Below are positions 1 through 64,000 of a stretch of DNA of 64,000 bases, one piece after another. Origin of the DNA: Saprospiraceae bacterium (lineage in GTDB: Bacteria; Bacteroidota; Bacteroidia; Chitinophagales; Saprospiraceae); contig JAEUUV010000242.1 of assembly GCA_016787285.1 (NCBI GenBank), forward strand, positions 8,905 through 72,904, given 5' to 3'. The notes beneath the pieces are model-generated. The model made no database searches. It saw only the letters and a program-made list of their open reading frames with translations, and had not been told where the DNA came from. Position numbers and translations under genes: made by a program. How positions within the stretch are numbered: position 1 is the stretch's first letter; every line of letters starts with the position of its first letter.

Positions 1-369
1 TTCCTGCGCATTGCCGACCTGCCCAGCAGCGGATTCTGGAACCAGAACAACTCGCTCGGTATCCGTTACCGGCATAATGTAAACGGCGGAAAATGGCAAT
101 GTTACTCCCGCGACGGCAGCGGTGGCGAAACCGTCGTGGATACCGGCATCCCGTTCACCGTGGATACCGAGTACGAAGTGATGGTGACGCTAACCAAAAC
201 CAACACCGAGGCCACATATTTCCTGAATGGCGCCGTGGTGGGTCGCATTACTTCCAATCTGCCGGGAGCGGTAGCCGTAGGCCCGTCGAACCACCTGGAA
301 AAACTCACCGGAAACTCACCGCGTTCGGCATTGGTCTACCGATTCATGGGAGCCGCTATTGCGCCCTGA
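1..369 (+). CDS. Partial CDS (3' end only); hypothetical protein with a beta-sandwich-like tail
   Basis: Frame +1 is open from base 1 to the TGA at 367-369. The tail (...TEYEVMVTLTKTNTEATYFLNGAVVGRI...) reads like the terminal strands of a lectin/LamG-type fold. No start codon lies in the window. Confidence 0.45.
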   Translation, partial: FLRIADLPSSGFWNQNNSLGIRYRHNVNGGKWQCYSRDGSGGETVVDTGIPFTVDTEYEVMVTLTKTNTEATYFLNGAVVGRITSNLPGAVAVGPSNHLEKLTGNSPRSALVYRFMGAAIAP

Positions 370-383
370 AAAACTACTACGCT

Positions 384-2123
384 ATGCTGTCTGTCCGTTT
401 GATATTGCTGCTTTTTGCGGGTATTTTCCTGCTTGATCCTGCCGCCGCTCAGATCAGGATTTCCGGCGGGTACCTCGTCGTTTCTGCCGGCAGTCAGGTG
501 GTGGCATCGGGACTGAGCCTGCAAAACGACAGCAGCGCAACCGTTGTCAATCAGGGCGCCATCGCCACCACCGATCATATTTCCAACGCAGCGGGTGGCG
601 CGTTCAGCGGAAACGGCCTGTGGAAACTCGGCGGTAACTGGACCAATGCCGGCGTCTTTGCCGCAGGCACGTCCACCGTACACTTCGACGGCAACGGCAG
701 TAGTAGCGTGACAGCGGGCGGCGCGCCGTTTTTTAACCTTCAGATTGGCAAAAACGCGAACGACCTGACGCTTGCCTCCGCAGTGACCGTACTGAACGAA
801 GCGCGTTTTTTGACCAATAACAACAAAATCATCTGCGGCAATTTTGACTTCACCATCGGCGAGTCGGCCACTGTCACAGGCGCCGACAACAACGACTTTT
901 TTGTGACCAACGGCACCGGCGTGCTCAAACGCCGGGCACTTGGCGCCACGGCATTTACCTTCCCGGTTGGCGCCGACGCCGACACCTACAACTCGCTGAT
1001 CCTTGCCGAAAATGCAACGCCCGACACGATCGGTGTGCGTTGCCTCCCGCAGCCGCTGACCAACGGCCTGACCGGAAACCCGATCGCCGCCGACGCCGTC
1101 AACGCAGCTTGGGAGGTTCGGGAGAGCGTACCCGGCAGCTCCAGCCTGACAGCCACAGCCCAATGGGCGCTGAGCGACGAACTGACCGGATTCGTGCGCA
1201 CCGAATGCGGCATTGCACGCTTCAATTCGGGCGCCGACTGGGACTTGCCGACTACCGCCATGGGCGCCGCCGCAGGCGCCGGGCCGTACACCCGCACCCG
1301 TTCCGGCCTTACGCCCGGGGTGTTTGCCGTGCAGGACGAGGCCTACCTGAACCGGGTAAAAATTGCGCCCCGGATCATGTTGTCCGGTCCGTTCAATGCC
1401 GCCACTTCGAAAATGAACGACAACCTGCGCCTGCTGGCCGCATTTCCACTCAATGCCCCGGGCACGTATGGAACCGGAAAATTTGTCCACTCCGGTTGGC
1501 AACCGAGTGCCGGATACAGCATTCCCGCTTCCGTACTGGCAGTTACGGGCGACAACGCCATTGTGGACTGGGTGTTCCTATGGCTCAAAGACCCGAATAA
1601 TCCTGCTACCAACCTCCAGACTTCGGTTGCCTTGCTGCAAAAAGACGGCGATGTGGTGGACCTCGACGGCATATCTCCTGTGCGTATTCCCGCCGAAGCC
1701 GGAAATTACATTTTCGCCATCGGTCAGCGCAACCACCTGAGTGTGCGCACGCCCAACGGAGCCGGGCTTGCCCTGAACGAAATCACGGCTACACCGTACG
1801 ATTTCACTACCGCCATGACGCAGGGGCACGGCACCAATCCGATGAAGCAGGTGCAAACCAATCCGGCTGTTTTTGCCCTTTGGGGCGGAAATACCAGCCT
1901 GAACAATACGGTACGCATGACCGGGCCTCCAAGCATCAACGACTACACGGTCATCCTGAACACCCTTGGCGCTCCTGCGGGTATCCAGTCGAGCGTGTAC
2001 TCCAACTCCGATGTAAACATGGACGGCACCGTGCGACTGACCGGTCCGGCAAGCATCAACGACTATAGCAAATTGCTGAACATACTCGGCGTGTACACCA
2101 ATATCATCACCGAACAACAATAA
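384..2123 (+). CDS. Secreted protein with two C-terminal dockerin/EF-hand-like repeats
   Basis: The ATG at 384 gives the signal peptide MLSVRLILLLFAGIFLLDPAAAQ. The 93-383 extension of the tracked ORF overlaps the preceding CDS and is Arg-rich. There are two C-terminal repeats TVR(M/L)TGP(P/A)SINDY..LN(T/I)LG. Confidence 0.6.
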   Translation: MLSVRLILLLFAGIFLLDPAAAQIRISGGYLVVSAGSQVVASGLSLQNDSSATVVNQGAIATTDHISNAAGGAFSGNGLWKLGGNWTNAGVFAAGTSTVHFDGNGSSSVTAGGAPFFNLQIGKNANDLTLASAVTVLNEARFLTNNNKIICGNFDFTIGESATVTGADNNDFFVTNGTGVLKRRALGATAFTFPVGADADTYNSLILAENATPDTIGVRCLPQPLTNGLTGNPIAADAVNAAWEVRESVPGSSSLTATAQWALSDELTGFVRTECGIARFNSGADWDLPTTAMGAAAGAGPYTRTRSGLTPGVFAVQDEAYLNRVKIAPRIMLSGPFNAATSKMNDNLRLLAAFPLNAPGTYGTGKFVHSGWQPSAGYSIPASVLAVTGDNAIVDWVFLWLKDPNNPATNLQTSVALLQKDGDVVDLDGISPVRIPAEAGNYIFAIGQRNHLSVRTPNGAGLALNEITATPYDFTTAMTQGHGTNPMKQVQTNPAVFALWGGNTSLNNTVRMTGPPSINDYTVILNTLGAPAGIQSSVYSNSDVNMDGTVRLTGPASINDYSKLLNILGVYTNIITEQQ

Positions 2124-2129
2124 TCCGCC

Positions 2130-3305
2130 ATGCCATCCGCCAAACGACTTTGGGTTCTGTTCTTTTTTCAACTGCTTGTGCTGTGCGGCACGGCGCAACC
2201 GCATTTTTTGGCCACCGCTACGATAAATGGCAACGATCTCCAAGTCAAAATCAAACCCGTTGGCGGCCCCATCACATGTGGCTGGTCGGTATTCGAGTTT
2301 TTTTTCCGAAACCCCGACGGGGCCCCCAATGCCGATGCCGAATTTGATGCCGCCACGATCACGATGAACAGTACCGATTTTCCGGGATTGAGTATCCCGT
2401 ATAACGGGAGCAACCTGCAAGGCGCCGAAACCGGCTACAACAACTACTGGTTTGGCGCACCATTCAATCCACCTACTGCTACAAGAACCTACAATCAGAA
2501 TCAGGAATACCTCGTTTGCACGATTTCCCTTTCGACTTCCCCCTCGGGTTTCGACTTCGAAATGTGCCACAACGAGCCATACTTCACCCCGCACTACCTG
2601 GCCCTCACAAATGAGGATGGCACCGACATGACCAACCTGACCGGAACCAATAAATTTTACGGCCCGGACACCATCATTTGCAATCCCAACTGTCCGGTGA
2701 CCACCGACGGCAACAACCACATTCTGCCGCTGAACGGAGCGCAACCGGTTGAACTTATGGATTTTCAGGCCCGGAAGCACCAAGAGAGCGCTGCCCGACT
2801 CGACTGGCGCACGGCTTCGGAGGTAAATTTCAATTATTTTGAAATTCACCGGCAGCATCCGGACGAGCACTGGGAGTTCATTGGTTCAGTCCCGGGAAAA
2901 GCATGGGCAGGAGAGGGGGCAGCCTACACATTTTACGACTACAGCCCACCACGAGAAACGGTTTACTACCGCCTGAAAATGGTGGACAACGATGGTACTT
3001 TTTCCCACTCCCCTATTCGGAGCGTCGCCTTTGAAGGTGAAAATGCGATGCGCGTTTTCCCCAACCCGGCCTCCGGGGTGCTCCATCTGGCATTCGACGA
3101 TGAAATGCGGAAGGAGCGACTTCTTGTCGAACTCTTAGACTGGTCCGGGAGGGTTGTCCTGCAAAAACAAGTAGCTGTGTTGCCGGGTGGGTCGGAAACA
3201 ATCGGGCTGGCCGAATATGCGCTACCGGGCGGAGTTTACCTGCTCCGCGCACACGGTGGCGACACCGGGTTTGAGTTTCGGGAAAATGTAGTGGTGCTGG
3301 ACTAA
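2130..3305 (+). CDS. T9SS-sorted secreted protein (C-terminal Por/T9SS sorting domain)
   Basis: Signal peptide MPSAKRLWVLFFFQLLVLCGTAQ. The C-terminal ~80 aa (RVFPNPASGVLHLAFDD...VYLLRAHGGD...) fit the T9SS CTD pattern. It starts 6 nt after the upstream stop. Confidence 0.7.
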   Translation: MPSAKRLWVLFFFQLLVLCGTAQPHFLATATINGNDLQVKIKPVGGPITCGWSVFEFFFRNPDGAPNADAEFDAATITMNSTDFPGLSIPYNGSNLQGAETGYNNYWFGAPFNPPTATRTYNQNQEYLVCTISLSTSPSGFDFEMCHNEPYFTPHYLALTNEDGTDMTNLTGTNKFYGPDTIICNPNCPVTTDGNNHILPLNGAQPVELMDFQARKHQESAARLDWRTASEVNFNYFEIHRQHPDEHWEFIGSVPGKAWAGEGAAYTFYDYSPPRETVYYRLKMVDNDGTFSHSPIRSVAFEGENAMRVFPNPASGVLHLAFDDEMRKERLLVELLDWSGRVVLQKQVAVLPGGSETIGLAEYALPGGVYLLRAHGGDTGFEFRENVVVLD

Positions 3306-3317
3306 GAGGCGGTTTGC

Positions 3318-4928
3318 TTAAAACAGCCAACACTTTTTCTTTTTTCTGGCCCCCTTTTTGGTCTTTTTAACCACCACCGGGTCACTGGAATAACTTTCCA
3401 CATTGAACCGGTTGTACGCCACCAGAACATACGTGTAAAACTCCCCTTCGGCGGCGGTGGGGTCTTCAAAAATCCAGCGCTCGGAGTAGAACGGCGTGTA
3501 CGTAATCAGGTTGCGCGGATTCTGGAAATCGCCCACACTTTGGCCGTCAAAACGGTAGATAGCAAAGTAGTGCGGGTTTTCGTCGCTGGTAGCGATATCA
3601 CAGGCATGCCAGGCGAGTTTAACGGAACTGGGTGAGCCGCCTACGCGGCAAATTTGCGGGGTAGCCGGCGGGGTTTTCGAGAGCCAAGCCATACCCGGCA
3701 CACGCGCCGGATTGGGATACAATACCGTCATCAACGAATCCTGCACACCGAGCGCGTTGCGCAGCAAGGGTTTTACCGAAAAGTAAATACTGCCATGCAC
3801 AGCACTATTACTGCGGTTGAGGGCCACCTGTCGTTTAATTTCGTCGGGTTTGTTCCAGTTGGGGTCTACCTCATTATTTTGAATTTTGTACGCGGCATGG
3901 CCGGCATAGAGGTGCTTGCCGTAAGTGTGTTTGCTCCACCACTCAAGCAAGGTTTGGTAGTCGGCAGGAGGAAAACCGATGCTCCAGTAGATTTGGGGGG
4001 CCACATAATCAATCCAGCCATTGCGCATCCACTTGAGTACGTCGGCGTACAGGTCGTCGTAGCAGGTGATTCCGGCCCGGGTTTGCGAGCCGTTGATGGG
4101 GTCCTGATCGGCGTTGCGCCACACCCCAAACGGGCTGATTCCGAACCGGACATACGGCTTGATGCTTTTGATCATAGAGGACACGCCCTCCACGAGTTTG
4201 TCCACGTTGTCGCGCCGCCAGTCTTCAATGGTGATAAAACCACGCGGGTTGGAAGCGTAGTCGTTCATATCCTGCAACACATGACCAGGTTCTTTGTAGG
4301 GGTAAAAATAGTCGTCGAAGTGAATGCCGTCTACATCATAGCGCACGACTACATCGCGCACGACGTTGATCAGGTACTGGCGCACCAACGCACTGGCAGG
4401 ATTGAAATAGTACCGGTTTCCGTAGCGGAAAAACCACTCGCTTTTCCGGTTTTCTGGCAAGGAACGCAGGGGATGTGTGGGGGCCAAACTGGCAGTGTCG
4501 AGATCAAAGGATGCGCGATAGGGGTTCATCCAGGCATGAAACTCCATGCGCCGAGCATGCGCCGATTTGATCATAAATTCGAGCGGGTCGTACAACGGAT
4601 CGGGGGCTTTACCCTGCACGTCGGTCAGGTATTTGCTCCAGGGTGCTACGGCGGAGGGGTAAAAGGCATCGCCGGCAGGGCGAATTTGCACGAACACAGC
4701 GTTCATACCCATTGCCTTGAGCACGTCTAAGATACTATCGAACTCCACGCGTTGGCGTTCAGGCGACAAGCCCGGAGCGGAGGGCCAGTCAATATTGGCT
4801 ACGGTAGATACCCAAGCGCCACGTAGTTCGGCAACGGGCTGGGTGATTTTTTGTGAAAACAGCGGCGCAACCAGCGCACTGGCAATCAGCAGGGTCAGAA
4901 TTCGACGGGAGCGGAGTAGTCGGGACAT
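3318..4928 (-). CDS. Glycoside-hydrolase-like family 10 protein (GHL10/DUF187, YngK-like)
   Basis: The ATG at 4928 gives the signal peptide MSRLLRSRRILTLLIASALVAPLFSQ. Motifs RGAWVSTVANIDWPS, GMNAVFVQIRPAGDAFYPS, EFHAWMNPYR and GIHFDDYFYPY are typical of this family (from memory). Confidence 0.65.
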   Translation of the reverse strand: MSRLLRSRRILTLLIASALVAPLFSQKITQPVAELRGAWVSTVANIDWPSAPGLSPERQRVEFDSILDVLKAMGMNAVFVQIRPAGDAFYPSAVAPWSKYLTDVQGKAPDPLYDPLEFMIKSAHARRMEFHAWMNPYRASFDLDTASLAPTHPLRSLPENRKSEWFFRYGNRYYFNPASALVRQYLINVVRDVVVRYDVDGIHFDDYFYPYKEPGHVLQDMNDYASNPRGFITIEDWRRDNVDKLVEGVSSMIKSIKPYVRFGISPFGVWRNADQDPINGSQTRAGITCYDDLYADVLKWMRNGWIDYVAPQIYWSIGFPPADYQTLLEWWSKHTYGKHLYAGHAAYKIQNNEVDPNWNKPDEIKRQVALNRSNSAVHGSIYFSVKPLLRNALGVQDSLMTVLYPNPARVPGMAWLSKTPPATPQICRVGGSPSSVKLAWHACDIATSDENPHYFAIYRFDGQSVGDFQNPRNLITYTPFYSERWIFEDPTAAEGEFYTYVLVAYNRFNVESYSSDPVVVKKTKKGARKKKKCWLF

Positions 4929-5081
4929 CGTTGTTTGTTTGGCGGTAAAAATAGAGAAGTCCGCGTTTATGCCACGCACTTTGTCACATTGGCTAACTTT
5001 GCACTGTATTTCAAAGCCAAATTCCTGACTTTCAGGAACAAAACCCGGATTTGCTCTACTCGTCCCATCGCCGCGCAAATT

Positions 5082-5447
5082 ATGAAAGGACTCTCCACCA
5101 TCGCCCTGCTTCTGCTTTCCAATGTGTTTATGACATTCGCCTGGTACGGTCACCTGAAGTTCCAGCACCTGTCATTTTTCAAAAAAACGGGTTTATTCGG
5201 CATTATTCTGGCCAGTTGGCTGATTGCATTCCTTGAGTATTGTTTCATGGTACCCGCCAACCGCATTGGGTATCAGGAAAACGGTGGGCCATTCTCCCTG
5301 CTGCACCTGAAAGTGATTCAGGAAGTCATCACGCTGGTGGTATTTGTGTTGTTCACCCTGGTGTTTTTCAAGAATGAGACGTTGAAATGGAACCACTTCG
5401 TGGGGTTTGTTTTCCTGGTACTGGCTGTGTACTTTATCCGGAAATAA
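5082..5447 (+). CDS. Small DMT-superfamily membrane protein (DUF486-like)
   Basis: The ATG at 5082 gives MKGLSTIALLLLSNVFMTFAWYGHLKF... The product is about 121 aa with four hydrophobic helices. Confidence 0.6.
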   Translation: MKGLSTIALLLLSNVFMTFAWYGHLKFQHLSFFKKTGLFGIILASWLIAFLEYCFMVPANRIGYQENGGPFSLLHLKVIQEVITLVVFVLFTLVFFKNETLKWNHFVGFVFLVLAVYFIRK

Positions 5448-5597
5448 TTCTTACACACGAGGTTAGTCTGGCTTTTCCTGCCGTATTTTCACTTTCCGAT
5501 GCATGTATGAAAAAGAATCGGCCACGCAGTACCCTGCGCAGCCGTCTCCATGTTTTCTAACAGTATGTCGGTATGAAGAAATTCGATGGATAAAGAC

Positions 5598-5644
5598 CGA
5601 AAAAACAGCCCTCCGCCCTTTCTCATTTGAAAGGGCCGGAGGGC
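5598..5644 (-). terminator. Intrinsic terminator (minus strand)
   Basis: On the minus strand the sequence reads GCCCTCCGGCCCTTTC-AAATGA-GAAAGGGCGGAGGGC followed by TGTTTTTTCGG. Confidence 0.55.
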
Positions 5645-5772
5645 CCCCGCCTTCGGTTTATTCTTGCCGGCTTTAAGTTACCTGCCGGTATTTTATCTTT
5701 TGCCCGTTTTCGATGAATGGGCTTGTGGTATCAAGAGAATTCAACACGGCTCTTTTGCTGCTGTCTCAATTA
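5598..5772 (-). ncRNA. Candidate small RNA (promoter-to-terminator unit with no ORF)
   Basis: A minus-strand Bacteroidota-type promoter (5779-5808) is followed about 175 nt later by a strong intrinsic terminator (5598-5644). No ORF of 60 aa or more lies between them on either strand, and there is an internal CCGGC/GCCGG hairpin. Confidence 0.3.
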
Positions 5773-5778
5773 CGGGGA

Positions 5779-5808
5779 CAAATATATGGCATTTTTTCCA
5801 CTTGCAAA
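5779..5808 (-). promoter_or_regulatory. Bacteroidota-type promoter (TTTG-N18-TATATTTG), minus strand
   Basis: The plus strand shows CAAATATA at 5779-5786 and CAAA at 5805-5808. The reverse complement gives TTTG-N18-TAnnTTTG. Confidence 0.4.
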
Positions 5809-5999
5809 TTTTTCACGCCGCTTTCTTGAAAAAAAATACCGCTTCCTTGAAATAGCGCACATATCACTTTTTGCCTAAACGTATAAAAATGATTACATTT
5901 TGAGCAAAAAGTGCCTTTAGGACTGCAATTGTCCACGAGGTCACAGGTAAAAACACCGGAAAAAATATTTTTCGAACAAGTGCCGCCAAAGCGACAAAA

Positions 6000-6995
6000 T
6001 CAGGCGGGATACGGAAATTGTTCCGGCTGGATGGTTTCCGCGCATGCAAAATGCTCTTTGGGGCAAGCGCGATACCCGTGCAGACCACAGGGGCGACAGG
6101 GCAATGGTTGGTCGGTTTCTACCACAGTTCGGTTGTCCGACAAGGGTGTAAACCCAAACCTAGGTACCGTAGAACAAAACACAGCAGTCACAGGGGCATC
6201 TACGGCAGACGCCAGATGCATCGGCGCCGAGTCATTCACGTAGTTCATCAGCGCCTCCTGCATGAGCGCAGCCGATTCAAGAAAACTCAAGCGCCCGGCC
6301 AGGTTATGAACAACCGGATGTTTCGCACCTTGCCTGATTTGATCACAAGACGCTGCATCATCCGGGCCTCCAAGCAACAGCACGGCACAATCCTGAGGAA
6401 TTCGTTCGATCAACTGCAACCACTTGTGTTCCGGAAATTGTTTGGTAAACCATACAGAAGTAGGGGCGATACACACAAATCGGCCATTCGTGGGCTTGAT
6501 TCCCCGGGCCTTGGCCACATCATCGGCGGACGGGTACAGGCGAGGTTTTTCAAACGATCCATCGGTTAGATTTTCAATAAGGAGCAGATTGCGCTCCACT
6601 TCATGGATTGGGTGCTGAGGAGTACCAAATACATGGGGAACTCGTCTTGTAAACAGCCAGGAGAGTGGATTTTTGCGAAAACCCGCTGTTTGCCGGGCGC
6701 CGGAAAGCATCGTAATCAGCCCGGAAGCAGCAAACCGCTGGCAATTGATTGCCCAGTCATAATGCTCCACACGCAGCGCCCTGACAAGTTTCCAAAGTCC
6801 CCGGTACTTCTCCTTTTTTTTGTCCCATACCCACACCTGGCGCACGTATGGATGGTTGGAAAGCAGTTTTTCATTTCCCCGACGGAGCAAAAAATCAATT
6901 TGCGCCTCCGGGAAAAACCGGTGCAATTTTTCCACTATTGGCGTTGCCAGCACCACATCGCCAATAAAAGCAGTTTGGATTACCAGAAACTTCAT
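6000..6995 (-). CDS. Glycosyltransferase family 9 (heptosyltransferase-like)
   Basis: The ATG at 6995 gives MKFLVIQTAFIGDVVLATPIVEKL, the typical GT9 N-terminus. The motif DSAPMHLASA lies near the C-terminus. Confidence 0.7.
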   Translation of the reverse strand: MKFLVIQTAFIGDVVLATPIVEKLHRFFPEAQIDFLLRRGNEKLLSNHPYVRQVWVWDKKKEKYRGLWKLVRALRVEHYDWAINCQRFAASGLITMLSGARQTAGFRKNPLSWLFTRRVPHVFGTPQHPIHEVERNLLLIENLTDGSFEKPRLYPSADDVAKARGIKPTNGRFVCIAPTSVWFTKQFPEHKWLQLIERIPQDCAVLLLGGPDDAASCDQIRQGAKHPVVHNLAGRLSFLESAALMQEALMNYVNDSAPMHLASAVDAPVTAVFCSTVPRFGFTPLSDNRTVVETDQPLPCRPCGLHGYRACPKEHFACAETIQPEQFPYPA

Positions 6996-7032
6996 GCGGC
7001 GAAGTTCTGCCCAAAGAGTAAAACCTGTCGAG

Positions 7033-8058
7033 TTATTTGTCGGAAAATTCCATCCTGGACGGTATTTCAGCAGAATTAGCAAGTGCATCGAAGAAAACAT
7101 CGAGAAACCTTGCCATGTCGTCACTTGCCTCTACCGACAGGAATCGGCTTCTGCACTCATCGTAAAGCATTGGTTTGGCGTTAAGGAGTGCTTGCCGGGC
7201 ACGCTGAAGTGCAGCGCTGTTTATCCCATAATCCATCAAACACCGGTCTTTGACGGAGCGGACGTTGCAATCCGAGTTGGGAGAGGAATACGGAGCACTT
7301 ACCAGACCGGAAAAATCAAAATCATACGGGACCGGGTAAATTTTTTCATCTCCAGAGGGGCGCAGTAACATCATATTCCGACACGAAGCGATGTCCCAGT
7401 CGGTATTTCCAATCATGAATTCAAACAGCACTGCCAGTGCGGCCTGCTCTTCCTGTAGTTGTTCAGCCTTGATTCCCCAGTCCTGAAAAACCGCCGAGCC
7501 GGTTCGCCCGGCAACTTGCTCTTCGTGTTCCACAAGCATGGCAAGCATTTTTTGGGGACGTTTTTTTGCATGGTCTTTGAGTTGCAGGCGAATCAATCGG
7601 GCACGCACACAATAGTTCGGGCTTAATTTTTCGAACATGCGATAGGTGAGGTACTCCCGGACAATCAAACTCTCATCGGCTTCTTTGCCGGCACAGGGGA
7701 GCACCAGTTTGATTTCATTCATGGTGTCCAGTTGCGCCTCCTGGAGGCCGGCTTTGGAAAACTTCAGTTTTATCGGCGGGATTTCACAGCGCTTGCGGCG
7801 AAACTTTCCACGGGTTCGTACTTCGAGTTCGAATGTTTTTCCCAATTCATCTGTCATCGTGGCCGATATGTAATCCGCTTTCTTCCGGTTTTGAAGCAAT
7901 GCCGTAAAATCCAGATTCAGTTGAATTTTTGCCCCCTCTTCCTCCGTGAGATAGTCAAACACCGTGGCAGGCTTAGCCAAACTATCCTGAGCAGCTAGAC
8001 CAGATATGCTCACCAGTGTGAATAGAAGTTGATGTGTCAGAGTGCATAATATTCGCAT
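7033..8058 (-). CDS. Secreted hypothetical protein, CotH-like by motif pattern
   Basis: There is a signal peptide. RTRGKFRRKRCEIPPIKLKFSK, LIVREYLTYRMFEKL, LAMLVEHEEQV and GNTDWD resemble the CotH kinase-fold family (from memory, not searched). Confidence 0.4.
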   Translation of the reverse strand: MRILCTLTHQLLFTLVSISGLAAQDSLAKPATVFDYLTEEEGAKIQLNLDFTALLQNRKKADYISATMTDELGKTFELEVRTRGKFRRKRCEIPPIKLKFSKAGLQEAQLDTMNEIKLVLPCAGKEADESLIVREYLTYRMFEKLSPNYCVRARLIRLQLKDHAKKRPQKMLAMLVEHEEQVAGRTGSAVFQDWGIKAEQLQEEQAALAVLFEFMIGNTDWDIASCRNMMLLRPSGDEKIYPVPYDFDFSGLVSAPYSSPNSDCNVRSVKDRCLMDYGINSAALQRARQALLNAKPMLYDECRSRFLSVEASDDMARFLDVFFDALANSAEIPSRMEFSDK

Positions 8059-8182
8059 AGTAAAAAGTCGGTTTTGTTGAGCAAATGTAGTAAAAAGTCT
8101 TGCGGCGCCAAACCATTTTTTACTGGTTTACAAGCACTTGGGATATTGATTCAAAAAAAATAACAGGAGTTTTAAAAAAAAA

Positions 8183-8213
8183 TTTGTCAGAGTATTCTGT
8201 GCGCCTATCTTTG
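8183..8213 (+). promoter_or_regulatory. Canonical Bacteroidota promoter for tRNA-Leu
   Basis: TTTG (8183-8186), then N19, then TATCTTTG (8206-8213), about 25 nt upstream of the tRNA 5' end. Confidence 0.6.
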
Positions 8214-8238
8214 CCCCCGCTTCTGAAAATGCACCTCT

Positions 8239-8322
8239 GCGGGAATGGCGGAATTGGTAGACGCACACGTTTCAGGGGCGTGCGCCTTCACGGGCATGCG
8301 AGTTCGAGTCTCGCTTCCCGCA
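8239..8322 (+). tRNA. tRNA-Leu (anticodon CAG), CCA not encoded
   Basis: Acceptor stem GCGGGAA/TTCCCGC with discriminator A. Anticodon stem CACGT/GCGTG with loop TTCAGGG. A long variable arm and T-loop GTTCGAGTC are present. Confidence 0.9.
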
Positions 8323-8334
8323 CATATTTTGAAA

Positions 8335-8366
8335 GGGTTCTCCAATGTGTTGGAGAACCCTTTTTT
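8335..8366. terminator. Intrinsic terminator between convergent tRNA-Leu and pruA
   Basis: GGGTTCTCCAA-TGTG-TTGGAGAACCC followed by TTTTTT, with AAA on the other side. Confidence 0.7.
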
Positions 8367-8372
8367 CGTCAC

Positions 8373-10004
8373 TCAGGCTTCCTGCATGAATGGATAGCGA
8401 AAATCCACAGGCGGGACAAAGTTTTCCTTAATCGTACGAGGGGATAGCCAACGGTACATATTCAGCATGGAGCCGGCTTTATCATTCGTTCCCGAAGCCC
8501 TGCCTCCCCCAAATGGCTGCTGACCCACTACGGCGCCGGTAGGCTTATCGTTGATGTAGTAATTCCCCGCAGCGTGCCGGAGTTTGTGGTCGGCGAGCGC
8601 AAGCGCCGCACGGTCTTGCGAAAAAATGGCTCCGGTGAGTGCGTATGGCGAAGAGGTGTTGACAAGGTCCAGTGTCTCGGCAAACTGTGCATCTTCGTAT
8701 ACGTATACGGTCAGTACCGGCCCAAAGATTTCTTCGCACATGGTGATGTACCTCGGGTCGGAAGATTCGATGACTGTCGGTTCGATGTAATAGCCCTGGG
8801 ACTTGTCATAGTTTCCGCCCGCGATGATTTTGACTTTGTCCGACTGCTTTGCAGCCGCGATATACCCGGAGATTTTATCGAATGCTTTGGCGTCAATCAC
8901 CGCATTGAAGAAATTGGTAAAATCTTCGGGATTGCCCATTTTCATGTTGCGCAGGTCATCCAGCAGGTATTCCTGCACCTTCGGCCAAAGGCTTTTCGGG
9001 ATATAGGCCCGGGATGCCGCCGAACATTTTTGGCCCTGAAATTCGAATGCGCCGCGCGAAAGTGCTACTGCCACCGCTTTGGGATTGGCCGACGGGTGTG
9101 CCACTACAAAGTCTTTACCGCCCGTTTCGCCTACGATACGCGGGTATGTTTTGTATTTGGCAATGTTGGCTCCGATCGTTTTCCAGAGTGACTGGAATAT
9201 GCCGGTGCTTCCCGTGAAGTGCAGGCCGGCAAAGTCCGGATGCTGGAACACGACCTCTCCCACCGTGGGGCCGTCCACATAAACCAGATTGATGACGCCG
9301 GCCGGCAAACCTGCTTCTTCCAGAATTTCCATGATGACTGCTGCAGAATAAATTTGCGAGGCTGCCGGCTTCCAGACCGCTACGTTGCCGAGCATCGCCG
9401 GCGCTGTTGGAAGATTTCCGGCTATGGATGTGAAATTGAAGGGCGTCAGGGCAAAAACAAAGCCCTCCAGCGGTCGCCAGTCCATCCGATTCCATGTATT
9501 GCGCACACTCAGCGGCTGCTGTTTGTAGATTTCCTGCATGAACCAGACGTTGTAGCGCCAAAAATCCACCAGTTCGCACACGCAATCAATTTCAGCCTGA
9601 AACACATTTTTGCTCTGGCAAAGCATCGTGGCGGCGTTCATTTTGGCACGATACGGACCGGCCAGCAGGTCGGCGGCTTTCAGGAAAATGGCAGCCCGGT
9701 CTTGCCAGGGCATGGCTTCCCAGGCCGGCTTAGCCGCCAACGCCGCATCTATGGCGGCCCGGACATGCTCTGCACGCCCTACGGCATGTGTGCCCAGCGT
9801 GTGCGCCAGTTCGTGGGGCGGACGGATCAACGTTTTATCTTCTGTGAAGACATGCTTTCCACCTATGTACATCGGGATGTCCCGTTGCGTGGACTTCAGG
9901 TCGGCCAAAGCTTGTTTAAGTGATTTTTTTTCCGCCGAACCCGGCTCATAGTTCAGAATCGGCTCATTGACTGGGTGCGGCACGTGGAATACTGCGTCTG
10001 ACAT
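8373..10004 (-). CDS. pruA: L-glutamate gamma-semialdehyde (1-pyrroline-5-carboxylate) dehydrogenase
   Basis: A 543-aa aldehyde dehydrogenase. EFQGQKCSAASR carries the catalytic Cys and FTGSTGIF is present. The N-terminus is typical of long-form PruA. Confidence 0.85.
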   Translation of the reverse strand: MSDAVFHVPHPVNEPILNYEPGSAEKKSLKQALADLKSTQRDIPMYIGGKHVFTEDKTLIRPPHELAHTLGTHAVGRAEHVRAAIDAALAAKPAWEAMPWQDRAAIFLKAADLLAGPYRAKMNAATMLCQSKNVFQAEIDCVCELVDFWRYNVWFMQEIYKQQPLSVRNTWNRMDWRPLEGFVFALTPFNFTSIAGNLPTAPAMLGNVAVWKPAASQIYSAAVIMEILEEAGLPAGVINLVYVDGPTVGEVVFQHPDFAGLHFTGSTGIFQSLWKTIGANIAKYKTYPRIVGETGGKDFVVAHPSANPKAVAVALSRGAFEFQGQKCSAASRAYIPKSLWPKVQEYLLDDLRNMKMGNPEDFTNFFNAVIDAKAFDKISGYIAAAKQSDKVKIIAGGNYDKSQGYYIEPTVIESSDPRYITMCEEIFGPVLTVYVYEDAQFAETLDLVNTSSPYALTGAIFSQDRAALALADHKLRHAAGNYYINDKPTGAVVGQQPFGGGRASGTNDKAGSMLNMYRWLSPRTIKENFVPPVDFRYPFMQEA

Positions 10005-10019
10005 GTGTCAAAAATATGG

Positions 10020-10478
10020 TTAAGTGATTTGAATTTCTTTCGGAATGAATGGCGTGGCATCGCCACCACCTGTGATAATTTCCCGCACAATCGTACTACT
10101 GATGTGCGACATTTCCGGCTGAGCAATCAGAAATACGGTCTCAATACCGCCACCTACGATGTGATTGAGTTGGGAAATTGTCTTCTCGTAGTCGAAATCC
10201 GATCCGTTTCGAAGCCCCCGCAACAGGTATCGGGCGCCGATGCGTTGGCAGTAATGTGCTGTCAGGTTTTGGAAATAATCAACCCGTATCTTTGGATTCG
10301 CCTTGAAAACCTGACGCAGCCACTCCAGGCGCTGATCCAGCGAAAACAGGTATTTTTTAGAGGTATTCACCCCCACAGCTACTACAATTTCGTCGAACAG
10401 AGGCATGGCACGTGTAACCAGATCAACATGCCCGATGGTAATTGGATCGAAAGAACCGGGGAATACGGCTATTTTCAT
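10020..10478 (-). CDS. coaD: Pantetheine-phosphate adenylyltransferase
   Basis: The ATG at 10478 gives MKIAVFPGSFDPITIGHVDLV (the T/HxGH motif). The product is about 152 aa. Confidence 0.9.
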   Translation of the reverse strand: MKIAVFPGSFDPITIGHVDLVTRAMPLFDEIVVAVGVNTSKKYLFSLDQRLEWLRQVFKANPKIRVDYFQNLTAHYCQRIGARYLLRGLRNGSDFDYEKTISQLNHIVGGGIETVFLIAQPEMSHISSTIVREIITGGGDATPFIPKEIQIT

Positions 10479-10606
10479 GCAAGTGCGATATGTTGGGCGA
10501 AGGTGGCAATTTTCAGGAACTGCACAAAGAAAATGCCCTGCGCCTGTGTCCAACCCGATACAAGACCTACATTTGCCCTGTTAACTAAACTGTAATAATT
10601 GAAAAC

Positions 10607-11095
10607 ATGAATTCAAAAAAGTTAGTGCTCGTTTCCGCGCTCCTGGTTGGGTGCATTGTGACATCTTTCAGCCAGGATTACAAGTCGGCCATTGGCTTAC
10701 GTCTTGGCTACCCGGTGTCAATCTCTTACAAAACCTTCATCAGCGAGCCTGGCGCCATCGAAGTATTCGGCGGCTTCCGTTCCTGGACAGGCTATAAGTG
10801 GTTCAATGTTGGTGGTTTGTATGAGCACCACGCTGAAATTCCCGGCGCCGACGGTCTGAGTTGGTACTTTGGTGGCGGTGCTTCGGTTTTCTTCTGGACC
10901 TATGACGAAGGTTTTGCTGGAGGATCGAGCACCAGCTTCGGTCTCTTGGGAACATTGGGTCTTGATTACAAATTTGCAGAGGCTCCGATTAACCTGTCGC
11001 TGGACTGGGTTCCGCACTTCTTCATCAACGGCTACGGCAGTGGCTTTGGCGGTGGATACGGCGCACTCAGCGTCAGGTATGTACTTTCCGAATAA
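10607..11095 (+). CDS. Small outer-membrane beta-barrel protein
   Basis: Signal peptide ending SFSQ, alternating Gly/aromatic beta-strand pattern, and an aromatic-rich C-terminus. Confidence 0.6.
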   Translation: MNSKKLVLVSALLVGCIVTSFSQDYKSAIGLRLGYPVSISYKTFISEPGAIEVFGGFRSWTGYKWFNVGGLYEHHAEIPGADGLSWYFGGGASVFFWTYDEGFAGGSSTSFGLLGTLGLDYKFAEAPINLSLDWVPHFFINGYGSGFGGGYGALSVRYVLSE

Positions 11096-11126
11096 GAAAA
11101 ACAATCTACCACTGTAAAAAACACAT

Positions 11127-11161
11127 GGGCAGACGCCGAATCCGGCAGTCTGCCCTTTTTT
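11127..11161. terminator. Bidirectional intrinsic terminator
   Basis: GGGCAGAC...GTCTGCCC stem flanked by AAAAAA on one side and TTTTTT on the other, between convergent genes. Confidence 0.65.
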
Positions 11162-11459
11162 AATTTTCCCGGCCCGGCTCAAATTCAGCCAAACCACTTG
11201 CCGTATCATGATGAATCGCTTTTTTCCGGTTGCGCCACCACCAATACCCAATGGATACTACCAGAAGATACGGCATCGCCAGCATATACAAAATGCCGGC
11301 GTTCAGTCCTCGGCCATCGGTGCCGCCATTTTTCAGGTTGGATTCAGCAGACATACGGCACATCGGACATTGCGCCGAGGCATCGAATGGAATCAGCCAA
11401 AAGATGAGCAGCAGGATTCCAACAACGACTCCGACTTTGATTGCCTTGCTATTTTTCAT
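11160..11459 (-). CDS. Small membrane protein with a CPMC motif (last gene of the respiratory cluster)
   Basis: The ATG at 11459 gives MKNSKAIKVGVVVGILLLIFWLIPFDASAQCPMCRMS... There are two TM helices. Confidence 0.5.
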   Translation of the reverse strand: MKNSKAIKVGVVVGILLLIFWLIPFDASAQCPMCRMSAESNLKNGGTDGRGLNAGILYMLAMPYLLVVSIGYWWWRNRKKAIHHDTASGLAEFEPGREN

Positions 11460-11497
11460 ACTTAAGCGTGTTTTTTTTAACTCTTGTTTCCCGCAAA

Positions 11498-12049
11498 TCA
11501 GTAGTACGGCCGGAGCATCAGGTAACAAATTGGCCCGGTGATGGCCACATACAGCCATAGCGGAAAAACCCAACGCGCCATTTTCCTGTGGCGTTCATAC
11601 TGCATAGTGTACGCCCGGTTGAAGGTCAGGAGGATAAACGGCAAAATGACCGCAGCCAAAATTACATGAGTAATGAGAATGAAAAAGTAAATGTACCGAA
11701 TAGAGCCCTCACCGCCAAAACGTGTTTCAGCAGTCGTAAAATGGTACAACACATATGACAAGAGGAACAACGCCGAACAAACCATAGCCGCATAAATGGC
11801 GCGACGGTGCGCCTGTACATTTTTTTGGCGGATAAATACGTAGGCGAACACCAGAATAACCGCGGCCAAAGCATTCAGCGAAGCATGTACAGGCGGCAGA
11901 AAACTAAAGTCAATTCCTACATCCACCTTTACCCTGCGCATCATCATAACCAAAATAAGGACGACGGCAGATACGACATAGGCAAGCAGGTTCAGCCGTT
12001 TTTCAAGCCGGAGATTTTCCGGAGAGACTTGTTCGTTCATGGATTCCAT
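11498..12049 (-). CDS. DUF420-family membrane protein (haem-copper oxidase associated)
   Basis: Four to five TM helices. The sequence pattern (HASLNALAAVILVFAY...HRRAIYAAM...HRKMARW) matches DUF420, which commonly follows cox genes. Confidence 0.65.
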   Translation of the reverse strand: MESMNEQVSPENLRLEKRLNLLAYVVSAVVLILVMMMRRVKVDVGIDFSFLPPVHASLNALAAVILVFAYVFIRQKNVQAHRRAIYAAMVCSALFLLSYVLYHFTTAETRFGGEGSIRYIYFFILITHVILAAVILPFILLTFNRAYTMQYERHRKMARWVFPLWLYVAITGPICYLMLRPYY

Positions 12050-12058
12050 ATCCTGCAG

Positions 12059-12688
12059 TTATCTTTTGGGCAACAGTAAAGCGATGTGTTCCACCATCCG
12101 GCCAACTTCTTTTTCGCTCGTTGCGTCGTAGAAACTCCGGATGGTGCCGGTAGTATCAGCCAATGCAAAGTAATGTTCCGATGGTCTTACATTGTTTTTT
12201 TGGCAGTAGAGGTCGTACGCGTTTACCAGTATCGTCCGCCACGAACCCAATGCACCTGTCCATACCCAGTTGGCAAAGTCGGCACTTGGCAAGGTTTGCG
12301 CATGGGTTCGAAACTCGGCTGATCCGCTTTGAGCAATCATCACGAGCCTGAAGTCGTCGTAAGTATTACCGGATTTATAGCCGAACTGTTTGAAAAGCCG
12401 CTCACCGGTATCCAGAATATGTTTATTTTCCAGCGTGAGCTCCGGATTTGCACCAAAGTAGTAGATCACACATACTTTTTCGGCCAGCATATTTTCCTTG
12501 GTGCCATCGGGATAAATCACCTGTGCCCCGCGAATCTTGCCGTAGTTCTGAAGTTCAGCCTGAGCCTGTTTACGCCAATTCAACCCGCCCTTCAAGTAGT
12601 ACCACGACCCTGCCGGCAGGCCCACCAACAGCAGGAAAAGTACGATTGTAATGAAAGTTTTGCGTTTAACAGAAACCTGTTCGCTCAT
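12059..12688 (-). CDS. Membrane-anchored SCO1/SenC-position protein lacking CxxxC
   Basis: The ATG at 12688 is followed by an N-terminal TM anchor. The gene occupies the position usually held by SCO in cox clusters, but no CxxxC motif is visible. Confidence 0.4.
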   Translation of the reverse strand: MSEQVSVKRKTFITIVLFLLLVGLPAGSWYYLKGGLNWRKQAQAELQNYGKIRGAQVIYPDGTKENMLAEKVCVIYYFGANPELTLENKHILDTGERLFKQFGYKSGNTYDDFRLVMIAQSGSAEFRTHAQTLPSADFANWVWTGALGSWRTILVNAYDLYCQKNNVRPSEHYFALADTTGTIRSFYDATSEKEVGRMVEHIALLLPKR

Positions 12689-12760
12689 ATCCAATAAGTA
12701 GTTTTTATGCCGAAACCAAACAAAAAAGGCGAGGTATTGTTCCCTCGCCCCTTGCATGTC

Positions 12761-13195
12761 TTAGCCTTTCCGGGGCCATTCCGCTGCGGGTAACAAATAT
12801 CCCTGCGGCTGACCTGTTTTCGGCTTGACGACTTCTTCGTTTTTTTCACGAATCAGTTCACGACGAGCGCCCCAGGAACTGCCTTCCTGAAAAAAGGCGA
12901 TGATTGCCCAAATCAGTAGCGTCGTTGGTAGCAATACGCTTAGCATCATCCCGCGTACTTCATACGCCATGTGCATGAAATAAAAGATAATGAAGTAGGC
13001 CTTGTAAAGGGAGAACCCGATCATCAGCAGCATGTACAGGTAATGACCAAAGCCTTCCGTGAACCGGATGCCGTGAACCAGATGCCCTTTGGCCAAAAGG
13101 GCGACTACGACTTCTACGATCGTGATGGCACCCAGGAGCAGAAGCCCCCGGAACACCAGGGCTTTTTGTTCTTCGTATGTTTGATGTCCAGCCAT
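12761..13195 (-). CDS. Cytochrome c oxidase subunit IV-like membrane protein
   Basis: About 144 aa with 3-4 TM helices, directly downstream of the subunit III genes. Confidence 0.6.
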   Translation of the reverse strand: MAGHQTYEEQKALVFRGLLLLGAITIVEVVVALLAKGHLVHGIRFTEGFGHYLYMLLMIGFSLYKAYFIIFYFMHMAYEVRGMMLSVLLPTTLLIWAIIAFFQEGSSWGARRELIREKNEEVVKPKTGQPQGYLLPAAEWPRKG

Positions 13196-13257
13196 ATTGT
13201 TGACAAGTGTGGTTGCGAAATGAACGAAAATAAGAGGATTTAAGGCTTAAGTCAGGT

Positions 13258-14142
13258 TTATAGCAGGTAGAAAACAAGAAACACGAATACCCACACCAAG
13301 TCCACGAAGTGCCAGTAGAGGCCAATTTTTTCCACCATTTCATAACCGTTCCTGCGTGCGGCATACAATCCGCTGGCGGCATTGATCATGATTATGGTGA
13401 GAAATAAAACACCTGAAAACACGTGGAAACCGTGAAAGCCGGTTATGAAAAAGAACAGCGCTCCGAAGGCTTTCGGGCCGAACGTGGCGTCTTTTACCTG
13501 TCCGGCATGTTGCCCGCTTGTGTATTTCAATTTTGGAATATCGAACTCACCGTTATGCTTGTGAAGCAGATAGTTATCGCCTTTCGCAAAGGCTTTTGGG
13601 GTACCATCTTCGTTTTTGGCTTCACTACCGTCAGCGTTCAGGTACACCCCGTCGGCGGTGTGTCGTCCAAACGGATTCACAGATACGGTCATGTGCTCCT
13701 TGGCAATAAGTGTCGTCCATTCATACGCCTGCGACCCCAAAAAGGTAGCACCGCCCAGGATGGTTAGAAACATCCAGAACACTACTCCCCGCTGGTTTTC
13801 CCGGTGTCCTTCCTGAACGGCACGAACCATCGTTACCGAACTGAAAATGAGGACAAAGGTCATAAACGTCACGAAGATCAGCGGCCAGTGCGCATTTACG
13901 AACGGAAAAGAAGCAAACACAAAGTCTGCCTCCGGCCAGGTCGGCGTGCTGAAACGGAGTGCTCCATATGCGATCAGAAAGCCCGCGAACGTGAAGGCAT
14001 CCGACAGCAGGAAGTACCACATCATCAATTTGCCATAACTGGCTTTGAAAGGCACTTTTTCACCACCTTCCCAATTAATTCCATCCTCTTGATGGTCGTG
14101 TGCATGTGTGTCGTGTGCGTGTGCGACTGAAGTATCTGCCAT
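13258..14142 (-). CDS. Haem-copper oxidase subunit III family protein (second copy)
   Basis: The tracked start at 14151 is TTG. The ATG at 14142 gives MADTSVAHAHDTHAHDHQ... The C-terminal FHGFHVFSGV...YWHFVDLVWVFVF is typical of subunit III. Confidence 0.8.
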   Translation of the reverse strand: MADTSVAHAHDTHAHDHQEDGINWEGGEKVPFKASYGKLMMWYFLLSDAFTFAGFLIAYGALRFSTPTWPEADFVFASFPFVNAHWPLIFVTFMTFVLIFSSVTMVRAVQEGHRENQRGVVFWMFLTILGGATFLGSQAYEWTTLIAKEHMTVSVNPFGRHTADGVYLNADGSEAKNEDGTPKAFAKGDNYLLHKHNGEFDIPKLKYTSGQHAGQVKDATFGPKAFGALFFFITGFHGFHVFSGVLFLTIIMINAASGLYAARRNGYEMVEKIGLYWHFVDLVWVFVFLVFYLL

Positions 14143-14185
14143 GTTCAACAAGTATTGTAAGTAGTAGGAATTTTAAGTGCGTGGT

Positions 14186-14764
14186 TTAAGCGGATTGTAT
14201 CAAGAAGAAGACAAAAAGATATACCCAGAGTGCGTCTACGAAATGCCAATAATGCACCACCAGTTCGAAGCGAAGCCGGCGTCGGGGTGTGGGTTTGTAC
14301 GGCAAAACGTGCGCATGAACCATCGCCACGATTAATGCCGCTACACCACCGAGTACGTGGGCTGCGTGTAAGCCGGAGATTACATACACAAACGAACTGG
14401 ACGGGTTGGTGGTAAAGGTCGCTCCCATCTCCGTCATGGCATTCCAGCCCATATACTGCAACACCACAAATGTGATTCCGAGTACAAACGTCACCAATAG
14501 CAGTGCCTTATACTGCTTTTCAATCCCTCGTAAAAATGCCCGGTACGACGCATGCAACGTGATGCTGCTAACCACTATAACAAGCGTATTGAGAAAGAAA
14601 ATATCCGGCAATTTGAATTCATACCAGTTGCCGGCAGCACGCCGCACGATGTACGCGCTCGTGAATGCTCCGAACATCATGATGATCGTGGCAATGGCGA
14701 CCCACAAAGCGAATTTGTGGGAGTGAATTTTATTATGGCCGTATTCGGTTGACACCGTATTCAT
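14186..14764 (-). CDS. ctaE: Cytochrome c oxidase subunit III
   Basis: GLHAAHVLGG and HYWHFVDALWVYLF are subunit III signatures. Confidence 0.8.
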   Translation of the reverse strand: MNTVSTEYGHNKIHSHKFALWVAIATIIMMFGAFTSAYIVRRAAGNWYEFKLPDIFFLNTLVIVVSSITLHASYRAFLRGIEKQYKALLLVTFVLGITFVVLQYMGWNAMTEMGATFTTNPSSSFVYVISGLHAAHVLGGVAALIVAMVHAHVLPYKPTPRRRLRFELVVHYWHFVDALWVYLFVFFLIQSA

Positions 14765-14773
14765 ACTCTTTTT

Positions 14774-15676
14774 TTAAATTTTATCAAGCAACACCACAAT
14801 CAGCGACAAAGGCAGGTGCAGAAACGAAGCGAACATTTGTCGGCGCGCTGCATCCCTCGAACAGGTGCGGAATAGTCCCCAGCACCGGTAAGCAAAGTAG
14901 CCGTTCAGAAGAACAAGTGCCAGCGTAGCCACTGCACCTGTGAAACCTATGCCGTACCCTATCACCGCACTTGCAATCAGCAACACGCAGAAAACAAATG
15001 AAAGCAGTCCGGTGGTGACATTCTTTTCACTGTTTCGGGAGGGAAGCATATAAAAGCCTGCACGTTTGTAGTCTTCATCCGCCAGCCAGGCAACCGCCCA
15101 GAAGTGGGGGAACTGCCAGAGGAACTGGAGCGTGAACAGCATCAGAGAGGTCGTCGTAAGAACCCCGTCCCATGCTGTGCAACCAATTACCAACGGCAAC
15201 GCCCCGGGGACAGCCCCTACAACAACCGCAAGGGGCGTCGAACGTTTCAGAGGCGTATAGATGAATGCATAACTAATCAGCGACAACATCCCCAGAAAGC
15301 CGGTCAATGGATTAAAGATCGTGAGCATGGTGACTCCGAAAAGCGCCATCATGCCTGCCCACAAAACTGCCGTGGAAACGCTCATTCGACCAGTCGCAAC
15401 CGGACGATTTGCAGTTCGCGGCATCAAACGGTCGTAATCGCGCTCCAGCACCTGGTTCAGCGCATTGGCAGCTCCGGTCACCAAAAAACCGCCCGCTGCC
15501 AAAAGCAACATGCCTATCCAGCCTGTTTGCCCGGAACCCGCTATTGCGTACGAAATTAGTGCTGAAAAGAGCACCATCAACGTCAGTTTGAACTTGACTA
15601 ACAGCCCGAAATCCGTGATAGCCTGGGTAAGGCTTGCCCGGAGTGTCAGTTGTTGTGCCGAAGAGTTTGGTTGCAA
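14774..15676 (-). CDS. ctaB: Protohaem IX farnesyltransferase (haem O synthase)
   Basis: UbiA-type motif NQVLERDYDRLMPRTANRP and nine TM helices. The tracked start codon is TTG with no nearby ATG, so the start is uncertain. Confidence 0.85.
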   Translation of the reverse strand: MQPNSSAQQLTLRASLTQAITDFGLLVKFKLTLMVLFSALISYAIAGSGQTGWIGMLLLAAGGFLVTGAANALNQVLERDYDRLMPRTANRPVATGRMSVSTAVLWAGMMALFGVTMLTIFNPLTGFLGMLSLISYAFIYTPLKRSTPLAVVVGAVPGALPLVIGCTAWDGVLTTTSLMLFTLQFLWQFPHFWAVAWLADEDYKRAGFYMLPSRNSEKNVTTGLLSFVFCVLLIASAVIGYGIGFTGAVATLALVLLNGYFAYRCWGLFRTCSRDAARRQMFASFLHLPLSLIVVLLDKI

Positions 15677-15691
15677 GATTGTAAGTATTTT

Positions 15692-15751
15692 AGTGTTTTA
15701 GTGCCTTGGTGTTTTAGTTGATGCATTAAAACACCAAGGCACTAAAACACT
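15692..15751 (-). repeat. Perfect 25-bp-stem hairpin between ctaD and ctaB
   Basis: AGTGTTTTAGTGCCTTGGTGTTTTA (15692-15716), a 10-nt loop, then the exact reverse complement (15727-15751). Confidence 0.9.
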
Positions 15752-15759
15752 GCTTTTAT

Positions 15760-17616
15760 TCAATGTCCGTGATCGTGTTCGCCTTCTTTAAGAGGAACGT
15801 ATTGCGGGATGAACTCTTCCCCTCCCTTACCATAGTCATAGGACCAGCGCTGAACTGTCGGGATGTTTCCTGGCCAGTTGCCGTGTCCGGCGTGTATCGG
15901 AGTTGTCCATTCCAGCGTATTGGCCCCCCACGGGTTTTTCGTTGTGGATTTACGTCCGCTGAAAATGGAGTAAAAGAAGTTTATCACAAAAATTACCTGC
16001 AGGAAGAAAACTACGATGGCTGCAATTGTGATGAATTGGTTCAACTCGGTAAAGTGGCGGAATGCCTCAAAGGAAGCCCCACCGTCGTAGTAGCGGCGCG
16101 GCACGCCGGCCATACCGGTGTAGTGCATCGGCCAAAAGATTGCATAAGCGCCGATGAGCGTCCCCCAGAAGTGTATTTTGCCCAGCGTTTCGTTCATAAA
16201 ACGTCCGAACATTTTGGGGAACCAGTGGTAAATACCCGCAAACATGCCGAAGAAGGCAGCAATACCCATCACAATGTGGAAGTGGGCAACCACAAAGTAA
16301 GTATCATGCAACTGGATGTCAATGGCAGAGTTTCCAAGGAAAATACCGGTGAGGCCACCCGAAATGAACATCGAAACGAAACCAACGGCGAACAAACTTG
16401 CCGCAGTAAAGCGGATATTTGATCCGTAAATGGTCGAAATCCAGTTGAATACTTTTACCGCAGAAGGTACGGCAATGATCAAGGTGAATACGACAAAGAA
16501 GTTACTGATGAACGGGTTTACTCCGGACATAAACATGTGGTGTGCCCACACGATAAACGACAGGAAAGCGATGGCAAGAATAGAAAGTACCATGGCCCGG
16601 TAGCCAAAGATCGGCTTGCGTGCATGTACCGAAAGTACTTCCGATACAATACCCATAGCAGGCAGGATGATGATGTACACCTCGGGGTGCCCCAGGAACC
16701 AGAACAGGTGCTGAAACAGGATCGGGCTGCCGCCGACACGGTCAAGAATCTGGCCGCCGACTACGATTTCGCTCAGATAAAAAGACGTACCCATGCTGCG
16801 GTCAAACATCAGCAGAAGAACACCAGACAACAAAACCGGGAACGACAGTACGCCCAAAATTGCCGTGATGAAAAATGCCCAGATCGTGAGCGGCATACGC
16901 CACAGGTTCATACCTTTCGTGCGCAGGTTGAGCACCGTGGTTACGTAGTTGATACCACCCAAAAGGGCTGAAACTACAAAGAGCGCCATTGCGACAATCC
17001 ACATCGTCATACCTGCACCGGAGCCGTCGGAAGCCTGCGGCAATGCACTGAGCGGCGGATATGCCGTCCAGCCACCGGAGAATGGACCTGTGCTGAGAAA
17101 AAGTGAAAGGAACATCACCACACTGGCCAGGAAGAAGAACCAGTAAGAAAAAGCATTAAGCAGCGGCGACGCCATATCACGTGCACCTACCTGCAATGGA
17201 ATCAGAAGATTGGAAAAAGTACCGCTCAAACCGGCCGTCAGTACGAAGAAGACCAGCACGGTTCCGTGTATTGTGACCAGCGAGTAGTAAAACTCCGGGT
17301 CCAATTTGCCAATGCCGGCGTCATTCACCTGAATCCATTTGCCAAGGATCGGCTGCAGCCAAGCCATGTCGGCCTCGGGAAAACCGAGTTGCAAACGGAA
17401 TACGATGGACATAGCAGCGCCCATGAGCGCCCAGAAGATGCCCGTGATCAGGAATTGACGACCGATGATTTTGTGGTCGGTGCTGAAAATGTACGTCGTC
17501 AGAAAATTCGACTGGTACTTATCGCCATGATGGTGCTCGTGGAAGTGATCGTCATAGCCCAGTTCCTGGGTGAGTTTTTCTTCCAGCGTTTCAGTGGCGG
17601 TTACTGCGTGAGCCAT
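15760..17616 (-). CDS. ctaD: Cytochrome c oxidase subunit I
   Basis: 618 aa. WFLGHPEVYIIILP, WAHHMF and VAHFHIVM are haem-copper oxidase subunit I signatures. Confidence 0.95.
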   Translation of the reverse strand: MAHAVTATETLEEKLTQELGYDDHFHEHHHGDKYQSNFLTTYIFSTDHKIIGRQFLITGIFWALMGAAMSIVFRLQLGFPEADMAWLQPILGKWIQVNDAGIGKLDPEFYYSLVTIHGTVLVFFVLTAGLSGTFSNLLIPLQVGARDMASPLLNAFSYWFFFLASVVMFLSLFLSTGPFSGGWTAYPPLSALPQASDGSGAGMTMWIVAMALFVVSALLGGINYVTTVLNLRTKGMNLWRMPLTIWAFFITAILGVLSFPVLLSGVLLLMFDRSMGTSFYLSEIVVGGQILDRVGGSPILFQHLFWFLGHPEVYIIILPAMGIVSEVLSVHARKPIFGYRAMVLSILAIAFLSFIVWAHHMFMSGVNPFISNFFVVFTLIIAVPSAVKVFNWISTIYGSNIRFTAASLFAVGFVSMFISGGLTGIFLGNSAIDIQLHDTYFVVAHFHIVMGIAAFFGMFAGIYHWFPKMFGRFMNETLGKIHFWGTLIGAYAIFWPMHYTGMAGVPRRYYDGGASFEAFRHFTELNQFITIAAIVVFFLQVIFVINFFYSIFSGRKSTTKNPWGANTLEWTTPIHAGHGNWPGNIPTVQRWSYDYGKGGEEFIPQYVPLKEGEHDHGH

Positions 17617-17679
17617 AGCCTGTTGAATTTGTATTGAGTGAACGTTCCTGGGTCCGGTGTTCTCGTTATAAATTTTAGT

Positions 17680-18828
17680 TTACTTGGTTGGTTCTTTCTT
17701 CGTGGTATCCTGATCTGCGGGTTGTGGTACTTCAACGGGATCAATGTCAAGCACTTTACCTTTGTTCGGATCATCGTCTTTCCCACGAATCTGGCTGACG
17801 TAATACGAGGGTTCATTTTTGTACCAGGCATCGAACTCCTCCTGAGAAACCACGCGCAGGATACGTTTCATGGAGTAGTGGCCTTTGCCGCAAAGTTCAG
17901 CACAGGCAAGTTCGTACTCGAACTTTTCCCAGCGTTTCGGGCCGGTCGGATCTGCCTTATCGTATGGTTCGTTGTACTCCGGGTATTTGCGCAATTCATT
18001 GCGGTACTCCGCCGTGGTTTTGATGGGCGTAAACACGAAATACGTCGGCATGCCCGGTACGGCGTCCATTTTTACGCGGAACTGCGGCAGGTAAAAGTTG
18101 TGCAACACGTCCTTTGCGATAATTCGCACGCGCACTTTTTTGCCTACAGGCAGGTACATTTCCTGACCGACAATCACATCGTCCCAGTTTTTGCGGTCGG
18201 TGAAGTCCTGGCCAACCTGGTTGTTCGCTGAGGTCAGTTTGTAATCCCGGGCGCCAAGTTTACCGTCCGATCCCGGGTAACGGATGATCCAGTTGAACTG
18301 CTGACCGATGGCTTCGATCTCGATGTAGTCTTCGTCGGAACCTACATCAGCCATCACTGTATTCCAGGCATCCAGGCCACGAACAACAAGGAAGGTCATC
18401 ACGACTGCCGGGACAGCTGTCCAGATCATTTCCAGGCGGTTGTCGTGTGCGATGAACTCAGCCTTGCGATTTTCGCGCCAGCGGTATTTATAGGCATACC
18501 AAAACAAGGCGATATGGGTAAGCACAAAAACAATCCCGGTAAAGATCAACGTGAGGTTGAACATGCTGTCCAGCGCGCCGCCGTGTTGCGAAGCCGCCGC
18601 ATGCGGGCCGTAGCCCAGCATTTCGTTCTTGTAGTGCCATGCTGAAACAAACACCGACACCAGGAAAACGACTAGAAATCCGAGCGAAATCCAGCCATTC
18701 CACTTGCTGCTGTCGCGCATCACTTCGCGTTCACCCTTGATCTGGGCGGTCAACTCGGTGACCCGGCCAATTTGCACCAGCACGATAGTGATTAGAATAA
18801 TACAGAGGACAATGATAAGCGCAGTCAT
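17680..18828 (-). CDS. ctaC: Cytochrome c oxidase subunit II (CuA, no fused cytochrome c)
   Basis: CuA motif HNFYLP...CAELCGKGHYSM. The tracked start at 18831 is GTG and an ATG lies at 18828. There is no CxxCH motif. Confidence 0.9.
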   Translation of the reverse strand: MTALIIVLCIILITIVLVQIGRVTELTAQIKGEREVMRDSSKWNGWISLGFLVVFLVSVFVSAWHYKNEMLGYGPHAAASQHGGALDSMFNLTLIFTGIVFVLTHIALFWYAYKYRWRENRKAEFIAHDNRLEMIWTAVPAVVMTFLVVRGLDAWNTVMADVGSDEDYIEIEAIGQQFNWIIRYPGSDGKLGARDYKLTSANNQVGQDFTDRKNWDDVIVGQEMYLPVGKKVRVRIIAKDVLHNFYLPQFRVKMDAVPGMPTYFVFTPIKTTAEYRNELRKYPEYNEPYDKADPTGPKRWEKFEYELACAELCGKGHYSMKRILRVVSQEEFDAWYKNEPSYYVSQIRGKDDDPNKGKVLDIDPVEVPQPADQDTTKKEPTK

Positions 18829-18922
18829 CACAAATATTTTTTCTGTAAACTCGATTGTATAAGGTTGGTTCGCGGGGGGTATTTGGAAAATCGCTGATTA
18901 AATCAACTCTAAATTACGAGAA

Positions 18923-20479
18923 TTAGTGGCCATGTCCGCCGTCACCTTCGCTCTCGATGTAGGCGCCGGTGGAGTGGTGCAGGCTTTCCTCCAGAAAGGG
19001 GTCTTTACGCGGCACTAATGGCGCACGCTCCAGTTGACGGAAGAAGAAGAACAGGAACAGGCTCAGGAAACCAACAAGTACGCCGAGTTCCTGAATGCCC
19101 GGAATGGTGAAACCTAATTTGAATCCGGTCAACGCATCATCGTGGTTATGTTCGGCACTGCCGCCGTGATCAGTATGATCCCCGTGGTCGCCTTGGGCGG
19201 TGTCTTCATGCCCCGTTTGTCCACCGACTGTAGCAGCAGCCGCTTCTTCAGCGTGGCCTTCTGTTGCAGCTGCAGCAGGTTCTTCGACAGGTGTTGTCTC
19301 GGCTGCAGCAGCCTCCTCGGTGGCAGCTGGTTGAGCGGCTTCAGGAGTACTCGGGACAGGCGCTGCTTCGCTATGCTTGTTATGTTTGCCTTCCGAAATT
19401 TCCTTCGACTCGTGCGCTGCAATACGCGCGCCCGGCTTGATCATGTAGAAAAAGTCCCACCAGTGCCCGAAGAAGACGATCAAACACGCGAAGAACATGG
19501 TACCTACCTTGCGTTTTGTGTCGTTCCGCATAAGCACGAGGAACGGCGTCACGAAGTTCAGCAGCAGGTTGCCCCAGAACAGTACCGGGTAGTTGTTCAT
19601 GCGTTCTTTGAAGTAAATCGTTTCTTCACCCACGTTCGCATACCAGATCAGCATAAACTGGTCGAACCAGAGGTAGGTCCAGAACACACTGATACCGAAC
19701 AGGTACTTGCCCAAATCGTGCAGGTGGTCCCGGGTTACATATTCGAGGTAGCCTTTTGATTGCAGATACAGAATCAGCATAATCATCAGGGACAAGCCGG
19801 CGAGTAGCACCGATATGGTGGTGTACCAGGCAAACATGGTGCTATACCAGTGCGGGTCAATGGACATCATCAATTCCCAGAAGAACACCGTACTCAAAAA
19901 ACCGCCGAGCGGCAGGAAGGTAGCCGCCCACTTGCGTTCACGCTTGTAATGATCGAAAGCAGCGGTTTCATGCTCATCCTGCTGGAGTGAATTCTGGCGC
20001 AGTTTGTACGCCCAGAAGTACCAGATAGCCAGAAAACCCACCGTGCCGATCGTGTAAAACATCGGGCTGAGGAAACCGGACTTGCCGGCAATGATTTCGT
20101 CGTACAAGGGACTTTCCGGATCGGTGATTCCCGGCACATTCCAGTGGTACAAGTGGTGCAGATGCCCCCAAACACCGGCTACGAGAGCCAGTATCAGCAC
20201 CAGGCCCACCAGCATGAACTGGCTCATGGCTTCCCAAATACGTTTGACCGCCACCATCCAGCCGGCAAATGCCGTGATCTGGGCACACATAAAAAACATG
20301 GCAGTGAATGCGATGCCCGTGAAAAACACGGAGTTGTGCAGGTAGTTGGTCCAGAATCGTGTGTGGTACTCATCGTCGCCGATGGCCGACCAGACGAGAC
20401 ACGCCACACCCAGCGCCATCCCGATCATCAGGTTGCGCTTCAGTTTGCCGTCAAATACAAATTGCGTATTCAGATTCAT
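18923..20479 (-). CDS. actF: Alternative complex III subunit ActF (NrfD-like membrane subunit)
   Basis: Polytopic membrane protein following actE. The tracked start at 20500 is GTG and an ATG lies at 20479. It carries an A/E/P/H-rich insert. Confidence 0.75.
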   Translation of the reverse strand: MNLNTQFVFDGKLKRNLMIGMALGVACLVWSAIGDDEYHTRFWTNYLHNSVFFTGIAFTAMFFMCAQITAFAGWMVAVKRIWEAMSQFMLVGLVLILALVAGVWGHLHHLYHWNVPGITDPESPLYDEIIAGKSGFLSPMFYTIGTVGFLAIWYFWAYKLRQNSLQQDEHETAAFDHYKRERKWAATFLPLGGFLSTVFFWELMMSIDPHWYSTMFAWYTTISVLLAGLSLMIMLILYLQSKGYLEYVTRDHLHDLGKYLFGISVFWTYLWFDQFMLIWYANVGEETIYFKERMNNYPVLFWGNLLLNFVTPFLVLMRNDTKRKVGTMFFACLIVFFGHWWDFFYMIKPGARIAAHESKEISEGKHNKHSEAAPVPSTPEAAQPAATEEAAAAETTPVEEPAAAATEGHAEEAAAATVGGQTGHEDTAQGDHGDHTDHGGSAEHNHDDALTGFKLGFTIPGIQELGVLVGFLSLFLFFFFRQLERAPLVPRKDPFLEESLHHSTGAYIESEGDGGHGH

Positions 20480-20546
20480 ATCGCAGAGCCGGTGCAGCAC
20501 CGGAAATTTTGATGTTCACGTTTGTTTTAATGTTGCGCTTCAGGGT

Positions 20547-21254
20547 TTACTTTTTGGCGCCTCCCTGAAGCGAACGGATGTAGTGGATCACCTGCCAGCG
20601 TTCTTCATAAGACAGCTTGTCGGCATAGCCGCCCATCACATTCAAGCCATACATCATGGCAAAATAGATACGTCCGTCTCCGGCAGCAACCAAATCAGCA
20701 TCGAGCAGGTTTTTGGGTTGCGCCGGATATTTAGTGTCGGGATTTGCTGCCAGCCATCCTTGACCATCGCCTTTTTCTCCATGGCAGATACCACAGTAAA
20801 TGTTATACAGGGGCTTGGCGCGATCCAGCCCCTCTTGCGTTTGCGGAAACGGGTTGGTGGGGATCTCTTTTTCACAGCGGATTCGGTCTTCCGGAGTGTT
20901 TTCGTAGTAAAACGGCACCTCCCCGTTCACCGGAGCAGCAATGGCATTGGCGGCGTTTTTGCCGCGAACCACATCAAGTGCTGTGGCATCGGTGTAGTGC
21001 ACACCGGTGTAGCCCCGTGCAATGGTACCGGCTACCTTGCCGCGTGGTTGCGACAAAGAAGCCTTCGGGAACGAACTCTCATCATCCCAGTGGTTCCACG
21101 AATAGTTGGTAAGCAGGTTGGCCTCATAGGACACCGCGTGGTACATATCCGGCATGTATTCGTGCCCGGTTTTGTTTTTGCCGGCCGGTGAACACACCGA
21201 AAAAAGCCAGGCAAACAAGGCAATTCCGATAATAGCGCCGATTGCGTATTTCAT
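20547..21254 (-). CDS. actE: Alternative complex III monohaem cytochrome c subunit ActE
   Basis: Single CGICHGEKG haem motif, an N-terminal membrane/lipid anchor, and its position in the act operon. Confidence 0.8.
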   Translation of the reverse strand: MKYAIGAIIGIALFAWLFSVCSPAGKNKTGHEYMPDMYHAVSYEANLLTNYSWNHWDDESSFPKASLSQPRGKVAGTIARGYTGVHYTDATALDVVRGKNAANAIAAPVNGEVPFYYENTPEDRIRCEKEIPTNPFPQTQEGLDRAKPLYNIYCGICHGEKGDGQGWLAANPDTKYPAQPKNLLDADLVAAGDGRIYFAMMYGLNVMGGYADKLSYEERWQVIHYIRSLQGGAKK

Positions 21255-21331
21255 ATCTTGATGTTATTCGTTGATCGTTGTTGGTGAATCGTTCTCCGGT
21301 TATTTATTCTCAAAAACCAACCGGGAACGGG

Positions 21332-21862
21332 TCATATCGTCTTCAGGTTCACCTCGGCGGCGCCGGTTTTTTTGAAAAATGCCTTGATGCCATCCACGCT
21401 TTTGTCATCCGTATCGGTCACATCAAAGGCAATGCAAAACTTGTCGTCGGTGATCCGGTTGTCCAGAATTTTGGCTTTCACGCCCGGCCACATGCCGCAG
21501 ATGGTGTAGAACGTAATCGTCATGCCCCAGGCCGCAAACAGCACCGTCATCTCGAACGTGATTGGGATGAAAGAGGGAACCGGCCAGTAGGGTTTACCGC
21601 CAAACAGAATCGGCCAGTCGCTGGCCAATGCCCAAGACATGAACCCGAAACCGAAGGACGCGCCGATTGCGCCGTAGATGAAGCCAAGGATGTGCAAGCG
21701 ACTTTCCGCAAGTCCCATAATGGGATCCAGCCCGTGTACCGGGAACGGCGTGAGCACATCCATCATGTCCAGATGATCGTGACGGGCCGTTTTCACCGCG
21801 CTCTTCAGATCCTCTTCATCGTTGTACAGCCCGTACAGGACTTTTTTACTTTCAGCAGCCAT
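21332..21862 (-). CDS. actD: Alternative complex III subunit ActD (DUF3341)
   Basis: About 176 aa with two TM helices, lying between actC and actE. Confidence 0.75.
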   Translation of the reverse strand: MAAESKKVLYGLYNDEEDLKSAVKTARHDHLDMMDVLTPFPVHGLDPIMGLAESRLHILGFIYGAIGASFGFGFMSWALASDWPILFGGKPYWPVPSFIPITFEMTVLFAAWGMTITFYTICGMWPGVKAKILDNRITDDKFCIAFDVTDTDDKSVDGIKAFFKKTGAAEVNLKTI

Positions 21863-21898
21863 GATATAGTTTTGAGTGACTGAGTGTTGAGTTTTGAG

Positions 21899-23323
21899 TT
21901 AGTGCTTTTCCTGTTTTTCGGCTTCATGAGCGGCATGTCCATGCGATTTTTTCGCATTGGGGCCGATAAACTGATCGCCGGCCACTTTCAGGATGGCTTT
22001 TACCTCGGCAATTGCCACCACGGGCGCTACACGGGTAAAGATCAGGAACAAAGTAAAGAACAAGCCGATGGTACCGGTGAAGAGCGAAATTTCCACCCAG
22101 GTCGGGCTATAGTAGCTCCAGGAGGAGGGCAAGTAATCGCGGGCAAGCGTGGTAGCGATAATCACAAAACGCTCGAACCACATCCCGATGTTCACTACGA
22201 TGGACAGGAAGAAGGTCCACCAGATGCTGCGACGGATTTTGCGCGACCAGAACAACTGCGGGCTGACTACGTTGCAGAACATCATCCCAAAGTACGACCA
22301 CCAGTACACGCCAAATACGCGGTTGTAGAAGGCAAACTGCTCGTAGATGTAGCCGGAGTACCAGGCGATGAACAATTCGGTGAGGTAAGCCACACCCACG
22401 ATGGTGCCGGTAAGCACGATCACCTTGTTCATCGAATCAATGTGGTTGATCGTGATGTACTCTTCCAGTTTCAATACTTTACGGGTGATCACCATCAGGG
22501 TTTGCACCATGGCGAAACCGGAGAAAATGGCCCCTGCAACGAAGTACGGCGGGAAAATAGTGGTGTGCCAACCCGGAATAACCGACGTGGCAAAGTCGAA
22601 CGACACGATCGTGTGCACTGAAAGTACGAGTGGCGTGGAAATACCTGCCAGAATCAGCGAAAGCGATTCCCAACGCTGCCAGTGTTTGGCGCTACCCGTC
22701 CAGCCGAACGAGAAGATTTCGTACATTTTTTTGCGGAAACCGGAAGCACGGTCGCGCACGGTAGCCAGGTCAGGCACCAAGCCGGTGTACCAGAACAGCA
22801 ACGATACCGAGAAGTAGGTAGAGATAGCAAATACGTCCCACAGCAGCGGCGAGTTGAAGTTGACCCACAGCGGGCCGCGCGTATTGGGGAACGGGAAAAT
22901 GAAAAACGCGAGCCAAAGGCGCCCCATGTGAATGAGCGGAAACTGCCCGGCGCACATCACGGCGAATATCGTCATAGCCTCGGCAGCGCGGTTTACACCG
23001 GTGCGCCAGCGTTGACGGAACAGCAGCAGAATGGCCGAAATCAGCGTACCGGCGTGACCGATACCGATCCACCACACGAAGTTGGTGATGTCCCAAGCCC
23101 AGTTGATGGTTCGGTTGGCGCCCCATTCGCCGATACCTTTCCAGATCGTCCAGGTGACGGCAAAAATATAAAGGCCGAGAAATGCCGCCGATAACGAAAA
23201 GGCGAGAATCCACTCCCTCGACGGTGCTTTTTCGGTGGGCACGCACAAATCCTCCGAGATGTTGTGGTAGGACTTGTTGCCCTCGATGAGTACATGCCTG
23301 ACAGGTGATACAGGTTGAGACAT
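21899..23323 (-). CDS. actC: Alternative complex III quinol-binding membrane subunit ActC (NrfD/PsrC family)
   Basis: 474-aa polytopic membrane protein directly downstream of actB. Confidence 0.85.
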   Translation of the reverse strand: MSQPVSPVRHVLIEGNKSYHNISEDLCVPTEKAPSREWILAFSLSAAFLGLYIFAVTWTIWKGIGEWGANRTINWAWDITNFVWWIGIGHAGTLISAILLLFRQRWRTGVNRAAEAMTIFAVMCAGQFPLIHMGRLWLAFFIFPFPNTRGPLWVNFNSPLLWDVFAISTYFSVSLLFWYTGLVPDLATVRDRASGFRKKMYEIFSFGWTGSAKHWQRWESLSLILAGISTPLVLSVHTIVSFDFATSVIPGWHTTIFPPYFVAGAIFSGFAMVQTLMVITRKVLKLEEYITINHIDSMNKVIVLTGTIVGVAYLTELFIAWYSGYIYEQFAFYNRVFGVYWWSYFGMMFCNVVSPQLFWSRKIRRSIWWTFFLSIVVNIGMWFERFVIIATTLARDYLPSSWSYYSPTWVEISLFTGTIGLFFTLFLIFTRVAPVVAIAEVKAILKVAGDQFIGPNAKKSHGHAAHEAEKQEKH

Positions 23324-23350
23324 ATTCTTGATCGTTAAAAAAGGTTGGAG

Positions 23351-23414
23351 GGTTTGAAGGTTTCCGGTTTGAAGGTTAGAAACCAGAAACCATCAAACCA
23401 GAAGCCTTCAAACC
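23351..23414. repeat. Imperfect hairpin built from GGTTTGAAGG / GGTTTCTGGTT words, between actB and actC
   Basis: Left arm 23351-23377 (GT-rich) and right arm 23388-23414 (AC-rich) match at 24 of 27 positions. Confidence 0.8.
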
Positions 23415-26400
23415 TTAAGAGTTGTAAATTTTAGCCGAGTATTTGACGCCTGGACGGACGTTGATTTCTTCCAGAACCTGATAAGCCAGATCACCAACGC
23501 CTTCAGCGGCTTTGACAACAGCGCTTTCCGGGTTGTTCAGGTTGCCGAACACAATGGCGCCGGTCGGGCAGGCCGTCTGACAAGCCGAGCGCACATCGTT
23601 GTCGAGTACCGCGCGGTTTTCGCGTTTGGCGGTCAGTTTGCCTTCCTGAATACGCTGGATGCAGAATGAGCATTTTTCGATCACACCACGGCTGCGAACG
23701 GTCACGTCCGGGTTGAGTACCATGCGCACAAGGTTGTCGGCGTAGAACGGAATATCGTCGCCGTCCACGCGGAACAGGCGCTCTTCGTTGGCAGGCCAAA
23801 TATCGGCAGTGGTATAGTCGAGCCAGTTGAAGCGGCGGACTTTGTACGGGCAGTTGTTGGCGCAGTAGCGTGTACCGATGCAGCGGTTGTACGCCATCTG
23901 GTTGATGCCTTCCATTGAGTGGTTGGTGGCGTTCACCGGGCACACGTTTTCGCATGGAGCGTTGTCGCAGTGCTGGCACATCATCGGTTGATACACCACT
24001 TTCGGGTTTTCCAGATCGCCGTAGAAATAGCGGTCAATCCGCAACCAGGTCATTTCGTGGTGGCGTGCCACTTCGTTTTTACCGACAACGGGTACGTTAT
24101 TTTCGCTCACGCAGGCTACCTGGCAGGCGCCGCAGCCAATGCACGAGTTGAGGTCAATGTACATGCCCCACTTCACGCCTGTTCCGAAGTAGTCGGCCTG
24201 GTCAGGGTAAAGTGTTTGCTGGTTGAGGTGATCCGCTTCGTGGTGGAACTCAGCCAGTTTTTCCGCCAACTTGGGCAGTTCTTTCAGGTTTGCCTGGAAA
24301 ATGACGGAGCGGTCGGTCAGCGAACCCTGATATGCCAGTACTTGCTCGTCGGCGTTGATCGTGTTGCCGGATTTTTCGTCTTTGGCAGCAAGTCCCATTG
24401 TGTGGTGGTGCTGCACGCAGGCGAAATGTTTGTCCACACCGACCTTTTCCGACACTTTGGCATCTTTAGCAAAATACTGAATCATGCCGCCGTCCATCGG
24501 GAGCCAAGGGTTGACGTTTACGCCGTAGCCCACGCCACAGCCACCTGTTTCGCGTCCACCACCAAGGGCAATGGCCACAGTACCAGGCGTTTGGCCAAAG
24601 GTGCGCACGACCGTGCAAGTCAGTTTTTTACCGCCCACCTCAACTTCGACATTGTCACCGTCGTTGAGGCCCATCCAGCCATTCATTTTGGTGTTGCCGT
24701 CCCATTCCACAGGGATGCTCAGGTAGTTGCCCCAAACGGTGCGATTCACCGGGTCGGGCATTTCCTGCAGCCAGGGGTTGTGGGCGTATTGGCCGTTGCC
24801 GATGTTGACGGTTTCGTAAAACGAAATTTCCACAGCGCCGGAACCGGGTTGGGACACGCCGGAGGCGTTAAGCGCCGCGCCGCTGTTGAACGACACCGCA
24901 CGCGGAGCAGGGGCGGCCTCAAACACCCCGTCGTGCAGGCTCATGTCCCAGAAAGCCGCGCCCGTGCTGTATTTGCTTTGCTTGGCTTTCAGGTCGGTGG
25001 CCCAGTGCGACTTCAGGTACTGGTAGTACGGCTGATCGTCCTGACGATTCAGGTTGGCACTTTCGGCCCATTCCAGCAACGAATGCTCGGCCTGGCGGGT
25101 ATCGAAAAGCGGCGCGATCGTCGGCTGAATCAGGCTGTAATGCCCGGTCTTCGGCTCGGCATCGCCCCAGGATTCCAACTGGTGGTGGGCCGGAGCGGCG
25201 TGCGAGCAAAGCGCCGTCGTTTCGTCCATGACACCGGAAAAGGAAATACGCGTATTGACTTTGGCAAAGGCGGCTTTGAACTGGTCGGCATTCGGCAGTT
25301 CATAAGCCGGGTTGGCGCCCCACACGATGGCAAGGGCAACCTGACCGGCATTCATTTCGCCGATCAGACGAGCCATGTCGCGTTCGTCGCCCTGACGCAG
25401 GTTGTTCAGCACGCTGAAATCAATGGTGCTGTTGATATTTCCGAGCAGGTCGTTGATCTTGTTCACGATCATCTGCTCCATGACATTGTTGGAACCACAC
25501 ACCACGAGCGATTTGCCGCGGGCGGCCACCAGATCGGAAGCCGCTTTTTTCAGCGATGCCTTGGCCTTGTCGTTCAGTGCCGGGCCGCCGATTCCGGCAC
25601 CGCCGGTGAGTGCAGCCACTTCGTTGTACAGTGCACAGATGGCGGCGCCCATTTCGCTGGGTTTGATCTGGACGCGGGTATCGGCATTGGAACCGGTCAG
25701 GCTGACATGGCTTTCCACCTGGTAGTGGCGCGACATGGAGGCGTTGTTGACCGATTTGATTTTGCGTTTCGACGCGTAGTCGCGGGCAAACTCCACCGGA
25801 CTGATCCAGGTGCCGAGAAAATCGGCGCCGAAGGAGAGCACCACGTCGGCTGCGCCGAATTTGTAGGAAGGAATACCGCGAACGCCGAAGCAGGCTTCGT
25901 TTGCAGCAAGCAGTGCGGCGCTGGAAACGGGGTCGTAGGTTACGACACGGGTGTTCGGGTATTTGGCCGTGAACTCCGCCAGCGCCTTTTTGGCTGTCGG
26001 GCTGATGTTGGTATTGGAAATGATGCGGATGTTGCCGCCGAGTTGTAGCTGGCCTTTGACTTTGTTGTCGAGGTCCGACCAACTCAGTTTTTTAACAGAG
26101 CCGTTTTCAACCGTGCCTGCACTTGAGATGCGGCGCGTGTCGTACAGGCTCAGCACCAGAGCCTGCGCGCGGGCGCTCGTACCTCCGGAGGTCACGCTGC
26201 TCAGGCTGTTGCCTTCGATCTTGATCGGGCGGCCTTCGCGGGTTTTTACCAGAACAGAGCAGTAGTCGCCGCCGTTGACAAACGAAGAGGCAAAATAGTT
26301 GGCCACACCCGGGACGATAGCATCCGGCTTGGTGACAAACGGAATGGCGCGTTTGACCGGGATTTCGCAGGAGGCAGCCAGTGTGGCGGCACCCAAACCA

Positions 26401-26558
26401 AAGCCCATCAATTTGAGAAAATCACGGCGGGAAGCCGCCCACTGACCGTCTGTTTCGGTCATGTTCTCCACGGAAAATTCTTTTTCAGCCGACTGAAGGA
26501 ACGATTGTTCCCGGTTCAAATCTTCGGTGCTGACCCAAATACCGTTGTCGTGGTGCAT
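23415..26558 (-). CDS. actB: Alternative complex III subunit ActB (molybdopterin-like domain plus 4Fe-4S ferredoxin domain)
   Basis: The ATG at 26558 is followed by the Tat motif SRRDFLKLMGFGLGAA. Cys clusters present: CIGCGACQVAC, CQHCDNAPCENVCP, CIGTRYCANNCP and CQTACPTGA. Confidence 0.9.
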   Translation of the reverse strand: MHHDNGIWVSTEDLNREQSFLQSAEKEFSVENMTETDGQWAASRRDFLKLMGFGLGAATLAASCEIPVKRAIPFVTKPDAIVPGVANYFASSFVNGGDYCSVLVKTREGRPIKIEGNSLSSVTSGGTSARAQALVLSLYDTRRISSAGTVENGSVKKLSWSDLDNKVKGQLQLGGNIRIISNTNISPTAKKALAEFTAKYPNTRVVTYDPVSSAALLAANEACFGVRGIPSYKFGAADVVLSFGADFLGTWISPVEFARDYASKRKIKSVNNASMSRHYQVESHVSLTGSNADTRVQIKPSEMGAAICALYNEVAALTGGAGIGGPALNDKAKASLKKAASDLVAARGKSLVVCGSNNVMEQMIVNKINDLLGNINSTIDFSVLNNLRQGDERDMARLIGEMNAGQVALAIVWGANPAYELPNADQFKAAFAKVNTRISFSGVMDETTALCSHAAPAHHQLESWGDAEPKTGHYSLIQPTIAPLFDTRQAEHSLLEWAESANLNRQDDQPYYQYLKSHWATDLKAKQSKYSTGAAFWDMSLHDGVFEAAPAPRAVSFNSGAALNASGVSQPGSGAVEISFYETVNIGNGQYAHNPWLQEMPDPVNRTVWGNYLSIPVEWDGNTKMNGWMGLNDGDNVEVEVGGKKLTCTVVRTFGQTPGTVAIALGGGRETGGCGVGYGVNVNPWLPMDGGMIQYFAKDAKVSEKVGVDKHFACVQHHHTMGLAAKDEKSGNTINADEQVLAYQGSLTDRSVIFQANLKELPKLAEKLAEFHHEADHLNQQTLYPDQADYFGTGVKWGMYIDLNSCIGCGACQVACVSENNVPVVGKNEVARHHEMTWLRIDRYFYGDLENPKVVYQPMMCQHCDNAPCENVCPVNATNHSMEGINQMAYNRCIGTRYCANNCPYKVRRFNWLDYTTADIWPANEERLFRVDGDDIPFYADNLVRMVLNPDVTVRSRGVIEKCSFCIQRIQEGKLTAKRENRAVLDNDVRSACQTACPTGAIVFGNLNNPESAVVKAAEGVGDLAYQVLEEINVRPGVKYSAKIYNS

Positions 26559-26627
26559 ATCTGTCGTAAAAAATGATTGAGTGGTTGATCGTTTATGCCG
26601 GCGAATAAACCGACACAAGAACTTGGT

Positions 26628-28022
26628 TTAATAGTGACACTTTTGGCATTCGAGGCCGCCGATATCGGCAACCGTCACTTTCTCGCGTTTGCCGCTTTTG
26701 AGTTCCTCGTGGTAGCGGGCATATTGCTTGTAGTAGTCGTTGTCGTTGAATTTGACTTCCGTTTCGCGGTGGCAGTTGATGCACCAGCCCATGCCAAGCG
26801 TGGAATACTGGTACACTTCTTCCATCTGCTCCACCGGGCCGTGGCATTTCTGGCAGGCCACTTGACCGACGGACACGTGTTGCGCGTGGTTGAAATATGC
26901 GTGGTCGGCGAGGTTGTGAATGCGCACCCACTCGATCGGGCCTTGAATTTTGCCGTTCGAGTCGTTTTTCAAGGCCTTCACGATGCCGTCCCACTGGTGT
27001 TCGACCACGGTGCGACCGGCGTCGTTGAGTGCCGGCAGGCTGTTGGCTGCGGCGTACTCCTGACCGATCCACTGCTTGTACAGTTTTTCGATTTGCTCGT
27101 CCGACCAGCTGTCATAGTCCGGGATGTATTTGTTGGTAATCGGGTCGAAACCGATGGACGCGTAAATTTTGGTGATTTCCGCCGTACCCGAAATGGTGCC
27201 TTTCTTGACCGCCGAGTGGCAGTTCATGCAGGTATTCGTGCCGGGGATCAGCGAGTGCTTGGAGCGACGTGCCGAGTCGTGGCAGTATTGGCAGTCAATT
27301 TTGTTGACGCCCGCGTGAATCTTGTGGCTGAAAGCGACGGGTTGCTCCGGCTGGTAGTTTTGTTGCCGGCCCATTGCTGTGGCGTTGTCCACAGATTTGT
27401 AGCCGAAAACTAAAGTAGCGGCAAACACCAAAAACGCCACGGCGCCCTTGGTGGTCAGCACCTGATACAGTGTGCGTTCCACCGGAGCCTGACCGGCCTG
27501 CACGCGGGTGATGTTCCTCAGGTTATCAATGATGCGCATGAGCGCAAAGGCCAGCAGCGCGAGGATAAGTCCCAGACCGGCGAAAAGCCACATATTGCCG
27601 CCGCCGCCGGAAGTGCTTGCCTGATCATCTTTAGGGCCTTTATCGTCTTTTTTCTTATTCGCCACATCGTTGATGTACAGGATAACACTCTCGATCTGCT
27701 CGTCCGTCAGGCCGGTGAAGTTGTTCATCGGCGTGGGTTTCCACTTGGCCCACAGTTCCACGGCACGCGGGTGGCCTTCGGAAACCATGGCCTGCGAAGC
27801 CCGAATCCACTTGTACAAATCCGCACGCGGATAGGCCGCCCAGCGTTCTTCCACACCGGCCAAAGCGGGACCGGTGAGGTTGTCCTTCATGTTTTTATTG
27901 TGGCAGGCGGCGCAGTTGGCGATGAACAGGTTTTTGCCTTCTTCGATGGTCGGGGCCGCTTGAGCGGCGACGGAGGTGAGTAGTACTATCGAAAAAACCC
28001 GGCAGATGCGTGTTAGCAACAT
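26628..28022 (-). CDS. actA: Alternative complex III multihaem cytochrome c subunit ActA with an extra N-terminal c-type domain
   Basis: Six CxxCH motifs: CAACH, CQYCH, CMNCH, CQKCH, CINCH and CQKCH. The ATG at 28022 gives the signal peptide MLLTRICRVFSIVLLTSVAAQA. An alternative start lies at 28085. Confidence 0.85.
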   Translation of the reverse strand: MLLTRICRVFSIVLLTSVAAQAAPTIEEGKNLFIANCAACHNKNMKDNLTGPALAGVEERWAAYPRADLYKWIRASQAMVSEGHPRAVELWAKWKPTPMNNFTGLTDEQIESVILYINDVANKKKDDKGPKDDQASTSGGGGNMWLFAGLGLILALLAFALMRIIDNLRNITRVQAGQAPVERTLYQVLTTKGAVAFLVFAATLVFGYKSVDNATAMGRQQNYQPEQPVAFSHKIHAGVNKIDCQYCHDSARRSKHSLIPGTNTCMNCHSAVKKGTISGTAEITKIYASIGFDPITNKYIPDYDSWSDEQIEKLYKQWIGQEYAAANSLPALNDAGRTVVEHQWDGIVKALKNDSNGKIQGPIEWVRIHNLADHAYFNHAQHVSVGQVACQKCHGPVEQMEEVYQYSTLGMGWCINCHRETEVKFNDNDYYKQYARYHEELKSGKREKVTVADIGGLECQKCHY

Positions 28023-28127
28023 ATAAGATGAGGTGCTGGTTAATGGCTTTCGTTCGTTAAGCATCATCTGGCAGGCAAATCTCAATCATTGCATGTTTGA
28101 GAGTTGTCTCTTTGGAATTCGGTGGCG

Positions 28128-28158
28128 CAAAAATACCAACGCTCTGTTTATCACCAAA
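28128..28158 (-). promoter_or_regulatory. Bacteroidota-type promoter for the act-cox supercluster
   Basis: The plus strand shows CAAAAATA (28128-28135) and CAAA (28155-28158). The reverse complement gives TTTG-N19-TATTTTTG upstream of actA. Confidence 0.5.
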
Positions 28159-28349
28159 CGAAGTGTTAAATCAGCGCGCTATTTAGATGTGTTCAAAATT
28201 CGAGCGCGAAAAAACGAGTCGAATTGTGGTGAAAAATTCGGCGGGGCAAAGGTAGACAAGCACTTGTGGTTTGCAACAAGTTTGTAAAAATTTTGGGTTG
28301 CAACCTCCAGGCGCAAACCTGCGTCCACTAAAAAAACACACAACCACTT

Positions 28350-29039
28350 ATGGCTCACGTTTCTGTAAATACCCGCATGAAATCCTTCGACATCCCGCAC
28401 AAGGGACTTCGCAACGCACTTTCACAACTCAACCACCTCGCCGGCAGCACGGATTTTTCCCGACCGGAACAGGTAAAACTCCTGCAAAAAACCGGACGCG
28501 ACCTGTTCTCGATGCTGACGGAACACGCCGAAATCGAAGACCACGTACTGCTCGCCGCGCTGGAACAACGCCTCCCGGGCGCCGGGCAACACAACACGAG
28601 CGAGCATGTCGTCATCGAAGCACACCAGGCCCGGCTGGAAAATTTGCTCGAATCTCTGGCAGAGCAAGCCCTCCTCGGACAGCCGGTTGAGGCCCTCGCC
28701 CGGGAGTTTTATGTTGAACTGAACCGATTTCACAGCGCCTACCTGCTGCACATGCTGGGCGAGGAAGAGGAAACACAACAATTGCTGTGGGAGCATTTCT
28801 CCGATGCCGAACTCATGGAGATGAACAAGCAGGCCGTCGGCCGGATCAAACCCGAGGAAATGTTGCTGTGGGTACACTACGCCGCTCCGGCCATGGATCA
28901 CCCCGGACGCCTGCAATGGATGCGCGGCATGAAAGCCGGCGCGCCGGAGGTGTTTTTCAAACAAATACTGGAAGTAAGCAAATCTGTGCTTCCTACTTCT
29001 GAGTTTATTCGGCTTGAGCAGGAATTGAGCGGGCTGTAA
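28350..29039 (+). CDS. Hemerythrin-like (HHE cation-binding) domain protein
   Basis: Helical protein with repeated H...E pairs (HKGLRNA, HAEIEDHVLL, EHVVIEAH, HMLGEEEE). Confidence 0.55.
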   Translation: MAHVSVNTRMKSFDIPHKGLRNALSQLNHLAGSTDFSRPEQVKLLQKTGRDLFSMLTEHAEIEDHVLLAALEQRLPGAGQHNTSEHVVIEAHQARLENLLESLAEQALLGQPVEALAREFYVELNRFHSAYLLHMLGEEEETQQLLWEHFSDAELMEMNKQAVGRIKPEEMLLWVHYAAPAMDHPGRLQWMRGMKAGAPEVFFKQILEVSKSVLPTSEFIRLEQELSGL

Positions 29040-29093
29040 CAGGTTGGAAAAAACAGCAGGCGCGTTATCTTTGTCCACTAAATTCGCTCAGCC

Positions 29094-29576
29094 ATGTTCG
29101 ATGTAGCCGTATCACCGGAAGTATCCACCTACGAAATAGAACGCAACAAGCCTATGCCGTCCCTCAACCACAGCCTGCTGCAAGCACGGCTGATTGCCCG
29201 ACTTTTCGCTCGTTATGAAAGCGAGTACGACATCGCCTCCGAGCTCAGCCTCGACCTCGCAGACTGGCCCTCGGTGCCCGACCTGTCCATTCTGCCCAAA
29301 CTGACGCCCGACTTCCGCAACGATGTGACGACTGTGACCGAGCCGCCCCTCGGCGTCATCGAAATCATCTCGCCCAGCCAGACGCTTAACCAGTTGGTCG
29401 CCAAAGCCGAGGCCTACTTTGCGCACGGAGTCAAGTCTTGCTGGCTTGTGCTGTTGCCGCTCACAAATATCTATGTATTCTCCAGCCCCGACGACTACCG
29501 GATTTTCCGCGAGCACGAGGTACTAAACGACGAGGTACTCGGCATCGAACTACCGCTGAAGGAGGTGTTTTCCTGA
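29094..29576 (+). CDS. Uma2-family (DUF820) putative endonuclease
   Basis: SLNHSLLQARL..., DLSILPK and VIEIISPSQ fit the Uma2 PD-(D/E)xK pattern (from memory). Confidence 0.6.
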   Translation: MFDVAVSPEVSTYEIERNKPMPSLNHSLLQARLIARLFARYESEYDIASELSLDLADWPSVPDLSILPKLTPDFRNDVTTVTEPPLGVIEIISPSQTLNQLVAKAEAYFAHGVKSCWLVLLPLTNIYVFSSPDDYRIFREHEVLNDEVLGIELPLKEVFS

Positions 29577-29589
29577 GCCGTACCCAGGG

Positions 29590-31998
29590 TCACGCCAACC
29601 GCCCCGGCTCCACTTCCCGCATCAGCGCATACACTTGCTCCACGACGTCTTCCACCTGCGGTTTACTGAAATAATCGCCATCCTGACCATAAGCCGGGCG
29701 GTGATCCTTGGCAGCAATGGCCACCGGCGCGGAATCCAGATAGCGGTAACCACCCTGCTCGTCCAGCACCTGCTGCATCAGGTAGCCCGTGGCGCCGCCC
29801 TGAAAATCTTCGTCAAGGAACACCACCCGGTTGGTTTTTTGCAGCGATTGGAGGCAGGTATGCGGCAGGTCGAACGGCAATAGCGTCTGCACGTCCACCA
29901 ATTCCGCGGAAATTCCGTGCCCGGCCAGCAGGTCGCAGGCCTCCTCGGCCACGCGCACGCTGGAACCGTAGGTGATGATCGTCACATCCGAGCCTTCGCG
30001 TAGCACCTCCGGCACACCGAGCGGCACGGTGAACGCACCGATATTATCGGGCAGGCGCTCCTTGAGTCGGTAGCCGTTCAGGCACTCGACCACAATGGCC
30101 GGGTCATCGCTGCGCAGCAGCGTGTTGTACATACCGGCTGCTTGTGTCATGTTGCGCGGCACGCAGAAGTACATGCCTCGCAACGAGCCGAGCATCATGC
30201 CCATCGGCGAGCCGGCATGCCACACACCCACCAGCCTGTGGCCGCGTGTGCGAATGATGGCCGGGGCAGCCTGCTGGTTGTTGGAGCGCCAGCGCACGGT
30301 ACACAGGTCGTCGGAAAGGGCAGACAGGCCGTACAGCAAATAATCGAGGTATTGGATTTCGGCGATTGGCCGCAAGCCGCGCATGGCCATGCCGATGGCC
30401 TGGCCCATGATCGTCCATTCCCGGATGCCGGTGTCGAACACACGATCGACACCGTATTTCTCCTGCATGCCGCGCAGTCCCTGATTCACGTCGCCGATTT
30501 TCCCGACATCTTCGCCGAACGCAAAAAGCGCCGGCTCCTGCCCGAAGTTGGCGTCGAAGCAGGCGTTCAGAATTTCGTAGCCGTCTTTCATGGGCGCTTG
30601 TTCGGAAAACTGCGCCGGCGCCACCGGTACCTTCAGCGCCGATTTGGGCGTATTACTATACAGGTGTGCAGAAAACCAGCGCTCTCCGTTTGTTTGTTCC
30701 TGCTGCGCAAACGCAAGCAGTTGGTCTTTGGCCGCACTGGTTTTGCCCGCCAGGGCGAACACGGCCCGGCGGGCGGTTTTTATCAGTTCAAACCGCAAGG
30801 GATCGCGCATTTTTTCCAGATCGGAAATCAGGACGGGCAACGCAGTCACCTCCGGGTGTGCCGTGTGAGCCGCGTGCAACGCAGCCGCCAACGCTCGGCG
30901 ACGTTCCGTTACAGCGTCGTGGTAGTGGCGGAATGCACGCTGGCAGGCTTCCGTCGCTTCCTTTTTGGCCTCTGCCTTGATGGCGGTTATCTCTTCATCC
31001 GTAGCGATACCGGCGGAAACCATCCATTCCGCCATGCGCTTGTTGCAGTCAAATTCCTCTTCGTACGCCAGGCGTTCGGGCGACTTGTAGCGCCGGTGAT
31101 CGCCGGATGTGGAGTGGCCCAACTGCTGGGTCACTTCCTGAATATGGAACAGTGCCGGGCGGTGAGTTTGGCGCATTTCGCTTACTGCATCCGAGTACAG
31201 TTTGCAAAGTCCAGGGTAGTCCCAGGCCTTTCCGATACGAATATCGAGGCCGCCTTCGCCGTCGAAGCCGCTCAGCACCTGGGAGATATTTTCCTTGGCA
31301 GTCTGGTATTTTTTGGGGACAGAGATGCCGTACCCGTCGTCCCAGACGGAAATCGCCAGGGGCACCTGCAGCACACCCGCCGCGTTGACGGTTTCCCAAA
31401 AAACACCCTCGGAGGTGGACGCGTCGCCGATGGTGCAAAAAACGACTTCGTTGCCGTGATCTGACAGGTTGCCATTTAGGGCGGGTTGTTCGCGAAATTT
31501 TTTGGAGGCGAATGCCAAGCCAAGCGCCCGGGCCATCTGGCCGCCGGTGGGCGACACGTCGGAGGAAATGTTGTAGCGATTTTTCAAATCGAGCCAGTTG
31601 CCGTTTTCATCCACGAAAGGCGTAGCGAAGTGGCAGTTCATTTGGCGCCCGCCGGAGAACTTGTCGTTTTCGGGATCGCCGTACAGTTGGCCGAAAAAAT
31701 CGTCGAGGGTCATCAGGTCGAGCGCCAGCATCAGCGTTTGGTCGCGGTAGTATCCGGAGCGGAAGTCGCCCTTGCGCCAGGCTTTAGCCATGGCCACTTG
31801 CGCCACCTCTTTGCCGTCGCCGATAATACCGAAATTGGCCTTCCCGGTGAGCACTTCCTTTCGGGCCAGCACACTGGCTTCGCGGCTGAGACAACAGAGT
31901 CGGAAATCGCGCAGGACTTCCTGGCGGTAGGCGTTGGAGTGGGAATTGGGTTTCGAGGAACGGGCAACGGTGCGGGGTTGCGCTTTTGTTTCGACCAT
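29590..31998 (-). CDS. 2-oxoacid dehydrogenase E1 component, fused alpha/beta subunits (TPP-dependent)
   Basis: 802 aa. The N-terminal half has the E1-alpha TPP motif (GDASTSEG...) and the C-terminal half is an E1-beta/transketolase-like domain. Confidence 0.8.
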   Translation of the reverse strand: MVETKAQPRTVARSSKPNSHSNAYRQEVLRDFRLCCLSREASVLARKEVLTGKANFGIIGDGKEVAQVAMAKAWRKGDFRSGYYRDQTLMLALDLMTLDDFFGQLYGDPENDKFSGGRQMNCHFATPFVDENGNWLDLKNRYNISSDVSPTGGQMARALGLAFASKKFREQPALNGNLSDHGNEVVFCTIGDASTSEGVFWETVNAAGVLQVPLAISVWDDGYGISVPKKYQTAKENISQVLSGFDGEGGLDIRIGKAWDYPGLCKLYSDAVSEMRQTHRPALFHIQEVTQQLGHSTSGDHRRYKSPERLAYEEEFDCNKRMAEWMVSAGIATDEEITAIKAEAKKEATEACQRAFRHYHDAVTERRRALAAALHAAHTAHPEVTALPVLISDLEKMRDPLRFELIKTARRAVFALAGKTSAAKDQLLAFAQQEQTNGERWFSAHLYSNTPKSALKVPVAPAQFSEQAPMKDGYEILNACFDANFGQEPALFAFGEDVGKIGDVNQGLRGMQEKYGVDRVFDTGIREWTIMGQAIGMAMRGLRPIAEIQYLDYLLYGLSALSDDLCTVRWRSNNQQAAPAIIRTRGHRLVGVWHAGSPMGMMLGSLRGMYFCVPRNMTQAAGMYNTLLRSDDPAIVVECLNGYRLKERLPDNIGAFTVPLGVPEVLREGSDVTIITYGSSVRVAEEACDLLAGHGISAELVDVQTLLPFDLPHTCLQSLQKTNRVVFLDEDFQGGATGYLMQQVLDEQGGYRYLDSAPVAIAAKDHRPAYGQDGDYFSKPQVEDVVEQVYALMREVEPGRLA

Positions 31999-32226
31999 AT
32001 CAACGAATATCGTGGTTAGGGCAAAGATTTGACTGCGGGGATTGCAGACGCCTTTTTTCAGGCACGCAAATGTACAACATTTATCCGGCGCGGCTCGAAA
32101 CAGGTTTCGGCACTTGCACTTGGCAGTTGGAACAAACTAACACGAAATTCAGAGCAAACAACTGGTTTTCAAAATTTTGATCAAGCACCCAATACGCTGC
32201 CAAGATTAATTTTTTGATTCCACGCC

Positions 32227-32256
32227 CTTGTCACCGTTTTTTTTGTCCTAATTTTG
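32227..32256 (+). promoter_or_regulatory. Possible promoter for the dksA-like gene
   Basis: TAATTTTG at 32249-32256 matches TAnnTTTG. The -33 element is only CTTG (32227-32230), 18 nt upstream. Confidence 0.3.
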
Positions 32257-32311
32257 CCCGCCCTTTTGAAACTCAAATCATTTCACCACCACAATAAACG
32301 ACCCGAGCATT

Positions 32312-32899
32312 ATGTCACACGAACCAGCGATACGGTACAGCGATGCAGAACTGGAAGAGTTCAGGGTGCTGATCGAGGAAAAAATCGTCAAGGCCGAGGA
32401 GGAACTGTCGTTCACGCAAAAGCAGATTGACGAGTTGAACGAAAACGGCTTCAACCAGCAAGGCGGCGACTGGTACGACGACTCTACCGCCCATACCGAC
32501 CTGGAATTGCTGCAACGCATGGCCCTGCGCCAACAGCGCCATATTCAGGACCTGCGCAACGCCTTGCTGCGCATCAAAAACAAGACTTATGGTATTTGCA
32601 TCGTGACAGGACAGTTGATTGACAAAAATCGCCTGCGCCTGGTTCCCCATGCCACCAAAAGTATGGAGGGCAAAAGCAAAACGAGCACCGGTCGGGAAAG
32701 CAACGGCGGGGACTCCGGTAACGGCGATTTCTTTGTGGAAGACGAAGAACGACCGGCACCTAAACCCATCGGCGACAAAGTGCGGCTGCCCGCAGGCAAA
32801 CGCCCCAACTCCGGCGGCGAAGACTGGGAAATCGGGTCTGAAACCATGGAAAGCGCCGACGGCTACACCGGACGAAAATATCAGGACGACGACGAATAG
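32312..32899 (+). CDS. TraR/DksA-family regulator with a degenerate zinc finger and an acidic C-terminal extension
   Basis: N-terminal coiled coil. YGICIVTGQLIDKNRLRLVPHATKS corresponds to the DksA finger but retains only one Cys. A G/D/E-rich tail of about 70 aa follows. Confidence 0.65.
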   Translation: MSHEPAIRYSDAELEEFRVLIEEKIVKAEEELSFTQKQIDELNENGFNQQGGDWYDDSTAHTDLELLQRMALRQQRHIQDLRNALLRIKNKTYGICIVTGQLIDKNRLRLVPHATKSMEGKSKTSTGRESNGGDSGNGDFFVEDEERPAPKPIGDKVRLPAGKRPNSGGEDWEIGSETMESADGYTGRKYQDDDE

Positions 32900-33004
32900 T
32901 GATGAGCTATGAGTGCTGGATGTTCACATTCGGCTCTAACTCACGAAAAATGAAGCGGCTGTCAACCAAGTGTGGTTGACAGCCGCTTCTGCATAAATGA
33001 TTCG

Positions 33005-33550
33005 TCAAATTCGGATGGCCGCGGGAATTTTCAGCGGCAGCGCCGGCACATTGTCCGAACCGCGTTGTCGGTTCGGGTTTTGCTTCGACATTTTGGTCAG
33101 GAGTTCCCCAATGTCGTCGTATCGCATCTTGCCCCGGATAGTCACCAGGGCAAATGCCTCCTCAGATTGTACCAGTACCACGATTTTCCGGATTGCCTCG
33201 CCGCGTTCCTTGGCTAGCACCCAAATGCGGGCCTCCGGACTTCGCACAAAAAGCAGTTCTTCCATATTGCGCTTCTTCGCTTTCGCAAAAAAACGCTGCA
33301 CGTCCGCATCCGTAACCGGGTTGTCATCATTTTCAAACACGAGTACCCGGGCCTTGCGCACTTTGCGGATGAGTTGGCGATCAACCTTTTCGTCCAGAAA
33401 CCAGGAACCTGCGTGAATGAGCCAGCGCGGAACGGTCAGCGCCACTGCACCGTCGTAGTCTTTGTATTTCCAGTACAATCCGTAGTCCTGTGCCTGCAGG
33501 CCAAAGCCCGGCAGGATAAAAGCCAGTGCTAAAATGAGCGTCCGCATCAT
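33005..33550 (-). CDS. DUF4252-domain secreted protein
   Basis: Signal peptide, position in the ECF operon, and a 4-nt overlap with the upstream gene. Confidence 0.6.
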   Translation of the reverse strand: MMRTLILALAFILPGFGLQAQDYGLYWKYKDYDGAVALTVPRWLIHAGSWFLDEKVDRQLIRKVRKARVLVFENDDNPVTDADVQRFFAKAKKRNMEELLFVRSPEARIWVLAKERGEAIRKIVVLVQSEEAFALVTIRGKMRYDDIGELLTKMSKQNPNRQRGSDNVPALPLKIPAAIRI

Positions 33551-34068
33551 TCTTTGGTTTTTGCTTTTTCCAGGTGTTTTATCCCTTCAATGTCCAGACC
33601 TTTGGAGAGGCTCGAAATTTTGTCGAGGTCAATTTTTCCCGCAAGACTGAGCAGCACAAACTGATCGGGCGAGCCGACGAGCAGCAGCAGTTCATTGATG
33701 ATATTGCCGCTGTCTTTAACCCAGATGCGTACGTTTTCCTTGCCGTCGCGCACGGTCACCAACTCCTCATACTCGGTGGCCGGCACTTTGTCGAGGGCCT
33801 CCTTGTACAATTTCATGCCGTCGGCGATGCTATCGGCGGTCAGCACGCGCAGTCCCTTGAGGCCGCCGATGACCTCGCGGAAATTTTCCCAGTCCTTGTC
33901 GTCGGTGCTGATTTTGGACACGATGTTAAACATTTTGGGGCTGACAAAAACCACGGTGAACCGCTCGTCGTCCATGTACTGGCTGAAGAAACGGTTGATG
34001 GCGTCGTTTTGGGCGCTCAGAATTGCCGCAAAAAAGAGGAACGGCAACAACAACATGACTTTTTTCAT
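33547..34068 (-). CDS. DUF4252-domain secreted protein
   Basis: Signal peptide MKKVMLLLPFLFFAAILSAQ. INRFFSQYMDDERFTVVFVSPKMF is typical of DUF4252. Confidence 0.65.
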   Translation of the reverse strand: MKKVMLLLPFLFFAAILSAQNDAINRFFSQYMDDERFTVVFVSPKMFNIVSKISTDDKDWENFREVIGGLKGLRVLTADSIADGMKLYKEALDKVPATEYEELVTVRDGKENVRIWVKDSGNIINELLLLVGSPDQFVLLSLAGKIDLDKISSLSKGLDIEGIKHLEKAKTKE

Positions 34069-34097
34069 AGCTACACTTTTGTTGGTGATAAATTCAG

Positions 34098-34730
34098 TTA
34101 ACCATTTTTCCGCTTGAGCAGAATCTCTACATGGTCTACTTCCTGCAGACCCTTGTCAAGGGTTTCCTTGCTTTTGTTAATTTTGGACGACACCAGCGCC
34201 AGCGCTGCGCGAATTTCGGCCAAAGCCTGCTCGGGGTCTTCGCAGGTATCGTCTTCAACAGGGACATCCGCTTGTTTTTTCAGGCGTACAGGCTTTCGGA
34301 TTTCAGGCTCGACAACCGGCGATTGTGCCAACTCAGACGTATTTTCCGGCACAGCAGCCATCGGTTTTTCCAGAAATCCCGGACGTTCATTTTTTTGCGC
34401 CGGAGGGTTTTGAACTATTTGCCACGGCGGTTCCGGCACATTTTTCCGCCACCAAAGCCCTGCCGCGCAAAGCAACAGGATTACAGCCGCCGCGATGCTG
34501 TACCACCGCTGCGTGGTTCGGGGAAACAAATTCACCCGTTTCGCCGCAGGCGCCTGCACGGATTTCTCCTCCTGGAGGATACGAAACCAACGCGCTTCCT
34601 GTCGGAATTCTTCCGGCAAATCGTCACCGGCAGCAGTAAAAAACGCCTTGATCCGGCGCTCTTCTTCCAGCGTGGTTTCGCCTTCCCAGTAGCGGTCAAG
34701 CAACGTGCGCATGTCCGGTATTTGTGTCAT
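34098..34730 (-). CDS. Putative anti-sigma factor (single-pass membrane protein)
   Basis: It follows the ECF sigma gene after 12 nt. The N-terminus LLDRYWEGETTLEEERRIKAFF and a central TM helix are typical of this operon type. Confidence 0.55.
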   Translation of the reverse strand: MTQIPDMRTLLDRYWEGETTLEEERRIKAFFTAAGDDLPEEFRQEARWFRILQEEKSVQAPAAKRVNLFPRTTQRWYSIAAAVILLLCAAGLWWRKNVPEPPWQIVQNPPAQKNERPGFLEKPMAAVPENTSELAQSPVVEPEIRKPVRLKKQADVPVEDDTCEDPEQALAEIRAALALVSSKINKSKETLDKGLQEVDHVEILLKRKNG

Positions 34731-34742
34731 TTTGGTTTGTTT

Positions 34743-35267
34743 TTAAACATTTGCGGGGACGTAAGCATCCACCGCCACTAATTTTTCCCGAATGGTTTTT
34801 CGCGCCCGGTGCAGGCAAACTTTCACCTGATCCAACGAAATCTCCAGCACCTTGGCAATTTCCTCATAACTCAGTTCCTCCACATCGCGCAGGTGCATGA
34901 CCAAGCGTTGTTTCTCCGGCAGTTCCTGCATGAGGCGTCGGGCTTGTGCGGCGAGGTCGCCGAGTTCGGTCGCGCGCGCCGCATCGCCGGTATCGAACTG
35001 CTTGGCCGCCTGATCGTCCAGCGGCACTACCCGGCGCTGGGCCGTGGCGCGGAGTTTGTCCAACGAGCGGTTGCGCGTCAGGGTCATACACCAGGCTTCC
35101 CAGTTCGACACATCGGTAGCCTGACCTTCCGACGATTTCCAGACCCGTTCCAACACTTCCTGTACCACATCCTCGGCTTCGGGTATGCTCCCGGTGATCC
35201 GCAGGGCAAAGCGGTACAACTTGTGCCGGATTGGGTACACGTGGTGTTGGAAGATGGTCCAGTTCAT
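34743..35267 (-). CDS. ECF-subfamily RNA polymerase sigma-70 factor
   Basis: Region 2 (AEDVVQEVLERVW) and region 4 (LPEKQRLVMHLRDVEELSYEEIAKVL) are recognisable. Confidence 0.85.
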   Translation of the reverse strand: MNWTIFQHHVYPIRHKLYRFALRITGSIPEAEDVVQEVLERVWKSSEGQATDVSNWEAWCMTLTRNRSLDKLRATAQRRVVPLDDQAAKQFDTGDAARATELGDLAAQARRLMQELPEKQRLVMHLRDVEELSYEEIAKVLEISLDQVKVCLHRARKTIREKLVAVDAYVPANV

Positions 35268-35418
35268 GTTTGGGTTGAAAAAACAACTGCGTTTTTTGCG
35301 TGGCGATGGAGGAAAGACGGGCGAAAAAACAGGATGTTACAGAAAAGAAAAAAAATTCTGGAAAAATCGAAGCAGGTTCGTCAAAAGCGGCGTTATCCAA
35401 TAAAAAACTACCGCGCTT

Positions 35419-36432
35419 ATGAAACACATTGCCCTTTTGATTCTGCTCTCCGCCGTCCTTTTTTCTTGCAACGAAACCGGCACCGACTCAACCTCTCAAA
35501 TCAATGCCGATGAAAAAACCGCTACCGTTGCCGCGAGCGGCTTGCGCCTTGATGTGTCCGACAATCCGGAACTGACGTTCAAAAACCTGCGCTTGTACCC
35601 GGTGCTTGCCGATGCCGGATTGCTGGAAAACAACCGCCTCCCGATACTAAAAACGCTGGCCGAAGCCATGCAAACACACGGGTTTCGCATTACGGAACGC
35701 AAGCAGTTCGGGCGCGAACAGGAAACGTGGTACAATGGCCTAACGGTTCAGAACAAAAGCGCCGACCCTGTATTTCTCATGGCCGGCGACGTGGTCACGG
35801 GCGGAAATCAGGACCGCGTGATTGCCCACGACGATGTGATTCAGCCTGCTTCGCTGAAAAACATCGAAGTATTTTGCGTGGAAGCCGGGCGCTCAACCTA
35901 CTACAACCCGGCAGCACCGGAATCGGAAAAACAGGTGGCTGCGTTCAAGGGCTACTACAACGTAGCCAGTCCGCAAGTGCGCAAAGCCGTGTATAGCGGC
36001 AATCAGCAAGGGGTGTGGGGGGCCGTCGGCAAAGTGACCGAAGCCAATAACGCGACTTCCAGTACCCAGACCTATGCCGCACTGGAAACTGAAAACGCCA
36101 AAAAGGAACAGCGCGAAGCCTGCCTGCGCTTTTTTGAAGGCAAATTTGACAACCTGCCGGATGCCGTGGGCGTGGTGGCGGTGTGCGACGGCAAGGTCGT
36201 GGGCGTAGATGTTTTCGGCCACCCCAAGCTGTTCCGCCGGCAGTTCAAAGCCCTGCTGCACGGATTTGCCGCCGAGACGGCGTTTTCCGAAACTACTAAA
36301 GATGTACCCGGGCATGTCGCCGAAGCCGCCTTCCGTCAGGTTGTCCGCGAGGCCGACAAGGCACGCACGGGCACGGAGGCGGTGGGCAAGTTTTCGCTCG
36401 GCGATGCCTGGGTACACCTGTACAGCAAGTAG
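35419..36432 (+). CDS. Lipoprotein of an uncharacterised family (GGNQDR / FCVEAGR motifs)
   Basis: Lipobox LFSC. It is transcribed divergently from the ECF operon. The motif pair recalls the family I believe is catalogued as DUF6569-type (from memory, unverified). Confidence 0.45.
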   Translation: MKHIALLILLSAVLFSCNETGTDSTSQINADEKTATVAASGLRLDVSDNPELTFKNLRLYPVLADAGLLENNRLPILKTLAEAMQTHGFRITERKQFGREQETWYNGLTVQNKSADPVFLMAGDVVTGGNQDRVIAHDDVIQPASLKNIEVFCVEAGRSTYYNPAAPESEKQVAAFKGYYNVASPQVRKAVYSGNQQGVWGAVGKVTEANNATSSTQTYAALETENAKKEQREACLRFFEGKFDNLPDAVGVVAVCDGKVVGVDVFGHPKLFRRQFKALLHGFAAETAFSETTKDVPGHVAEAAFRQVVREADKARTGTEAVGKFSLGDAWVHLYSK

Positions 36433-36480
36433 GGCGTACAGCCGTCTGCACGAACTTGTTCGTCTGAGGGCATGGCCCGG

Positions 36481-36990
36481 CTACATGGTCCCGGCCTGTT
36501 CGTTGATCTTTTTGAACTGCTTGTCGAGGTAGAACAGGTTGCGCGGCTCGTAGCCCATGCGCTCAATGACGGTCAGAATTTCATCTACCTTTCGTTCGGC
36601 ATCCTGCTGCTCGAGCACAAAGGCCTGGAGGAAAAAATAGGTAGCGTGTTCACCGTTTTGCACACACCAGGTAGCGAGTTCGTTGACGGACAGCGTAACG
36701 CCGTGTTCCAGATCGCGCACTAACTGAAATGCTTCGAGCACGGTTTTGAATTTGTCCCGAACCTTGCCGAGTTTTCCCTCCACATGTGCCGTCCCGCCGT
36801 TGGCATTGATGTATTTGAAAATTTCCAGCATGTGCTGTCGCTCTTCTTCGGCGCTGTTGTAAAAATACTGCGCAATGTTGGGCAGATTTTCCCCTTCGGC
36901 CCAAGTGGCGAGGGCGAGGTAGGCATTGGAAGCGTAGGCTTCTTTTTGTATCTGGTCGTTGAGTTTATTCTGGACTGCTTTTGATAACAT
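36481..36990 (-). CDS. Ferritin
   Basis: The ATG at 36990 gives MLSKAVQNKLNDQIQKEAYASNAYLALATW...EERQHMLEIFKYI, which carries the ferroxidase residues. Confidence 0.85.
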   Translation of the reverse strand: MLSKAVQNKLNDQIQKEAYASNAYLALATWAEGENLPNIAQYFYNSAEEERQHMLEIFKYINANGGTAHVEGKLGKVRDKFKTVLEAFQLVRDLEHGVTLSVNELATWCVQNGEHATYFFLQAFVLEQQDAERKVDEILTVIERMGYEPRNLFYLDKQFKKINEQAGTM

Positions 36991-37099
36991 GGATCGAAAT
37001 GTTTTGATGATCGTTGCGGCAAAAGTAAACAGAATGCCCAAGCAATAGTTTGGGCACCTTACTTTCGCGCATCGTTCATCAACTATTTTCAACTCGTAA

Positions 37100-38308
37100 A
37101 TGTCCAAAGTACTCATCATCGGCGCCGGCGGCGTAGGCCGCGTAGTGGCTTACAAGTGTGCCCAGCACCGCGACATCTTCGGCGATATCCTGTTGGCCAG
37201 CCGAACCAAAAAGAAATGCGACGCCATCGCCGACGCTATTTACAAGGCATACGGCGGTCGGAAAATCAAAACTGCCAAACTTGACGCCGACAATGTGGAA
37301 CAGACCGTGGCGCTGATCCGCAAGTTCCAGCCCGATTTAGTCATCAACGTCGCCCTACCCTACCAGGACCTTCCCATCATGGACGCCTGCCTCGAAACGG
37401 GCACGCATTACATGGACACCGCCAACTACGAGCCGAAAGACGTAGCCAAATTTGAATACTCCTGGCAGTGGGCTTATCAGGAACGCTACAAAAAGAAAGG
37501 CATCCTTGCCCTACTTGGCTGCGGCTTCGACCCCGGCGTGACGAGCGTGTACACCGCATACGCCAAGAAACATTACTTCGACGAAATGCACGAACTCGAC
37601 ATCGTGGACGCCAATGCGGGCAGCCACGGCAAGGCGTTTGCCACCAATTTCAACCCGGAGATCAACATCCGGGAGGTCACGCAACGCGGCAAATACTGGG
37701 AAAACGGCCAATGGGTGGAAACCGAGCCGCACGAAATCTGGAAAGACATCAACTACCCGGAAATCGGACCGAAGCGTTCTTACCTGATTTACCACGAGGA
37801 ACTGGAAAGTCTCGTCAAAAACTTCCCCACGCTCAAACGCGCCCGCTTTTGGATGACCTTCAGCCAGGAATACCTTACCCACCTGCGCGTGATCCAGAAC
37901 ATCGGCATGGCCGGCATCGAGCCCGTCCGGTTCAAAGGCGTGGACATCGTACCGCTCCAGTTCCTCAAAGCCGTGCTGCCCGCACCGGAGGAACTCGGCG
38001 AAAACTACACCGGCTTCACCAGCATCGGCTGCCGAATCAAGGGCATCAAAGGCGGCAAGGAACGCACGTATTATGTCTGGAACAACTGCTCCCACCAGGA
38101 TGCCTACAAGGAAACCGGTACGCAGGGCGTGAGTTACACCACCGGCGTGCCCGCCATGATCGGCGCACGAATGATTCTCGAAGGCAAATGGACCGGCAAG
38201 GGCGTGTTCAACGTGGAAGAATTCAACCCCGACCCGTTCATGGATCGCCTGAACAAAGACGGACTGCTCTGGCACGAAAAGGTGGATATTGATCTGGAAA
38301 TGGATTGA
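37100..38308 (+). CDS. Saccharopine dehydrogenase family protein, likely carboxynorspermidine dehydrogenase
   Basis: Rossmann motif VLIIGAGGVGRVVA. The ~400-aa length and C-terminal domain are typical of CANSDH. Confidence 0.75.
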   Translation: MSKVLIIGAGGVGRVVAYKCAQHRDIFGDILLASRTKKKCDAIADAIYKAYGGRKIKTAKLDADNVEQTVALIRKFQPDLVINVALPYQDLPIMDACLETGTHYMDTANYEPKDVAKFEYSWQWAYQERYKKKGILALLGCGFDPGVTSVYTAYAKKHYFDEMHELDIVDANAGSHGKAFATNFNPEINIREVTQRGKYWENGQWVETEPHEIWKDINYPEIGPKRSYLIYHEELESLVKNFPTLKRARFWMTFSQEYLTHLRVIQNIGMAGIEPVRFKGVDIVPLQFLKAVLPAPEELGENYTGFTSIGCRIKGIKGGKERTYYVWNNCSHQDAYKETGTQGVSYTTGVPAMIGARMILEGKWTGKGVFNVEEFNPDPFMDRLNKDGLLWHEKVDIDLEMD

Positions 38309-38327
38309 GGGGGTTAGAAAGTTTCGG

Positions 38328-38368
38328 GTTGGAAGGTTTCAGGTTCAGGTAACCTTCCAACCTGAACC
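38328..38368. repeat. Hairpin of the GGAAGGTTTCNGGTT repeat family (probable terminator)
   Basis: GGTTGGAAGGTT (38328-38339) pairs with AACCTTCCAACC (38351-38362). An alternative pairing is GGTTCAGGT with ACCTGAACC. Confidence 0.75.
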
Positions 38369-38437
38369 ATAGCAGCAATCCCTTAGTTTTTGAATTGAAA
38401 CAGGCGTATTTTTTGTCAAACACTTAATTTTAAAGCC

Positions 38438-39643
38438 ATGATTACGGGGTTGTATGTCAAAAATTTCCGCAGCATCCGCGATGCCTCCCTCGATCTGGGG
38501 CGATTCACCGTATTGAACGGCGAAAACAACAGCGGCAAAAGCAGTGTGCTGTACGCGTTGCAGGTGTTGAAGAATATTGTGACAAGCCCAAATCGAAGCA
38601 TGGACGACCTGCTTAATTTGAACTTTTTGAATCTGGGTGGGATCGAAGAAGTAATGTTTAATAAAAAAATAAACCTTGAGTTAAAAATTGGTGTGAGATC
38701 CGGCAATACGGAGAAGCCACAAGACCTGTTATCCTATTACTACTGGACACATACTTTATTAGGAGATACATTGATACTCAAAGGTAGAAAGCCCTATAAT
38801 TTTGATGGGAATCTTCATGTCAGCTTTCCTTATACATTAAACAAGGGTCAAAAAATAGAAATTGGGAAGTCCCCAAATCATACTTTTTTCTGGAATGGAG
38901 TTACCGCAGATCAGTTTGAAGGGTATAACGAGCAAGTCGATGCCTTGCTCTTAACTGCAGAAATTGATCAATGCGCTGCCAATCTTTCTGGATTAGACGT
39001 AATTCCAACTCATCGTGGTTTTTCCAGAGCAGCCTTTAATCTAATACCGTTACAGTACAACATCTATACTGAAGACGAGGTGGCTACCCTACTCGCATCT
39101 GACAAGGTTCTTTTATCACAGGTATCGTATTATTTCAAAAAAATTACAGGAAAAGAGTTTTCGGTTTCTTTGATGCAAGTACCAGGTCTCTTTTTTTTGC
39201 AAGTAAAGGATCCCGGTGCATCCACCTCAATTCAACTGGTCAACCAAGGCATGGGGATTAACCAAATCGTATTTCTCCTGGCCAAAATACTGTACAGTAA
39301 AAATCGCCTGATCTGCATTGACGAGCCGGAAATCCACCTCCACCCTACCCTGATCGAACAATTCATTCGGGTACTGGTGGAAATCTCGAAGGCAGAAGGA
39401 AAACAATTCCTGTTTTCCACCCACAGCGAGCACTGGATCATGTCGTTGCTGGCAGAAGTGTGCGAAGGAAACCTGCCCGCTTCGGATCTCAAGGTATATT
39501 ACCTGCGAAAACAAGGACTCGAAACCCTGGTCGAAGAACAGGAAGTGCAGGAAAACGGCCAGATCGCAGGTGGATTGAAAAATTTTCTGGAATCCCAAAT
39601 GCGTTTGGCGCAGCGGTTTTTTCCCGTTGAAATGCCCGGATAA
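38438..39643 (+). CDS. ABC/SMC-like AAA ATPase (AAA_21 / DUF3696-like)
   Basis: Walker A GENNSGKS (residues 28-35), signature-like NQGMGINQ, Walker B LICIDEPEIHLHP and H-loop FSTHSEH. The middle third is AT-rich. Confidence 0.8.
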   Translation: MITGLYVKNFRSIRDASLDLGRFTVLNGENNSGKSSVLYALQVLKNIVTSPNRSMDDLLNLNFLNLGGIEEVMFNKKINLELKIGVRSGNTEKPQDLLSYYYWTHTLLGDTLILKGRKPYNFDGNLHVSFPYTLNKGQKIEIGKSPNHTFFWNGVTADQFEGYNEQVDALLLTAEIDQCAANLSGLDVIPTHRGFSRAAFNLIPLQYNIYTEDEVATLLASDKVLLSQVSYYFKKITGKEFSVSLMQVPGLFFLQVKDPGASTSIQLVNQGMGINQIVFLLAKILYSKNRLICIDEPEIHLHPTLIEQFIRVLVEISKAEGKQFLFSTHSEHWIMSLLAEVCEGNLPASDLKVYYLRKQGLETLVEEQEVQENGQIAGGLKNFLESQMRLAQRFFPVEMPG

Positions 39644-39646
39644 ACG

Positions 39647-40123
39647 ATGGAACTGGTCGTCAACGAATGGTTTCTGGACTGGCACTCGCCGAACGCAAGC
39701 ATGGAAGAACAAAAACATGCAGGTCTGTTTTTGAAATGTCTGCTTGAGAATGACCACAAATTGGTGCTGCTTCGGGAAAGCCCGTTTATGCAAAAACTAC
39801 ATACTTACCGAAAAGCCTTCGACTTTTACATCCCTGCCCGCCTGTCGTTGAAAACCTTTTTCAGCAATATTCTGAACAACTCGGACAAATGCCGGATCGT
39901 AGAAAATGCACTACCACTACCAGCGGAACTGGAGGACAAACTTAGTCAGGGGAATTTTTCCAGCGACCGCTACCTGTTCGAGTCTGCTCAGGAAACAGAA
40001 CAAAAAATCATCGTCACGACCGATCAAAGGTTGATCGCCCACATCGGCCAAACCGATAATTTCAGGCTGATAACTTTCGAGGATTTTTTTCAAAACCATT
40101 GCCCAAAACCAGAAACCTCCTAA
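39647..40123 (+). CDS. Small PIN-like protein coupled to the ATPase (hypothetical)
   Basis: The ATG lies 4 nt after the ATPase stop. The N-terminal strand LVVNEWFL and the segment SSDRYLFESAQ...KIIVTTDQRLI resemble the acidic positions of PIN domains. This is inference only. Confidence 0.55.
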   Translation: MELVVNEWFLDWHSPNASMEEQKHAGLFLKCLLENDHKLVLLRESPFMQKLHTYRKAFDFYIPARLSLKTFFSNILNNSDKCRIVENALPLPAELEDKLSQGNFSSDRYLFESAQETEQKIIVTTDQRLIAHIGQTDNFRLITFEDFFQNHCPKPETS

Positions 40124-40140
40124 ACCGAAACCAGAAACCC
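40107..40140. repeat. Two AACCAGAAACC words (reverse complement of GGTTTCTGGTT) followed by a T-run
   Basis: AACCAGAAACCTCC at 40107-40120 and AAACCAGAAACCC at 40128-40140, overlapping the 3' end of the small gene. Confidence 0.8.
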
Positions 40141-40146
40141 TTTTTT

Positions 40147-40836
40147 ATGCGTATCCTTCTCGTCGAAGACGAACCGACCATCCGCGACGCCCTCCAACTC
40201 AACCTCGAACTGGAGGGCTACGAGGTCGTGCCCACCGGAAACGGGAAAAAAGCCTTGGAACTGGTAGCCGGCCAGCACTTCGACCTGCTGCTGCTGGATG
40301 TCATGCTGCCCGATGTAGACGGCTTCAGCATCACCGAGCAAGTACGGCTGTCGAATAACGAAGTGCCGATTCTCTTGCTCACGGCCAAGGACATGCCACA
40401 AGATCGCATCGCCGGTCTCAAGCGCGGCGCCGACGACTACCTGACCAAGCCGTTCAACCTCGAAGAATTGCTCCTGCGCATCGGCAACCTGCTGCGCCGC
40501 AGCCAGCGTGTGAAAGGCGAGGCGCCCGACCTGTTTGAGTTCGGAAACAACAAAGTCAACTTCGAAACGTACGAAGCCACCACCTGGCGCGGCGAAACCA
40601 TCGCGCTCACCCGAAAGGAAGCCATGCTCCTGAAACTGCTTGTGGAACGCAAAAACGAGGTGGTCAGCCGCAACCAAATCCTCCAGGCCGTATGGGGCTA
40701 CGACGTGTTTCCCAGCACCCGCACAATTGACAATTTTATCCTCGCTTTCCGGAAATACTTTGAAAAAGACCCGCGTGACCCGCAGTTTTTTCACTCCATC
40801 CGCGGCGTGGGGTACCGGTTTTCATGGAGTGATTAA
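40147..40836 (+). CDS. OmpR/PhoB-family response regulator (no adjacent histidine kinase)
   Basis: The ATG at 40147 gives MRILLVEDEPTIRDAL... Receiver motifs DLLLLDVMLPDVDG and LTAKD are present, with the winged-helix motif IRGVGYRF. Confidence 0.9.
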   Translation: MRILLVEDEPTIRDALQLNLELEGYEVVPTGNGKKALELVAGQHFDLLLLDVMLPDVDGFSITEQVRLSNNEVPILLLTAKDMPQDRIAGLKRGADDYLTKPFNLEELLLRIGNLLRRSQRVKGEAPDLFEFGNNKVNFETYEATTWRGETIALTRKEAMLLKLLVERKNEVVSRNQILQAVWGYDVFPSTRTIDNFILAFRKYFEKDPRDPQFFHSIRGVGYRFSWSD

Positions 40837-41039
40837 GCAACCGGCCCGTCGGTCATCTTTTTCAACTGATCGTCCACCTTTCGCAGTTTTTCCCGGCAAA
40901 GACGCACCAGTTCCTGCGCACGTTCGATTTTGGCAGCCAGGTCGTCAATGCCGACCGCGTCGTTTTGCAGATCGGCGATGATCTGCTGCAATTCCGAGTA
41001 TGCTTCGTCGTAGGAAGGCGTTTCCGGCGCTGTTTTCAT
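40833..41039 (-). CDS. xseB: Exodeoxyribonuclease VII small subunit
   Basis: 68 aa. SYDEAYSELQQIIADLQNDAVGIDDL is typical of XseB. Confidence 0.85.
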   Translation of the reverse strand: MKTAPETPSYDEAYSELQQIIADLQNDAVGIDDLAAKIERAQELVRLCREKLRKVDDQLKKMTDGPVA

Positions 41040-41422
41040 TGTTCAAACCAGACTTTTTCGCGGTTGTCCGGCGAGCCGTTGTAATTGATGAATATCTCCT
41101 CTCCGGGGGCAATATCGCGCAGGGCGTAAATATCAATGGTGCTGTTTTCGAAATCCATCCCGTAATCGGCGTTGGGTTCGTAGGCGTGGTTGTACAGGGA
41201 GCCGTATCCCAGTGCCAGGGCGTACCACGAGCCGTCGTCGCCCCAGTCGAAATAGTAGTCGTCGAGCATCGTTTGGCGCACGGCGGCCAGTTCGGATTTT
41301 GGGAATAAAAGTACCGGACACACCTCGATCACCGCGCCTTCCGGTATCGGCCCCGCCGCAAAAACGCCCATGCCATGCACATCGGAAGGGCCAAAATAAA
41401 TAGGTGTATGCTGGATACTCAT
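41036..41422 (-). CDS. SET-domain protein (putative lysine methyltransferase)
   Basis: HGMGVFA, GYGSLYNHAYEPNA and GEEIFINY are the SET signature blocks. It overlaps xseB by 4 nt. Confidence 0.8.
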   Translation of the reverse strand: MSIQHTPIYFGPSDVHGMGVFAAGPIPEGAVIEVCPVLLFPKSELAAVRQTMLDDYYFDWGDDGSWYALALGYGSLYNHAYEPNADYGMDFENSTIDIYALRDIAPGEEIFINYNGSPDNREKVWFEQ

Positions 41423-41452
41423 CGTGCTGCCTGTTTGCTTTTTCCGGAAAAT

Positions 41453-42304
41453 CTACCAACTCCCGCCGGCGCCGCCACCACCAAATGAACCGCCACCAAA
41501 ACCACCACCGCCCCAGCCACCACCACCACTGCTACCGCCGCCCCAACCGCCGCCACCGCCGAATGAGCCGCCGCCCCAACCGCCGAAACCGCCGCCGTGC
41601 CACCAGTCGTCGCCACCACGGTTACGACGACCGGTGCCGGTGTACACTGTGCTGTTTTTGGACACCACGTATGCGACCACCACGATAATAATGATCAAGG
41701 AAAGCGCCAAAATCAGAAAAATCCAGGCCGGCGGTGCCTCCCGGTCGCTTTTGTCGGCCTTGAACTCGCCGGCCAGCGCGCGCATGATGTCGGTCAGGCC
41801 GGCGTCAATACCCTGGAAATTTTGCTCCTGCTTAAAATACGGGATCATCGTGTTCCGGATGATACGCCCCGCCGTGATGTCGGGCAAAGCCCCCTCGGTG
41901 CCGTAGCCGGTAGCAATGAATGCTCCGCGGTTGGGCTGCTCGGTCACGATGAGCACCACGATGCCGTTGTTTTTGCTCTTGCGCCCGATTCCCCAGCGGT
42001 TGCCCAGTTCGAAGGCGTAGGAGGAGCGGTCGAAACCGCCGATGTCCGGCCGGATCATCACCACAATTTCGGTAGAGGTGCTGTCCCGGTAGCGCTGGAG
42101 TCGGTCTTCCAGAATAAATTTTTCCTGTGCCGACAACCACCCCGAGTAGTCGTGAACGAACACCGCAGGGTCGGGTTTTTCGGGAAAAAGTTCGGAACTC
42201 TCCTGGCTGAACAGCCCGCCGACCAAAAGCAAAACCGCCGCCAGCACCGGCCACAGCCTAAGCCGCAATCCGTTTCGCTTACCGTCCACCGTAAATAATT
42301 TCAT
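41453..42304 (-). CDS. TPM-domain (YgcG-like) membrane protein with a Gly/Trp-rich tail
   Basis: TPM domain, then a TM helix, then a GGGFGGWGGGSFGGGGGWGGG... tail. The start could be 42304, 42316 or 42322. Confidence 0.75.
   Translation of the reverse strand: MKLFTVDGKRNGLRLRLWPVLAAVLLLVGGLFSQESSELFPEKPDPAVFVHDYSGWLSAQEKFILEDRLQRYRDSTSTEIVVMIRPDIGGFDRSSYAFELGNRWGIGRKSKNNGIVVLIVTEQPNRGAFIATGYGTEGALPDITAGRIIRNTMIPYFKQEQNFQGIDAGLTDIMRALAGEFKADKSDREAPPAWIFLILALSLIIIIVVVAYVVSKNSTVYTGTGRRNRGGDDWWHGGGFGGWGGGSFGGGGGWGGGSSGGGGWGGGGFGGGSFGGGGAGGSW
41456..41620 (-). repeat. Low-complexity coding repeat (Gly-rich tail)
   Basis: CCRCCRCC-type simple sequence on the plus strand, encoding G/W/F/S repeats on the minus strand. 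Confidence 0.85.
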
Positions 42305-42713
42305 CAGGAAGTTCATTATCATTGTCTTTTGGATCAGCGGGGAAATGGTGTCGCAGTTGCTCGCCGATCTGTTCAATTACCCGGCAAACGCCTTCGCAGG
42401 CTTTTTCCTGTTGCAAATGTTCCCGGAGCAGTTGTTTTTCAGCATCCCAGAACTGAAAACCGACCCGTTCGTGAATACCCGAATCGCCCCAGATGGCAAA
42501 GTGGTGCGACTTGTCGGCGATGTACAGCAGCACAGCATTCCGCTGTTTGGTGTTGAACATTCCGAACAGGTGGAATATCTCCGCCGCCCGCTCCACGGGG
42601 TGGTCGCGGTCGCAGAAGTCTTCGATAAACAGCCTGATCTCGCCGCTGGTGCGTTGCTCCGCAGCGCGAATGGCGGCGAGAATCCGGGTTTCGTCGTCGG
42701 GTGTGAAAAGCAT
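42279..42713 (-). CDS. TPM-domain protein (DUF477-like)
   Basis: ILAAIRAAEQRTSGEIRLFIE and NAVLLYIADKSHHFAIWGDSGIH are typical of the family. Confidence 0.75.
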   Translation of the reverse strand: MLFTPDDETRILAAIRAAEQRTSGEIRLFIEDFCDRDHPVERAAEIFHLFGMFNTKQRNAVLLYIADKSHHFAIWGDSGIHERVGFQFWDAEKQLLREHLQQEKACEGVCRVIEQIGEQLRHHFPADPKDNDNELPDEIIYGGR

Positions 42714-42732
42714 GGCTTGCTGGAGTTTTCGC

Positions 42733-43329
42733 TTAATTAAACTTCACTTCCGGCACTTTCTCCGATCCGGCAGCCGCCTGGAAATACCCGCGCGGCGAGA
42801 AGCCAAAGATGCCGACGTACAGGTTGGTCGGGAACTTGCGGATGTAGGTGTTGTAGTCGTTGACCGATTCGTTGAACTTCCGGCGTTCTTCGGCGATGCG
42901 GTTTTCCGTGCCTTCGAGTTGTACTTGCAGATCGCGGAAATTCTCGTTCGCTTTCAGGTTTGGGTAGTTTTCCGCTACCGCCAACAAGCGGGACAGCGAA
43001 CTACCCAAAGCCCCCTGAGCCTGCTCGAAACGCTGGATGTTTTCCGGCGTCAGTTGGTCGGCGGTGAACGTCACCTTGGTGGCGTTGGCGCGGGCATCCA
43101 CCACTGCCTGTAGCGTGGATTTCTCAAAATCAGCGTAGCCTTTCACCGTGCTGACTAAGTTGGGAATCAGGTCGGAGCGACGCTGGTACTGGTTTTCGAC
43201 CTGCGCCCAGGCTTTTTTCACACCCTCGTCTTTGCCGACGACCGTGTTGTACGAGCCGCACATGTTGAAAACCAGCAGCAGCAATACGCCGAGCAGGATG
43301 AGGGGGAGGAATTTTCGAATGTTGACCAT
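42733..43329 (-). CDS. lemA: LemA-family protein
   Basis: N-terminal TM helix. AWAQVENQYQRRSDLIPNLV and ENRIAEERRKFNESVNDYN are LemA motifs. Confidence 0.85.
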   Translation of the reverse strand: MVNIRKFLPLILLGVLLLLVFNMCGSYNTVVGKDEGVKKAWAQVENQYQRRSDLIPNLVSTVKGYADFEKSTLQAVVDARANATKVTFTADQLTPENIQRFEQAQGALGSSLSRLLAVAENYPNLKANENFRDLQVQLEGTENRIAEERRKFNESVNDYNTYIRKFPTNLYVGIFGFSPRGYFQAAAGSEKVPEVKFN

Positions 43330-43404
43330 GATGTTTCTCGTTTGAAAAAGGTTTGGTGTAAAACGTGTGGCGAAGGTATTGGTTGACGCGGAAACGGACT
43401 GGAA

Positions 43405-44160
43405 CTAAATCGGACATTTTTCGCGGTACACGGCGGCCAGAATTCCCGTCGCCACCGCTGCGTTGAGCGATTCCGCTTCGCTGCCCGGTGCTCGCGGAAT
43501 GGTCAACCGCTTCGTCAGCCGGCGTTCAGTCTCCGCCTGCATCCCGCTGCCCTCCCCGCCGACAACTAACAAATCGTTGCCGGCATACTGCGCCCCGAAC
43601 GCGTTTTCTCCATCCAGCACGGCGCCGAGCACCGCACTGTCGGGGGCGATGGCCAGCACCGACTCCAGTTCCATTTCGTACACCGGCATCCGGAAAATAG
43701 CGCCCATGCTGGCCTGCACGACCTTTGGGCTGAACACATCGGCACAGTCGGGCGAACAAAAAACAGCGGAAAAGCCAAACCAGTCGGCCACGCGCAGGAT
43801 GGTGCCGAGGTTGCCGGGGTCGCGAATACCGTCGAGGAAAAAGGCGCCGTTGGCCCAGGGCACAGGAGTAGCCGTCGGCATTTCGGCCACCGCCAGCACC
43901 TGCTGCGGCGTGGTCAGCGACGAAATTTTTTTTAATTCCGACTCCGATACAGGCTGAAAGACGGGCCAATACGGCTCCAGCAACGCTGCGTGTTCCTCGG
44001 CCCAAGGTTCCAGCGCGTACAGGGCAACTGTCCGCACGTGTGTTTGCGTCAAGAGTTCGGCTACCATTTTGGCGCCTTCCACAGTGAAATTTCGATACTT
44101 TTGCCGGTACTTTTTCACCTGAAGGGCAGTCAGGAATTTTGATTGGCTGGCAGATAACAT
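43405..44160 (-). CDS. TrmH/SpoU-family RNA 2'-O-methyltransferase
   Basis: The ATG at 44160. The SpoU C-terminal knot motifs are present (GNLGTILR, LVVGGEGSG, ESLNAAVATGI). Confidence 0.8.
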   Translation of the reverse strand: MLSASQSKFLTALQVKKYRQKYRNFTVEGAKMVAELLTQTHVRTVALYALEPWAEEHAALLEPYWPVFQPVSESELKKISSLTTPQQVLAVAEMPTATPVPWANGAFFLDGIRDPGNLGTILRVADWFGFSAVFCSPDCADVFSPKVVQASMGAIFRMPVYEMELESVLAIAPDSAVLGAVLDGENAFGAQYAGNDLLVVGGEGSGMQAETERRLTKRLTIPRAPGSEAESLNAAVATGILAAVYREKCPI

Positions 44161-44222
44161 AGCGGTGCTGGTTTGCAACGGGTTGAACCGGTTTTTCACA
44201 GTGCTTCCATTGGCAGTTCAGT

Positions 44223-46718
44223 ATGCGAATTTTCGTGCGATTTAACAATTTTGGTCATAAAACAGGCTCCAAACTCCGTGCCCCCCTCCCATCGGCGCCG
44301 CTCGTTGCATTGATGTTGGCCTGTCTTTTTTGCGCGTGCAATATTACCAAGTATGTGGACAAGAGCCAAGGCCCGCCCCTGTTGCGCAAAAACAACCTCG
44401 AACTGAAAAGCCCGGAAAAACTGCCGCTTTCCGTACGCGCGCCGCTCACGTACGAACTGAGCGCCCTGTACCGGCAAAAACCAAACGAACTGAGCCTCAT
44501 GGCACTTCGCACTCCCATGCGACTCTGGCTATATTACCAGTATCAGGATACCAGTTCGCGGTTTGCCAAATGGATTATGAAAAAAGTGGCCGAGCCGCCG
44601 GTTTTTTTTGACGAGGCGCTTACCGCCCGAACCAACAACAACATCCAGAACTACATGCGGCAACGGGGGTACTTCAATGCCGTCAGTACCTACTCGGTGC
44701 AGTACTCCGACAAGCGATTTTACTACGGCGACGACCTGTATTTTGATCCGAAACGGGATTCGCACAGGGTGCACAGCAATGCTACGGTGACCTATCACCT
44801 CGACCTCGGCCATTTGCTCCGAATTGATACCGTGGAGTTTATTAGTCGCGACACGCAGGCATTGCAGGTTTTGCAGGAAACGCGCGGTCGCTCCCTGCTC
44901 AAAACCGGCGGAGCGCTCGACGGCCAAACCTTCGAGTCTGAAAAAGGCCGGATCACTGCCGCCATGCGAAACCGGGGCTACGCCTACTTTGTGCCCCAGT
45001 TTGTGGAATTCACGGGAGACAGCACCGGCTCGAAAACCAACGTGACGGTGGAAGTGCTCCCGCAGGACGACTCCACCATGCACAAAACGTACACGATCGG
45101 TACTGTGACCGTCTTTTCCGATCTGGTGCCCGACCTGAATAGCGTGCGACAGGACACCACCATTGACGGCATTTATTTCGCTTCCTCCTCGCAGCATTTT
45201 GACATAAAACCCTCTCGGCTGCGCAAGTCTATTGCCGTAACGCCCGGGCAACTGTACCGACAGGAAGACCTCGACGAAACAGCCCGAAACCTGAACGCCC
45301 TCGGTATTTTCCGATTCGTGACGATCCGCCCGCTACAGGACAGTTTGCAGCCCGATAAAATCAATGTGACCGTTTCTTTTCTGCTGAACAAACGTCTGGC
45401 TATCGGTTACGGTCTGGAAATGAACTCGTCCACCAACTCCGGCAGTGATCTGGCAGGCCGGCTGTTGGGCGTTTCGGCCAACTTCTCGGCACTTAACCGA
45501 AACCTCCTGCGCGGCGCTGAACTCATCCGCACCGATCTTGCCTACAGCCTCGAATTTGACCTCGCAGCCCAGCGCGAACGCCTGATTTTTTCGCAACAAT
45601 TCAAAATCCAGAATGAACTGACATTCCCCCGGTATTTCGACTACCTCGGATTCTGGAACCGGATGCACCGCTGGAAACTGCTGAAAACCTCCCTGTATGA
45701 GCGCATGAAAAGCGACGGACAAGTGCGCGTGGGTCTCAATTACAACTACCTCGACCTTCGCGGATTTTATGTGTACAACCTGCTGAATGCCTCTTTCGGC
45801 TATACCGTGCGCTCCGACGCCGAGCACCAGTACACGTTCGACAACATCGGAATTGACGTTCTGCGCCCGACACTGCAACCGGGTTTCGACAGTATTTTCG
45901 GGCAAAACGAGTTCCTGCGTCTGAGTTTTGGCAACCAGTTGTTCAGCGGCTTTTTGTTGCGGTCGTTTACCTACACCTACGCGAGCCGGACGAACGCCTT
46001 CGGCGAGCGCTGGTTTCTGCGGCTGAATGCCGAGATGTCCGGACTGGAAGAACTCGTACTCAACCAACTGTGGTCTATCCCGTTCAAAAAACAAACCTGG
46101 ACAATCGCCGACCTCGAATTTTCCAAATATGCCCGGCTGGACGTGAGCGGAAATTATACCCGCGATTTCACCAAAGACTTTACAGCAGTCGTTCGGATGA
46201 GCGCAGGTATCGCTACTGCCTACGGCGACACCAAAGGGGTGCCCTTCGTGAAACAATTTTTCGTGGGTGGCCCGTCCAGCATTCGCGCCTGGCGCATACG
46301 CGAATTAGGCCCGGGAGGCTACTACGTGCTTGACGAATCGTGCAACTGCGCTGCCGTTGCTCAGCAGCCTTTTTTCCAGGCCGCCGATTTTCGTTTTGAG
46401 TTCAATGCCGAACTCCGTTTTCCGCTTTTTTGGTGGATGAAAGGCGCCGTATTTGTAGACGGCGGCAACATTTGGACCCTCAAACCCGACGCCGACCGCC
46501 CCAATGCCGAGATACGCTGGGATTCGTACAAGAATATCGCACTCGGCACCGGCTTTGGGTTACGATTTGATTTCAATTACTTTGTGTTTCGTTTCGACTG
46601 GGGCCTGAAACTCCGACGACCGTTCAAAACCCCGACACAAGGGTACTGGGTGGACTGGACCAAAACAAACTGGTCGGAACTCAGTAATTTCAATATTGCC
46701 GTAGGGTACCCATTTTAG
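44223..46718 (+). CDS. BamA/TamA-family outer-membrane protein
   Basis: 831 aa. The C-terminal Omp85 barrel carries FFVGGPSSIRAW and ends in F. The start is uncertain, with an alternative ATG at 44313. Confidence 0.75.
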   Translation: MRIFVRFNNFGHKTGSKLRAPLPSAPLVALMLACLFCACNITKYVDKSQGPPLLRKNNLELKSPEKLPLSVRAPLTYELSALYRQKPNELSLMALRTPMRLWLYYQYQDTSSRFAKWIMKKVAEPPVFFDEALTARTNNNIQNYMRQRGYFNAVSTYSVQYSDKRFYYGDDLYFDPKRDSHRVHSNATVTYHLDLGHLLRIDTVEFISRDTQALQVLQETRGRSLLKTGGALDGQTFESEKGRITAAMRNRGYAYFVPQFVEFTGDSTGSKTNVTVEVLPQDDSTMHKTYTIGTVTVFSDLVPDLNSVRQDTTIDGIYFASSSQHFDIKPSRLRKSIAVTPGQLYRQEDLDETARNLNALGIFRFVTIRPLQDSLQPDKINVTVSFLLNKRLAIGYGLEMNSSTNSGSDLAGRLLGVSANFSALNRNLLRGAELIRTDLAYSLEFDLAAQRERLIFSQQFKIQNELTFPRYFDYLGFWNRMHRWKLLKTSLYERMKSDGQVRVGLNYNYLDLRGFYVYNLLNASFGYTVRSDAEHQYTFDNIGIDVLRPTLQPGFDSIFGQNEFLRLSFGNQLFSGFLLRSFTYTYASRTNAFGERWFLRLNAEMSGLEELVLNQLWSIPFKKQTWTIADLEFSKYARLDVSGNYTRDFTKDFTAVVRMSAGIATAYGDTKGVPFVKQFFVGGPSSIRAWRIRELGPGGYYVLDESCNCAAVAQQPFFQAADFRFEFNAELRFPLFWWMKGAVFVDGGNIWTLKPDADRPNAEIRWDSYKNIALGTGFGLRFDFNYFVFRFDWGLKLRRPFKTPTQGYWVDWTKTNWSELSNFNIAVGYPF

Positions 46719-46721
46719 TAG

Positions 46722-46756
46722 TTTTGAGTTTTGAGTTTTGGGTTTTGAGTTTTGAG
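46722..46756. repeat. Tandem heptamer repeat, TTTTGAG four times plus TTTTGGG once
   Basis: Five contiguous heptamers starting 4 nt after the BamA-like stop codon. Confidence 0.9.
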
Positions 46757-46801
46757 TGGGGGGTGAAATGACTGATAGGAATAAACTAATTGCCAACCGA
46801 T

Positions 46802-47458
46802 ATGGCTTACATACTTGACGCTGTAAAAGAACACCTTGATCCTGAATTCATTGCCGAGGCCTCTGAAGCGCTTCGGGAAGGAGAAACACAAACGGCCCGG
46901 GCGCTGCATGCCTGGAGTGCCACAATCCTGGCCGGCCTGCTGAACCACGTAGAAAACCCCAAGGCGATGGGGCGCATTTACCATGGGCTGGACAATTTTC
47001 CTGCCAACCTGACGGCACAACCCAAATTGCTGCTGCGCTCGGGGAATCTGGCCCACAACGATCCCCGGGAGGTTTCCGGTCATTTGCTGGGACAATTGTT
47101 TGGACAAAAAATACAGGCGCTGAACGGCAGCATTGCCCACCTTTCGGGCGCCGCACCAAAAGTTGTATCCGAAACGCTCGGGATCGCAGGCCCCATGGTA
47201 CTCAGTGCACTTGGCCAACGTCTTCGAGCCGGCGAACTCAGCGTGCCCGGGCTTGCCAATCTGTTGCGTGCCGAACAACCGCGCATCGCCTCCATGCTCC
47301 CGGCAGAATTAGCCGAAATTCTTGGTTCGAGCGTACTGGAGGCGCCGGATTCCGAACAAGTCGAGCCGGCGGTGGGCAACGCATGGGGATGGGCCATGCT
47401 GTTGCTGGTCGGTATCGCTGCGGCCCTGCTCGTGGGGGTTCGGCAATGCGGGGTATAG
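46802..47458 (+). CDS. DUF937-domain protein with a C-terminal TM anchor
   Basis: The ATG at 46802 gives MAYILDAVKEHLDPEFIAEAS...ILAGLLNH, a pattern typical of DUF937. Confidence 0.6.
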   Translation: MAYILDAVKEHLDPEFIAEASEALREGETQTARALHAWSATILAGLLNHVENPKAMGRIYHGLDNFPANLTAQPKLLLRSGNLAHNDPREVSGHLLGQLFGQKIQALNGSIAHLSGAAPKVVSETLGIAGPMVLSALGQRLRAGELSVPGLANLLRAEQPRIASMLPAELAEILGSSVLEAPDSEQVEPAVGNAWGWAMLLLVGIAAALLVGVRQCGV

Positions 47459-47572
47459 CCGGCCTTTGTCATTTCGAAGAACTCCGTTCGCTCTCCTCTG
47501 TCCGGGTTTCGACTAAGCAGCAGACGCATCTACCCCTTTTTTACCTTGCTCACATCCTAAACTGCAAATCGC

Positions 47573-48361
47573 TTGAATTTCATCAAAAACTCGTTGCGCC
47601 GCTGGTATCGGGACCTGCCCAAAACGGAGTCCGGCAACCCGCGCTGGGGCTTGTACCTCCGCCGGCTGGTCATCCGGCTTACGCTCTGGTTCTTCGGGAT
47701 TACCATCGGAGTTACACTCCTGTACCGATTTATCCCGGTGCCCTGCACACCGCTGATGGTCATCCGGTGGTTCGAGCAGGCCAACGACCCCGACCGGGAA
47801 ACGCGCTGGAAAAAAGACTGGGTCTCCTTCGAGGAACTCTCCCCCCGGCTCCAGTTGGCAGTGGTGTGCGCCGAAGACCAGGAATTTCTGGAACACGCCG
47901 GCTTCGATCTTCAGGCCATTGAAAAAGCATACAAATACAATAAAAAAGGGCGCAGAATCCGGGGCGCCAGCACGATCAGCCAACAAACAGCCAAAAACGT
48001 ATTCCTCTGGCCGGCGCGCTCCTGGGTGCGAAAAGGCCTGGAGGTGTATTTCACGTTCCTGATCGAGGTGCTCTGGAGCAAAGAGCGGATTATGACCGTG
48101 TACCTGAACGTGATCGAATTCGGCGACGGCATCTACGGGGCCGAGGCCGCCTCGCAACATTATTTCAAAAAAAGCGCGAAAGACCTGAACACCGAGCAGG
48201 CCGCACTGCTCGCAGCCGTACTACCCAATCCGCTGAAACGAAACCCGGCCAAACCTTCCGGCCTTGTCCGCAACCGCAAGCAGTGGATCATTGCCCAGAT
48301 GCGGATGTGGGGCATGAAAATTGACTTCGACGAACCAAACACCCCCCGAAAAATCAATTGA
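47573..48361 (+). CDS. mtgA: Monofunctional peptidoglycan glycosyltransferase
   Basis: EDQEFLEHAGFD and GASTISQQTAKN are GT51 motifs. The tracked start codon is TTG, so the start is uncertain. Confidence 0.85.
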   Translation: MNFIKNSLRRWYRDLPKTESGNPRWGLYLRRLVIRLTLWFFGITIGVTLLYRFIPVPCTPLMVIRWFEQANDPDRETRWKKDWVSFEELSPRLQLAVVCAEDQEFLEHAGFDLQAIEKAYKYNKKGRRIRGASTISQQTAKNVFLWPARSWVRKGLEVYFTFLIEVLWSKERIMTVYLNVIEFGDGIYGAEAASQHYFKKSAKDLNTEQAALLAAVLPNPLKRNPAKPSGLVRNRKQWIIAQMRMWGMKIDFDEPNTPRKIN

Positions 48362-48401
48362 GCGCGGCTTCCGGCTTTTTTCCAGATCAAACCTGCTTTC
48401 C

Positions 48402-49649
48402 ATGACACGCATATTCGTCCTTCTGCTGAGCCTCGGCTCCGCCACCTTGCAAGCCCAAAACACTCAGGCAGTGTACCAATTCATCAACGGAAACTGGTTC
48501 GACGGCGCCCGCTTTGCCGAAGCCAACTGGTATAGCGTGGGCGGTAAACTGACCCAAAAAACACCGGCCAAAGTGGACTCGGTCATTGACCTCGGCCACC
48601 GCTGGGTAGTGCCCCCCCTGGGCGATGCATTCTGTTCCAGCCTGTCGGAACATTCGTTCATTCGCCAGCACGTGGAGGCTTACACTGCCGACGGGGTGTT
48701 TTACCTCCAGATACTGGCTAACACACAGGAAGACCGTAAAAAAGCCACGGCCCAACTCGGAAAACCGGACAGCCCGGAAGCCGTTTTTGCCAACGGCGGT
48801 TTCACCTGCACGCTCGGCCACCCGTTTTTGACCTACGAAGCCCCGGCGCAGGGAGTGCGCAACCCTACCGACATTGCCGGCAAATACGCCGTTATTCGTG
48901 AGGGCCGCACCATGCACGGCAACGGCTACTGGTTTGTGGACAGCAAAAAAGGTGTAGACAACATCTGGAAAGACGTCATGGCGCAGTCTCCCGGAGTAAT
49001 CTCGATCTACCTCCTTGATGCCCAACACAGCGGCGGCAAAGAAAACAGGGGCCTGTCTGCCGACGCTGCGAAGGCTGTGGTAAAAAAGGCGCACAAGTCC
49101 GGACTACGTGTATTTGCCCATGTTGAAACGGCCGAAGATGTCCGCCTGGGACTACAAATCGGGGTGGACGGTTTCGCCAACCTGCCGGGCCACCAGTGGG
49201 ACGGCACCGGCGACGGTAAAAAATACGAACTCAGCGACGAGGATTTGAAAAGCCTTGCCAAAAAGAAAACGCCCGTGGTAGCCCTGTTCTCCCACGCGCA
49301 AACCCGGGCCAACCGCCCCAATGCCGACGAAATTCAGGCAGCCTTGCTGAAGCGCCTGTTTGCCCACGGCGTCAATGTCGTGATCGGTACCGATGACCCG
49401 CAACGCGCCCTCCGCTCGGAAATTAACTACTGGTTTCCGCTCAAAGACCTGGATTACGCGCAAGCCATCCAGGTTTTTTGCACCAATACGCCACAAGCCA
49501 TTTTCCCGAAAAGAAAAATCGGCCGGTTTGCCGAAGGCTACGAAGCCAGTTTCCTCGTCCTGAACGGCGACCCGCTCCAGAACCTGCTGAAGTTGCGAGA
49601 TATTGCGTTCAAGGTTCGGCAAGGGGTTCTGCTGAAGGTTTCTGGTTAG
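48402..49649 (+). CDS. Amidohydrolase-family secreted protein
   Basis: The ATG at 48402 gives the signal peptide MTRIFVLLLSLGSATLQAQ. The motifs VFAHVE and VIGTDD are typical of a metal-dependent hydrolase barrel. Confidence 0.6.
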   Translation: MTRIFVLLLSLGSATLQAQNTQAVYQFINGNWFDGARFAEANWYSVGGKLTQKTPAKVDSVIDLGHRWVVPPLGDAFCSSLSEHSFIRQHVEAYTADGVFYLQILANTQEDRKKATAQLGKPDSPEAVFANGGFTCTLGHPFLTYEAPAQGVRNPTDIAGKYAVIREGRTMHGNGYWFVDSKKGVDNIWKDVMAQSPGVISIYLLDAQHSGGKENRGLSADAAKAVVKKAHKSGLRVFAHVETAEDVRLGLQIGVDGFANLPGHQWDGTGDGKKYELSDEDLKSLAKKKTPVVALFSHAQTRANRPNADEIQAALLKRLFAHGVNVVIGTDDPQRALRSEINYWFPLKDLDYAQAIQVFCTNTPQAIFPKRKIGRFAEGYEASFLVLNGDPLQNLLKLRDIAFKVRQGVLLKVSG

Positions 49650-49685
49650 AAGGTTGGAAGGTTTCTGGTTGGAAGGTTTCTGGTT
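49634..49685. repeat. Tandem (G)GAAGGTTTCTGGTT 15-mers followed by a T-run
   Basis: Copies at 49634-49647, 49656-49670 and 49671-49685, with a partial copy at 49648-49655, then nine T. The first copy overlaps the stop codon. Confidence 0.9.
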
Positions 49686-49763
49686 TTTTTTTGCAGCTGT
49701 GGACGGAATGCCAATGGATGCAAAATGGCAGGGCTGTTTGGCTCAAGTGAAGAAGGCTCATAC

Positions 49764-49855
49764 GACGAATTTGTCATCGGATGAATGCGTAGCCGCGAAT
49801 GGCAGGCCATTTCCAGTTTGGCTACGCACTCGTCAGACGACAAATTCGTCTGACG
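49764..49855. repeat. Structured intergenic element with 31-nt imperfect inverted arms and a competing 10-bp hairpin
   Basis: Arms 49764-49794 and 49820-49850 match at 27 of 31 positions. The local hairpin is CGTCAGACGA-CAAAT-TCGTCTGACG at 49831-49855. Confidence 0.8.
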
Positions 49856-49892
49856 AGATTTAAACCCTCAAACCAGTAACCTCCTAACCTCC

Positions 49893-52800
49893 TTACCACT
49901 TGCGCCCGTTTTTCACGCGGTTCACAAACGCGTCTGCGAGCGCCGGGTTGGCTGCTACCACTTCATAAATTTCCCCGTTGGGCATTTTGATCTGGGTTTC
50001 CTTGGCTTTCAACCCGAGCAGGGCGTCGTTGAAACGCGTACTGCTTGACACCACGTTGAGTGCGCCCGCCTGATAGCCAAAGAAATACCACAGGTCGGCA
50101 GAAGCCTTGATGTACAGGTAAAAACGGTCGTCCTCGTTGCCCGGCATCTTGTACTCCACGAAGGCGTTGAGCATCTTCTGGATCGGTTCGCCGTTGATGG
50201 ACACGACGGGAATGCGGTCTTCCACACTCAGGAACGACTGGTACTCGGGGTTCCAGATGACCGGGTGGCGGCCCAACAGAAAGGCAAACTTGTTGTCTTT
50301 TTTGGGCAGATTCAGGAAGTTACTGTTCAGGTTGTTCAGGGCTTCCTCCCGGTCTTTTTCGTCGGGAATAAACTCGCTGAGCGCCGGGCGGTAAAAAGCC
50401 TGCTGCGTGTTGAACGGCGGCGCCTGCGCATCAAACGTGGCGGCGCGTATCTCGTTGAGCATCATTTCCATCAACACCTTGGGCACGGTGATGTCCATAC
50501 CGGTCATAAACTCGCCGGTGACTACAAAACTGGCCGTATCCGGAATGTTGTAGTCGGTTTTCAGTCGCCCGGCAGCCTTCACTTTCATGTATTCCAGGCC
50601 ACTGCCGATGCTGAGCGGGCCTTCGGCATTCAGCACGCCGGTTTTATTTTCGTACACCATTTTTGGCCCCACGAGCACGGAGGGCGTCGTCACACGCGCC
50701 GAGTCGCCGAACGTGAAGCGGTCGTTTTGCGGGTCGTACTTGAACACGCCCTCGCCGTTGATGATCGGCCGGTCGGTGCGTGCGTAAGGGCCTTGCAGGA
50801 TGCGGGGATAAAGTTCGCCCGTTTCCTTTGACTGGAAAAAGCCGAGGAAGAGCGGTTCGTCTTCGGCGTTTTTGATGTTTTTCACCCGCACCACCGGGTC
50901 GTTTTTGTCCACCTCCGAATACACGCTGAACCAGGGATTTTCCACAAAATCGGTTTTGATTTTGGCCAGGCCCTCGAAGCGAAGGTTCTGCTGGTTGGCG
51001 CTCAGGATGACCGTGCCGGCAAAAAGCGTTTTCACGTCCATGTAAAAACTGTCGGCGGCTTTCACTTCGCCGCTGGCGGTGGTAAGCACGTTTTTGGTGG
51101 CCGGCGTACCGGGGCCGCGCCGCTCGCCGATGATGTTGTTGAAAAATATTTCCTGCGTGTGATCGGGGATGTTGTACTCGTAGTAGCCGGTGGCCTTATA
51201 CAGTTTTTTGCCGAGAATGCCCACCGTGGCGCGGTTGATCGTGTGGTATTTGCTCACCGTGTCGGCCAGAATTTTGGCGTTTTCGATCTGTTTCATCAAA
51301 CCGCCGGCCTGAATTTCAATCTTCCCGTCGCTGGTGTAAATGAAGGCATCGGCGGACTTGATGACCTCCACACCGCCGATCTTCAACTGGCTGTTTTTCA
51401 TGTCGTACAAAGCCGTTTTCCCCTTGAACTGGAGTGTATCCTGGTCGGGATCAATGGATACGAAGTTGCCCGGCTCTTTTTCGTCGCTCTTGAACGTCAC
51501 GGTTTGGGCTTTCATGTCCCAGGTAAATTCGTTCATGGAGGTTCTGTACTTGTTGAGCGGCAGCGTGGTGGACGACTCGGCAGTGTTGGCTTTGAAGTCG
51601 CCGATCTGGCGGTCGAAGTCAAGTTCGCCGCGCACATTCCGCGAGTCGAACACAATGCCCTCGCCGCTGAGCGCCTTGATCTGGAGATCGGCGGTATCCG
51701 AACTGGCCTGGAACGGTCCGTAGGAAATCACGCGGGAGGTCAGTTTGCCGCCAAACCACTCAAATTCGCCCCGGCCTTTCAGGCCCGAAGGCGTGAGCAC
51801 AAGCACGCCGTTGTGGTTGTAGCCGGGCGCCTTGAACAGGTCGAATGCCTTGGCTTTACTTTCCACGTACATGGAATCGCGGTAGGGCAACCAGTTCACT
51901 TTCACGTCCTCGCCGCGGGCTTGCGGCACTTTCACCGCACTTTGCCGGTCTTCTTCCATGAAAAAGGTGCGGGCCGTGCAGGTCATTTGTTTGGGTCGGA
52001 ACACGATGTCTTCAGATACGATGTCGGCGGTGAGGTACTCCACCGTGCCTTTGCCGAGGAAGCCTTTGTTGCTGAGGTCGAGTTTGCCGGTATAGTTGCC
52101 TTTTTTGGAATAGGTAGGATAGCCCTTCTGAGGGGTTTGGTGGATGAAACCGAAGGATTTGTCTTCGGTTCGCACGATGATTGTTTCCCGGAAAGGAGCA
52201 AAAATATCAGCCGAAGTCATCTCACCTTTGAACTTGAGCATATCGGCGGTGTAACTGTCCAGACCGTTGAAGGAGAAGGGGTCAAGTTTGAAATAAAACG
52301 AGTCGCGGGTGTACGCGCCGCCCTGAATGCTTGAGCGGTCGTAGAATACGAACGAGTGTTTTTTGGATTGCAGGGACGGGAAAATAGCGAGGTCTTCCTT
52401 ACCGGATTTGTTGTTGGGCGCGTCTACGAGCAGGATACCGGACACGTACTCAACCGTCGAGTTCATGGCGTCGGCAATGGGTCTGCCGTTTACGTCATCC
52501 TTGCCGGTGGGCAGGTAAAAATCGAGGTTTTGCACCGAGTCGAATTCAACATGGAATTTGTTGTAATCGAAGTACATGTCCTTGCCTTCAAAGAGGGCAA
52601 AACCCGCAAACAACCTGCCGCCGAAACGCATGTCGCGGTTTTCCAGCAGGGTCAAGGTTTTGGCCTGTGGAATGAATCCCACCTTTTGCCGCTCGCTGAG
52701 TTCGATGCGTTTGACCTCGTAGATCGTCGTTTCCTTGGTTTTCAGGTTAAGGCTGGCATTGGCGCCGGTACTGACCGACTCGATTTTGATGGCGTCGTAG

Positions 52801-54422
52801 TCGCGCTTGCCCTGACTGGCCAAGGCATAGTGCGTCAGTTTGGGCCGCGCTTCGATTTCGTGCCGGCCAAAATCGTAGTTGATAAAACCTTTGGCCACCA
52901 TTTCAGCCAGTAGCGACTGGATGCTGGCGTAGGTGAACTTGGGGTTCAGTTCCCGGGCAAAGAGATCGTCGGAGATCACTTTGGTCTGGCGCGTGCTGTC
53001 CCAGTAGGTTTCTTCCATCAGTTTGTGCATGACGGAAATGGGATTCACGCTGGTGATATTTTGCATGCGCACATACTCGCCGGCATCGAAGCGGTTGCTA
53101 CTTTCGAATTCGACTTTCTGGCTGACACCTTTCACGGCGCCGATGCGTGAGCCGATTTCAAGCGAGTCGTTGGCTACAAACCAGGATACCTTTTCGGCTT
53201 CGAGGTTCATGTTGTAAAATGACGAGTAAAACGGGTTGCGCTCGGAGCCTTTTTCGCCGCGAGTCAGTTGGATCACCTGGTTGGGAATTTCCAGTCGGAA
53301 GTTGACCGCCGGGTGAAACAGGCTGTCGCTGTCCATAAACAGTTTGGCATTCACACCTTCCGCGATGATACTCACCTCGCGCTTGATGATGAACAACTCG
53401 CCTGTACCGTAAAAAATTCGCTCCCGTTTTTTGTTGAAAATGGTCAGGCGGGCGGGTTGGGCGGTGTTGCCGTAGCCGTACACCGACGAACCCCACAGCC
53501 GGAAACCGCCGATGTACTCAATGCCTTCGCCGATTTTGGCAATCTTGAGCGACTGCTCGAACGACTCAAACCGGGGGTACTGCGCCGTGGAGTTCTTGGT
53601 GGAAATCACCACATTTTCCTCGAATTTGCCCCAAATAGCGCCCTGCGGGAAGTACAGCGGGTAGGAAAACTCCGCCGAGTCGCATTTGAAAATCGGCTTT
53701 TTGGCTTCCACCGTGTAGGAAGTCAGCCGGGCATACACCGTAGAGTCCAGACCGGCAGTTTGCCAGGTGACTTTGCCACCGTTCCCTTGCCAGATTTCCT
53801 CAAACGGGTAATAAGTGCCGCTGGTACCGATCACTACGGTGGAGTCTGCTTTGCGCTGACCGATCAAGTTTACGTTTTCGCAGCGCAACGCCGGGCGTTT
53901 GTCCTCGTACACAAAATCGAACTTTCCGCCGCTGATTTTCCATACAATCAGGCCGGCCTCGCGAGCCTGAAACGCACGCTGCGCGATGAAGTCCGCCGAG
54001 AAGTCAAGCATTTGTGAGATCGGCTTTGTTTTGCCTTTTTCAATATCGGCGATGGTGCGTTCGGCAAACGTGTGCCAGCGAAGGAAAAACGAAGTATCGG
54101 GGTCAAGCCGGGCTGCCGTGACGGCGTTGATGTAACTTTTGTAGTACGGAAATGCGCCGAGGCGCTGCTCGGCCAGCAGGTTGGCCATACGTACCACACT
54201 TGCCATGTCTTGCTCCTTGTACAAACCGGCTTTGAACTGGTTTTTGAACACCGCGAACGCCTCGGCCATATCGGGGCGCTTGGAGGCGTTCATAAACTCG
54301 TCCAATTTTTCTACAAACTCGTTGGGGTTGTCCGGGAATTTGGCTGGCGCCTGGGCAAAAACAGATTGGATGGAAAGAAAAAATGCGAGGAGAAGGGCAA
54401 GTTTTTGGAAACGTAGTGTCAT
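49893..54422 (-). CDS. Very large secreted protein (about 1508 aa) of unknown function
   Basis: The ATG at 54422 gives the signal peptide MTLRFQKLALLLAFFLSIQSVFAQ. The frame is open throughout and I recognise no domain. Confidence 0.7.
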   Translation of the reverse strand: MTLRFQKLALLLAFFLSIQSVFAQAPAKFPDNPNEFVEKLDEFMNASKRPDMAEAFAVFKNQFKAGLYKEQDMASVVRMANLLAEQRLGAFPYYKSYINAVTAARLDPDTSFFLRWHTFAERTIADIEKGKTKPISQMLDFSADFIAQRAFQAREAGLIVWKISGGKFDFVYEDKRPALRCENVNLIGQRKADSTVVIGTSGTYYPFEEIWQGNGGKVTWQTAGLDSTVYARLTSYTVEAKKPIFKCDSAEFSYPLYFPQGAIWGKFEENVVISTKNSTAQYPRFESFEQSLKIAKIGEGIEYIGGFRLWGSSVYGYGNTAQPARLTIFNKKRERIFYGTGELFIIKREVSIIAEGVNAKLFMDSDSLFHPAVNFRLEIPNQVIQLTRGEKGSERNPFYSSFYNMNLEAEKVSWFVANDSLEIGSRIGAVKGVSQKVEFESSNRFDAGEYVRMQNITSVNPISVMHKLMEETYWDSTRQTKVISDDLFARELNPKFTYASIQSLLAEMVAKGFINYDFGRHEIEARPKLTHYALASQGKRDYDAIKIESVSTGANASLNLKTKETTIYEVKRIELSERQKVGFIPQAKTLTLLENRDMRFGGRLFAGFALFEGKDMYFDYNKFHVEFDSVQNLDFYLPTGKDDVNGRPIADAMNSTVEYVSGILLVDAPNNKSGKEDLAIFPSLQSKKHSFVFYDRSSIQGGAYTRDSFYFKLDPFSFNGLDSYTADMLKFKGEMTSADIFAPFRETIIVRTEDKSFGFIHQTPQKGYPTYSKKGNYTGKLDLSNKGFLGKGTVEYLTADIVSEDIVFRPKQMTCTARTFFMEEDRQSAVKVPQARGEDVKVNWLPYRDSMYVESKAKAFDLFKAPGYNHNGVLVLTPSGLKGRGEFEWFGGKLTSRVISYGPFQASSDTADLQIKALSGEGIVFDSRNVRGELDFDRQIGDFKANTAESSTTLPLNKYRTSMNEFTWDMKAQTVTFKSDEKEPGNFVSIDPDQDTLQFKGKTALYDMKNSQLKIGGVEVIKSADAFIYTSDGKIEIQAGGLMKQIENAKILADTVSKYHTINRATVGILGKKLYKATGYYEYNIPDHTQEIFFNNIIGERRGPGTPATKNVLTTASGEVKAADSFYMDVKTLFAGTVILSANQQNLRFEGLAKIKTDFVENPWFSVYSEVDKNDPVVRVKNIKNAEDEPLFLGFFQSKETGELYPRILQGPYARTDRPIINGEGVFKYDPQNDRFTFGDSARVTTPSVLVGPKMVYENKTGVLNAEGPLSIGSGLEYMKVKAAGRLKTDYNIPDTASFVVTGEFMTGMDITVPKVLMEMMLNEIRAATFDAQAPPFNTQQAFYRPALSEFIPDEKDREEALNNLNSNFLNLPKKDNKFAFLLGRHPVIWNPEYQSFLSVEDRIPVVSINGEPIQKMLNAFVEYKMPGNEDDRFYLYIKASADLWYFFGYQAGALNVVSSSTRFNDALLGLKAKETQIKMPNGEIYEVVAANPALADAFVNRVKNGRKW

Positions 54423-54489
54423 GTTTAAACCTGGGCTGATAAAAAATTTACGGCGTGTGAAACGCGCAAGGCGCGCCAAAAGTACGGCC

Positions 54490-55320
54490 TTAACGGATTT
54501 GGGTAAACACGATGGAAAGCCAATTGCCACGCGCGCTTACCGTCTGTTTCATAAACCCTGTTTGCTGCGCCGCATCCGTCACCACCGCTTCGTCTTCCCG
54601 CAGAATACCTGACACTAACAGCCAGCCGCCGGGTTTGGTCAGTTCCGCGAGGCGAGGCAACGAATCCAGAATCACATTCCGGTTGATATTGGCCAAAATA
54701 CCGTCGAAACCGGCGCCCTGCACGGCGGCGAGGGTGCCGCAACGGGCCGTAATTTGTTCAGCCACACCGTTGGCGACGCTGTTCTCCAGCGTATTCCGGT
54801 ACGATTCCTCCTCAATGTCCACGGCTTCCACCTCGACCGCGCCGAGTCGTGCGGCCAGAATGGCCAGCACACCGGTACCGCAGCCGTAGTCGAGCAATTT
54901 GGCGCCGCGGCAAGGCAGTTCGCGCAAAGCGCGCAGGCACATCCAGGTGGTTTCGTGATGCCCGGTGCCGAAAGCCATTTTCGGATTGATGACTAATTCG
55001 TGTTGCACGCCGGGCTGGGGTTGGTGAAAATCGGCGCGCACGGCGCAGAAATCCTCCACGATAACCGGCTGAAAGTTGGATTCCCAGATTTCGTTCCAGT
55101 TTTGGGCTGGAAGAAATTCCTTGTCCCACTCGAACGCAAACTGCTGACGGAGTTCGTCGAGCAGTTGTTCGGTGTCGGGCAGGGAGGCGCTTGCGGGCAG
55201 GTAGGCGTTCAGAGCGGTCGGCGTTTCCTCAAACGTGTCGAAAGCAGCCTCGGAAAGAAATGCGGGCAAGATTTCGGCGATTTCAGGCTCGGCGCAAAGT
55301 ATAAATTTCCAGTAGTCCAC
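54490..55320 (-). CDS. prmA: Ribosomal protein L11 methyltransferase
   Basis: AFGTGHHETT and LLDYGCGTGVLAILAARLGA are PrmA/SAM motifs. The tracked start codon is GTG. Confidence 0.85.
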   Translation of the reverse strand: MDYWKFILCAEPEIAEILPAFLSEAAFDTFEETPTALNAYLPASASLPDTEQLLDELRQQFAFEWDKEFLPAQNWNEIWESNFQPVIVEDFCAVRADFHQPQPGVQHELVINPKMAFGTGHHETTWMCLRALRELPCRGAKLLDYGCGTGVLAILAARLGAVEVEAVDIEEESYRNTLENSVANGVAEQITARCGTLAAVQGAGFDGILANINRNVILDSLPRLAELTKPGGWLLVSGILREDEAVVTDAAQQTGFMKQTVSARGNWLSIVFTQIR

Positions 55321-55323
55321 AGG

Positions 55324-56364
55324 CTATTTTTTGCGAATCAATTCGATGTGTACCGGCAGGTGGTCGCTGTACCCGTTCAGGAAAATATCGCCGACAAAGG
55401 TGCGCAGCGGATAGCCCCGGAAGGCGCCGTCTTCCTGAAACATCCAGGGCTGCCGGAACACTTCGGCTTTGTGGAATTGCCAGCCGCCGGCCTTTTTCCA
55501 CACCAAGCCTTTAGACAGGATGATCTGGTCGAACAGGTTCCAGGAGTCCCGGTATGCGAGCGTACCGTTTCCGCTTTCAAAAATGTCGTACATCGGGTTG
55601 TACATCTCCCCATCCTTCATCTTTTCGGTGCTGCGCACAGCGCGGAGTACCTTGGCCACGCTTTTGTTGTTGGGGTCGTCGTTCAGGTCGCCCATGATGA
55701 TGATCTTGGCGTTCGGGTCGCGCTCGGTCAGGCTATCCACCGCATTACGGCATACCTGCGCGGCTGCGGCGCGCATCCAGCCGGAGCCTGCCTCGCCGCC
55801 CCGACGCGAAGGCCAGTGGTTGACAAAAACATGCACTGTTTCGCCCAGCAGCGTTCCGGTCACGTGCAGCACGTCGCGGGTTCGGTCGCGTACGCTGTCG
55901 GTTTTGCTTTCGAGCACTACCGGCAGTGCTTCCGAGGCGATGAGGGTAAAATATTTGGGCTGGTAAAGCAGGCCCACGTCAATGCCGCGTTCGTCGGGCG
56001 AGTCGTGGTGCGCAATCCGATAGCCGCGCCCCTGCAAAGCGGGCTGAGCCACCAGGTCTTCGAGCACCACGCGGTTTTCCACTTCGCACACGCCGAGCAG
56101 CGCTACGCCGTCGGGCGTTTTGTCGGTGGCCAGCAGGCTGATGACTTTGGCCATGTTGGTTTGCTTGGACGCGTACTTGGCACTATCCCACAAAAGGCGG
56201 CCTGTGGGCAGGAAATCTTCGTCGTTGATGTCGGGGTTGTTGATCGTGTCGAACAGGTTTTCGAGGTTGTAAAACCCGATGGCCACGATTTCGTATTGGG
56301 CTTTTTGCGCCGAAGCAGTAAGGCTGAGCAGCATCGCGAGGAGTGCGACAAGGTGTGTTTTCAT
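55324..56364 (-). CDS. Endonuclease/exonuclease/phosphatase-family secreted protein
   Basis: The ATG at 56364 gives a signal peptide. The EEP motifs are present (GFYNLENLFD, VNHWPSRRGG, GDLNDDP, SDHLPV). Confidence 0.75.
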   Translation of the reverse strand: MKTHLVALLAMLLSLTASAQKAQYEIVAIGFYNLENLFDTINNPDINDEDFLPTGRLLWDSAKYASKQTNMAKVISLLATDKTPDGVALLGVCEVENRVVLEDLVAQPALQGRGYRIAHHDSPDERGIDVGLLYQPKYFTLIASEALPVVLESKTDSVRDRTRDVLHVTGTLLGETVHVFVNHWPSRRGGEAGSGWMRAAAAQVCRNAVDSLTERDPNAKIIIMGDLNDDPNNKSVAKVLRAVRSTEKMKDGEMYNPMYDIFESGNGTLAYRDSWNLFDQIILSKGLVWKKAGGWQFHKAEVFRQPWMFQEDGAFRGYPLRTFVGDIFLNGYSDHLPVHIELIRKK

Positions 56365-56501
56365 GCTTTTTATAAATTTTGACGGCGCGAAGGTACGGCT
56401 GTGATCGGCATGATTTTGGGATTTGGCGCGGGTCTTGCCGATTGTTTTTTCGGTGTGGTATGTTTGCCGGCCGTTTCGCAAAGACTTGCAAAAATTACAA
56501 C

Positions 56502-57155
56502 ATGAAAAATACGCTGCTCATCCTGTTTTTTTCTCTGCTAACCGGCCTGTGTATCGGGCAACCGCCCCAGCAAAACTCCAGCGTTTATGACCGGGATTCT
56601 CTCTGGAAACCGGATGTCATGCTGGTGGTTGACTCGTTTGTCCACCTGCGAAAAGCCCTGCTGGCATTTCAGCAGGAAAACCAGGCTTCGCTGCTCAATC
56701 TGATTGACACGAACACCTTGCGGCTTGCTCGCGAACTGGATGAAATGTACCAGACGGAGGTGCTGGAGTACAAAAACTGGTTTACCCGGAAGGCCCTTTC
56801 AGGAAAGCGCAAAAAACAGGGATATGCCTATGTAGACCTGATGCTGAAACTTGATGCCTTGTTTTTCTACCCGGACTTGTACGCTGTTTTTGTGAGTTCG
56901 GCACGGTTGGAAGCACAGCCCAAAATCGAAATGGTCAAACGGGATCATGCCCAGAGTTTATACGTCTTGATTATGGGGCATTTGAACGGGATTGGCTTTG
57001 CCAAAAAAGACGAACTGCTCCGGTTGTTTGAAAAATTTCGCAAAGTAGGTCAGGCCATGCCCCATACGATCAATCAGGATTTCGGCCTTGTTTCTGACGA
57101 AGATCGCTACGGATTCCATCTGGTGGACATGCTGTTGTGTCTTTCCCGGGAATAG
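56502..57155 (+). CDS. Hypothetical secreted protein
   Basis: The ATG at 56502 gives the signal peptide MKNTLLILFFSLLTGLCIGQ. I recognise no domain. Confidence 0.5.
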   Translation: MKNTLLILFFSLLTGLCIGQPPQQNSSVYDRDSLWKPDVMLVVDSFVHLRKALLAFQQENQASLLNLIDTNTLRLARELDEMYQTEVLEYKNWFTRKALSGKRKKQGYAYVDLMLKLDALFFYPDLYAVFVSSARLEAQPKIEMVKRDHAQSLYVLIMGHLNGIGFAKKDELLRLFEKFRKVGQAMPHTINQDFGLVSDEDRYGFHLVDMLLCLSRE

Positions 57156-57167
57156 ACCCGCTTAGAT

Positions 57168-58487
57168 TCAATTACTACACGTACAAAAAGCATCCACAAG
57201 CGCCGTGGCTTGAACAAAAAAACTGCCCGGCGGCGTGCCCGGCGGTGGACACACCTGAAAACTTCCGGTATGGCCTGAAAAAACTTCGGTCAGCACGCCT
57301 GCCGGAGTGCTAACCGTGAGCGAAAACGGGGGTGTCCCCGTAAATGTCACGTTTACGGTCTGACAGTCGCCCAGACACACATCCGGTTCCGATACGGAAA
57401 ATTCGACTGAAGGCAGAGGGTGCCATGTCACTTCAATACCATCGGAGACATCCAGACAGGGGTCGTTCAGGTCCACGCTGCCATTGAGGTCATTGCCGGC
57501 GATAGCAGCGATGTAGTACGTCACGCCGGGCTGAAGGGGGGCAGCAAAACTGAAGTCGGGAGTGGCAGAGGTCGCAATGATGCTGCCGGTCGGATCGGCA
57601 GGGTCGCTGTACAGGATGAATTGCAGCAGGTCGTCGGCATCCAGATCATGGTCGTTATTGTGGGTGGCCGAAGCATCCAGCGGGATGCAGATATCCAATG
57701 ACTGGTTTTGCAGGGTGCCTGCCGAGGTTTCACAAAAACAGTTAAACGGGTCGCCGTCTGGAGGAGGGGCGCTCAGGGTTGAACCCAGGAGGAAGATTAC
57801 ACCTTGAAAATTACATAATGTAGTCAGCGTGTTGGTTACCGGATTGTACCGATACAACTTGTTGTGGTCTGTTATGTACATCAGGTTATCAATAGCACAA
57901 AGACCGAATGGGTTTACACCAGGAAATGGTTGTATCTGAACGGATTGCATAGGATCATTCACATCAATCTGCCAAATGGTCTTGGTAGCCCCAGACGTCA
58001 CTCCATACATGATGCCACCTATGAAATATAACTCATCAATGCCAACTGGGAAGTTGCCCAAAAAATTAATTTGTTGCGTGATCGGGTCGTATGTAAACAA
58101 GGCTGGTTGACCATTCAGTTGGCCACTGATGTACACCACACCGTTTGGAGCAAGTACAATACCGAAGAACTCTGATTCTACAGGCCCGAATACGGTCGTC
58201 ATATTGAAATTTGGAGGCGTAAAGATGTTGATCGCTCCACGCAATGGGTTCGTTGCCCTGCTGATAGTGGCATAACTCCCATCCGGATATACGACAAGGT
58301 CGGCTGTTGGGCCGCAGGTAGCCGGCCCAATCACACAGATTTCACAGGTCTGCGTATTCACGGCAAACATCTGGCATCCACCTTGTGGTGTGATAATTCC
58401 GGTACCGTAAACGACCTGAGCGTGTAATTCGGCGGAGCAAATGGTCACCCAAAGCAGTGTAACACTGTATTTAAAAAAATTAGTCAT
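57168..58487 (-). CDS. Secreted Cys-rich protein, paralogue A
   Basis: Signal peptide MTNFFKYSVTLLWVTICSAELHAQ. The C-terminal ~200 aa are nearly identical to the neighbouring gene. Confidence 0.7.
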   Translation of the reverse strand: MTNFFKYSVTLLWVTICSAELHAQVVYGTGIITPQGGCQMFAVNTQTCEICVIGPATCGPTADLVVYPDGSYATISRATNPLRGAINIFTPPNFNMTTVFGPVESEFFGIVLAPNGVVYISGQLNGQPALFTYDPITQQINFLGNFPVGIDELYFIGGIMYGVTSGATKTIWQIDVNDPMQSVQIQPFPGVNPFGLCAIDNLMYITDHNKLYRYNPVTNTLTTLCNFQGVIFLLGSTLSAPPPDGDPFNCFCETSAGTLQNQSLDICIPLDASATHNNDHDLDADDLLQFILYSDPADPTGSIIATSATPDFSFAAPLQPGVTYYIAAIAGNDLNGSVDLNDPCLDVSDGIEVTWHPLPSVEFSVSEPDVCLGDCQTVNVTFTGTPPFSLTVSTPAGVLTEVFSGHTGSFQVCPPPGTPPGSFFVQATALVDAFCTCSN

Positions 58488-58524
58488 AACGTAGCATTTA
58501 TGAAAGACCTTGACCTTATGTCAC

Positions 58525-59847
58525 TCAGTTGTTGCACGAGCAAAAAGCATCCGTAAGCGCCGTTGCCTGCACCAAAAAAGCGCCGGGCGGCGTGCCCGCT
58601 GGCGGGCAGACTTGAAAACTGCCTGTAAGGTTGGAAAACATTTCGGTCAACACTCCCGCAGGAGTGCTTATGGTCAAGGTAAAAGGCGGTACGCCAGTAA
58701 AGGTCACGTTGACCGTTTGACAATTGCCCTCGCATACATCAGGTGTTGACACCGAAAAAACAACTGAGGGTTGAGCATACCAAGTCACTTCAACTCCGCC
58801 GGAAACATCAAGGCAGGTATCGGCCAGATCAACGTTGCCGTTGAGGTCGTTGCCGGCGATGGCTGCTATGTAGTACGTCACGCCGGGCTGGAGCGGAGCG
58901 GCAAAACTGAAGTCGGGAGTGGCAGAAGTGGCAATAATACTGCCGATTGGATCAGCCGGATCGCTGTACAGAATGAATTGCAAGAGGTCATCGGCATCCA
59001 GGTCTTCGTCGTTGTTATGCGTAGCCATAGCGTTTTGTGGGATGCAAATAACCAACGGAACATTTTGCAAGGTGCCCGCCGATGTTTCACAAAAACAATT
59101 ATACGGGTCGCCACCTGGAGGAGGGCCACTCAAGCCATGTCCAAAGGAGCCTATCAGGCCATTGAAGTTGCAAATCTCGGTCAAGGTATTTGTGGCGACG
59201 TTGTATTGATACAACTTGTTTTGCAAGGCCATATACGCCAGACTGCCGGCAGCACAGAAGCCTTGTGGAAACCCACCTACCGGCAAGACGTGTATCGGAG
59301 CCGATTGCATGGGGTCGTTCAGGTTGATGTGCCATACTCGATTTTGGGGGGTTTCAAGGGATACCCCATACAGCTCATTGCCGATGAAAAAAATCTCTTG
59401 CATCATGACGGGCAAATTGCCCACTACAGCAAGTTGCTGCGTAACCGGGTCGTACGAATACAGGATGGGCTGGTTATTTATATGACCATTGATGTACACC
59501 AACCCATTTGGTCCCGTTACTGCACCCGAAAACCAACTCCCGACAGGCCCGTCCACGACTGTTACCGTGTAATTGGGCGGTGTATATATCCGGATTGCCC
59601 CTCTCGACGGATTGATCTCAAAACCAAAGGTGGCAAAACTGCCGTCTTGAAATACAACTACGTCCATTACCCAGTTGGGATCAAACTGAGCTATCGCGCA
59701 GTATTCGCAGGTCTGGGCATTCACAGCGAACAATTGCCAGCCACCTTGTGCGGTGAAACCGAGCGCATAGACGATCTGTGCCTGCAAGCCAGAGGAGCAA
59801 TACAGGGCCAAAAGCAGGGTGCAGGTATATTTGAAAAAACCGGTCAT
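58525..59847 (-). CDS. Secreted Cys-rich protein, paralogue B
   Basis: The ATG at 59847 gives MTGFFKYTCTLLLALYCSSGLQAQ. It is the tandem paralogue of 57168-58487. Confidence 0.7.
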   Translation of the reverse strand: MTGFFKYTCTLLLALYCSSGLQAQIVYALGFTAQGGWQLFAVNAQTCEYCAIAQFDPNWVMDVVVFQDGSFATFGFEINPSRGAIRIYTPPNYTVTVVDGPVGSWFSGAVTGPNGLVYINGHINNQPILYSYDPVTQQLAVVGNLPVMMQEIFFIGNELYGVSLETPQNRVWHINLNDPMQSAPIHVLPVGGFPQGFCAAGSLAYMALQNKLYQYNVATNTLTEICNFNGLIGSFGHGLSGPPPGGDPYNCFCETSAGTLQNVPLVICIPQNAMATHNNDEDLDADDLLQFILYSDPADPIGSIIATSATPDFSFAAPLQPGVTYYIAAIAGNDLNGNVDLADTCLDVSGGVEVTWYAQPSVVFSVSTPDVCEGNCQTVNVTFTGVPPFTLTISTPAGVLTEMFSNLTGSFQVCPPAGTPPGAFLVQATALTDAFCSCNN

Positions 59848-59943
59848 GCCTTTTGATTTGACGTGCAGCCTCATGCCGGACTGTGACGAGCCGGAATTGG
59901 AATGGCTGAAAATTTGCAAATCAAAGGTATTGAAAAATATCCC

Positions 59944-60366
59944 CTACCCCGCCTTGATATACGCCCACTTTTTCCGCTGTTTTTTTACAATTTCCAAAAT
60001 ACCGGCAGGCACTGTACGCACTTCGGGCATCAGTTCGGTGCGGTTGATTTTGCGCTCGCGCAGGGTGTTTTCGCAGCCTACAAAATCCACACCACGAGCC
60101 TTCAGATCGCGGATGCCGGCAGCCTGCTGGGTCTTTTCGGTCACCAAAAAGTAGATACCCATGTTGTGGCACACCACTTCGAGTTGGGCTTTGGGCGCTG
60201 CCGCCAGCAGGTTATTTAGTTGTTTGATGAGGGCTTTGTGCGCCATGGTGTCTGCCGTGGTCAGGTGGTACACGACCTTGTAGGGGGTGTTGTCTACTGG
60301 TTCCGTCTGGGCTGAAAGTGCGGATGTAGCGAGTGTAAAAGCCAAAATGGCAAGTGCGTATTTCAT
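59944..60366 (-). CDS. Periplasmic DsrE/DsrF-like family protein
   Basis: Signal peptide, about 120 aa mature. YKVVYHLTT...LEVVCHNMG...FVGCENT fits the DsrE-like fold pattern. Confidence 0.6.
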   Translation of the reverse strand: MKYALAILAFTLATSALSAQTEPVDNTPYKVVYHLTTADTMAHKALIKQLNNLLAAAPKAQLEVVCHNMGIYFLVTEKTQQAAGIRDLKARGVDFVGCENTLRERKINRTELMPEVRTVPAGILEIVKKQRKKWAYIKAG

Positions 60367-60406
60367 ATCGAATTAATTTAAGAATGTGGTACAAATCATT
60401 TGAGAG

Positions 60407-60538
60407 CAAATTCTGCGTGACGTCTGCGCCTTGAGTCTGTGTAACGTCTGCGCGAATTGTATCGCATTCAGCATCGTGTTTTGAGAATATCACACAGACG
60501 TTACACAGACTCAAGGCGCAGACGTCACGCAGAATTTG
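60407..60538. repeat. Perfect 44-bp inverted repeat with a 44-nt spacer
   Basis: 60407-60450 is the exact reverse complement of 60495-60538. Each arm holds two GT(G/A)ACGTCTGCGC words. Confidence 0.95.
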
Positions 60539-60613
60539 TCAATTAAAAAAATTTCCGCATCCTTATCCTTACCTGTACAACATAAGGACTCGGACGACCA
60601 CGAAGGGTCGCCC

Positions 60614-62338
60614 CTACCGAAACGCATACTCCACGCCCGTCACCTGCGTGAGCAGGGTTTGCGGCGCATCGAGTACTTTGGCATAGCCGCGCGGCCTGGG
60701 GGTCACGGGCGAATTGGCGGCCAGATAGTCGCGCATCGTTTGGTGCAGGGTAAATTCCGTATTGACGGTGTTTTTGACATTCGGAATGCGGCACAGCATG
60801 GTCTCCGGGTCACCGTCGCGCTCGCAGGCAGCAATGGTGTAACTGCGTGCAGGATCAAGCGGCTGATTGCCCACCATCACTTTTTGCACGCGTTTCCCCG
60901 CCTCTCCGAAGGCATTGAACTCCACCTCCATGCCTTTGAATTTGACCACCCACCCGCCGAAGCGTTTGGATGCATCCTTCGCGAACACATTGTTCAGTTC
61001 TTTTTCTAACCAGTCCAGAATTTGTTGGCCGGTCACGGTTCCTGTCCGTATGCGCGAATCCACCGGTAGCATATCGTAGATAAAACCCTCCGTGATGGGC
61101 GCCAGCCCGTCGGCTCCTGTGTTGCGCGGCGGACAAAACCGGAACCCGTTGGACAACACAATGTCGGTATTTACCCGCCAGTCCAGCGCATCAAGGATTA
61201 GTGTGTCAATCGTGTTTTCCACCACAAAATACCGGTACAGCGGTACCGTGCTATACCCGTGCACCTTGTTGATACTCGCCACAAAGGGCGCTTCGAGGGT
61301 ATCAATCAGTTGTTGAACCGATTTTTGGGGTTTGTATTTTTTTGCATCCACTTCCATCAGTTCATAGCGCTCGCCCACGATTTTACCGTCTTTGATTTCC
61401 AGATCAAGCCGCCCGACAAAAGACCCGAAGGCGCCGGGTTCCACCACTTTGGCAAATTTGCACACGATTGGTTCGCGCACGCGCTCGTGGGTATCGCCGC
61501 CGAAAATGTAGTCCACGCCCTCGCATACCGGCAGATTCGCCAAATGAATCTGCTGCGACAAGCCGAGGTGCGCCAGCACGATCACGAAATCGCATTGCTC
61601 CTGTTCGCGCAACACCTGCACCCAGGGCGCGAGGCTTTCTTCGGGTTTGGTGTAAATGATGCCTTTCGAATAGTTTGGCGACTGCCGCAGCGGCACAAGG
61701 TGGTCCGTCAGGCCGACAAAACCGATTTTCACACCCAGGCGCGACCAGGTGGCGTAGGGCGGGAACACCAGTTCGCCGCGTTTGCCATCGCCGAGATCAT
61801 GGTACATATTGGCGCACACCTTGGGCGCATCCAGCCCGCCGAGCAGTTTTTGCATGGCTTGTTTGTAGTAGATCACCTCCCAGTTGCCGGGCAGGTACAG
61901 GTCGTAGCCAAGCGCATTGAGAATGGGGACAAAGGCTTTGCCGGTAGTTTTCACCGACAGTTCGCTGCCCTGAAACATGTCGCCCGTATCCACGATGAAC
62001 GTATCGGGATTCGACTTGCGCACCTTGTCGAACAAGGTAGCCAACTGCGCGTAGCCGGCTGTCTTTCGGAAAACCATGCCGTTGTTTTCCCAAAACAACT
62101 CGTCGTGCGGGTGAATCTGGCAATGCACATCGGTGGTTTGCAGCAGGGTGATGGTGCCCGACCGGGGCGGGGGGGGCGCATCTGCGGCATGTTCTTCCCC
62201 GGCAAGGGGTATTTCAGCCGGTTTTGTCAGCGCAGCCGCCGTGGACAAAGGCGCCAGCGTGGCACCGAGCCCAAGCAGTGAGCCTGTTTTGAGAAAATCG
62301 CGGCGAGAAGCGCCTTTTTTCGTTTCTGTTTTTTTCAT
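60614..62338 (-). CDS. soxB: Thiosulfohydrolase SoxB-like dimetallo-phosphoesterase (Tat-exported)
   Basis: Tat motif SRRDFLKTGSLLGLGA. The calcineurin-like motifs are present (TTDVHCQ, GDMFQGS, GNWE, GGDTHE) together with a 5'-nucleotidase C-terminal domain. At 574 aa the size matches SoxB. Confidence 0.7.
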   Translation of the reverse strand: MKKTETKKGASRRDFLKTGSLLGLGATLAPLSTAAALTKPAEIPLAGEEHAADAPPPPRSGTITLLQTTDVHCQIHPHDELFWENNGMVFRKTAGYAQLATLFDKVRKSNPDTFIVDTGDMFQGSELSVKTTGKAFVPILNALGYDLYLPGNWEVIYYKQAMQKLLGGLDAPKVCANMYHDLGDGKRGELVFPPYATWSRLGVKIGFVGLTDHLVPLRQSPNYSKGIIYTKPEESLAPWVQVLREQEQCDFVIVLAHLGLSQQIHLANLPVCEGVDYIFGGDTHERVREPIVCKFAKVVEPGAFGSFVGRLDLEIKDGKIVGERYELMEVDAKKYKPQKSVQQLIDTLEAPFVASINKVHGYSTVPLYRYFVVENTIDTLILDALDWRVNTDIVLSNGFRFCPPRNTGADGLAPITEGFIYDMLPVDSRIRTGTVTGQQILDWLEKELNNVFAKDASKRFGGWVVKFKGMEVEFNAFGEAGKRVQKVMVGNQPLDPARSYTIAACERDGDPETMLCRIPNVKNTVNTEFTLHQTMRDYLAANSPVTPRPRGYAKVLDAPQTLLTQVTGVEYAFR

Positions 62339-63471
62339 CGTGTTGCTTTTTTCGCTGCAAGGATCGGCTGAAATGGGCCGTATTTGTGCTGAGTTTCAGG
62401 AAAAGTATCGGAATATGGTCCGAACGGGTGGTCGAACGGTTTGCCGGCGACCTTGGGAAAGTCAGTGTCCAGAAAGCGGTGTTTGGGCCGCGGTTGGGAA
62501 TTGACAAACGCCGCCACGTCCCAGGCTTCCTCATCGGTCAGTTGCGGGTTGTCCCAGGTAGCGCCCAGTGGCATGTTTGCTTTCACATAGCCCGCAAAAC
62601 GGGAGAGGCGGTACAGTCCTGCCGACTCGGCATAACTTCGTTCGCCCCAAAGCGGTGGGTAGTCGCGGGTACTTTCAGGCATAGGCAGGCCCTGGCCATC
62701 GGGTCCGTGGCAACTTTGGCATTTGGCCACATACACCGCCTGGCCACGTACGGGATCGGCAGGTCGGTCGAGGTATTCCGGCGCCCACAAGCCGGAGCCT
62801 TTGGGCTTCACCTTTGCCGGCACACTTTGGCCCAGCCAGGCGATGTAGGCTTTGATCGCCAACATTTCGCGCCCGGTGGTGTCGAGCGGCTGTCCGTTGA
62901 GGCTGCGTTCGAAACAGTCGTTGACACGTTTGGCGATGGTTTCTTCGGAGCCGCTACGCTCTCGGAACTGCGGATACATGCTTTGCACGGCAGCGTAGTT
63001 GTTGCCCCAGGGCTTGCTGCCCGCATCGAGGTGGCAGCTCTGGCAGTTCAGGCCGTTGATGCTCGCCGGTCGAACGAGCCCCAGGGGACCGAAATAGTCT
63101 TGCGTATGCACCACCAGGTCGCGTCCGTAGCGAATGCGTTCCGCGTCGTCGGCCCAGTCCATACCCTCGAGATCGGGAGCCTGCCAGAGGCTGTTGGGGT
63201 CATATTCGGGTTTAAACTGGGCCAGCATACGTTTCCGTTGTGCTTCGGACTGGTTTTGAGTTTGCAAAAACAACACCGCCGAAGCAGCCACGAGCAGCAA
63301 CGCGGCAATTCTGAAAATGCCGGAGAAAACGCCGAGCGTATGCACCCGGCTCAGCCAACCCGATTCCAGACCGACAACTCCGAACCAGCGACGGGCCTGA
63401 GCAAGAGATGAACCGGATTGCCACAGCAAAAAGGCGAGCAACAATAATGCAATGGGGAAGAAATAAGCCAT
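62335..63471 (-). CDS. Dihaem c-type cytochrome, TsdA/SoxA-like, with an N-terminal TM extension
   Basis: Two haem motifs, CQSCHLDAG and CQSCHGPDG. RVNDCFERSLNG resembles the TsdA family (from memory). The gene overlaps soxB in an ATGA. Confidence 0.55.
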   Translation of the reverse strand: MAYFFPIALLLLAFLLWQSGSSLAQARRWFGVVGLESGWLSRVHTLGVFSGIFRIAALLLVAASAVLFLQTQNQSEAQRKRMLAQFKPEYDPNSLWQAPDLEGMDWADDAERIRYGRDLVVHTQDYFGPLGLVRPASINGLNCQSCHLDAGSKPWGNNYAAVQSMYPQFRERSGSEETIAKRVNDCFERSLNGQPLDTTGREMLAIKAYIAWLGQSVPAKVKPKGSGLWAPEYLDRPADPVRGQAVYVAKCQSCHGPDGQGLPMPESTRDYPPLWGERSYAESAGLYRLSRFAGYVKANMPLGATWDNPQLTDEEAWDVAAFVNSQPRPKHRFLDTDFPKVAGKPFDHPFGPYSDTFPETQHKYGPFQPILAAKKATR

Positions 63472-63528
63472 ACGGAACAGTCGAGCAAAATTTTGACTGC
63501 AAAGTAGCAGCGAATAACAGGATATGGT

Positions 63529-63546
63529 TTGTGACTTTTGTCACAA
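63529..63546. promoter_or_regulatory. Perfect CRP-type palindrome TGTGA-N6-TCACA
   Basis: TTGTGAC-TTTT-GTCACAA, 59 nt upstream of the cytochrome ATG at 63471. Confidence 0.5.
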
Positions 63547-63576
63547 GGCGAAAAAATCACCACATCGTTTCCTGCC

Positions 63577-64000
63577 TCACTTCTCCTCCCGCTCCAGTTT
63601 GAAGTTCACCCCAACATAAAACTCCCGCCCGCGCGTCGACCCCCAGGCAAACGACGGATCAAACCCGCGTGCAAAGGGTTGCTCCCAACCGAGGATGGGC
63701 TTCAATTGCCGAAAATCCAGCGCGTTCTCGCAACCGGCAAACACCTCGAATCGCCGGAAAGCCCGGCGCACCTGCAAGCCCAGCACCGTGTAGGGATCCG
63801 ACTCGTCGGGGCGGCGCAGGTGCTCCGGATTGCTGCGGGTATCGGGCAGGCGCTGTTTGCCGTACCAGTGTACGTTGGCATCGAACTGCCAGCGCTCTCC
63901 CGATGTGCGGAAGGTAGCCACCCCCAGTATCCGGTGCCGCGGATTGAAAGGCAGCAGCACGGTTTCCGTACCCTCTGCCCGGTACACATCGAGGAAATTG
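63577..64000 (-). CDS. Partial CDS: C-terminal barrel of a TonB-dependent receptor
   Basis: The frame is open to the window edge. Beta-strand pattern ...YTVLGLQVRRAF..FEVFAGCENALDF...REFYVGVNFKL. Confidence 0.6.
   Translation of the reverse strand, partial: NFLDVYRAEGTETVLLPFNPRHRILGVATFRTSGERWQFDANVHWYGKQRLPDTRSNPEHLRRPDESDPYTVLGLQVRRAFRRFEVFAGCENALDFRQLKPILGWEQPFARGFDPSFAWGSTRGREFYVGVNFKLEREEK

Follow-up and report, generated by a model that had tools for sequence, protein, structure and literature searches.

The window, by which we mean the whole 64-kb stretch of Saprospiraceae DNA analysed here, carries a cassette of two ORFs on the forward strand, in which only 3 nt (ACG) separate the TAA stop codon of an ATPase gene from the ATG of a gene for a small protein. 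The two ORFs, of 401 and 158 aa, are thus as tightly coupled as the first-pass annotation of this DNA had it. The cassette and its immediate upstream region comprise the following features:

38323..38366, + strand: 16-nt inverted repeat (hairpin), 94% complementary, with a 12-nt loop (repeat search)
38367..38437, + strand: AT-rich leader 5' of the ATPase gene (sequence)
38438..39643, + strand: ABC/OLD-type ATPase, 401 aa, placed in the NsnB / HEC-03 ATPase neighbourhood by Pfam, PADLOC and BLASTP
39647..40123, + strand: stand-alone PIN-fold protein, 158 aa, putative nuclease effector (AF2, Foldseek, hhalign)

The genes on either side are ordinary and unrelated to the pair, as initially described: a saccharopine/carboxynorspermidine-type dehydrogenase (Sacchrp_dh), which lies directly upstream of the ATPase gene, an OmpR-type response regulator, xseB, and genes for SET and ferritin proteins. 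The hairpin directly past the dehydrogenase gene is probably the terminator of that gene, and the inserted segment has its left edge here; a terminator-like hairpin is also found between the dehydrogenase and response-regulator genes at locus L048, where the site is empty (see below). The leader is presumed to be the promoter region of a two-gene operon; a scan for sigma-70-type promoters and terminators was uninformative for this Bacteroidota-like genome.

The cassette is compositionally foreign: its two genes have a GC content of 0.43 and 0.46 and a GC3 of 0.49 and 0.55, compared to 0.56 and 0.57 (GC) and 0.75 and 0.74 (GC3) in the flanking genes. It had been described as both foreign and bracketed by repeats, and only the former holds. 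A repeat search from 37800 to 40700 revealed no bracketing repeats or mobile-element ends on the two sides of the cassette, and a 15-nt direct repeat (40103-40117 and 40125-40139) is present at the 3' end only.

The ATPase gives Pfam matches to AAA_15 (2.2e-28) and AAA_21 (3.7e-20), with weak SMC_N and RecF matches at its N-terminus. Its best PADLOC models are NsnB (3e-40, 137 bits), AriA (7.6e-33, 113 bits) and HEC-03B (1.2e-28, 98 bits), followed by Old and PDC-M55A. NsnB is the top match for all 32 of its relatives, and the best scores of the family as a whole rank NsnB, HEC-03B, AriA and PDC-M55A in that order. These profile matches support the assignment of the protein to the defence-type ABC/OLD ATPases. 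Its motifs and tail are located as follows:

38519..38542, + strand: Walker A, G28-E-N-N-S-G-K34-S35; G28, N30, G33, K34 and S35 invariant in 32 members
39242..39265, + strand: ABC signature-like motif in the G.G form, N269-Q-G-M-G-I-N-Q276; N269, G271, G273 and Q276 invariant
39308..39346, + strand: Walker B plus D-loop region, LICIDEPEIHLHP (D295-E296); E296 and E298-P303 invariant
39416..39433, + strand: H-loop, S327-T-H329-S-E-H; S327-E331 invariant in 32 members
39476..39589, + strand: C-terminal DUF3696-like helical tail, aa 347-384 (Pfam and conservation)

These are the motifs of a competent ATPase. All those named at first reading, GENNSGKS (K34), NQGMGINQ, LICIDEPEIHLHP and FSTHSEH, are in place and invariant or nearly so among the 32 members; position 295 of Walker B is D in 28 of them and E in the other four. 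The description 'DUF3696-like' is borne out at the level of the family: the window protein itself falls below the Pfam cut-off (E 0.067), though 25 of 32 relatives match DUF3696 (best E 2.6e-5), and seven residues of the tail (Q368, G374, Q375, G378, G379, L380 and F383) are invariant across the 32 family members. By analogy with AlphaFold 3 models of NsnB-NsnC (PMC12065111), the PIN partner is predicted to dock on this tail.

The small protein contains the segments LVVNEWFL and SSDRYLFESAQ...KIIVTTDQRLI that had been read in it. The window protein matches no model in Pfam, PADLOC (E up to 1) or NCBIfam, so that PADLOC recognizes the ATPase (through NsnB, AriA and HEC-03B) and leaves its partner unmatched. 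The AF2 model (pLDDT 91.4, pTM 0.85) predicts a single domain with one PIN-like fold from end to end, with strands at residues 2-5, 38-42, 82-85, 121-124 and 140-143 and helices in between. Its top Foldseek matches in the PDB are all PIN proteins (HARP 7og5, PAE2754, VapC, SMG6 and Dis3), the best being HARP 7og5 (E 3.8e-3, probability 1.00); TM scores to VapC/FitB-type PIN domains are 0.48-0.57, and PDB 1V8O is also retrieved. A viral fold library gave one unnamed match at E 5.2e-3, plus a Medusavirus PIN protein, neither of them informative. The PIN-like fold first proposed from motifs is thus supported by structure prediction. Sequence profiles contribute little here. Sub-threshold Pfam matches among 126 members of the PIN family are to PIN_9 (13 members, best E 0.016), PIN_3 (7), Mut7-C (2) and DUF188 (1). 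Searches of the family profiles against PDB sequences returned nothing beyond noise (among it MetJ and a designed repeat protein). The same was true of the HEC-03 PIN profile, so that the residues could not be tied to VapC by these sequence searches. The family comprises 246 representative clusters at 50% identity, and the best 150 representatives are all at most 177 aa long; therefore, none of these 150 carries a C-terminal effector domain. An alignment of 156 members delimits the following conserved positions:

39662..39670, + strand: N6-E7-W8 motif at the C-terminal end of beta-1, where canonical PIN domains have their first catalytic Asp
39794..39796, + strand: K50, in the helix past beta-2, roughly at the canonical second acidic position
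39962..39988, + strand: S106-D107-R-Y-L-F-E-S-A114 motif, third PIN acidic position
40010..40033, + strand: I122-V-T-T-D126-Q-R-L129 motif, past beta-4, fourth PIN acidic position

Both the third and the fourth position carry an Asp with almost no exception, D107 being present in all 156 members and D126 in 155, in the company of Y109 (144), L110 (154), T124 (148), T125 (140) and L129 (154). The first position is N in 129 members and D in 26, and is followed by E7 (146) and W8 (154). Past beta-2 the alignment has no conserved acidic residue; K50 is present in 154 of 156 members, and S45 in 121. The conservation of D107, D126, E7, T124 and N/D6 despite an overall identity of about 25% speaks for a functional site. 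Even so, the acidic tetrad of canonical PIN domains is incomplete, the first Asp being replaced by Asn in 83% of the family and the second absent, and nuclease activity of the small protein is therefore not assured.

Related loci were collected by a genome scan with the small-protein alignment A1. The pair is conserved in more than 40 independent loci, making the cassette far more than a chance juxtaposition, and in at least 5 genomic contexts; its co-occurrence as a unit in unrelated surroundings, a point on which the initial proposal depended, is therefore observed. The ATPase gene is directly upstream of the PIN gene in all 38 testable loci; of 35 related loci, 34 have the two genes 0-17 nt apart. 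Sequence identity declines in step for the two proteins across loci. A translational fusion or readthrough was considered for the window, where the two genes share one frame with TAA-ACG between them; it was rejected because gaps of 0-17 nt and differing frames are found at the other loci.

Named relatives of the window family come mainly from Saprospiraceae and other Chitinophagales, groups that are abundant in activated sludge and freshwater, plus Thermoplasmataceae MAGs. Distant members retain the pair, including loci L126-L128, whose PIN proteins fall in a 90%-identity cluster with proteins of Thermoplasmataceae archaeal MAGs. One MAG has two divergent copies of the pair (L018 and L029). 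Homologues of the small protein were not found in plasmid and phage collections.

The site between the dehydrogenase and response-regulator genes is occupied by the cassette at loci L047 and L049 and empty at L048 and L050, with equally similar flanks. The empty-site comparison revealed no recognizable target duplication. In other genomes the same junction holds ParE toxin-antitoxin pairs or a Uma2 endonuclease. Over 14 syntenic loci, mean identities to the window, calculated by hand, are 89% and 83% for the flanks and 55% and 49% for the pair; judged by these sequence comparisons, the cassette diverges far faster than its flanks. Empty sites, low GC and fast divergence together support the view that the cassette behaves as an accessory element. 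It nonetheless occupies one site in many Saprospiraceae, which is also compatible with long vertical residence. A defence-island setting, which had been raised as a possibility, was not seen: ordinary genes surround the pair in the window and in most relatives.

We place the cassette, with a probability of roughly 0.65, among the anti-phage or abortive-infection systems of the 'ABC ATPase plus PIN nuclease' class, as an accessory two-gene operon that is a distant, unannotated relative of HEC-03 and whose ATPase comes from the DUF3696-tailed clade of Menshen NsnB. HEC-03 (Hma-embedded candidate 03 of Payne et al.; bioRxiv 10.1101/2024.01.29.577857) is a Pseudomonas cichorii pair, WP_025259138.1 and WP_025259137.1, for which phage protection was validated; both genes are required (Fig. 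S3 therein), and the system is toxic when induced. A candidate defence or abortive-infection module, as proposed at the outset, is therefore still the best reading, in view of the PIN-like fold, the co-occurrence of the genes, the defence-type ATPase and the accessory behaviour. Defence function, physical interaction of the two proteins, and nuclease activity and its substrate are what we infer for the pair by analogy. On that analogy, the ATPase would oligomerize, and its C-terminal DUF3696-like tails would keep the small PIN protein bound and inactive. When the ATPase senses a trigger of phage origin, its binding or hydrolysis of ATP would be coupled to the release or activation of the PIN protein. 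The latter would then cleave nucleic acid, most likely RNA, with a putative metal site around D107, D126 and the N/D6-E7 pair, and this cleavage would stop the infected cell or the phage.

Three other explanations deserve attention. It is conceivable, if unlikely, that the pair is a toxin-antitoxin-like addiction module, in which a PIN toxin is neutralized by the ATPase and the whole is a selfish, locus-stabilizing element that gives no meaningful protection against phages. The PIN fold is nearest to VapC-type toxins, AAA_21 appears in Pfam as a putative AbiEii toxin belonging to a type IV toxin-antitoxin system, and the ParE pairs that collect at the same insertion site, as well as the toxicity of induced HEC-03, would fit. 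On the other hand, an ATPase of 401 aa whose catalytic motifs are fully conserved exceeds the needs of a neutralizing antitoxin, and HEC-03, the closest characterized analogue, does protect against phages; the boundary between addiction and abortive infection is moreover partly semantic and beyond what sequence can settle. Still less probable is a housekeeping nucleic-acid-processing pair, that is, a RecF/SMC-like ATPase and a PIN nuclease active in RNA maturation or DNA repair and inherited vertically in Saprospiraceae. Such a role would account for the recurrence of the pair among ordinary genes at the dehydrogenase / response-regulator site of many Saprospiraceae MAGs, for the SMC_N and RecF matches, and for HARP, an RNase P, as the top fold match of the small protein. 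It is difficult to reconcile with close relatives whose sites are empty, with a strongly deviant GC3 and a divergence far above that of the flanks, or with the several unrelated contexts, the two divergent copies in one MAG and the cluster shared with archaeal MAGs; furthermore, the top ATPase matches are all models of defence systems.

The remaining explanation, improbable though a little less so than a housekeeping role, starts from Menshen, the NsnABC system (Millman et al. 2022; analysed in PMC12065111). The pair would be a reduced or remnant Menshen, made of NsnB and a truncated NsnC, from which NsnA and the C-terminal toxin have been lost; its PIN-like protein would serve solely as an inactive docking domain (inPIN); the pair itself would be non-functional or have its partners encoded elsewhere. 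According to PMC12065111, NsnB is predicted to bind a PIN-like domain by its DUF3696 tail, and the N-terminal domains of NsnC are PIN-like and retrieve PDB 1V8O, as does the window protein. NsnB is the best PADLOC match for the window ATPase and its 32 relatives, and the Menshen survey was seeded on ParB-DUF262, hence blind to pairs lacking NsnA. Yet NsnA (ParB-DUF262) adjoins the pair in none of the more than 40 related loci, and the DGQQR motif is absent from all frames of the window. The two-gene form persists, as a remnant would not, among members of about 25% identity and on contigs whose PIN proteins cluster with those of archaeal MAGs, and the short lengths of the best 150 family representatives leave no place for a C-terminal effector domain. 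Finally, the inPIN domains have no conserved catalytic residues (PMC12065111), in contrast to the invariant D107 and D126 and the conserved E7 of the window family, and Walker B has the canonical D-E here, as opposed to the EN of S. silvestris NsnB (PMC12065111).

A further idea, which we hold to be doubtful, concerns the small-protein family. It may represent a PIN-like lineage of its own, not described before and remodelled at its centre (N/D6-E7-W8, S45, K50, D107 and T124-T125-D126), rather than a degenerate VapC-like RNase. In that case the family and its DUF3696 ATPase would make up a separate defence system, one exchanged between Bacteroidota and Thermoplasmatota archaea. Its chemistry or substrate could then differ from those of canonical PIN toxins, being for example Lys-assisted, FEN-like or DNA-directed.

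If the reading as a distant HEC-03 relative is right, a whole branch of ABC-ATPase/PIN systems is missed by current defence annotation tools, which would flag the ATPase merely as an orphan NsnB- or AriA-like protein, the effector being invisible to Pfam, PADLOC v2 and NCBIfam. This branch would hold 246 effector clusters alone, from Saprospiraceae, other Chitinophagales and archaeal MAGs. It would also link HEC-03 and Menshen, whose conserved core appears to be a DUF3696 tail and a PIN-fold partner, the PIN domain serving as the effector here and in HEC-03 and as an adaptor for a fused toxin in Menshen. The invariant residues of the family offer a clean set of mutants on the question of whether DUF3696-tailed ATPases sequester PIN proteins. 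Current understanding would not be overturned; rather, a known theme would be extended.

Among the known systems, PARIS (AriA/AriB) and Septu (PtuA/PtuB) are alike in having two genes, with an ABC ATPase oligomer that binds and controls a small nuclease, and AriA is the second-best PADLOC match of the window ATPase. They differ in the nuclease, which is TOPRIM/DUF4435 in AriB and HNH in PtuB; the window partner has a predicted PIN fold and matches neither model. With VapBC the likeness lies in the small protein, whose model resembles VapC PIN toxins in Foldseek. The small DNA-binding VapB antitoxin is absent here, the upstream gene encoding a 401-aa ATPase instead, and the window PIN family has an incomplete acidic tetrad and no Pfam PIN model at threshold. 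Menshen is closer: both have an NsnB-type ABC ATPase with a G.G signature (a GxG form is also reported for NsnB; PMC12065111), a DUF3696 tail and a partner that starts with a PIN-like domain. Besides the differences in Walker B and in the acidic residues weighed above, the partner here is a single 158-aa domain that lacks the C-terminal toxin or nuclease domain.

HEC-03 is the system that most resembles the cassette. BLASTP aligns the HEC-03 and window ATPases over their full length at 22% identity (E 9e-13). The HEC-03 ATPase ranks HEC-03B, NsnB, PDC-M55A and AriA in PADLOC, a neighbourhood that it has in common with the window ATPase; the HEC-03 ATPase model (PDLC04148) scores 765 bits with the true HEC-03 ATPase and 98 bits, in third rank, with that of the window. 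The window ATPase lacks about 60 aa by comparison, has a smaller insert and gives NsnB a higher score than it gives the HEC-03 ATPase model.

The HEC-03 PIN model of PADLOC (PDLC04147) recognizes the true HEC-03 PIN at 9.4e-86 and leaves the window small protein unmatched. In the predicted structures, the secondary-structure elements of the two proteins agree in order and spacing, and as a control, the HEC-03 PIN model gives Foldseek PIN scores as modest as those of the 158-aa model. With hhalign, the wide alignment A2 of the window PIN family matched A3, that of the HEC-03 PIN family, over 110 columns at E 7.8e-5 and a probability of 61.6%, the probability falling to 3% when a single sequence was the target and to about 1% for a narrow alignment. 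In the A2-A3 alignment D107 and D126 coincide with invariant Asp residues of the HEC-03 family: the SDRKFLAVA motif of HEC-03 (invariant D110) aligns with the window D107 motif, and NALD129 with I122-L129; the two share SDR..(F/L)..A and (T/L)D motifs. Reciprocal HMM cross-matches fall in the same region and reach about E 1e-3. Taken together, these sequence matches are only suggestive of homology between the two PIN families. The HEC-03 PIN has the canonical DTN at beta-1 and an invariant Asp past beta-2; the window family carries N(D)-E-W in place of DTN, lacks the second acidic residue and has the invariant K50. Named relatives of HEC-03 are from Pseudomonas, Burkholderia, Stutzerimonas and a betaproteobacterial MAG.

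In overall design the two cassettes are alike. In HEC-03, an ABC ATPase listed as 'DUF3696 domain-containing' comes first and a PIN protein of 157 aa second (bioRxiv 10.1101/2024.01.29.577857, Table S2), encoded at 322707-324092 and 324079-324552, both on the + strand. The first-pass statement that an ATPase/PIN pairing of such size is assignable to no named system must accordingly be given up, for HEC-03 has that very architecture: co-oriented, abutting genes, with a DUF3696 ABC ATPase first and a stand-alone PIN protein of about 157 aa second.

The two-gene cassette described by the first-pass annotation, an ATPase gene coupled to a gene for a small PIN-like protein, is real. Both open reading frames are present, preceded by a hairpin:

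38323-38366, hairpin, after the upstream gene
38438..39643, + strand, ATPase ORF, 401 aa
39647..40123, + strand, small PIN-fold ORF, 158 aa

In the window, the ATPase stop codon TAA is followed by three bases, ACG, and then by the ATG of the small gene; the two genes thus share one reading frame, with TAA-ACG alone between them. Programmed readthrough was considered and rejected, as the two genes lie 0-17 nt apart and in different frames at related loci, and the shared frame therefore looks coincidental. The composition is foreign, as had been claimed: the ATPase gene and the small gene have GC 0.43 and 0.46 with GC3 0.49 and 0.55, whereas the dehydrogenase and response-regulator genes on either side have GC 0.56 and 0.57 with GC3 0.75 and 0.74. 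The neighbors are likewise the ordinary genes expected (Sacchrp_dh, OmpR-type response regulator, xseB, SET and ferritin). Bracketing repeats, in contrast, were not recovered: apart from the hairpin, there is just a 15-nt direct repeat, at 40103-40117 (CCAAAACCAGAAACC) and 40125-40139 (CCGAAACCAGAAACC), which is confined to the 3' end and does not flank the cassette. It spans the small-ORF stop codon and the short spacer ahead of the response-regulator gene.

Further out, the genes at 34098-36432, 2-4 kb upstream, are as far as can be told unrelated to the cassette. They comprise a putative ECF sigma-factor-like ORF (34743-35267, minus strand), an adjoining ORF (34098-34730, minus strand) and an ARPP-1 domain protein (35419-36432; Pfam PF20208, E 2.7e-46). 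Downstream, the ORF at 41453-42376 (minus strand) has an extremely Gly/Trp-rich, low-complexity C-terminal tail (GGGWGGGS...), and a Pro-rich ORF can be read on the opposite strand, which accounts for the GC-skew excursion near 41250-42000.

The cassette behaves as an accessory element. Scanning metagenomes with the dehydrogenase as anchor gave two empty sites (L048 and L050), where dehydrogenase (89% and 85% identical to that of the window) and response regulator (84% and 77%) lie 78 nt and 13 nt apart without the cassette; at L047 and L049 the cassette is present and the flanks are just as similar. In the 14 occupied loci that share this synteny, identity to the window, averaged by hand, is approximately 89% and 83% for the flanks but falls to approximately 55% for the ATPase and 49% for the PIN protein. 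The junction (window 38309-40146) elsewhere carries ParE toxin-antitoxin pairs (L006:3979-4551, L022:6111-6684 and L016:5365-6708), in L016 together with a Uma2 endonuclease, which makes it look like a small hotspot in Saprospiraceae where conflict genes integrate. The genes around the cassette do not form defence islands. Searches of plasmid and phage collections gave no small-protein homologue, which counts against mobility of the pair.

The two genes are tightly linked. The ATPase lies directly upstream of the small gene in 38/38 loci with enough upstream DNA, with a gap of 0-17 nt in 34 of 35, and identities of the two proteins to the window drop together, from 70-71% and 73-85% in the closest loci through 51-58% and 42-56% to 35-41% and 33-41% in the furthest; the pair is still present in members just ~25-31% identical. 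At least five genomic contexts were found, none with a ParB-DUF262 gene adjoining the pair:

Context 1: dehydrogenase, pair, response regulator
Context 2: S8 peptidase, pair, Pyr_redox
Context 3: acyl-CoA dehydrogenase, pair
Context 4: biotin ligase, pair, short-chain dehydrogenases
Context 5: MiaB-like, pair, acetyltransferase

The ATPase also adjoins the PIN gene in contigs L126-L128, which bear the representative of one small-protein cluster at 90% identity (the cluster of P0185); this cluster includes proteins annotated from several Thermoplasmataceae archaeal MAGs, and, if MAG binning is accurate, points to the pair having moved between domains. One Saprospiraceae MAG (F1F2.bin.416) holds two divergent copies of the pair on different contigs (L018 and L029), their ATPases being 57% and 35% identical to that of the window. 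At L040:8001-8252, the small protein aligns over residues 90-151 only, 69 nt after the ATPase, and the PIN gene there may be decayed.

The small protein matches no Pfam, PADLOC or NCBIfam model. A word-indexed search returned only 24 clusters, all unannotated hypotheticals and, where organisms were named, mostly from Saprospiraceae MAGs; an exhaustive profile search raised the family to 246 representative clusters, the best 150 of which are all 177 aa or shorter. The commonest sub-threshold Pfam matches in the family are PIN_9 (13), PIN_3 (7), Mut7-C and DUF188. The confident AF2 model (pLDDT 91.4, pTM 0.85) has strands and helices in PIN order, and its top Foldseek PDB matches are PIN proteins throughout: HARP RNase P (7og5; E 3.8e-3, probability 1.00, TM 0.56), then PAE2754, VapC toxins, and the Dis3 and SMG6 PIN domains. 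As a control, a model of the experimentally validated HEC-03 PIN protein (pLDDT 91.5) retrieved PIN structures at an equally modest level (FitB, E 2.4e-3); the two share matches (7vwo_A, 3zvk and the SMG6 PIN domain), and their modeled secondary-structure elements coincide within a few residues.

Among 156 full-length family members, D107 is kept in all and D126 in 155; these invariant residues would fill acidic positions three and four of a canonical PIN domain. At position one, where beta-1 ends, residue 6 is usually Asn (N in 129, D in 26), and a conserved Glu follows it (E7, 146/156). No conserved acidic residue stands at position two, near which a Ser and a Lys are conserved. W8 and K50 (154/156 each) and T124 (148/156) are also kept. 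Since the inPIN domains of the Menshen defence system are without conserved catalytic residues (PMC12065111), the conserved acidic pattern argues for a working site.

The ATPase motifs lie where the first reading placed them (Walker A GENNSGKS with K34, NQGMGINQ, LICIDEPEIHLHP and FSTHSEH) and show little or no variation among 32 relatives drawn from related loci. The canonical D/E-E pair of Walker B is retained across the family, so the enzyme looks catalytically competent. Pfam assigns AAA_15 (2.2e-28) and AAA_21 (3.7e-20), while residues 347-384 match DUF3696 below threshold; DUF3696 is matched in 25 of the 32 relatives (best 2.6e-5), and tail residues Q368, G374, Q375, G378, G379, L380 and F383 are invariant in all of them. 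Among PADLOC models, the window ATPase scores best against NsnB from Menshen (3e-40), AriA from PARIS (7.6e-33) and HEC-03B (1.2e-28).

A candidate defence module, as originally proposed, is the best-supported reading of the cassette. HEC-03, PARIS, Septu and the modeled NsnB-NsnC complex suggest by analogy a mechanism in which an ATPase oligomer would hold the PIN protein via its DUF3696-like tails; a signal from the phage, linked to the binding or hydrolysis of ATP, would release or activate the PIN protein, which might then cleave RNA or another nucleic acid.

Two known systems invite comparison. Menshen comprises NsnA (ParB-DUF262), NsnB (an ABC ATPase with a DUF3696 tail) and NsnC (an N-terminal inactive PIN and a C-terminal toxin), the NsnB tails being predicted to clamp the PIN-like domain of NsnC (PMC12065111). 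The window pair has the same ATPase type and a PIN-fold partner, but lacks both NsnA and a toxin domain, and thus fails two defining features of Menshen; moreover, S. silvestris NsnB is described with 'EN' where the window family has D/E-E in Walker B. The earlier view that the architecture belongs to no named system is out of date, as HEC-03 is a validated system requiring both of its genes: the first encodes an ATPase listed as 'DUF3696 domain-containing protein', and the second, which overlaps the first by 14 nt, a PIN protein of 157 aa (Table S2 in bioRxiv 10.1101/2024.01.29.577857). PADLOC-DB v2 names the PIN model (PDLC04147) 'HEC-03A' and the ATPase model (PDLC04148) 'HEC-03B', opposite to the preprint, which could confuse comparison of results. 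The window PIN is not recognized by the HEC-03 PIN model, and its catalytic centre is not the same. The HEC-03 ATPase sits in the same PADLOC neighborhood (HEC-03B, NsnB, PDC-M55A, AriA, in that order) and aligns with the window ATPase over its full length (22% identity, E 9e-13). The PIN families align by hhalign (E 7.8e-5, probability 62%, 110 columns), D107 and D126 pairing with the invariant Asp residues of SDRKFLAVA and NALD; narrower PIN comparisons and cross-HMM searches were weak and matched the same region. Taken together, these comparisons indicate that the window pair shares its architecture with HEC-03 and is probably related to that system by remote homology.
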